A stretch of 22,670 nt of DNA, filler included, from an uncultured virus (IMG/VR IMGVR_UViG_2061766007_000649) (lineage: Duplodnaviria > Heunggongvirae > Uroviricota > Caudoviricetes > Crassvirales). It is 2 parts of one record of this genome, joined end to end, with 100 filler letters (N's around TTAATTAATTAA, not from the genome) between each part and the next. Parts side by side here need not be neighbours in the genome. Positions count along the whole stretch, not along the records: positions 1,283 to 22,670 come from IMGVR_UViG_2061766007_000649; 1 more part is not named here. One strand, given 5' to 3'. The notes under the pieces were generated by a model. The model was given only the letters and a program-made list of their open reading frames with translations, did not search any database and was not told the DNA's origin. Every line of letters begins with the position of its first letter. The stretch's first letter is position 1. A program made the translations under genes and the position numbers. Positions 1 through 22,670 of this stretch are shown here, piece by piece.

Positions 1-510
1 CTCTAATAGACTCCAGCCACTGCACATCATTGGCACCATATCTTATAATCTCCTCATCAAGTTTTGAATAGATAATTTTGCCACGAACTGATTTATCTAA
101 TTCTATTCCTAGATATTCTTCACCAGCAGACTTTAAACTCATACTGTGAATACCAGCAGNNNNNNNNNNNNNNNNNNNNNNNNNNNNNAGACTTTCTTAA
201 TTATAATACCATATTTATAAAACCACTTTAAATCAAACTTGGCATTCCATAATAGGAACAGTCTGTCTGATTCAAGATATTCTTTATAACGAAGAATGTC
301 TATAGTTGTGGTATCTATAACAACTTGAAAATCTTTACATCCTAACTGAACAAGCTTTAGTTCTTTTGTATATGGGTCCAATCCTGTAGTTTCAGTATCT
401 AGCCCCACTATTTCTAATGGGGCTAGAATATCAAGAGATTCTTGTACTGAAACTAATTTAATATCCGGAATATCAAATATAAATTGAGTAGCGGATACTA
501 AATAAATCAT
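1..510 (-). CDS. polA: Family A DNA polymerase, N-terminal 3'-5' exonuclease domain (runs off the window)
   Basis: ExoI GLDTETTGL and ExoII NAKFD; after the gap (159->1) the frame reads SLKSAGEEYLG...RYGANDV (ExoIII YxxxD). Start overlaps the upstream stop (TAATG). Confidence 0.9.
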
Positions 511-700
511 TACCGATACGCTATTAATTCTCTAAAATCAAGAATATACCTATACTTTTCAAAGAAGCGATTTCCCAGAATACCATGTAATTTGATGCCA
601 CTTTCTTGTTCAATAGTACTAAATGCAGCACTTAAATCAATAGCACCAAATTCTTCAGTAAACTTCTGGTCTTTATATCCTATCTCTATAGAATAATGAT
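510..700 (-). CDS. C-terminal part of a retropepsin-like (clan AA) aspartic protease
   Basis: Not in the ORF track. Manual translation HYSIEIGYKDQKFTEEFGAIDLSAAFSTIEQESGIKLHGILGNRFFEKYRYILDFRELIAYR*; GILG..F..Y..ILDF matches the retropepsin C-terminal motif. The catalytic D[TS]G is not visible. Confidence 0.65.
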
Positions 701-710
701 NNNNNNNNNN

Positions 711-1182
711 CCGGACTCAGCAACAAAACAGGCCCTAGTTTCAGCATCAGCAGGCAAATTCAAGAGATTAACATATTCAATATTATCTGCTTTATCCTTA
801 CCCCCCGATGTAATTCTGGTAGTGTCTGCTCCCATTTGCTGGNNNNNNNNNNNNNNNNNNNNNNNNNNNNNNNNNNNNNTACCGGATTGATTTGCTCTAA
901 AAAGTTTTCTCCATAAGTAGATGTAACTTTAACAGCTTCCTTATATTCTAGATATAGTGGGATGAGACTACATTTATCAGCTTGTGGCTTTAAAGTTTTA
1001 GCATNNNNNNNNNNTCTCTTTGTCTTGTACAACAACATCTACTCCATATTTCTTAAATACAGGGATTAATTGTTTGGCGCTATTCCAATTGATTGATACT
1101 TTAGGAGTTAAGTCAAAGGCTTCTTCTCTGAATAAATCACCTTGAACATCAACATAGATATAGGGAGAATCTGGTATATTCT
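711..1182 (-). CDS. polA: Internal fragment of a family A DNA polymerase (thumb to start of palm), out of order and flanked by N gaps
   Basis: Manual translation of three gap-separated pieces: QGDLF...INWNSAKQL; LYLEYKEAVKVTSTYG; QMGADTTRITSGG...NLLNLPADAETRACFVAESG (cf. PolA N.NS.KQL, K..STY, TGRLSS, NLQNIP, R.AF.A..G). Confidence 0.85.
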
Positions 1183-1226
1183 NNNNNNNNNNNNNNNNNN
1201 NNNNNNNNNNNNNNNNNNNNNNNNNN

Positions 1227-1238
1227 TTAATTAATTAA
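1227..1238. other. TTAATTAATTAA island between N runs; probable artificial contig/scaffold linker
   Basis: Palindromic 12-mer with stops in all six frames, isolated between two N runs. Confidence 0.6.
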
Positions 1239-1282
1239 NNNNNNNNNNNNNNNNNNNNNNNNNNNNNNNNNNNNNNNNNNNN

Positions 1283-1355
1283 GATGAATCCATTCCATAA
1301 CTAGAACTGCAATACATACAAGAATAACGAAGGCAATTAAAATTAGTTTATCCAT
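1283..1355 (-). CDS. N-terminal membrane anchor, probably of the aspartic protease ending at 510
   Basis: MDKLILIAFVILVCIAVLVMEWIH; ATG overlaps the dUTPase stop (TAATG); the frame runs into an N gap. Confidence 0.55.
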
Positions 1356-1779
1356 TATTTACCTGTACTTCCAAATCCACCATCTCCTCTCTCTGTCTTA
1401 GCCAGTTCTTCAACTTCTAAGAACTCCACTTTTNNNNNNNNNNNNNNNNAACTCTATCTCCTACCTGATAAGGAGGTGTTGCAGGAATATCGTCTCTGTA
1501 CTTATACATCAACATCAACTCTCCAGTGTAATCACTATCTAGCACTCCAACATGATTAGCAAGATAATAGCTGGTTTTTCGGTTAGAACTTCTTGGGAAT
1601 ATAAGCATTACATAGCCTTCAGGGAGCTGGAATGACAGTCCTGTATGGTATACCCAGCAATCATTCTTTGCGTCATATTCTCTACTAGTAGCAGTCACAT
1701 CCATTCCTGCACTTCCAACAGTAGCATATGTAGGTATTACTGCTTTATCAGTTAGCTTTTTTATCTTTACTTCAATCAT
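1355..1779 (-). CDS. dut: Trimeric dUTPase
   Basis: AGMDV, PRSS and GVLDSDYTG motifs; after the gap the frame reads KVEFLEVEELAKTERGDGGFGSTGK* (motif 5). Confidence 0.96.
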
Positions 1780-3918
1780 TTAGACTTTCTTTTTTAGCAT
1801 AGAACCTAGTCTGAGCTTCCTTATATCTCTCCTTGTCAAAGTACTTGATAGGTCTTAAGAACCCAATAACCCTTGTCCACCAAGANNNNNNNNNNNNNNN
1901 NNNNNNNNNNNNNNNNNNNNNNNNNATAGGATGCTTAGTAATAAAATGACAGTCATCACATTCACTATTAGGAATATTAAATGTGAAGTATGATGTACCA
2001 TAGTGAATAGCAACATTAATTAGAGATAGATACTGTTCCTTACTAAGGTGCTCTTCAAGATTACAATGTAACCCTACTCCTCCATCCAGCAATTCTGTAA
2101 ACTCCTTACCATGAAGCTTGAATTTATCAAGTATAGTAGTCTTGGGGTCAGATGCAATATAGAAATAGGAGTTATAAAGATTTCTNNNNNNNNNNNNNNN
2201 NNNNNNNNNNNNNNNNNNNNNNNNNNNCCAACCATAGTTCTTACTGGACAGTCCTTCTGCAGGAACTAATTCAGTATTGAACTGAAAATCTTTAGTAGAA
2301 TGAAGTTTATTTTGCTCTGAGATAGTTCCTGTAATAAGCCTACAGAACTCTTTATACTCATCATTATAGTTGCATTTAATTCCCAAGAATTCAGCTGCTT
2401 CATTAAGACCATTAATACCAATAGTATTAAACAATTNNNNNNNNNNNNNNNNNNNNNNNNNNNNGCATCTTCAACTTCATAGAGTAAAGTTTTATAAGCA
2501 ATGTGATACTTATAAACCTTTTCAAGAATGCCTATAAGATACTCGTGTAGGTCTGCCCAAGAATTTCTAGCATCTTCTTGAGTCCAGTCTCCCCTGTTAG
2601 CATCCATCATCATCTTACTCCAATCCTGAATAATCCTGTTAAGATTAAGAGTAATCACATTGGCACTGCCAGTTTGAACTCCAGTAAGACCATTAGTAAA
2701 AGAGAAGACATTCTCTGCAATTTCATTTCTGAGTCTGCAGCAAGAGGCCAAAGCATTGGGATTATCAGAGATATAAGTAAAGAAGGAATGTCCTTTGCTA
2801 TACATTTCTGCAACAAAATCTTTCCATTCTGTATCCTTGATGTCTCCATCTTCACTAAGCAATGCAACTGTTTCAACAGGAAAGGTTAATAGAGTCTTAG
2901 TTCTCTCATTATTAAACCATTCCATAAAGTCATGCTGCAGCCAGTTAACTCTCTCCCATTTGGGCTGTGTACCATCAGGGAAATAGAAATCATCAAACAG
3001 CGCGTGCCAATAGTTCTCATCATAATAAGAAATATTGGTAAACGGCGACTGATAACTTCTATTACCTGCAGGCTGATTCCAACCATAGACAATCTGCTGA
3101 TAGGCTTGATGAATGGCATCAACTATCTTTCTCTTAGGAAGTTCTGATGCTTCAACTCTATAAGCCATCTCATGATAGAATGGCCCAAAATCTTTGACAC
3201 AGAAGTAATCCAAGAAATTGAAGAACTCTCCAAATGCTACGGCTCCCTTACATTGGGCAGAGAGAAGGAAGGTTANNNNNNNNNNNNNNNNNNNNNNNNN
3301 GAACTAAGATTCTTTGGGGCAACAGTTCCTAAACCATCCATTCCCTTTGTACCTTCTACAAGTAGGGGATATAGAGAAACTGCTTCACAATAATTCTTAA
3401 CTGCTGGGGAAGACGCTTCATCATGAGCATAGATAATGTGGTGTTCAAGGTCCTTTACATATTGGTCAGCAACTTCAGGGAATTGCTTCTCAAGTTGCTT
3501 AGTCATTCTATACCTTTGAATCTGTCTATTGATTGACTTGTATACCTCACCATCAATGTTTGCCACATTCTTGATTGCCACATTTGCATTGGCATCTGTT
3601 TCTGACGAAGTGGCAGCATTTTNNNNNNNNNNNNNNNNNNNNNNNNNNNNCTTTATGTTTCTCTCTATAAGAGTGATAGGCAAGGGCAGTATCCCATTCT
3701 CCTGCAGCAATTATACTTTTGACAACATCATCTTGAATATCCTCAATGTCAGTAATACTGTCATCTGAATGCTTCATTTCAACTGTGTCATGTACAATTT
3801 TCTGTACAAGTTCTGGTACTGCCTTACCCTGAGCATCGAATGCCTTTTTGACAGCGTTGTCAATCTTCTCCCAACTAAAGGGCTCTAAACTCCCATTTCT
3901 TTTTCTTACATTAATCAT
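1772..3918 (-). CDS. nrdD: Anaerobic (class III) ribonucleoside-triphosphate reductase with N-terminal ATP cone
   Basis: Merged from four ORF-track pieces: VRKRNG ATP cone, YCEAVSL, QSPFTNIS, SCCRLRN finger loop, CDDC, WTRVIGFLRP glycyl-radical loop. Confidence 0.93.
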
Positions 3919-4944
3919 AGCTTTTCTGTAACCACTCTGTTATATCATTATCCCCCACTAAGTTAATTCCTACTGGAACCTGAGGTCTATTATTAAGATA
4001 ATAAGATAACTCCTTACCTATAACCTCAGGGTCTCTGAGCTTAAGAGGGGGGTTATTATCTACAACAATTGTGCCCAAGTCTTGAGTCTGGGAGAACAGC
4101 CAAACAAGGGGAGTGAGGGTACTTTTATTTACCACTATGAATCTGTAATTGTCAAGAGTGAAGTCTTTGAAATAGGGGTCTCTATTAAGATTGTCTCGAA
4201 TGATTCTCCAATAAAGCCTTGCTTGAATCTGGTAGTCCCACTGAACAAAAGACTTGAAGAAATCCCACTCAGTATGAGAAGAGGTCTTCAAATCAATGGG
4301 ATAAATTATTTTGTTGTTATAATCTACTAATAGTAAATCACTCATACAACGATAATTAACCCCATCAAATGTAGCTTTAAACTTTAGCTGATATAAATGT
4401 TCAANNNNNNNNNNGGGCAAAGAATGTCTTAGTGGACTCAGATTCTCTTAGTGCCCTTACAGAAGCCAGTACATCAGAATACATCTCACTGCTGATAAGA
4501 GTTTTACCCTCAGTTAAATGTAACAAATCATAATAATCTGATGCACCTTCATCTTTAAGTTTCTTCAGTTTAGTCTCTGCCTTACAGTTGTTCCAATACT
4601 CATACTTCTCAATTGCTTCTAAGACTTTTATATCTGAGATATCATCATAAGTCCTACAAGCAATATGATTATCAGCAAAAAGCTCTTTAATGATTCTAGC
4701 TGNNNNNNNNNNNNNNNNNNNCTGCCACAATAAACCTACTTTGGAATTCAGAATCTCCTCCAGTAATAATAGCATCAACAGCACTGCCAAAAGTAAGGGA
4801 AACAGTTTCTTTTCTATCATAAAGACTCTCTAAACCATTAAACCCAGATCTTTCATAGGTAGCAAGAGTAGAANNNNNNNNNNNNNNNNNNNNNNNNNNN
4901 NNNNNNNNNNNNNNNCTAATCTCTTTTAGTGATTTCTCTCTCAT
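3911..4944 (-). CDS. PD-(D/E)XK exonuclease (exonuclease VIII/RecB-like)
   Basis: Merged across gaps: FGSAVD.II, SDLLLVD...IDLKTS, YQIQARLY. Confidence 0.8.
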
Positions 4945-4946
4945 CT

Positions 4947-5252
4947 CTACAAAACGTCCTCGTCACCATCATAATCAAAGTCATCCTCAATCTCTTCCAC
5001 TTCAGGATAAATGAGGTAATAGTATTCATCACACACTAATGCCAACTCTCTAATTTTATCTATATCAAGACTTTGATATTTGGCGGGAACCTCTCCCTTC
5101 TCATAGAAATTTTCTATAATTTGAAGACAAGACCATGTTAAGTCTTTAAGAGATTCCCAGTCTTTCTTTTCCACAAATTTCTTGGCTAGATTAGCATCTT
5201 TTGTTGGCAAGTTTGGGATGAGTGCATTAATCTGTTGTAATGGACTCGACAT
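4947..5252 (-). CDS. Hypothetical protein with acidic C-terminus
   Basis: Intact 101-aa ORF tightly packed in the operon. Confidence 0.75.
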   Translation of the reverse strand: MSSPLQQINALIPNLPTKDANLAKKFVEKKDWESLKDLTWSCLQIIENFYEKGEVPAKYQSLDIDKIRELALVCDEYYYLIYPEVEEIEDDFDYDGDEDVL

Positions 5253-5732
5253 AATTATTAACTATTTCTAGTGCTTGAAGTAATTGCCTTTTGGTATAAA
5301 TCTCAAAGAATATAGACCTTTTACCTTCCTTTTCAAATCTATCATCAAGGAACTTTCTAAACAGTTTTTTCTTAACATAGAAGACATCATTCTCTATGCC
5401 CTTAACCTCAATCCAAACATCAACTTCCCCAACTTTAAAATGAAAATCTGGAGTATAGCGAATACCCACTACTTTATCAGATTTTAATATTAATTGTTTA
5501 GGAGTTTTCTTGTCTGGACTCTCAGCTAAATTTCTNNNNNNNNNNNNNNNNNNNNNNNNNNNNNNNNNNNNGGGGTAAATCCTTCCCAGAGAACAAATGT
5601 ATATTTCTCATACTCTGGTTCTATATTGTTTTCTACCAGAGTTTTATATACCATCTTCTCCAGTTGAGATTTAAAGGTAATCCCTTTGGCTTTGATTAGA
5701 GTGGCATTTCTAATTTTTTTGTTATTAGACAT
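5227..5732 (-). CDS. Small PD-(D/E)XK endonuclease (T7 endonuclease I/DUF1064-like, possible resolvase)
   Basis: Merged across a gap: GITFKSQLE, EYE, YTPDF, IEVKG. Confidence 0.75.
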
Positions 5733-6396
5733 TAGATTGCTTCTCCATTAAATTCAGTATACCACACAATCTCCTCATTGTATTGTCCTTTAAGATACTC
5801 ATTGACTTTCTTAAAAATCTCTGAGGGCATCCTTTGTCCTGTTCTGGCATAGTAGGCTGGGTGATTTTCTTTAAGTATATAATTGCCACNNNNNNNNNNN
5901 NNNTGTTTGTGCCTGTTTGCCAAACAGAACATAGACAATACCTGTTTGATAGTTTGAAAAAGACTCTAAGAAATTTGAAATAAAGGGCCTCCACATTGCT
6001 GTGTGAGACCCTATCTTATTTACTTCAACGGTTAGAGCAGAGTTAATCATTAAGATTCCCTGTTTAGCCCAGCTCTCTAAACTATTATCAAACTCTNNNN
6101 NNNNNNNTGTAGTCTATAGCAGCATCTTTAATGACTTGCAATGAAGGAGATAAATCTTCTGTATCTAATGCATTCCCAAATAAAATACCAGTAGCAACGC
6201 CTTTTTGAGGATATGGATCCTGCCCCAAAAACACAACTTTACAATCACTCATAGGACATAAAGTAAATGCTTNNNNNNNNNNNNNNNNNNNNNNNNNNNN
6301 NNNNCATATATTTTCTGGATTGATTTGATTTAACACCTTAAATAATATAGAAGTATCTATCACCTTCATCCAGTCATTAAAAACTTCTGCCATCAT
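5732..6396 (-). CDS. ung: Family 1 uracil-DNA glycosylase
   Basis: VVFLGQDPYP; manual middle piece WAKQGILMINSALTV...GSH...YVLFGKQAQ; C-terminal HPA. Confidence 0.92.
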
Positions 6397-7103
6397 ATTT
6401 TATTTGTTCTAAAACTTCTCCAATCCTAGCTTTTAGGACTGAATTGATGTCTTTGTTCACATTAGTCCCAGGAGTAGGCTTAGTGGGCTTTATAAACAAA
6501 TCAGCANNNNNNNNNNNNNNNNNNNNNNNNNNNNNNNNATTGTCCCCAACTCCCTACATCGTGAGTTAAATAATATGCAATTCCCTTTTTAAGAAGAGAT
6601 TTATTAAGAGAACTCACATCATCTGTAAAGACTGCAGGAGACACATGTACTGTTGTTTTAGAAGTAGCATTATTTGAGAAGTTCAGGGTCCTGGTAACAT
6701 ATATCAGTGGATTAAAGTCTTTATCAAGCACCACACCGTTACCGCCATAATATATTTCTCCTTTAGGAGTTACTACTTTGGTCAACCTTCCAAGCCTCTG
6801 AGTAAATGTCTTCATAATAGTGTCGGCCCCACTACATGTCTTGCTCCTATCTCCTAAAATCAATGGTACTACTATGGTAATAAACTGATTCTCTTCCATA
6901 TTCATACGGGGCTCACGCATGATACGAATTGTCTCATTATAGGCCATAATAGGAATATCTCCGCCCTCTCTAGTCACCTTGAATTTCATTTCTATGGGAG
7001 AGTCAGTCACATTTTGACTGTTTGCTCCAGAGAAATTATAGATGTTACTGTCAGGAGAAGAGAATCTACTCATAGTAGTACAGTAGTTATAACTAAAGTC
7101 CAT
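6377..7103 (-). CDS. Hypothetical protein translationally coupled to the ThiF/E1 gene
   Basis: ATG overlaps the ThiF stop (TAATG at 7101-7105); after the gap it reads ADLFIKPTKP...YDGRSF*. Confidence 0.75.
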
Positions 7104-8149
7104 TATGAAACTACTTTAAAGAACATAGTGTCTGCAGAATACTCAGTAAAGAATGGTAAATCCCTAGGAATTNNNNNNNNNNNNNNNNNNNNNNNNNNNN
7201 NNNNNNNNNNNNNNNNNNNNNNNNNNNNNNNNNNNNNNNNNNNNNNNNNNNNNNNNNNNNNNNNNNNNNNNNNNNNNNNNNNNNNNNNNNNNNNNNNNNN
7301 NNNNNNNNNNNNNNNNNNNNNNNNNNNNNNNNNNNNNNNNNNNNNNNNNNNNNNNNNNNNNNNNNNNNNNNNNNNNNNNNNNNNNNNNNNNNNNNNNNNN
7401 NNNNNNNNNNNNNNNNNNNNNNNNNNNNNNNNNNNNNNNNNNNNNNNNNNNNNNNNNNNNNNNNNNNNNNNNNNNNNNNNNNNNNNNNNNNNNNNNNNNN
7501 NNNNNNNNNNNNNNNNNNNNNNCCCTTTATACAGAGAACCTGAAAACTCTCAGCAGCAAGTCTGCCATCAATGAATAAACACTCCTTTCTCTGTTGTTCA
7601 GGAAGAGAGTGGACAAGGGCTTTCCAAGCATTAAAGAAATCCTTTCTTGCTACCATATTATCAAACCCACAAATCATTATTTTAGTGGCAGTAGAGNNNN
7701 NNNNNNCTAGAGTACTGTCCCGCCATTCTAACCATTGCATTAACTTTGGCACTCCCTATATCATCTGTTGAATATAACTGCCCAGACATATTTGCTGCCC
7801 CAACATTATCATCGTCATAGATATATAGAGCCTGAGGATGAAGCCTGGATAGCAGGAAAGTTACATAGCTTCCAATTCCGCCAACCCCAGCAAGAGTTAC
7901 CTGTTTGGCCTGAATATTAGTAAACCAAACAGCCCCGCTGAATCTACTGGTTTCTTCAGAAACTAAGATGCTCTGAGAGTTCACAGGAATCTCAGGATGT
8001 GCAGGCTCCGGTTCTTCACGAATAACAGATTCTTCAGCAGGAGTCTCAACCTCAGCAAAGGCATCTTCGCCCTTAGCATTCCTGTATTCCTCCATTGCTC
8101 TAGCAATGATGGCATCAATTTCACTAGCAATATTAGAGCTTGTCGACAT
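7103..8149 (-). CDS. ThiF/MoeB/E1-family adenylating enzyme
   Basis: SRFSGA, LAGVGGIGS (7871-7888), YDDDNV..NMSGQ, CGFDNMVARK, IDGRL; C-terminus IPRDLPFFTEYSADTMFFKVVS*. The region expected to hold a catalytic Cys is masked (7173-7522). Confidence 0.9.
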
Positions 8150-9222
8150 AAGATGCAAGTAATTCAATGTATTTATCTATATATTTATTCTTTACAGGCA
8201 AAGATTCAAGTTCTTTAGCAATATCAATAGATAACTGATCGGGGGCAACAGCATCCTCCTTAGTATCATCTATACTATACCAAGTTAAGAACTCAATGAA
8301 GTCAGTGGCCCAATATTCAAACAGGAGCATTCCATTCTCTCCTTTACCAAATCTGGCATCAAAGCGCTTCTCCATAGAATCAAGGGCTTTTTTCATATAT
8401 CCAGCATCTCCTTTAGTATAAGTAACATTACCAGTAACTAACTGAGAGACAATGCTATTCACTAGGTCAGTGGTATCAGGCCCTGACTTTGTGGCTTNNN
8501 NNNNNNNNNNNNNNNNNNNNNNNNNNNNNNNNNNNNNNNNNNNNNNNNNNNNNNNNNNNNNNNNTTAGTATTATCATCTTTATGAAGCTGATAGTCCTTT
8601 CCCCAATACTTTGATGTATAAGAATCTGGAGTATAAATGTTTGTAGTAGTCTTTACTGCTTCCTGCTTGGCTTTCTTAATCTCAGCCAGCCTGTCAGCAA
8701 CTTCTACAAAGGGATTCTCAGTAGGCTTTTCAAATTCAATATCAAGATTGAAGTATTCAATCTCTTCTCCTTCAATAGTCTCCTGATGCCCATCACTGAC
8801 AGTACCTCCAAATCCTTCATAAGAGAAACTCCTGACAGAAGTATATTTAATCTTCCTAGTAATTGCTGCTGTATACTTACCGGCATTATTTACAATAAGA
8901 GACACAAAATGGTTCCTCTCATTTCCTTCTTCTTGAAGCGTGGCTAAATCAGTACCACTAAAGAAAGTGCTCATGTTGTTATGAGAATGGATAAGTCCCA
9001 TCTTATAATCAAGAAGCTCAGGATGCTGAGCCATATAACTGATTACATCTGGAGACATATTAAACTCAGTATAAGTAGTGCTACCAATATCCATAGGAAG
9101 AATATCTTCACACCTGATTTCTAATGAGCCATCTTCAAAATTTCCTGAAGGAGTATAGAATAGAACTCCCGACCACTCGGTGTCCCACACTCTCTCGCAG
9201 AGGAAGCGGATTAACTTCTCAA
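8133..9222 (-). CDS. JAB/MPN+ (JAMM) metallopeptidase with C-terminal extension; start lies in gap 9223-9292
   Basis: EWSG followed by HSHNNMSTFFSGTD = HxH-x7-S-x2-D (8948-8989). The 8133-8462 ORF is open back to the gap and is probably the same protein. Confidence 0.88.
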
Positions 9223-9292
9223 NNNNNNNNNNNNNNNNNNNNNNNNNNNNNNNNNNNNNNNNNNNNNNNNNNNNNNNNNNNNNNNNNNNNNN

Positions 9293-10359
9293 AGAATCTT
9301 TGTGGCAATATAACCAGCAATTCTTTCATTTAAAATAGTAGTACTAGTGCTTGTTTCCTCCTCATCACGGGGAGCATCAGAGAAAGAAACACGAACATCT
9401 CTTCCTTTAAAAGTACAAATAAACTCTCCAGCAAACCTATCATAGTTTAGAAGACCTGAACTATNNNNNNNNNNNNNNNNNNNNNNNNNNNNNNNNNNNN
9501 NNNNNNNNNNNNNGTCTCTAAAAGTAGAGACCAAATTATGATGAGCAAACTCTTTATTATACCATTTAATGAAAGCGTTGCTTATAGAAATCAAAAAGTT
9601 TGTAGGAGACATTGCCAGTCTATATTTACCAGATACATAGGTAAATTTCAAAACATTATTGTCTACAACATACTTGATAAATTTAGCAATTTGAGGAAGA
9701 GTTACTACATCTCTTCCTAAATCGTAAGTGGTTAAAAAGGATTGATAATTGATCCTTGGAAATAGCCTATATAAAGAATTTCTCCTGTCTGTAAGCTGCT
9801 CTAATCTATGATACGGAGTTCCTGCAATAGATTCAACCTGTACAAATCTATCCAGTTCTAGACAGAACAACCTCCATAAATCCTCATCATAGCCATGAAT
9901 CAATGAACATATTGTATTATTGATAGGGCCACTTCCTGTACAAGGAGTTTGAAACTCTGTAAAATCATCAGTGGGAATACTACATACATGGCTATGCATA
10001 TAGTTATTTGTAAAATGCTGTACAGTATATTCTGCTCTGTTTAAGGAGAACTTATATTTTAGCTTTCCATCAATATCAATAGATACTTTGGCATAGAGAT
10101 GATTAACATAAGTAAACTTATCAAATTCATTTGTTACTTTTACATGGGGGAAATGTACCAATATAAATATATTTGGAGTATTTCTCCTTATGTATGCGTT
10201 GATGCCTTCCACATTTCTGCTACGAGCAGGAATATCAGGAAGAGCAGGAATCCCCTGTAAGTCTACTCTGTCTTCACCAAAGAACTCATTAAATATAGTG
10301 AGAATCTGTAACGGCTTCTCTATACTCTGATTATATACTTGCAGTAGTTCTTCCGTCAN
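9293..10359 (-). CDS. Putative prokaryotic E2 (UBC-fold) conjugating enzyme; stop lies in the gap
   Basis: Frame is open from (N)TG at 10359 (MTEELLQ...). YMHSHV...PCTGSGPI resembles the E2 HPN/HPH...C[L]G flap and catalytic Cys (Cys codon 9940-9942). It lies between the Ubl and JAB genes. Confidence 0.6.
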
Positions 10360-10376
10360 NNNNNNNNNNNNNNNNN

Positions 10377-10393
10377 TGGGTTATCCCCACCCC
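10377..10393 (-). terminator. GC-rich hairpin just downstream of the Ubl gene (3' arm and U-tract masked)
   Basis: Minus strand reads GGGGTGGG-GATAA-CCCA[N...], 12 nt after the Ubl stop. Confidence 0.4.
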
Positions 10394-10405
10394 TATATTA
10401 GTTTA

Positions 10406-11011
10406 TTAGTCAACAAACTCGAACATCTTGTCAATGTCCTCATCGCTGTAAGGACTCTTGACCTTGGGGGCCACATTGCCGTCAAGGATGGCACGAATCT
10501 CATCTGCATCCTCAGCGAAGAGAGTATCATCCTCCTCAAGAATATCAATGAGCTTACGGAGAGCCATCTCCACAGCAGGAGTAGCATTCTCAGCAGCAGC
10601 ACTCTGAGCCTCCTCAACAAGAGACATCAGCTCAGAATTCTTGCACTGAGTGAAATTCTTGCCATAGACAGAGATGCAAGCATCCTTAAGTCCAAGCTCC
10701 TCAACGGCGTCATAAAGAGCCTCACGAGCCTCAGAGAGATTGGCACCACTCTTAATCTTCTTGTTGGGAACAGTGAGCATAAACACCAGCTCATTAGTCA
10801 CAGCACCCTTATAGGGCACATCGTGAGGAAGAATAGAGTCATCAGTGAGAAGCTCAGTGTGGGAGAGCCCCTCATAGAAAGTCATGCCAGCATAGCCAAT
10901 CCCCTGAGCATCAAGGGCAGCCTTCAGCTCACGAAGAGTGGTGGCATCAGTGTTAACAACATACTTGTTCTGGTTCTGGGTAGAAACGATAGTAATATTC
11001 CTAGCTTCCAT
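10406..11011 (-). CDS. Putative ubiquitin-like (beta-grasp) protein precursor with C-terminal extension
   Basis: Residues 1-89 follow a beta-beta-alpha-beta-beta pattern (ITIVS, YVVNT, TTLRELKAAL, MTFYEG, LL.DDSILP, LVFML) ending in KKIKSG89, followed by a helical/acidic extension. First gene of the E2-JAB-E1 run. Confidence 0.65.
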   Translation of the reverse strand: MEARNITIVSTQNQNKYVVNTDATTLRELKAALDAQGIGYAGMTFYEGLSHTELLTDDSILPHDVPYKGAVTNELVFMLTVPNKKIKSGANLSEAREALYDAVEELGLKDACISVYGKNFTQCKNSELMSLVEEAQSAAAENATPAVEMALRKLIDILEEDDTLFAEDADEIRAILDGNVAPKVKSPYSDEDIDKMFEFVD

Positions 11012-12014
11012 AATTGTTAATATTAAAAAGGTTTAAAATGATTTGTTTAAATTTATCTTTGTCTTGAAGAGAGTGGTATAAATCTGAAACATCTTTTCCT
11101 TCCTCAAACTGTGGTAATACTATATTAGTGAATCCAGTCTGTTTACTTAATTTTTTACCGTCGATCAAGCCTGTAGCATCACAGTCAAACAGCACATAGA
11201 TATTTTTGTACCTTCGTTTTAATTCACTAATGGCAGTATTACTCATAGTATATCCTTCTCCCTGAGTAGCAATACAAGGGATACCAGTATTAGACCATAA
11301 ACATAATGCATCTTTTAGTGATGAACATATGCAAAGTCTGTCTCCAAATTCGGGAACTTTAGTCCACAGACTAATGACAGAACTATCGGTGCTAGTACAC
11401 CATTTAAAACCATTTTTATTGAATGGCTGATAAATCTTAATACTGATATTACCTTCCTTCCTCTCTATATATGCATAAGCATATTTATCTGCTCCAAATG
11501 TATACTTTTTACCATTCTTTATGATAAACTTGTGTGAGATTGGATAAACCTCGGCATACTTTAGCCAATCTATACTTATCCCATAGGATTCCCAATACTT
11601 TATATCATGTGGTTTCCAATCTCTGATTTTCACTTCTATCTTAGGATGTGTTTTCTTTGTAATCACAATCTGGGTGCTACCATTACTTACTCTAGTAGAT
11701 GTGCATTTTGTCCCAGAGCTAGCAGTGAAATCCTTGTATACTTTTTCAAGTACTTTACCATAAGGAAGGCGCCACAGTTGAGAGAGAAGATCAAATATTC
11801 CTCCCCTCTCCCCTGTAGCAAAATCTGTATAGTGCACTTTACTTCCATCAAAACTGTATATTCCAAATGATGGTTTCTTATCCTCTCTTAAAGGAGAGTT
11901 TATTACACAAGGAATCTCAGTTATATTTAGATACCGTGCAGCTATATTAGCCTCATTTACTTTTTCAAGTATATCTTCAAGACTAATGGATTCTCTTCCT
12001 TGACTAAAAGACAT
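11001..12014 (-). CDS. DNA primase (TOPRIM, DnaG-like, divergent)
   Basis: SPLREDKKPSF...DFATGERG (CHC2-like domain without Zn ligands), ICSSLKDAL, LFDCDATG (DxD), KDVSD. Confidence 0.85.
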   Translation of the reverse strand: MSFSQGRESISLEDILEKVNEANIAARYLNITEIPCVINSPLREDKKPSFGIYSFDGSKVHYTDFATGERGGIFDLLSQLWRLPYGKVLEKVYKDFTASSGTKCTSTRVSNGSTQIVITKKTHPKIEVKIRDWKPHDIKYWESYGISIDWLKYAEVYPISHKFIIKNGKKYTFGADKYAYAYIERKEGNISIKIYQPFNKNGFKWCTSTDSSVISLWTKVPEFGDRLCICSSLKDALCLWSNTGIPCIATQGEGYTMSNTAISELKRRYKNIYVLFDCDATGLIDGKKLSKQTGFTNIVLPQFEEGKDVSDLYHSLQDKDKFKQIILNLFNINNYGS

Positions 12015-12023
12015 TGTTATTTA

Positions 12024-12876
12024 CTAAAACCAGCCTTTGGGGGCCTCGGTTGCAGCGGGCATATCCTCCACAGGAGTGGCTNNNNNNNNNNNNNNNNNNN
12101 NNNNNNNNNNNNNNNNNNNNNNTCTTACGCTCCTTCACATCAGCATCAAGGCGGCTATAGTCAGAGGTGCCATTGCTGAGAACCTTCTGAGTATAAGCAG
12201 TCTGATACTGCTTGCCGTCATCGGTAGTACGCACACCAAAGAGAATCTTTACCTTATTGTTGGGCTGATAGGACATAATGTCCTTAATCTCCTTGAAGCT
12301 GCCATCAAAGAGTTTATCTGCCTCACCAAGACGGGCCTCACAATCGGCGGGATTGTCAACCATCACCCACTTACCATCAACATACCTCTGCACATTAGGA
12401 ATGGACAGATAGGTCTTGATGAAGTTAGTAAGGTCTTCCTCACCATTATAGACAGGACGATAGTCTGCATCAAGATTGGCAGGACCATTGGCATACTGAG
12501 GAATCTGATGATTCTTGGCTTCCTCTTCTGTAACCCAAGCAGTACGGCCATACTTATCAATTACCTGAATCTTGGTGTGGTCTTTATTAAAGCAATACTC
12601 CTTGCGGATAAAATAGGACACCTTAGTGGTCATATCAATGCCACCACACTTCTCAGCAACAGTCTTGACAATAAAGTCAATACGAGCATAAGGAACTTTC
12701 TTACCCTCAACATCCTGAGTACCAATATATTCAGGAGCCCTATCTAGAGTAGTGTTATAGATTTTCTCAAGCTCCTCTTTAGAAGGATTAACAGCTGCAA
12801 CAGTAACTGGAGCTACGCCAACATACCTCTTGACAACTCCGCCCTCAGTAGATTCCTTTCCAGCAGAAAAGGCCAT
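12024..12876 (-). CDS. Putative single-stranded DNA-binding protein
   Basis: True start MAFSAGKES at 12876; tail ATPVEDMPAATEAPKGWF* is acidic/Pro-rich and ends in aromatic residues; lies between the AAA ATPase and primase; biased codon usage. Confidence 0.55.
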
Positions 12877-12914
12877 ANNNNNNNNNNNNNNNNNNNNNNN
12901 NNNNNNNNNNNNNN

Positions 12915-13117
12915 TGAATAGCCTCGGTTTCTTCATTAACCTCGGGAAGATTGCCCTTATAAGCAAGGCACTGCTCAGAAGTAAACCCACGAGTCATAAC
13001 CTTAATGGGAGTCTCCCAAGCATCAATCTGATTGTTGATGTTAATCAACTCTGCAGCAAGGTCACGCATCTTAGCATTTACTTTCTCACGCTGAGCGCAG
13101 AGTTTCTTTGTGTTCTG
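12915..13117 (-). CDS. Hypothetical coiled-coil protein (both ends masked)
   Basis: Open frame QNTKKLCAQREKVNAKMRDLAAELININNQIDAWETPIKVMTRGFTSEQCL... Confidence 0.6.
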
Positions 13118-13150
13118 NNNNNNNNNNNNNNNNNNNNNNNNNNNNNNNNN

Positions 13151-13394
13151 TTAAAAACTAAAATAAGATTGTTATTTCTGTCAGTAAGTCTTGTTAGATT
13201 AAATTCTATCTCCAACTCTTCCAATATTCTGGGCATAAACATACTTATTAGGGCAGGATTATTAAGTGCATTTAATGCCTCTTGTTTATTTGGCAAGTCT
13301 TTAATCTCACATAAATATTCTAATAAGACTACTGCATCATTTATACTTTTAGACCTAATGAATTTATTTATGGCAGCAATGCAATCTTCCTTGC
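13151..13394 (-). CDS. Hypothetical protein (both ends masked)
   Basis: Open frame KEDCIAAINKFIRSKSINDAVVLLEYLCEIKDLPNKQEAL...LILVF. Confidence 0.55.
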
Positions 13395-13431
13395 NNNNNN
13401 NNNNNNNNNNNNNNNNNNNNNNNNNNNNNNN

Positions 13432-14049
13432 ATGAAGTCTTCAGTGAACATCTCATCAGGAGTCTTTGCAGGAATCTGTATAGTGCCTTCCATAGTTGCG
13501 TGAGTATAGAATCCATAAGTAGGATTTCCTTTCTCATCAAACTTGATAGCAGAATACAGAACCATAGGAACTACTTCAATGGGATTATACTGAGAATCAA
13601 GCAACTGGCCAATGGTACTAACCTTATAGCCAACTGTAGTTTTCTCACTCTGTACTTCTTCACTATGAAGAATCATAAAGACATTAATGTCATCCCGCAT
13701 CTGCTCACAAGTGGAGATAATCTGCTGGAAATGCTGAGCCAGTTCAGTGTATTTAGTATAGNNNNNNNNNNNNNNNNNATTCCTTCCTCATAATATAAAT
13801 ACAATCATCCAGGATTATATTCTTAATATGAGGCTGATTATTACAGGCCTGCAGAAGATTAATCATCTGCTGATAATCTTCCACCCTAAACAGATTCTTC
13901 TTCTCAATGTTATATAGGCTACCACTGCCTTTAAAGGGCAGTTTCTTACCTAAAACATTGACAATCACAGTTTCCTCAGGATTAAGAGTCTTGATACTAG
14001 TAGATTTACCAGTACCACTCTTACCTAAAAGCATTACTACATTTGCCAT
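13432..14049 (-). CDS. AAA_24/Sak4-like P-loop ATPase (putative recombination mediator); stop masked
   Basis: GKSGTGKST Walker A, IILDD Walker B; the continuation has FMILHSE and AKTP..MF. Confidence 0.8.
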
Positions 14050-15184
14050 TAGTTCTTTNNNNNNNNNNNNNNNNNNNNNNNNNNNNNNNNNNNNNNNNNN
14101 NNNNNNNNNNNNNNNNNNNNNNNNNNNNNNNNNNNNNNNNNNNNNNNNNNNNNNNNNNNNNNNNNNNNNNNNNNNNNNNNNNNNNNNNNNNNNNNNNNNN
14201 NNNNNNNNNNNNNNNNNNNNNNNNNNNNNNNNNNNNNNNNNNNNNNNNNNNNNNNNNNNNNNNNNNNNNNNNNNNNNNNNNNNNNNNNNNNNNNNNNNNN
14301 NNNNNNNNNNNNNNNNNNNNNNNNNNNNNNNNNNNNNNNNNNNNNNNNNNNNAATCTCTTTGAGTATACTTACTATCACTTAGTCCAGAACCAGAAGGTC
14401 TAATTCTATTAAGCTTAAAGCTGTCATTGCTTTCATTTTCAGCAGATTGCTGCTGAATAACTATAGGAGTGAAGTTATATCTATTTCTGAGATACTTTGC
14501 CAGATATTCACTTAACTTATCAATGGCCTCTTTCTTACTTAGGCTTCTCTCTTGGTCTATCAGACTGATATGGTCAATCACCACAATTCTATATTCAAAG
14601 GGGTCATTGGCTTCATATCTGTCAAAGACATCGTCTTCATTAAAACTTACAGACTTTTTATATACTGTGCCATTTGCTTCGGCATATTTTCTACATTCAT
14701 AATAGATGCCAGTAGGATTTGAGGTAGGGCTAAATGTAACACACTTCTCAAAGAAATCAATATATTGAGTATATTCTTCGGAGTCTAGTTTATCCAATAC
14801 ATCTTCAGGAACGGGGGAATCGTTCTTGCTACTTCTTAGATTTGCAGGAGAAATTCTTATCCTATCCAATCTATATAGTAACCAACTTTGAAATCTGTTT
14901 AATATTCGCTCATCAGTCTCTTCAAGATTAAAATAAAATATCTTTAATCTCATAATATCTTGATGGCTATATGCAAACAAAATGGCTTCAAATAACAGAT
15001 TTAGAACAAACTGTGTTTTACCCCCCTTAGTGAACGAGGTGAGGGTGTAATATGTCCCTTGTTCTATACCTATAAAATCATTGGAAAACCTAATAAAAGG
15101 AGAGGGAATACTATTAATGTTTCCATTAATTAAGTTCTCTCTCCTTTTTCTCAGGTTATCCATAGTTCTCTCTCTAAGGGTCAT
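14049..15184 (-). CDS. DnaB-like (SF4) replicative helicase; C-terminal part masked (14059-14352)
   Basis: TKGGKTQ Walker A, FNLEE, VVIDHISLI Walker B, IQQQ, LSDSK.TQRD. End inferred from a TAATG overlap at 14047-14051. Confidence 0.85.
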
Positions 15185-15765
15185 CGTACTTCATTTAGCC
15201 AGTCATCATTGTTTACTTCAGTGTCATTCTCCAACCAAGTCGCTAGCTCTGAAATATCTTCTATATATCCATTTCCTTCCTCATCTACTTTCTTTTCAGA
15301 CTTGAGGATAAAATATTTCAGAATACGCATAAAGGTATAATCACCATTGAAGTGAGATATATATCTTTGAGTAGCATCTATGATTTGCTCGTCTGCCCAC
15401 TTATTCCCATAGAGTTTAAAAAATTTCTGCAATCGCAGTGTGATCTCTCTAATATTTCCTCTCCAAGCAGCATTACCACTTTTAATTCCTTTAGGAAATA
15501 ACTGTCTCAGCTGTTCTGCCAGAGCAGCACATCGCTCTTTACTTGGTACAATAGTATCTGACTCCAAAAGAACAGCATCTACCTCGTCATCCCACTTTGG
15601 AGTAGGATAGGGAGTATCATTTAACTTAGAGAGAAGTTCCCTGTTTTGCATATCTGCTATTAACCCATAGATATTATCACAGGATTTACAGACGAGAATA
15701 CAGAGAACTTCTCCTAAAGTTAAATTATGGGCACTACATTTTTCTTCATCAATCACCAATTTCAT
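15181..15765 (-). CDS. Hypothetical protein, possibly replication initiator or helicase-loader associated
   Basis: Likely start MKLVIDEEKC at 15765, which avoids a long overlap with the helicase; coupled to DnaB by ATGA. Function inferred from position only. Confidence 0.65.
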   Translation of the reverse strand: MKLVIDEEKCSAHNLTLGEVLCILVCKSCDNIYGLIADMQNRELLSKLNDTPYPTPKWDDEVDAVLLESDTIVPSKERCAALAEQLRQLFPKGIKSGNAAWRGNIREITLRLQKFFKLYGNKWADEQIIDATQRYISHFNGDYTFMRILKYFILKSEKKVDEEGNGYIEDISELATWLENDTEVNNDDWLNEVR

Positions 15766-16957
15766 ACTCTCTAATGTAGTTTTTGTCAATACTTTCCAGA
15801 GCATTCTGTAGATATTCCTCATCTCTTGTTGCTCTGAAATAAATGATATACTGCTCAGGACTGTCTGCTCTAAGAGTTCTTCCAAACTTCTGAATGAATG
15901 CTCTCTCTTCACCATCAAGTTGAATAATTATTCCTGCTTCAATACCAGTAAGATTTACTCCTTCCTGCAACATACCTACTGCATACAGAGAATTAATCTC
16001 CCCATTATTGAATTTCTGAATAATATTCAGACTGTCTTTCTTTTGAGAATGAACAGAAGTTTCTTGGCTCAACATATCAGCCTGAGCAATGTTGGTACAG
16101 AAACAAATGAGCCGTTTATCCCCTATTTTTTGAAGCAACTGAGTCGCAATTGCAGTTTTCTCAAGTCCTAAGAAGGTCTTTCTCCTTGAACCCCATTGCA
16201 ACCATTTATTTTTGATTGCTTCATTTCTACAGGACATATATCTCTTCTTATAATAGTTGAACTGCTCAGTAATATAATCATATTTCTGCTGCTGAGTACA
16301 ACTAATTATAAGTTCGACATTAGGATACTTATTCTTATTTCTCTTGTACAGCCATCTGTCTTTATAAGCACACTTTATACTAACTCTTCTTGCCTTGTTT
16401 CCCCATTCTTCTACAATAAAATGGTTAACAGTTTTGTTGTCTAAAGTTAAAGGAATCAAATTAATTTTTGGCTCAGGAAGTATATTAGCATTAAATGCAT
16501 CTTGAAGTCCCATTTTAATTACTTTGATAGGACCACAATGGAGCTCAAGTGTGTCAAGCAAAGACTGTTTAAGAGTTGCAGACAGGAACAACATATGAGA
16601 TGCAGTAATTGTGCTGAATATATCAAGCCTCAATTCTGAGCCTAAATGATGTGCCTCATCAAATATAACAACATCCCAACTGGTATGTCTATAATTCTTT
16701 AATGAAGCATAACAAACGGTAGAAACTGGTGCTTTATAAGACCATTTAATCATCTCATCTTCCCAGTTCTTAAAGTGTGCTCTCTCTGCAATTACCAAAA
16801 GAATTCTAAGCTCTTTCTTCTCTCTCTTTGCACACTCTTCACACAGTTCTATTGCTAGTTTTGATTTACCTGTTCCTGTAGCTGCTTGAATAGCAATGTT
16901 ATTATAAGATTTAAGGGCAGTTGTTACTGCCCTTGATAAATCTTCTCTTGAACTCAT
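15749..16957 (-). CDS. Superfamily 2 (DEAH) helicase
   Basis: ATGTGKS, DEAHH, SAT, EGVNL, QKFGRTLR. Confidence 0.92.
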   Translation of the reverse strand: MSSREDLSRAVTTALKSYNNIAIQAATGTGKSKLAIELCEECAKREKKELRILLVIAERAHFKNWEDEMIKWSYKAPVSTVCYASLKNYRHTSWDVVIFDEAHHLGSELRLDIFSTITASHMLFLSATLKQSLLDTLELHCGPIKVIKMGLQDAFNANILPEPKINLIPLTLDNKTVNHFIVEEWGNKARRVSIKCAYKDRWLYKRNKNKYPNVELIISCTQQQKYDYITEQFNYYKKRYMSCRNEAIKNKWLQWGSRRKTFLGLEKTAIATQLLQKIGDKRLICFCTNIAQADMLSQETSVHSQKKDSLNIIQKFNNGEINSLYAVGMLQEGVNLTGIEAGIIIQLDGEERAFIQKFGRTLRADSPEQYIIYFRATRDEEYLQNALESIDKNYIREYEIGD

Positions 16958-17453
16958 AAATATTTAAAATACTTTTTACCTCTCCAAAATATCTTATGAT
17001 ACCAGCGAGTTTTAACTCCACACTGATTTTTGAGATATCTTCTGATGCAGTGTAGTGGGCATATCCATTTGAGTTTTCTATCTATATAAGAAGGAACATT
17101 CATAACAGATAATTCTATTTCTTCATACATATCATCAATAGAAGTTATGTAAGTATCATATATCTGTTCTGACTCTAATCTTGCTTCCTCTNNNNNNNNN
17201 NNNNNNNNNNNNNNNNNNNNNNNNNNNGAGCAATAGCAGAGTTCAGAGTACCATCTAATGATACTTTCTTCCATTGAGTAGTTGCTGTTCTCTTATAACG
17301 ATTTGCCAGTTCCCTCTGGGCTTTAACAAATGTTTCCTGAGTATAATCTATATTTAACCACACAAATAGCTTAGGGTAATATGCTAATGCCCAACTTCTC
17401 AGAAGAGATAGGTCATTGTAGTCCTCCAACCACAATTTATCAATTGCTGCCAT
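16954..17453 (-). CDS. Hypothetical protein
   Basis: Starts MAAIDKLW at 17453 and is merged across the gap with the frame ending at 16954. Confidence 0.7.
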
Positions 17454-18491
17454 TATTNNNNNNNNNNNNNNNNNNNNNNNNNGGTGACATATATTCATAC
17501 CTCACTTTACCAATGAAGTCATCAAGAGTTTTAGCTCCGCAATATGACATTGCAGAACGAAGTGCTGCCTCAAACTTATCAGTGAATTCTTTAAGAGTAG
17601 TATCAACAGATACCATTACTGAGGTGCCCTCAGGATTAGCCTTTACTTTACCAAATCTGTCAAGTTGTCCCTGTTCAGAAGATTGACCATAATACAGATT
17701 TCGTATTCCAGTTTCGGGTGAATCCATTCTCATATGATTTACTTCTTTACAATGAGCAAACACTTTACCCATCATTACATAGTCAGCACCAAGAGCGAGA
17801 CATTTAATAGCCCTACTAGGATTAGTGATACCTCCATCTGCTACAATTTTAGTTTCAACACTTCCAGGAGTTTTCTTTAAAACAGTATTAAGAGAGGTNN
17901 NNNNNNNNNNNNNATCAAACACAGGAACTTTCTTCTTTAATTCCTGTATTCCTTCAAGAATCCAGGGCATACTGGCGTGAATTCCTGTCTGGACAGATGT
18001 GGTACAACCTGAACCCCCTCCAATACCAACTCTCACATAGTCTACTCCTGCCACACAACACTCTAGATAAGTTTCAGGATTGGCAATATTACCAATCATT
18101 ACTACCAGTTTATCCCCATATTCTTTCTTGGCATCCTTGACTATGGAGAACAGTTCTTCCATATTTCCATTAGCACAATCAATGAGAATTTTAAAATGTT
18201 CTTTGGGAACAATCCTAGGAGCTATGTGGTCCCTAAATATCCACTTGAATTCATCAACAGTCATTGCTGTCCAACCAACTAACTCATCTGGAGGAACTTC
18301 TCTGTCTGGACTATTAGCATCTCTGATTGGCCAGATAGGAATAACTTTACTATTATANNNNNNNNNNNNNNNNNNNNNNNNNNNNNNNNNNNNNNNNNNN
18401 NNNNNNNNNNNNNNNNNNNNNNNNNNNNNNNNNNNNNNNNNNNNNNNNNNNNNNNNNNNNNNNNNNNNNNNNNNNNNNNNNNATACATCAT
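17453..18491 (-). CDS. IMP dehydrogenase/GMP reductase family protein
   Basis: GNIA, RVGIGGGSGCTTS catalytic-Cys loop, IVADGGI, ALGADYVMMG, YYGQSS; frame is open upstream to the gap; start MMY at 18491/18488. Confidence 0.9.
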
Positions 18492-18784
18492 ATCTTTAAA
18501 ATACAATCTTTAATAATTCTTTGTGTAAGTAAATAATCTTCCTGTTCAAATTCATCCCAAGGTTCAAACTCCTTAGAATCAATTTTACCAGTAATATCAT
18601 ATAATGTATGTCCTATCTTTGTTGCAAAGTGATTATCAATAGGATTATACATTATAATAGGATTGAATACTGTAAATCTTAATCTAAGAATTACAGCAAA
18701 CCAGTAGCAGCATCCCTCAGTAAAGGTCTCAATTGTACCTTGGTTTTGGAACTGCTTTATGAATTTTAGAATCTCTTTCTTCAT
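18488..18784 (-). CDS. Hypothetical protein with possible Cys-His-Asp (papain/transglutaminase-like) triad
   Basis: GCCYWFA...NHFAT...LYDITG. Confidence 0.65.
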   Translation of the reverse strand: MKKEILKFIKQFQNQGTIETFTEGCCYWFAVILRLRFTVFNPIIMYNPIDNHFATKIGHTLYDITGKIDSKEFEPWDEFEQEDYLLTQRIIKDCILKI

Positions 18785-18911
18785 ACTGTTTAATAAGTTG
18801 ATGCAAATACTTTGCTTCCTCTAATTCATAGTAGGGAACTCCGTCTGCGTCAAACTGCTCTAGTTTACCTAATAAACTTTTAGCAGCAAGGACTAATGAT
18901 TTAATGTTCAT
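18729..18911 (-). CDS. Hypothetical protein
   Basis: 60-aa ORF directly after the tRNA cluster. Confidence 0.55.
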   Translation of the reverse strand: MNIKSLVLAAKSLLGKLEQFDADGVPYYELEEAKYLHQLIKQYEERDSKIHKAVPKPRYN

Positions 18912-18930
18912 AATGTTTTGATTTAATGAT

Positions 18931-19007
18931 TGGTAGTGGAGGTGAGATTTGCACTCACTATTTCGACTTTATAAGAGTCGTGCTCATACTCAATTAGCAT
19001 CTCCACT
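18931..19007 (-). tRNA. tRNA-Ile(UAU) with encoded CCA
   Basis: AGTGGAG/CTCCACT acceptor stem, CGACT-CTTATAA-AGTCG anticodon arm, GTGAG-TGCAAAT-CTCAC T arm, ACCA end. Confidence 0.85.
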
Positions 19008-19011
19008 ATTG

Positions 19012-19093
19012 TGGGCTACCTCAGACTCGAACTGAGACGCTTCTAAAGCACAAGTTCCTAAGACTTGCGTGTCTACCATTTCACCAGTAACCC
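19012..19093 (-). tRNA. tRNA-Leu(UAG)
   Basis: GGGTTAC/GTAGCCC acceptor stem, CAAGT-CTTAGGA-ACTTG anticodon arm, long variable arm, CTCAG-TTCGAGT-CTGAG T arm, discriminator A. Confidence 0.93.
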
Positions 19094-19097
19094 AAAG

Positions 19098-19680
19098 TAC
19101 CAGAGGTGAGAATCGAACTCACACGGACATTGCTGTCCAGCAGATTTTCATACCACTATAGTTTTCACTACCAAAAGAGATACTTATGAAGCCTCGTCAT
19201 TCTATATCTCCACGAGTAAACTAATCGTTTCTGCCTACTCCATAGCAGAATTAATACTCTCCGAGATAAGCGAATGTCTTCTGTTTGATGGTCTGGACTT
19301 TATCTTAACCATATTGAAATCTGCACAGTAATTATCTCTTCTTAGCTACAATGATTAATGTGGTTTCAGCTCCACCGATTTGATAACATTTCAACTTAGG
19401 TTCCTCCTGTATAGTCTCTACACACTGTCTTTCAGTACCAACTCTAAACACACAGATTTACTGTGGTAAGGACTGATAACATTGGCTCGGTATTAGCATA
19501 TATTTAATCGTGCTGTTCATCTATACACCAAACAGGCAAACGGTGATGTGTAGTCTGTTTCCAAATGGGTATTTAACCTAGACTCTTATTAAATACTTAG
19601 CCTTCACCGAATTAGGGAGGTTCTACTATAATCTTTCAACTATAGCACTCAAATTTAATTAATTAAGTCTGCCGTGTCTA
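19098..19680 (-). tRNA. tRNA-Leu(UAA), intron-split (3' exon 19098-19148; 5' exon from 19665 into the N gap)
   Basis: Joining the exons gives GCAGA-CTT^AAAA-TCTGC; variable arm GGACA-GCAA-TGTCC; T arm GTGAG-TTCGATT-CTCAC; D-arm remnant TAGACACG. Confidence 0.88.
19149..19664 (-). ncRNA. Group I self-splicing intron (trnL-UAA/IC3-like), 516 nt, no ORF
   Basis: P AATTCGGTGAAG (19602-19613), Q AATACCGAGC (19485-19494), R GTGTAGAGACTATA (19410-19423), S AAGATAAAGTCC (19295-19306); P1 ACUU/GAGU with U.G at the splice site; P2 GAAA loop; terminal omega-G. Confidence 0.9.
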
Positions 19681-19767
19681 NNNNNNNNNNNNNNNNNNNN
19701 NNNNNNNNNNNNNNNNNNNNNNNNNNNNNNNNNNNNNNNNNNNNNNNNNNNNNNNNNNNNNNNNNNN

Positions 19768-20102
19768 GGTTGAGACGCTTTTAAAATACTTATCCAATAA
19801 TTTGAGATAATAAGTATTATAATCATTTTCTGCTCTTGCAGTAGCTAGCTTAATACCAGTAAGAAGGTTAAACTTATCATCTGGTGCACACTTTGAAACT
19901 CCTGTAGNNNNNNNNNNNNNNNNNNNNNNNNNNNNNNNNNTATATCACAGGTTATCTGACTATTACTTACAATATAATGTGCATCTTTAGTATTAATAAA
20001 TACTTTCTCTACTTCTCCCCTATGCAAGTCAAACATTTCTTCAAAGGGAATATATGCTATACTTTGTATAGCAGAAAATAGTGATTTACATCTCCTCTTC
20101 AT
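19768..20102 (-). CDS. Hypothetical phage protein (stop masked)
   Basis: After the gap the frame reads TGVSKCAPDDKFNLLTGIKLATARAE, a C.P.D.F...G..LA..RA pattern I associate with small phage proteins. Confidence 0.6.
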
Positions 20103-20271
20103 TGTTGTTATTATTAATTATTTCATCAGAATCATCTTCCTGATACCCCATCTGAACGAATCCACCATTGTGAATCATCATAATGGTAGCAAATATTGCT
20201 ATACTACAGAGTACTCCAGTAAATGCAAATAATACCAGAGCAACACTAAGAATTTGTAATACTGTTTCCAT
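20086..20271 (-). CDS. Small predicted membrane protein
   Basis: About 30-aa hydrophobic N-terminus followed by an acidic tail. Confidence 0.6.
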   Translation of the reverse strand: METVLQILSVALVLFAFTGVLCSIAIFATIMMIHNGGFVQMGYQEDDSDEIINNNNNEEEM

Positions 20272-20334
20272 TGCCTCTTGTTTTTATTTCACTATTATTT
20301 GTTTTTTTTTGTTTTACAGAATCTTCAGCGCATC

Positions 20335-20505
20335 TCATTTTTGTTCCTCCTCTGATTTATTTTCCCAGGCAATTATTTCCCCATTCCTAACCATAGCAAA
20401 CTGAACTGAGCATTCTTCCTTGTCAAAACAGAATGACTCCTTCGGATTATTCTTCGGGCAAGTCAGGCAGTCCATCATTTTTGGTTTGCAGATTCTACAT
20501 CCCAT
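20335..20505 (-). CDS. Small Cys-rich protein (two CxxC motifs)
   Basis: MGCRICKPKMMDCLTCPKNNPKESFCFDKEEC...; an alternative start exists at 20544. Confidence 0.45.
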   Translation of the reverse strand: MGCRICKPKMMDCLTCPKNNPKESFCFDKEECSVQFAMVRNGEIIAWENKSEEEQK

Positions 20506-20816
20506 TTCTTGTCCTCCTTTTCTTCCGGTGTTATAACAAGACATAATTTTTCTTTTGGAACCATCGACATGATTTCATCAAAGGTCGGAGCTTCTTTTTT
20601 GCCGTTAGCTTCTTGAAGTAGAAGATCAGGATGAGCAAATTCATGTGTCCATACGGGCCTGCCAAGTAATGCTTCAACCGCTTCGTGGAAGACATCAAAT
20701 GGCATACACAATAGTTTCTGCTCAAGCTGGAAATATGCCCTATCGTTTAATGACATGTCTTCGTAGCACTTATTCTCTGCGAAAGAGATGGCCTGTTCTT
20801 TGGTTAATTGTTTCAT
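20475..20816 (-). CDS. Hypothetical phage protein
   Basis: Intact ORF containing LCMPFDVFHEAVEALLGRPVWTHEF. Confidence 0.75.
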   Translation of the reverse strand: MKQLTKEQAISFAENKCYEDMSLNDRAYFQLEQKLLCMPFDVFHEAVEALLGRPVWTHEFAHPDLLLQEANGKKEAPTFDEIMSMVPKEKLCLVITPEEKEDKKWDVESANQK

Positions 20817-20819
20817 GCT

Positions 20820-21122
20820 CTATTTGTTTTTCATTTCACGGAATCTGCGGAGGATTTCTTCGTAGAAGGGTTGCCCATAAGGGAACGGAAGGTCTTGTTC
20901 GATTAAATCATCGCCCCTTGCTGCGCTATTCTCCGCGTCAACTTGATAGAACAGGTCGTTGATGGTCTGGAGGTCTTCCCAGGTCAGCGCGAGGTCTTTC
21001 TCGGCTTGGATGTAACCTTGGATATACCCGTTCTTCCTATTGACCATTGATATTACTCGGTCAATTCCGGAACCCTTGTTGATGGGATATGCTTTGTCCG
21101 CTTTTTCTTCTGCTTTACTCAT
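20820..21122 (-). CDS. Hypothetical protein (GY.QAEKD family)
   Basis: MSKAEEKA...GYIQGYIQAEKDLALTWED. Confidence 0.75.
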   Translation of the reverse strand: MSKAEEKADKAYPINKGSGIDRVISMVNRKNGYIQGYIQAEKDLALTWEDLQTINDLFYQVDAENSAARGDDLIEQDLPFPYGQPFYEEILRRFREMKNK

Positions 21123-21241
21123 AATTCTTCCTCCATTATTTTCTTCTTATATTCTTCAAGATTCTTTAGAATCCANNNNNNNNNNNNNNNNNNNNNNNNN
21201 NNNNNNNTTTCGATTCTATCCCAGACATCTTTCTCGGCTTG
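20995..21241. repeat. 14-bp exact direct repeat tctttctcggcttg at 20995-21008 and 21228-21241
   Basis: Both copies encode QAEKD in adjacent paralogous ORFs. Confidence 0.8.
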
Positions 21242-21340
21242 CTCATAACCATCTATAAAGGAATAGAAGATTACACTTTGATAATCATTGTGCATATCCT
21301 TTATGTGTTCTTCAGCTTTTTGTTCTGCTCTCTTGCTCAT
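21119..21340 (-). CDS. Hypothetical protein (GY.QAEKD family)
   Basis: MSKRAEQKA...FIDGYEQAEKD. Confidence 0.7.
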   Translation of the reverse strand: MSKRAEQKAEEHIKDMHNDYQSVIFYSFIDGYEQAEKDVWDRIEXXXXXXXXXXXWILKNLEEYKKKIMEEEL

Positions 21341-21341
21341 A

Positions 21342-21536
21342 TTAGTCAGCTTTTAAAACACTACTTAACCCCCGAATCTTTCGTATTCTCATATTGATTA
21401 CATAACCTTCGTCGTAGCTGCCTTCTGGCTTGAATTTGATCTCGACATCATGGCCGTCAAGTTTCAGTGGGATCCATGCGGTGGTAAAATTCCGCTGCAC
21501 CTTATTTGCTCCTATTATAAGTTCGGCAAGTGTCAT
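21342..21536 (-). CDS. Hypothetical protein
   Basis: Intact 64-aa ORF abutting both neighbours. Confidence 0.65.
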   Translation of the reverse strand: MTLAELIIGANKVQRNFTTAWIPLKLDGHDVEIKFKPEGSYDEGYVINMRIRKIRGLSSVLKAD

Positions 21537-21891
21537 ATCTCGTATAGAAATGGTTTGTCTCTATCTTCTTTCCACATGGCCATTGAACTATCGGTTCCCG
21601 GCCCCCATTTCCCGAAGTCCCGGCTGTTTAACAATCCGTCGGCCTTGNNNNNNNNNNNNNNNNNNNNNNNNNNNNNNNNNNNNNNNNNNNNNGATTATGT
21701 TCCTTGCAGAACTGAACGACCTCGTTCACGATCTTGTGATGTAGCTCATCAAAGGCGGTGTGGAGTTCCGGATCGCGGTTGGTCTCGGATTCGAACACAT
21801 ACTCCCAATACTTCCGGGAGCCGACGAAATGTTCGGGCTTCCCGTCGTACACGGGAAACTGCTGAAGTAGTTTCTTGTCTTGTTCTGTCAT
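21533..21891 (-). CDS. Hypothetical protein
   Basis: Merged across a gap; ends KADGLLNSRDFGKWGPGTDSSMAMWKEDRDKPFLYEI* with an ATGA overlap. Confidence 0.65.
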
Positions 21892-21892
21892 A

Positions 21893-22111
21893 TCACATCT
21901 GATTTAGTTTGGAAATGAGTTTATCTATGCCAAGATTAATCCCGGCCCAAACATAAGTAGGCTTTTCTTTAAGCAATTTGGCCTTTTCTCTCTTCGCCCA
22001 CTCCAGTAGATAGTTCTTGCGGATGTATTCTACGGCATTCTCTGGTTGAAGGCCAAAATATACATGTGCTTTATTGTCGATTTCAATATAAATCTTATCT
22101 GGTTCTTTCNN
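21893..22111 (-). CDS. Hypothetical phage protein (P.KIY...EYIRK pattern); missing from the ORF track
   Basis: (M)KEPDKIYIEIDNKAHVYFGLQPENAVEYIRKNYLLEWAK...KLNQM*; start codon partly masked. Confidence 0.65.
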   Translation of the reverse strand, partial: XKEPDKIYIEIDNKAHVYFGLQPENAVEYIRKNYLLEWAKREKAKLLKEKPTYVWAGINLGIDKLISKLNQM

Positions 22112-22144
22112 NNNNNNNNNNNNNNNNNNNNNNNNNNNNNNNNN

Positions 22145-22333
22145 GCAATAACTATTGCTTCCATTGCTTGTCCGCCGCCACTAATCCCCCAACCTGGGAA
22201 ACCACTACCCAACAGAATAGCTTCTGCTGCTGACAGAACTCCCTCCTGTTCGAGTTGCCGAACAAGTTGCATTTCTTTGTCCCGAGCCAACTTTCGTAGC
22301 TCTCCGATTTCCTTGAATGTTTGTTTGATCTCT
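22145..22333 (-). CDS. Hypothetical protein (both ends masked)
   Basis: Open frame EIKQTFKEIGELRKLARDKEMQLVRQLEQEG... Confidence 0.5.
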
Positions 22334-22348
22334 NNNNNNNNNNNNNNN

Positions 22349-22670
22349 TTAAGTTCTCCTCTGGAATAACAATTAACTTCACTTTGTCATGAACCTTATA
22401 TGGAGAATCATCCGGCAAATCTTCAAGAACAGTGATAAACTTCCCTGTTCCATCGTCATATCCAATCACCTCGCCCTCCACCGCCTTCTCCATCATCTGC
22501 TCCTTCATCTTGTTCATCCCCGCAAGCATAGCGTGGTCTTCGGCGAGTTCGATGATTTCCTTGTCTTTTTCTGCCTGCCACTTGGCTCCGGTTTTAAAAC
22601 CTATCCGATGTGCTATATATTCACTATTCGGGAATGGAGTTGCGGAGTTATAAACAAATTCTTCTGATGA
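22349..22670 (-). CDS. Hypothetical protein, enters from beyond the window
   Basis: Open frame ...GFKTGAKWQAEKDKEIIELAEDHAMLAGMNKMKEQMMEKAVEGEV...DKVKLIVI. Confidence 0.65.

Follow-up and report, generated by a model that had tools for sequence, protein, structure and literature searches.

The antiphage Bil operons comprise four separate genes in the order BilA (ubiquitin-like protein, Ubl), BilB (E2), BilC (JAB) and BilD (E1), with no E3, a BilB-type E2 that is thought to choose the targets, and an expected Cys-based chemistry (PMC11601596). The Bub operons (6E / DUF6527) are described in the same source as encoding a Ubl fusion precursor that is freed by the JAB of the operon, the BubAB Ubl-E2 fusion being cut after a conserved Gly, and as relying on enzymes without a catalytic Cys that form Tyr/Ser oxyesters (PMC11601596). 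The PRTRC cassette (NCBIfam TIGR03734-03742; class 6d) brings together Ubl, JAB and proteins resembling E1 and E2 on mobile DNA (Iyer et al., 2006, PMC1779556). A phage-borne pairing of Ubl and JAB named in that survey is TAPI/TAPK of lambda-type tail assembly, where TAPI, whose C-terminal domain follows a glycine-rich junction, is likewise predicted to be cut by the JAB (PMC1779556). In type II CBASS (Cap2/Cap3), E1 and E2 chemistry is accompanied by a JAB, and a minimal E1, UBA5, is found in the UBA5/UFM1/UFC1 system.

In the window (the whole stretch of DNA analyzed, 22,670 nucleotides, from a gut crAss-like phage), four adjacent co-oriented genes on the minus strand lie between primase and uracil-DNA glycosylase, among DNA-replication genes. 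They encode a 201-aa protein, a protein of ~380 aa, a JAB/JAMM peptidase and a ThiF-type E1, and are surrounded by genes of nucleotide metabolism, namely the glycosylase, a dUTPase and an anaerobic ribonucleotide reductase. This arrangement and a set of named motifs were part of the original prediction, and all of these motifs were found in the open reading frames and translated sequences. Since they are invariant across alignments of 16–44 relatives, the motifs go beyond chance. The window contains 42 runs of N, six of which fall within the cassette, where they mask the start and stop codons of the E2, the start of the JAB and about a third of the E1. The lengths of these runs are not faithful: 10 N in the E1 stand for ~15 codons in the relative L005, and 49 N in the E2 for ~23 codons in the close relatives P0121 and P0122. 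Therefore, frame changes across the N-runs are not readable as frameshifts.

A synteny survey confirmed the expected co-occurrence in related phages: of 83 related loci, 80 had all four genes (Ubl in 83, E2 in 83, JAB in 82 and E1 in 80), among them that of the cultured phage crAss001. Flavobacterium phage FpV4 also carries the four genes, which are still together there with the glycosylase relocated. A fifth conserved gene, fast-evolving and encoding 200 aa with no assigned function (6501–7103, minus strand), separates the E1 from the glycosylase. It is translationally coupled to the E1, whose stop codon shares bases with the ATG of this gene (TAATG), and it was found downstream of the E1 in 77 of the 83 loci. 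Its relatives are merely 20–37% identical to one another, family searches returned no match, and FpV4 has no counterpart after its E1. This gene is possibly an accessory or a target of the cassette.

The first gene of the cassette (10406–11011, minus strand) has 4028 homologues and was characterized from its open reading frame, alignments, an AF2 model and fold searches. The 201-aa product consists of a ubiquitin-like beta-grasp domain, Ser88-Gly89, a disordered linker, a helical C-terminal domain and an acidic-aromatic tail. A beta-grasp fold had been anticipated for this protein and is borne out by the model (mean pLDDT 75.9), with strands at residues 4–10, 16–21, 44–47, 65–67, 70–72 and 75–80 and a helix at residues 26–35. 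VIA aligned the model to a ubiquitin-like protein with Z 9.3 (rmsd 2.1 Å over 72 residues) and to ubiquitin with Z 8.2, and the best 50 matches all span model residues ~1–85. Ubiquitin, SUMO and ISG15 also dominate the Foldseek matches with a probability of ~1.0, yet with E-values of just 2.7e-3 and weaker. The Ubl domain proper comprises residues 1–89 (10745–11011, minus strand) and ends in K-I-K-S-G89 (the sequence reads ...NKKIKSG89), the predicted site of processing and activation. K84, S88 and G89 do not vary across 24 diverse sequences, the Ser-Gly is retained in FpV4 and Dulem virus 41, and the segment after the fold end has a pLDDT below 50 (residues 84–90). As Gly89 is internal and is followed in the model by the linker and the helical domain, the 201-aa protein is predicted to be a precursor rather than a free Ubl. 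Residues 1–100 are its most conserved part, nearly invariant among relatives of 65–93% overall identity, while the linker beyond the Ser-Gly varies in length. The C-terminal half is also conserved, with a G-K-N-F-T-x-C-K motif and the tail S-P-Y-S-D-D-E-I-D-x-M-F, which we take to resemble the partner-docking tails of single-strand-binding proteins.

The E2-like gene (9223–10359, minus strand) starts and ends within N-runs, and the limits 9293 and 10359 first given for it turned out to be the edges of such runs. According to the open reading frame, relatives and model, its product combines an N-terminal UBC-like region of ~180 aa with a C-terminal alpha/beta region of ~200 aa without a recognized fold; a full-length relative (P0121, 88% identical) has 384 aa. 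The sequence reads ...YMHSHVCSIPTDDFTEFQTPCTGSGP..., and Y-M-H-S-H and P-C-T-G are invariant in the UBC-like domain. The candidate catalytic Cys is encoded by TGT at 9940–9942 (minus strand), as had been predicted, and corresponds to C140 in P0121 numbering. This Cys and the His-x-His are invariant in alignments of 44 and 27 sequences, are retained even at 22–25% identity, and are kept at the aligned positions of FpV4 gp52 and Dulem virus 41. A second invariant Cys (C166) is absent from the latter two proteins, so that a zinc site with four ligands at the HxH/Cys is disfavored. The spacing between HxH and Cys is 15 residues, presumably longer than in classical E2s.

The model of the E2-like protein has a pLDDT of 84.8 and is confident in the N-terminal ~180 residues, where a helix, four strands, a loop with the HxH and Cys, and further helices follow each other in the secondary-structure order of a UBC domain. 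Approximately 36–38 of the best 50 VIA matches are E2, UEV or RWD structures with Z 4.5–5.9, including bacterial BubB (Z 4.8) and the E2 domain of Cap2 (Z 4.7), and a second VIA search agrees; UFC1 is among the weak matches (Z 3.2–3.9). These values lie below the Z of 7–8 that unmatched models typically reach as stated by the tool, and a UBC fold is suggested by the kinds of structures that are matched rather than by how well they score. No E2 family match was found for the protein in Pfam, NCBIfam, PADLOC or PDB sequences, and Foldseek returned no match for the model at E ≤ 1e-3. The proposed E2 is a weaker call than the E1 and the JAB. The E2-like family is found almost exclusively in phage DNA: a search of 185,579 species genomes turned up just two loci, each on a contig of a metagenome bin (94 kb in one case).

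The identities of the JAB and the E1, which had been regarded as secure from the outset, were corroborated. The JAB gene (8133–9292, minus strand; start in an N-run), delimited by open reading frame, Pfam and relatives, encodes an MPN+ domain and a C-terminal domain of ~130 aa. It thus exceeds the JAMM domain, the open reading frame 8133–8462 being its C-terminal domain, and full-length relatives of 380–419 aa share this domain. The JAMM motif H-S-H-x7-S-x2-D (8948–8989, minus strand) is complete, with the E(WSG) upstream, and 16 sequences agree without exception at H103, S104, H105, S113, D116 and, upstream, E40; in a profile comparison, the alignment to archaeal JAMM1 (E 7e-4) extends across the motif. 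In the window, the JAB probably starts before the E2 gene has ended; the corresponding overlap amounts to 53 nt in locus L003 and 62 nt in crAss001. The E1 gene (7103–8152, minus strand; ~360 nt masked) encodes an acidic N-terminal region and a single adenylation domain with the motifs GVGGIGS, YDDDNVGAANMSGQ and FDNMVAR. Pfam ThiF scores 39.4 bits for the window fragment and 61.4 bits for a full-length relative (cut-off 28.1), and the best solved relatives in a profile search are UBA5 (E 9e-11), MccB, PaaA, TcdA, UBA6 and Cap2. GxGGIGS, D156, D158, N164, D218-N-M-x-A-R223 and C289-S-Y-K-Q-T are invariant in 18 sequences, and the Cys is retained in FpV4 at 38% identity.

The cassette shares with Bil the four separate genes, their order, the lack of an E3, an E2 that would itself choose the targets and the expectation of Cys-based chemistry. 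However, its E1 is a single short adenylation domain, whereas the Bil E1, compared here by description, has tandem inactive and active domains and a Cys domain; furthermore, the phage Ubl comes as a precursor that carries a large C-terminal domain, the E2-like protein has an extra domain of ~200 aa, and the genes reside in the replication module of a lytic-type phage rather than in a bacterial defense island. The putative release of the Ubl after a conserved Gly recalls Bub, as does the match to BubB, but the C-terminal partner of the phage Ubl is not an E2, JAB and E1 are separate genes, and an invariant Cys is retained in both the E1 and the E2-like protein. The scanned cassette proteins included no DUF6527 protease. 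PRTRC, which the original prediction had named as a model, fails as a family: ThiF scores 34.9 bits against a cut-off of 144.75 and protein A 11.6 against 101.8, the B and C models have no match in the cassette, hhalign to proteins adjoining two PRTRC ThiF genes gives probabilities below 1%, and no ParB-related gene was found in the window open reading frames scanned. Cap2 matches both the E1 profile and the E2-like model, yet it fuses E2 to E1 and acts by conjugating a cyclase, without a Ubl, and the phage cassette has no cyclase or effector. The TAPI/TAPK neighborhood, as described, contains neither E1 nor E2 and belongs to a tail module with an unrelated role (PMC1779556). The similarity to UBA5 is limited to the Rossmann part of the E1, with no sequence link for Ubl or E2. 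The cassette, which does not pass the PRTRC models and is unlike Bil, Bub and CBASS in the ways given above, is interpreted here as a viral lineage of its own among putative ubiquitin-like conjugation systems.

A protein-tagging pathway is a fairly probable explanation of the cassette. The 201-aa protein, whose codon bias is that of an abundant protein, would be cut by the JAB directly after Ser88-Gly89. The products would be an 89-residue Ubl ending in a free glycine and, as a second protein, the acidic helical part. The E1 would adenylate the terminal glycine and probably load the Ubl onto its own invariant Cys (C-S-Y-K-Q-T), from which it would move to the invariant Cys in the UBC-like N-domain of the E2-like protein, both as thioesters. 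No target or E3 was identifiable for the cassette; the large C-terminal domain of the E2-like protein may pick targets directly, without an E3, among phage replisome or host proteins, and the JAB may also reverse the tagging.

ThiS/ThiF, MoaD/MoeB, CysO/Mec and QbsCDE are models for a different, sulfur-carrying chemistry, in which the JAB would trim the Ubl, the E1 would adenylate it and load sulfur, and the 'E2-like' protein would be the enzyme that modifies a phage nucleotide, tRNA or DNA. The minimal, single-domain E1 is as in sulfur-carrier E1s, its best NCBIfam rows are ThiF models (far below their cut-offs), MoaD is among the Ubl fold matches (Z 7.0), and the neighboring nucleotide-metabolism genes would suit such a role, as would the Ubl, JAB and E1 triads known from sulfur pathways (Iyer et al., 2006, PMC1779556). 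We nevertheless consider this unlikely: the top Ubl matches are ubiquitin-type and not ThiS/MoaD, the UBC-like protein, with its invariant Cys, is never missing, the Ubl codon bias does not fit a catalytic carrier, and, in line with the original prediction, no thiamine, molybdopterin or thiouridylase genes, nor rhodanese or cysteine desulfurase genes, were found in the 27 other window open reading frames or in the 10 proteins scanned. Marginally less doubtful, though still improbable, is that the 201-aa protein is an uncleaved, unconjugated replisome or scaffold protein with a chance ubiquitin-like domain, and that the three enzymes act elsewhere, e.g., by adenylating a peptide or nucleic-acid group as MccB, PaaA and TcdA do. 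The internal position of Gly89, the conserved C-terminal half, the many non-conjugated Ubl domains among the fold matches and the proximity of these three enzymes, which perform other chemistry, to UBA5 in the E1 profile scores are consistent with this. However, the Ubl domain is by far the best-conserved part of the protein, an invariant Ser-Gly marks the fold end ahead of a linker of variable length, and the gene remains tightly linked to E2-JAB-E1 even where neighbors are rearranged.

Counter-defense against host Bil or type II CBASS, with the JAB removing host tags, a decoy Ubl absorbing host enzymes, or defense proteins being tagged and disabled, appears the most doubtful of these proposals. 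This proposal is about biological role and would not conflict with the tagging chemistry outlined above. The essentially phage-only distribution of the E2-like family and its structural likeness to Cap2 and BubB E2 domains would fit, and the gene order equals that of Bil operons, which are described as tagging phage tail proteins (PMC11601596). Against it, the cassette lies in the replication module, is universal in this group of phages and shows high sequence conservation, and nothing ties it to any particular host system. Counter-defense genes are usually variable and accessory.

The claim of a phage-borne tagging pathway is supported as an interpretation by a beta-grasp protein, a UBC-like candidate with a conserved Cys and co-occurrence of the genes in related phages, with conjugation itself as the predicted activity. 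Steigviridae-type crAss-like phages would be likely to encode a ubiquitin-like protein conjugation system of their own within the replication module, and, as the cassette is common to cultured relatives, this proposal is experimentally testable.

All long ORFs of the window lie on the minus strand, and the motifs named in the original prediction were found in the four cassette genes: K-S-G89 in the 201-aa protein encoded at 10406-11011, HSH...PCTG in the E2 candidate (Cys codon at 9940-9942), E...HSH-x7-S-x2-D in the JAB gene, and GVGGIGS, D-D-D-N-V...N-M-S-G-Q and D-N-M-V-A-R in the E1 gene. The gene limits needed correction. Those assigned to the E2 are the edges of N-runs and not gene ends, and the JAB gene is longer than had been proposed, reaching 8133 and including a C-terminal domain. 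This domain seems to be a separate ORF because an N-run intervenes; in relatives, JAB is a single protein of 380-419 aa. Since the window carries N-runs (42 in total, six of them within the cassette), unmasked relatives were used for full-length proteins, namely P0121, a 384-aa E2-like protein that is 88% identical to the E2 candidate, and the IMG/VR locus L003. The N-runs at 7697-7706, 8498-8564 and 9465-9513 are shorter than the counterpart stretches in relatives, and the reading frames differ on either side. As N-runs are not length-preserving, frame changes across them mean nothing and inferring frames from them is unsafe. Alternative genetic codes (TAG read as Gln, table 4) gave no meaningful lengthening of the cassette ORFs, whose fragmentation is due to the N-runs. 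A megablast search against phage records returned no near-identical record for the region. The gene for an NrdD-like anaerobic ribonucleotide reductase at 1772-3918 appears as four separate ORF pieces, for which internal N-runs are the simplest explanation.

According to PHROG matches, the cassette is located inside a replication and nucleotide-metabolism module that contains helicases, a DnaB-like helicase, a Sak4-like protein, a primase, a uracil-DNA glycosylase, a resolvase, an exonuclease, the anaerobic ribonucleotide reductase, a dUTPase and a DNA polymerase. The proposed placement between primase and glycosylase agrees with this position in the module, but a fifth gene (6501-7103) lies between E1 and the glycosylase. 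This gene encodes 200 aa, is translationally coupled to E1 through a TAATG overlap, and its products share 20-37% identity among relatives. It gave no family match and sub-threshold rows only in the protein atlas, and no counterpart was found in the Flavobacterium phage FpV4 (hhalign probability 1.6%). Its product may serve as a target or adaptor, or may have no connection with the cassette. The region upstream of the primase (12004-12990) encodes a conserved ~300-aa protein, which is the counterpart of gp81 of the cultured crAss-like phage crAss001 and had no Pfam or PHROG match; its homologue in L003 carries an acidic stretch followed by G-W-F at the end.

The conservation of this arrangement was surveyed in 83 loci, comprising 81 IMG/VR loci fetched via the E2 together with crAss001 and bajarodcaudo virus 1, which were queried with eight L003 proteins. 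In the IMG/VR search, the single E2 sequence retrieved 2 loci, while the alignment query retrieved 172 relatives, 80 of which were kept. Ubl matched in all 83 loci, as did E2 by construction, while JAB was matched in 82 and E1 in 80; the gene after E1 was matched in 77, the glycosylase in 73, the primase in 79 and the conserved protein upstream of the primase in 78. All matches were found on one strand and in one order, and the JAB and E1 misses fell in short or truncated loci (L016, L055 and L079). In crAss001, the four cassette proteins are gp79, gp78, gp77 and gp76, with gp79 as the Ubl precursor and gp77 as the JAB. The expected co-occurrence of the four genes in related phages is therefore borne out by this survey. 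A few relatives carry an extra 1-3 kb of DNA (L057, ~6260-7559; L062, ~6549-9951; L010, ~8291-9448) that interrupts or trails the JAB gene or splits E1 from the next gene, and which may represent mobile insertions, e.g., homing-endonuclease or intron-like elements.

Beyond these loci, a tblastn search with the E2 candidate matched 45 of 50,697 phage records, including crAss001 (classified as Crassvirales, Steigviridae), DAC15/DAC17 and uncultured crAss-like 'cr...' entries, with identities below 60% throughout. The E1 core was found in 87 phage records, 29 of which are Flavobacterium phages. The gene order in FpV4 is primase, glycosylase, Ubl, E2, JAB, E1, and its cassette proteins were aligned by hhalign with probabilities of 97.7% (Ubl), 96.9% (E2), 99.8% (JAB) and about 100% (E1). 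Since the FpV4 order differs outside the cassette, the linkage of the four genes outlasts rearrangement of their neighbours. In 185,579 species genomes, the E2-like protein was detected at two loci, both on metagenome-bin contigs, one of them 94,451 nt long. The bins of these loci (L089 and L090) are labelled Bacilli and Acholeplasmatales, and a length of 94,451 nt is close to that of a complete crAss-like genome; both are probably phage contigs that were binned with unrelated bacteria. When 1.84 billion representatives were searched with a profile of the E2 N-terminal domain, at least 2387 clusters (50% identity) matched at E ≤ 1e-3. Together with the two genome loci, which come from a pattern-based scan, this number indicates that the E2-like family is large and essentially viral. 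The 150 matches listed, with scores of at least 210 bits, were all orthologue-like, so that no bridge to known E2 families was seen among them.

The Ubl candidate has 4028 homologues at E ≤ 1e-3, and among the 120 listed none carried a Pfam domain or a name beyond 'hypothetical protein'. Across 39 sequences with 65-93% overall identity, hardly any variation is seen in the first 100 residues. AF2 modelled (mean pLDDT 75.9) a beta-beta-alpha-beta...beta domain at residues 4-80, a low-confidence stretch (pLDDT below 50) at residues 84-90 and, after it, five or six helices. Foldseek returned no row at E ≤ 1e-3, but its list consisted mostly of ubiquitin, SUMO, ISG15 and Ubl domains with probabilities of 0.98-1.00. 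VIA, which is independent of Foldseek, aligned 72 of 75 residues with a ubiquitin-like protein (Z 9.3, rmsd 2.1 Å) and gave a Z of 8.2 for ubiquitin itself; the top matches had rmsd values of 2.1-2.5 Å over about 70 residues, and the best 50 rows all covered model residues ~1-85. The proposal that 10406-11011 encodes a beta-grasp protein is thus upheld by the AF2 model, the Foldseek list and VIA, and the ubiquitin-size fold can be regarded as solid. A set of 24 diverse sequences shows no variation at K84, S88 and G89, the alignment gaps start directly past Gly89, and Ser-Gly is retained in FpV4 (K-Q-V-K-S-G-G) and in the distant relative Dulem virus 41. Based on the fold, the tail and the conservation of the Gly, we therefore describe the protein as a ubiquitin-like domain with a flexible, Gly-ended tail fused to a second domain. 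Gly89 is invariant yet internal and, by analogy with BubAB, a free C-terminal Gly would need cleavage by the JAB; the obvious reading is that the JAB would cut the precursor at this residue. Cleavage at the Gly of the BubAB fusion by its JAB is demonstrated in PMC11601596, and the same JAB cleavage is predicted for phage TAPI in PMC1779556.

The precursor gene (10409-11011) has a GC3 of 0.51, compared with 0.44 for the gene upstream of the primase (12007-12879) and 0.26-0.35 for the neighbours. This raised GC3 resembles the codon bias typical of genes expressed at very high levels and would fit a stoichiometric tag better than an enzyme. The C-terminal half of the precursor (10409-10744) contains a conserved G-K-N-F-T-x-C-K motif, a Pro/Ala/Lys-rich linker of variable length and a conserved terminus, S-P-Y-S-D-(D/E)-E-I-D-x-M-F; in locus L078 this half is longer by ~110 aa. 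The tail resembles the acidic tails through which single-strand-binding proteins dock to their partners.

Pfam ThiF (PF00899) matched the E1 fragment of the window with 39.4 bits (cut-off 28.1) and the full-length E1 of L003 with 61.4 bits over profile positions 11-205 of 238. A profile of 18 E1 sequences matched 50 solved chains at E ≤ 1e-3, with UBA5 at the top (9.3e-11), followed by MccB, PaaA, TcdA, UBA6 and Cap2. GxGGIGS, D156, D158, N164, D218-N-M-x-A-R223 and C289 in C-S-Y-K-Q-T are invariant in these 18 sequences, and the Cys, Lys, Gln and Thr of the latter motif are retained in FpV4 at 38% identity. These residues comprise the nucleotide-binding Gly motif, the catalytic Asp and Arg, and a Cys past the crossover region, which is presumably catalytic. 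The JAB scored just under the Pfam Prok-JAB cut-off of 25 (21.1 bits for the window, 18.9 bits for L003). Its JAMM motif, E...HxH-x7-S-x2-D, is present in the window with residues that are invariant across 16 sequences, and the JAB profile aligned with archaeal JAMM1 through the motif (E 7e-4).

The E2-like protein had no match to a curated E2 family (UQ_con, Prok-E2) for the window protein, L003 or any of 44 alignment members scanned at E ≤ 10, and no supporting match in Pfam, NCBIfam, PADLOC or PDB sequences. Sequence matches of the Ubl and E2 profiles to solved structures were at chance level (E ≥ 0.14), and the protein atlas gave no usable match for the E2 N-terminal domain. In the AF2 model of P0121 (mean pLDDT 84.8; mostly 81-97 in the N-terminal 170 residues), N-terminal helices are followed by strands at 32-35, 64-76, 82-94 and 105-111, by a loop at 118-144 carrying H122, H124 and C140, and by helices at 145-155 and 159-174; in this model, the order of elements is that of the UBC fold. 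Foldseek returned nothing at E ≤ 1e-3. A VIA comparison with 48,161 chains gave a best Z of 5.9, and about 36-38 of the best 50 rows were E2, UEV or RWD domains, judged mostly by their titles. Among these rows were bacterial BubB (9eav_D; 115 residues at Z 4.8) and the Cap2 E2 domain (7to3_A, 7-153; Z 4.7), and re-alignment of the top 1000 Foldseek rows placed E2s at Z 3.5-5.2, in agreement with the VIA list. Since a Z below 8 may reflect a common arrangement, as the tool itself warns, the UBC fold of the N-terminal domain is treated here as probable and not as established. The E2 assignment of the original prediction is thus favoured by the order of elements, the make-up of the hit list and the conserved HxH and Cys, while the best Z of 5.9 and the lack of an E2 sequence-family match count against it.

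Conservation lends independent support to the assignment: neither H-S-H nor the Cys varies in E2-like alignments of 44 and of 27 sequences, and both are kept in FpV4 gp52 (25% identity) and Dulem virus 41 (22%). Reading H122, H124, C140 and C166 as a four-ligand zinc site is less likely, as C166, the other invariant Cys of the family, is not kept in FpV4 and Dulem virus 41; its loss in distant relatives that keep HxH and C140 argues for an active site over a His2Cys2 zinc site. In the model, the HxH/C140 loop is a candidate match to the E2 active site. The C-terminal ~200 residues (~200-384 in P0121, ~9223-9760 in the window) gave weak, scattered structural matches only, e.g., to a TnsB transposase subdomain with a Z of about 4. 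Bil E2s are presumed to choose their own targets (PMC11601596), and by analogy this domain may be the target-recognition part.

When compared with known prokaryotic systems, the cassette shares some features with each of several but coincides with none of them. With the NCBIfam models for PRTRC proteins A, B, C and ThiF, the cassette scored below the cut-offs by wide margins, and E2 profiles aligned by hhalign with three proteins beside PRTRC ThiF genes on two plasmids gave probabilities below 1%, a comparison of low sensitivity because single sequences were compared. As described in PMC11601596, Bil likewise has four separate genes arranged Ubl-E2-JAB-E1 and no E3, but its E1 consists of three parts, whereas the cassette E1 is a single ThiF domain with a core of ~230-250 aa (228 aa in all in FpV4). 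The same text describes for Bub (6E) a similar precursor logic but also Ubl-E2 and JAB-E1 fusions, oxyesters, an E1 and E2 without catalytic Cys and a DUF6527 protease, in contrast to the cassette with its separate genes, conservation of both Cys and no DUF6527 match. Type II CBASS, with an E2-E1 fusion and no Ubl, is also unlike the cassette. The sulfur-carrier pathways (ThiS/ThiF, MoaD/MoeB) resemble it in their minimal E1 and JAB trimming. However, no thiamine or molybdopterin genes and no sulfurtransferase were found among the 27 other window ORFs and 10 scanned proteins, as had been noted for the thiamine and molybdopterin genes from the start, whereas the ThiF of an Aureibacter plasmid adjoins a true thiamine operon. 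Owing to the mismatches with PRTRC, Bil, Bub, CBASS and the sulfur pathways, we file the cassette as a distinct virus-borne lineage among prokaryotic Ubl-E2-JAB-E1 systems.

The anatomy of the cassette is real and conserved, and the proposed catalytic residues are all conserved; the chemistry we infer. On balance, we lean towards a working conjugation pathway with a JAB-processed precursor. The remaining weight is shared by a sulfur-carrier pathway, by a Ubl-domain protein that is not conjugated, and by a role in counter-defence, which is compatible with conjugation; these readings overlap in part with the favoured one. Going beyond a working conjugation pathway, we tentatively propose, as a scenario that we hold with less confidence, that one of the most abundant human-gut virus groups runs its own Ubl conjugation as an integral component of its genome replication. 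In this scenario, the tag would be made as a fusion precursor, as is eukaryotic ubiquitin, with an acidic, replisome-docking protein as its other half; it would be activated by a minimal E1 and attached to replisome or host proteins by an E2 with built-in target recognition, in a lineage independent of the known bacterial defence systems.

The literature searched yielded no account of the cassette for crAss-like or FpV4-type phages; a passing mention elsewhere may exist. The terms 'ThiF', 'ubiquitin' and 'JAB' do not occur in PMC7886860 (crAss genomics) or PMC10136315 (Crassvirales review), nor do phrases for a phage-borne system in PMC10557695 (Bil preprint). In databases, the cassette genes are labelled 'thiamine biosynthesis protein', 'metalloprotease domain containing protein', 'E1 enzyme family protein' or 'hypothetical protein', of which all but the E1 label are probably misleading. 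To our knowledge, bacterial Ubl conjugation has so far been characterised in anti-phage host systems (CBASS type II, Bil and probably Bub). With this cassette, machinery of a similar kind is seen in phages, as a fixed component of the replication module in an entire family of crAss-like phages. Its presence in cultured phages, i.e., crAss001 and DAC15 of Bacteroides and FpV4 of Flavobacterium, opens it to biochemical work and possibly to genetics. If the mechanism holds, it would reveal the use of protein tagging by a virus of bacteria, a way of processing precursors that is akin to eukaryotic ubiquitin fusions, and an E2 family of at least 2387 clusters at 50% identity without a detectable sequence link to known E2s.

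Follow-up and report, generated by a model that had tools for sequence, protein, structure and literature searches.

Does a phage genome carry, in the anticodon loop of one of its tRNA genes, a group I intron that still splices, and by what route could such an intron have spread? The question is raised by 583 nt on the minus strand (19098 to 19680) of a 22,670-nt stretch of DNA, filler included, from an uncultured virus (IMG/VR IMGVR_UViG_2061766007_000649), the whole of which we call the window. Group I introns in tRNA anticodon loops are textbook knowledge for cyanobacteria, plastids and some other bacteria, and the classical group I introns of phages are those of T4 td, nrdB and nrdD, of Twort and of the SPO1 DNA polymerase. 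The first-pass annotation had remarked that these classical phage introns sit in protein genes, and the accessible part of a 2014 review agrees, stating that all phage introns then known were in protein-coding genes despite the many tRNA genes of phages (Hausner et al., 2014; PMC3984707). For crAss-like phages, the parts available of three papers mention introns in protein genes only (PMC7886860, PMC10136315, PMC12386605), and the Delta and Zeta groups are described as intron-rich in the part available of one of them (Yutin et al., 2021; PMC7886860), while the survey of Williams covers bacterial and archaeal assemblies only (Williams, 2020; bioRxiv 10.1101/2020.01.27.920355). The accessible portion of a report on giant viruses of amoebae gives ARAGORN-predicted introns in tRNA genes; as here, viral tRNA genes are interrupted near the anticodon, but the hosts of those introns are eukaryotic viruses, and the introns are ARAGORN predictions, none characterized as a ribozyme in that portion, with other positions and sizes (PMC11946776). 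Our literature search, made in full texts outside subscription journals and supplements, found no description of a group I intron in a phage tRNA gene. We propose, with a probability of about 85%, that the locus holds an ORF-less group I intron of the bacterial tRNA-intron type, placed between U34 and A35 of a phage tRNA-Leu(UAA), which is self-splicing and most likely a selfish passenger.

The split tRNA-Leu(UAA) gene and the phage that carries it

The gene is read on the minus strand. The visible 3′ part of its 5′ exon (19665 to 19680) contains the end of the D arm, the 5′ strand of the anticodon stem (GCAGA) and C32, U33 and U34, and ends ...GGCAGACTT (...GGCAGACUU) at 19665. One of the 42 masked patches of the window lies over the start of the gene, where the first ~19 nt of the exon (acceptor and D arm) are masked and only 16 nt are visible. 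An insert of 516 nt follows, from A19664 to G19149, the terminal omega-G, and is supported as a group I intron by a match to RF00028 as well as by an intronless allele. The 3′ exon (19098 to 19148), which starts AAAATCTGC..., supplies A35 and A36, the 3′ strand of the anticodon stem (UCUGC), a long variable arm, the T arm, the 3′ strand of the acceptor stem (CUCUGGU) and the discriminator A at 19098; alone it gives a weak partial match to RF00005 (17.3 bits).

The strongest single result is the empty site found in an IMG/VR contig (L021), which carries an uninterrupted tRNA-Leu(UAA) of ~86 nt (RF00005, 56.8 bits). Its gene matches the exons of the window in all 16 visible 5′ bases and in 50 of 51 3′ bases (66 of 67 in all), it is directly followed by a tRNA-Leu(UAG), the gene order of the window, and a neighboring protein shows 59% identity to its window counterpart. 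With the slash marking a splice site, the junctions in the window read ...GACUU/AAUU...UAUG/AAAAUCUGC, and the intronless gene reads GACUUAAAAUCUGC; this sets the boundaries of the intron at U-1 and the terminal G. Because the first letters are AA in the intron and AAAA in the 3′ exon, the cut can be slid by up to two bases, and we chose 19665/19664 and 19149/19148 on group I rules, by which the 5′ site follows a U that pairs with G and the 3′ site follows a G. The coordinates and the empty allele thus agree with the earlier proposal of a 516-nt insert between U34 and A35 (CTT^AAAA). A more distant relative (L012) also has an intronless tRNA-Leu(UAA), lying ~6.5 kb upstream of the primase gene against ~7 kb in the window.

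Two uninterrupted tRNA genes stand downstream on the same strand: a tRNA-Leu(UAG) (19011 to 19093; ARAGORN and Rfam), 4 nt beyond the split gene, and a tRNA with the anticodon UAU (Ile) (18934 to 19007; RF00005, 48.3 bits), whose homologue in the related contig L020 is called tRNA-Ile(tat) by ARAGORN. Default ARAGORN and Rfam at gathering scores report only these two neighbors and both miss the split gene, as had been expected of standard annotation, and ARAGORN with introns allowed reported no split tRNA in the window, in which the start of the 5′ exon is masked. Because the default tRNA finder and the Rfam cut-off miss split genes, phage tRNA repertoires are undercounted, and with them the arguments on codon usage and recoding.

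The genes of the window, all of them on the minus strand, belong to a phage replication module, which includes DNA polymerase A, dUTPase, ribonucleotide reductase, nucleases, a primase and helicases. The primase shows 64% identity to that of the uncultured phage cr128_1 (Crassvirales, Steigviridae) and 56% to that of Bacteroides phage crAss001, a kinship that bears out the earlier guess of a probable Bacteroidota phage, and related IMG/VR contigs, 98-102 kb long, end in direct terminal repeats. Judged by these similarities, the source appears to be a crAss-like (Steigviridae-like) phage. The public runs that hold the window sequence are labelled bovine gut metagenome. Eleven clean ORFs of the window contain 182 leucine codons, 39 of them TTA, which makes use of a tRNA-Leu(UAA) probable.

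Ribozyme core and kinship with bacterial tRNA introns

A covariance-model check, as suggested by the first-pass annotation, came out well on one count and short on another: in a 1.1-kb search with E-value reporting RF00028 matches 19670-19278 with an E-value of 2.6e-8, and its 39.4 bits remain below the gathering score of 50, which is why the match is absent from a default scan. RF00028 is weak across the lineage described below (two of 13 loci at E ≤ 0.001, none of 13 at 50 bits), and its seed holds no bacterial sequences (Williams, 2020; bioRxiv 10.1101/2020.01.27.920355). The P, Q, R and S elements noticed earlier align with the RF00028 consensus, and the U.G wobble in P1, the helices P3, P7 and P9.0 and the terminal G were each recovered in our helix map, all of it on the minus strand. 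P1 (19647 to 19668) pairs the exon ACUU and the intron AA (19668-19663) with the guide UUGAGU (19652-19647), so that U19665 faces the G of the guide GAGU at the 5′ splice site. P2 (19626 to 19645) is an 8-bp hairpin with a GAAA tetraloop; it is found in all 13 homologues with differing stem sequences, and the GAAA loop in 12 of them. The 5′ strand of P3 (CCUCC, 19616 to 19620) pairs with GGAGG (19407-19403), five pairs in which 100% of the cells are paired in 13 sequences. P4 and P5 occupy 19486 to 19611 (P4 19611-19605/19492-19486, P5 19602-19600/19497-19495), and P5 bears an extension of ~100 nt (19599-19498) that is unique to the window intron among those sampled; its middle pair is GC in five sequences, CG in four, AU in three and GU in one. 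P6 (19426 to 19481, paired 19481-19479/19428-19426) has an extension of ~50 nt and both-sided changes in two of its three pairs. The P7 region (19296 to 19416), with P7 itself as GACU/AGUC (19416-19413/19299-19296), encloses the 3′ strand of P3 and P8, and by homology P7 would be the guanosine-binding helix. P8 (19308 to 19401) pairs 19401-19399 and 19394-19388 with 19320-19314 and 19310-19308 and carries an extension of ~65 nt. P9.0 (19152 to 19292; ACCA/UGGU, 19292-19289/19155-19152) surrounds the P9 hairpin UAGU-GAAA-ACUA (19159 to 19170) and an extension of ~118 nt that no other sampled intron has; compensatory changes occur in both P9 and P9.0. The extensions of P5, P6, P8 and P9 together make up ~330 of the 516 nt. 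RF00028 had placed P9 at ~19290-19278, a placement we dropped in favor of 19170-19159, since 19149/19143 is where the tRNA junction, P9.0 and the bacterial profile all come to an end.

We counted the 40 core pairs of P3-P9 on an alignment of 13 sequences, 512 cells in all. All 40 pairs are standard in the window, and among the 13 homologues, which are mutually related and from which the counted structure was itself derived, 98.4% of the 512 cells are paired and nine of the 40 pairs have changed on both sides. None of 500 shuffles reached as high a value, and sliding the 3′ partners by 1-3 columns left 26-44% paired. P1 and P2 were kept out of this formal count and judged sequence by sequence, because MAFFT had mis-registered the window P2 by one column, and also the P1 of two homologues (L029 and L035). 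The helices of the P3-P8 core, with the P3/P7 pseudoknot, are thus present and supported by covariation, and U at position -1 and the omega-G occur in all 13 homologues. Folded alone, the whole intron has an energy no better than shuffles (z -1.09), a measure that is uninformative for a pseudoknotted ribozyme. The largest ORF of the intron has only 39 aa, so that we count the intron as ORF-less, and a scan of 33 window ORFs against PHROGs gave no match to a homing endonuclease. On this comparative footing we take the feature to be a genuine group I intron, intact in its structure, that occupies the classical Leu(UAA) site in a tRNA gene of a crAss-like phage.

Introns of the IC3 subgroup are compact: P5 is simple, P2 and P9 are capped by GAAA, and P2 is not accompanied by P2.1. 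Set against this list, the window intron has the GAAA loops of P2 and P9 together with P9.0, but its P5, P6, P8 and P9 are extended by ~50-118 nt. We regard it as a probable member of the compact type of bacterial tRNA intron, usually classed as IC3, in a form that four peripheral extensions have enlarged. To place it among cellular introns, we searched one-genome-per-species bacterial assemblies with three core words from P, Q and R (TTCGGYGAA, CCGAGCCAA and GTAGAGAC). The pattern occurs at no fewer than 120 bacterial loci; among these ARAGORN gives a split tRNA in 105, with the site resolved in 101, and these 101 of the matches listed fall into Leu(UAA).3 (40 loci), CAU.2 (25), CAU.5 (19), Arg(CCU).5 (seven) and others (10). 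The four named groups are classical classes in the survey of Williams, all marked IC3 by the group I intron database used there for validation, and its class ‘Leu.3Ug’ is defined as CUU/a...g/AAAA at the third and fourth anticodon-loop bases of tRNA-Leu(UAA) (Williams, 2020; bioRxiv 10.1101/2020.01.27.920355). The insertion site in the window is exactly this one. The first-pass annotation had equated site and intron type with those of the cyanobacterial and plastid trnL(UAA) intron. Both hold by the class definition and by the 40 bacterial Leu introns, and the cyanobacterial and plastid side of the comparison rests on the class definition, since there is no cyanobacterial sequence among the 120 loci listed and the copies compared included neither kind.

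A profile of the 40 listed bacterial Leu introns matches the window in three colinear pieces, 19669-19599, 19423-19285 and 19177-19143, the last of which ends six bases inside the 3′ exon, as the profile was built. The summed nhmmer scores are similar for Leu.3 (~35) and CAU.2 (~37) and thus single out neither bacterial class as the closest. A tree of 114 introns unites the 13 phage introns in a single clade (SH-aLRT 99), irrespective of the tRNA that is split, and sorts the bacterial introns by tRNA class; the phage rows have a higher AT content than the others, and the coherence of the phage clade is partly built in, because its members were collected by means of words conserved in the window intron. 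The intron phylogeny, which had been proposed against trnL introns, places the window intron in a separate phage lineage, not nested in the sampled bacterial Leu clade. With the bacterial tRNA-Leu(UAA) introns it shares the host tRNA, the CUU/a...g/AAAA site, the U.G at U-1, the terminal G, the P, Q and R core words, the GAAA-capped P2 and P9, and a 3′ architecture of P9.0, a P9 with a GAAA-type loop and the ending ...GUGGU..G/. It differs from them in length, 516 nt against 212-277 nt in 13 examples, the surplus being the P5, P6, P8 and P9 extensions, and from cellular and plastid trnL(UAA) introns in lying in a phage genome and in a clade with phage introns of other tRNAs. The bacterial CAU-site introns find their likeness in three phage relatives (L024, L027 and L030) with the same CUCAU/AA site, but these phage introns resemble the phage introns of the Leu site far more than they do the 19 bacterial CAU.5 introns in the sample. 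Tertiary contacts, through docking of L2 and L9, are presumably a further resemblance between the phage intron and the bacterial CAU-site introns.

A family of phage introns in tRNA anticodon loops

Fifteen IMG/VR loci share a 21-nt word taken from P3-J3/4-P4 of the window intron, and boundaries placed by hand in 12 of these, together with the window, gave the 13 introns used above. Besides the window, the site CUU/AAAA of tRNA-Leu(UAA) is occupied in L022, L028, L029, L035 and L036, and the neighboring position CU/UAAAA in L026; a tRNA-Leu(UAG) is split in L032, a tRNA-Ser(UGA) in L033 and a CAU tRNA, at CUCAU/AA, in L024, L027 and L030. Spliced in silico, 11 of the 13 give canonical tRNAs with ARAGORN scores of 112-125, the failures being the window, where the exon is masked, and L020, where the exons are chimeric. 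The guide follows the exon: it is GAGU for ACUU/ at the Leu sites, GUG for CAU/ and GGUU for GACU/, and at the Ser site GAGU stands opposite UCUU/, with three of four positions paired. A guide matched to its exon meets the requirement of a working P1. A second scan with an R-P3′ word returned 38 loci and extended the range of hosts to Arg(UCU), Gln(UUG) and Lys(UUU); 10 of the 38 loci lack a resolved site, and three rows (L163, L181 and L191) do not fit a split anticodon loop. Among the automatic site calls, at least the ‘tRNA-Stop’ of L192 and L194 was discarded as an artefact of sliding along a T run, these being the same introns as those of L035 and L036. IMG/VR phage contigs with resolved split tRNAs range from 29 kb to 393 kb. 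Most likely, as this distribution suggests, the lineage has colonized at least eight tRNA sites by altering its guide and swaps outer domains between copies.

The window intron itself has the makeup of a mosaic, by comparison with its relatives. At positions 15-70 it shares 98% identity with the L157 Arg(UCU) intron, and at positions 235-383, the P8 region, 95% with a tRNA-Lys(UUU) intron (L161); its P5, P6 and P9 extensions have no match among the sampled introns. Other members depart further from the common plan. L035 has an HNH endonuclease ORF in the P1 loop, and L023 consists of an intron core without tRNA exons that adjoins an intact tRNA-Leu(UAA). The closest relative at the locus, L020 (80% protein identity), has a homologous intron between mismatched halves, the 5′ half from a type-I tRNA and the 3′ half from tRNA-Leu(UAA). 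At the 5′ half, the start of its intron is that of the L157 Arg(UCU) intron, and crAss-like relatives have a tRNA-Arg(UCU) ~2 kb upstream of tRNA-Leu(UAA), so that the hybrid can be explained by recombination between two intron copies or by mis-assembly. By its sequence, L020 would show that such genes can decay.

In the presumed host phylum the R-P3′ word occurred in one of the 401 Bacteroidota genomes sampled, and neither a blastn search with the 583-nt feature (E ≤ 1e-5) nor a megablast search with 19.7 kb of the window found a match among 50,697 GenBank phage records. On these counts the lineage is so far one of uncultured phages. An exact 43-nt word of the 3′ exon had 0 matches in IMG/VR.

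What seems to be new, then, is a phage-borne, site-hopping intron lineage in tRNA genes, bacterial tRNA introns of the same type being known already. It overturns the generalization that phage group I introns are found only in protein genes, which is explicit in the accessible part of the 2014 review (PMC3984707). Closely related phage introns sit at eight or more tRNA sites with matching guides, whereas bacterial tRNA introns are tied to one class; the phage introns are thus a natural series for how a ribozyme changes its target, and the lineage a source of compact and extended ribozymes for which splicing and circularizing activity is predicted. A bolder reading, which we hold only tentatively and regard as rather doubtful, is that an essentially phage-resident lineage jumps among anticodon loops by re-tuning a guide of 3-4 nt, swaps outer RNA domains like cassettes and recombines, fusing or deleting tRNA genes. 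Its hosts would be Leu UAA (at two positions), Leu UAG, Ser UGA, CAU, Arg UCU, Gln UUG and Lys UUU. The simplest route of spread under such jumping, if we infer one, would be reverse splicing into tRNA transcripts, and the Arg/Leu hybrid of L020 suggests the fusing or deleting recombination.

RNA contigs, predicted splicing and competing explanations

Sequences of the intron are present in three size-fractionated RNA libraries of one bovine-gut study, which we examined as assembled contigs; the libraries may hold DNA, and carry-over is possible. RNA contigs of 119-195 nt match the window with one or two differences, and three of them span segments unique to the window intron (19410-19601, 19401-19595 and 19465-19627). 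Another, at depth 38, is joined head to tail: it runs to 19146, continues with seven other letters and goes on with 19654-19603, including the P2 proper to the window intron. Because its P1 loop and the letters upstream depart from the window, its source is a close variant and not the exact window sequence. Its arrangement, with the terminal G directly before the intron start, looks like the junction expected of a full-length intron circle. Head-to-tail joints were also found for other family members in the RNA libraries, and none is among the rows listed for a DNA run. Circular forms have been reported for the Azoarcus intron, in the part of that paper available, a likeness to the joints seen here (PMC13168695). 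A ligated-exon joint is not among the joints listed, and would hardly be detectable with only 16 nt of 5′ exon on offer. The stretches 18934-19133 and 19184-19283 have no RNA contigs, a lack of cover that we do not count as evidence.

The splicing steps that we propose are drawn from the established chemistry of the group I family. The precursor would fold so that the exon ACUU pairs with the internal guide GAGU in P1, with U34 in the U.G wobble, and a free guanosine bound in P7 would attack after U34. P9.0 would bring the terminal G19149 into the guanosine site of P7, the freed 3′-OH of U34 would attack after G19149, and CUU would be joined to AAAA, so that the joined exons would form a loop of the normal 7 nt with the anticodon UAA; once excised, the intron could then circularize. 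We infer this catalysis from the intact structure. Without splicing the phage has no tRNA-Leu(UAA), and the ribozyme must therefore work for the gene to be of use. The four extensions could slow folding or make it dependent on protein.

Could the intron instead be a decayed relic that no longer splices, in a tRNA-Leu(UAA) that is a pseudogene carried in the tRNA cluster? The odd relatives, an exon-less core in L023 and mismatched exon halves in L020, the RF00028 score below the cut-off and the large insertions in P5, P6, P8 and P9 would all suit such a reading. However, the window keeps 40 of 40 core pairs, the U.G, the omega-G, P9.0 and both GAAA loops; its exons differ from the intronless allele at one of 67 visible bases; unique intron segments and head-to-tail joints appear among the RNA contigs; and low RF00028 scores are general in the lineage (two of 13 at E ≤ 0.001, none at the gathering score). 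We consider decay quite improbable. A splicing intron might also be kept for a benefit to the phage, by delaying or gating the supply of tRNA-Leu(UAA) or by hiding the gene or its precursor from host nucleases that act on intact anticodon loops, and this we judge unlikely. It gains some appeal from the confinement of the lineage to anticodon loops, in many phage tRNA species, from the probable use of the tRNA (TTA in 39 of 182 leucine codons) and from the accessible part of a paper in which phage tRNAs counter host tRNA-cleaving defenses (PMC11555353). Yet close relatives (L021 and L012) do without the intron at the same gene, the HNH endonuclease ORF of L035 is typical of selfish homing, exon-less and chimeric copies exist, and nothing here ties the intron to timing or defense. 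We therefore favor a passenger, an intron that most likely belongs to a selfish lineage circulating among phages.

That the split gene was made by the assembler, an intron repeat of several phages having been mis-joined to tRNA halves, seems to us very improbable. Conserved intron blocks do occur in many co-resident phages, with a depth several-fold above that of the flanks, and the hybrid exons of L020 could be just such a mis-join. Against this, a DNA contig of 1688 nt from a run that may be the source sample covers 19071-19680 with no differences, and so the 3′ exon, the whole intron and the visible 5′ exon; both exon parts fit one tRNA, which is uninterrupted in L021; and the same architecture recurs at 11 independent loci.

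What the window intron shares with the classical introns of T4, Twort and SPO1 is that an intron of the self-splicing type sits in a lytic phage genome, splicing here being predicted. Those introns, and the crAss-like ones described in the accessible part of Yutin et al. (2021), lie in protein genes, usually with homing-endonuclease ORFs, whereas the window intron occupies a tRNA anticodon site, lacks an ORF and belongs to the type known from bacterial tRNA genes. A relative of the window phage (L018) has an intron in its DNA polymerase A gene.

An apparent hybrid tRNA and atypical copies of the intron

The closest relative of the window's phage at the split-tRNA locus, the IMG/VR contig L020, carries at L020:255-772 a homologous intron of 427 nt between two tRNA halves. 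The two halves do not fit together. Judged by the start of the intron, the 5′ flank is an Arg(UCU)-like half of a type-I tRNA, while the 3′ flank is the 3′ half of a tRNA-Leu(UAA), and the two mismatch in both the acceptor stem and the anticodon stem. We found no matching partner for either half within the L020 contig. This hybrid is either a mis-assembly or the product of recombination between two intron copies.

A very large phage, represented by a 393-kb contig (L035:812-1788, minus strand), has a tRNA-Leu(UAA) intron whose P1 loop contains an HNH-motif ORF of roughly 160 aa. In a 177-kb contig (L023, viewed on the minus strand), an intact tRNA-Leu(UAA) is preceded, at a distance of approximately 100 nt, by an intron copy with neither tRNA exons nor a clear terminal G. 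Inspecting the peripheral domains by eye, we also observed that several P5 and P9 extensions are tipped by hairpins resembling tRNA T arms, with GGTTCGAATCC-type loops, in the introns of L020, L022, L027, L029, L035, and L036; among the extensions of the window's own intron there was no clear case.

Other introns and possible split tRNAs in the relatives

Group I introns were also identified at other sites in crAss-like relatives. Phage cr128_1 contains an unannotated one with a strong match to RF00028 (86.1 bits; L019:2548-2817, plus strand, about 8221-8490 of NC_055885.1), located between a pair of tRNA-Arg genes and the replication genes. Its flanks are unlike tRNA, and a gene annotated as an "endonuclease" overlaps its 3′ end on the opposite strand. 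A relative of 98.6 kb that has terminal repeats carries another, scoring 51.6 bits (region L018:1466-1717; record G001, contig positions 46280-46568), which interrupts the gene for DNA polymerase A; the break falls between the NSPTQG and VHDE parts of the protein.

The crAss-like relatives additionally yielded 111-nt matches to RF00005 and ARAGORN calls with the four-base anticodon "tttg" (L013:418-528, L017:1349-1459, L014:511-584, and L015:1439-1514); the 111-nt matches may be tRNAs with an insert. With introns allowed, ARAGORN predicted more split tRNAs near family members: an Ile(tat) interrupted by 247 nt (L026/L031, 110-452 and 1970-2312) and a Leu(caa) interrupted by 363 nt (L036:1845-2300). 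These calls may be false, as ordinary tRNAs identified with Rfam overlap part of their spans.

Masked patches and neighboring structured RNAs

The ribonucleotide reductase of the window (1772-3918, minus strand) reads as four ORFs in differing frames. Since every frame change falls at a masked patch, the splitting is probably an effect of masking, not of frameshifts or introns, and the lengths of the masked runs may consequently differ from the true ones.

Matches to other structured RNAs adjoin split tRNAs in phage contigs. An abiF RNA match (L022:1861-1897, minus strand) scored 49.8, above the gathering score of 37, and a RAGATH-1 hammerhead match (L027:525-590, plus strand) fell just under its own (50.3 against 56.3). 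Immediately past an intron-split tRNA-Ser(UGA) in a 36-kb viral contig lies a tmRNA (L033:1420-1821, plus strand; RF00023, 107 bits).
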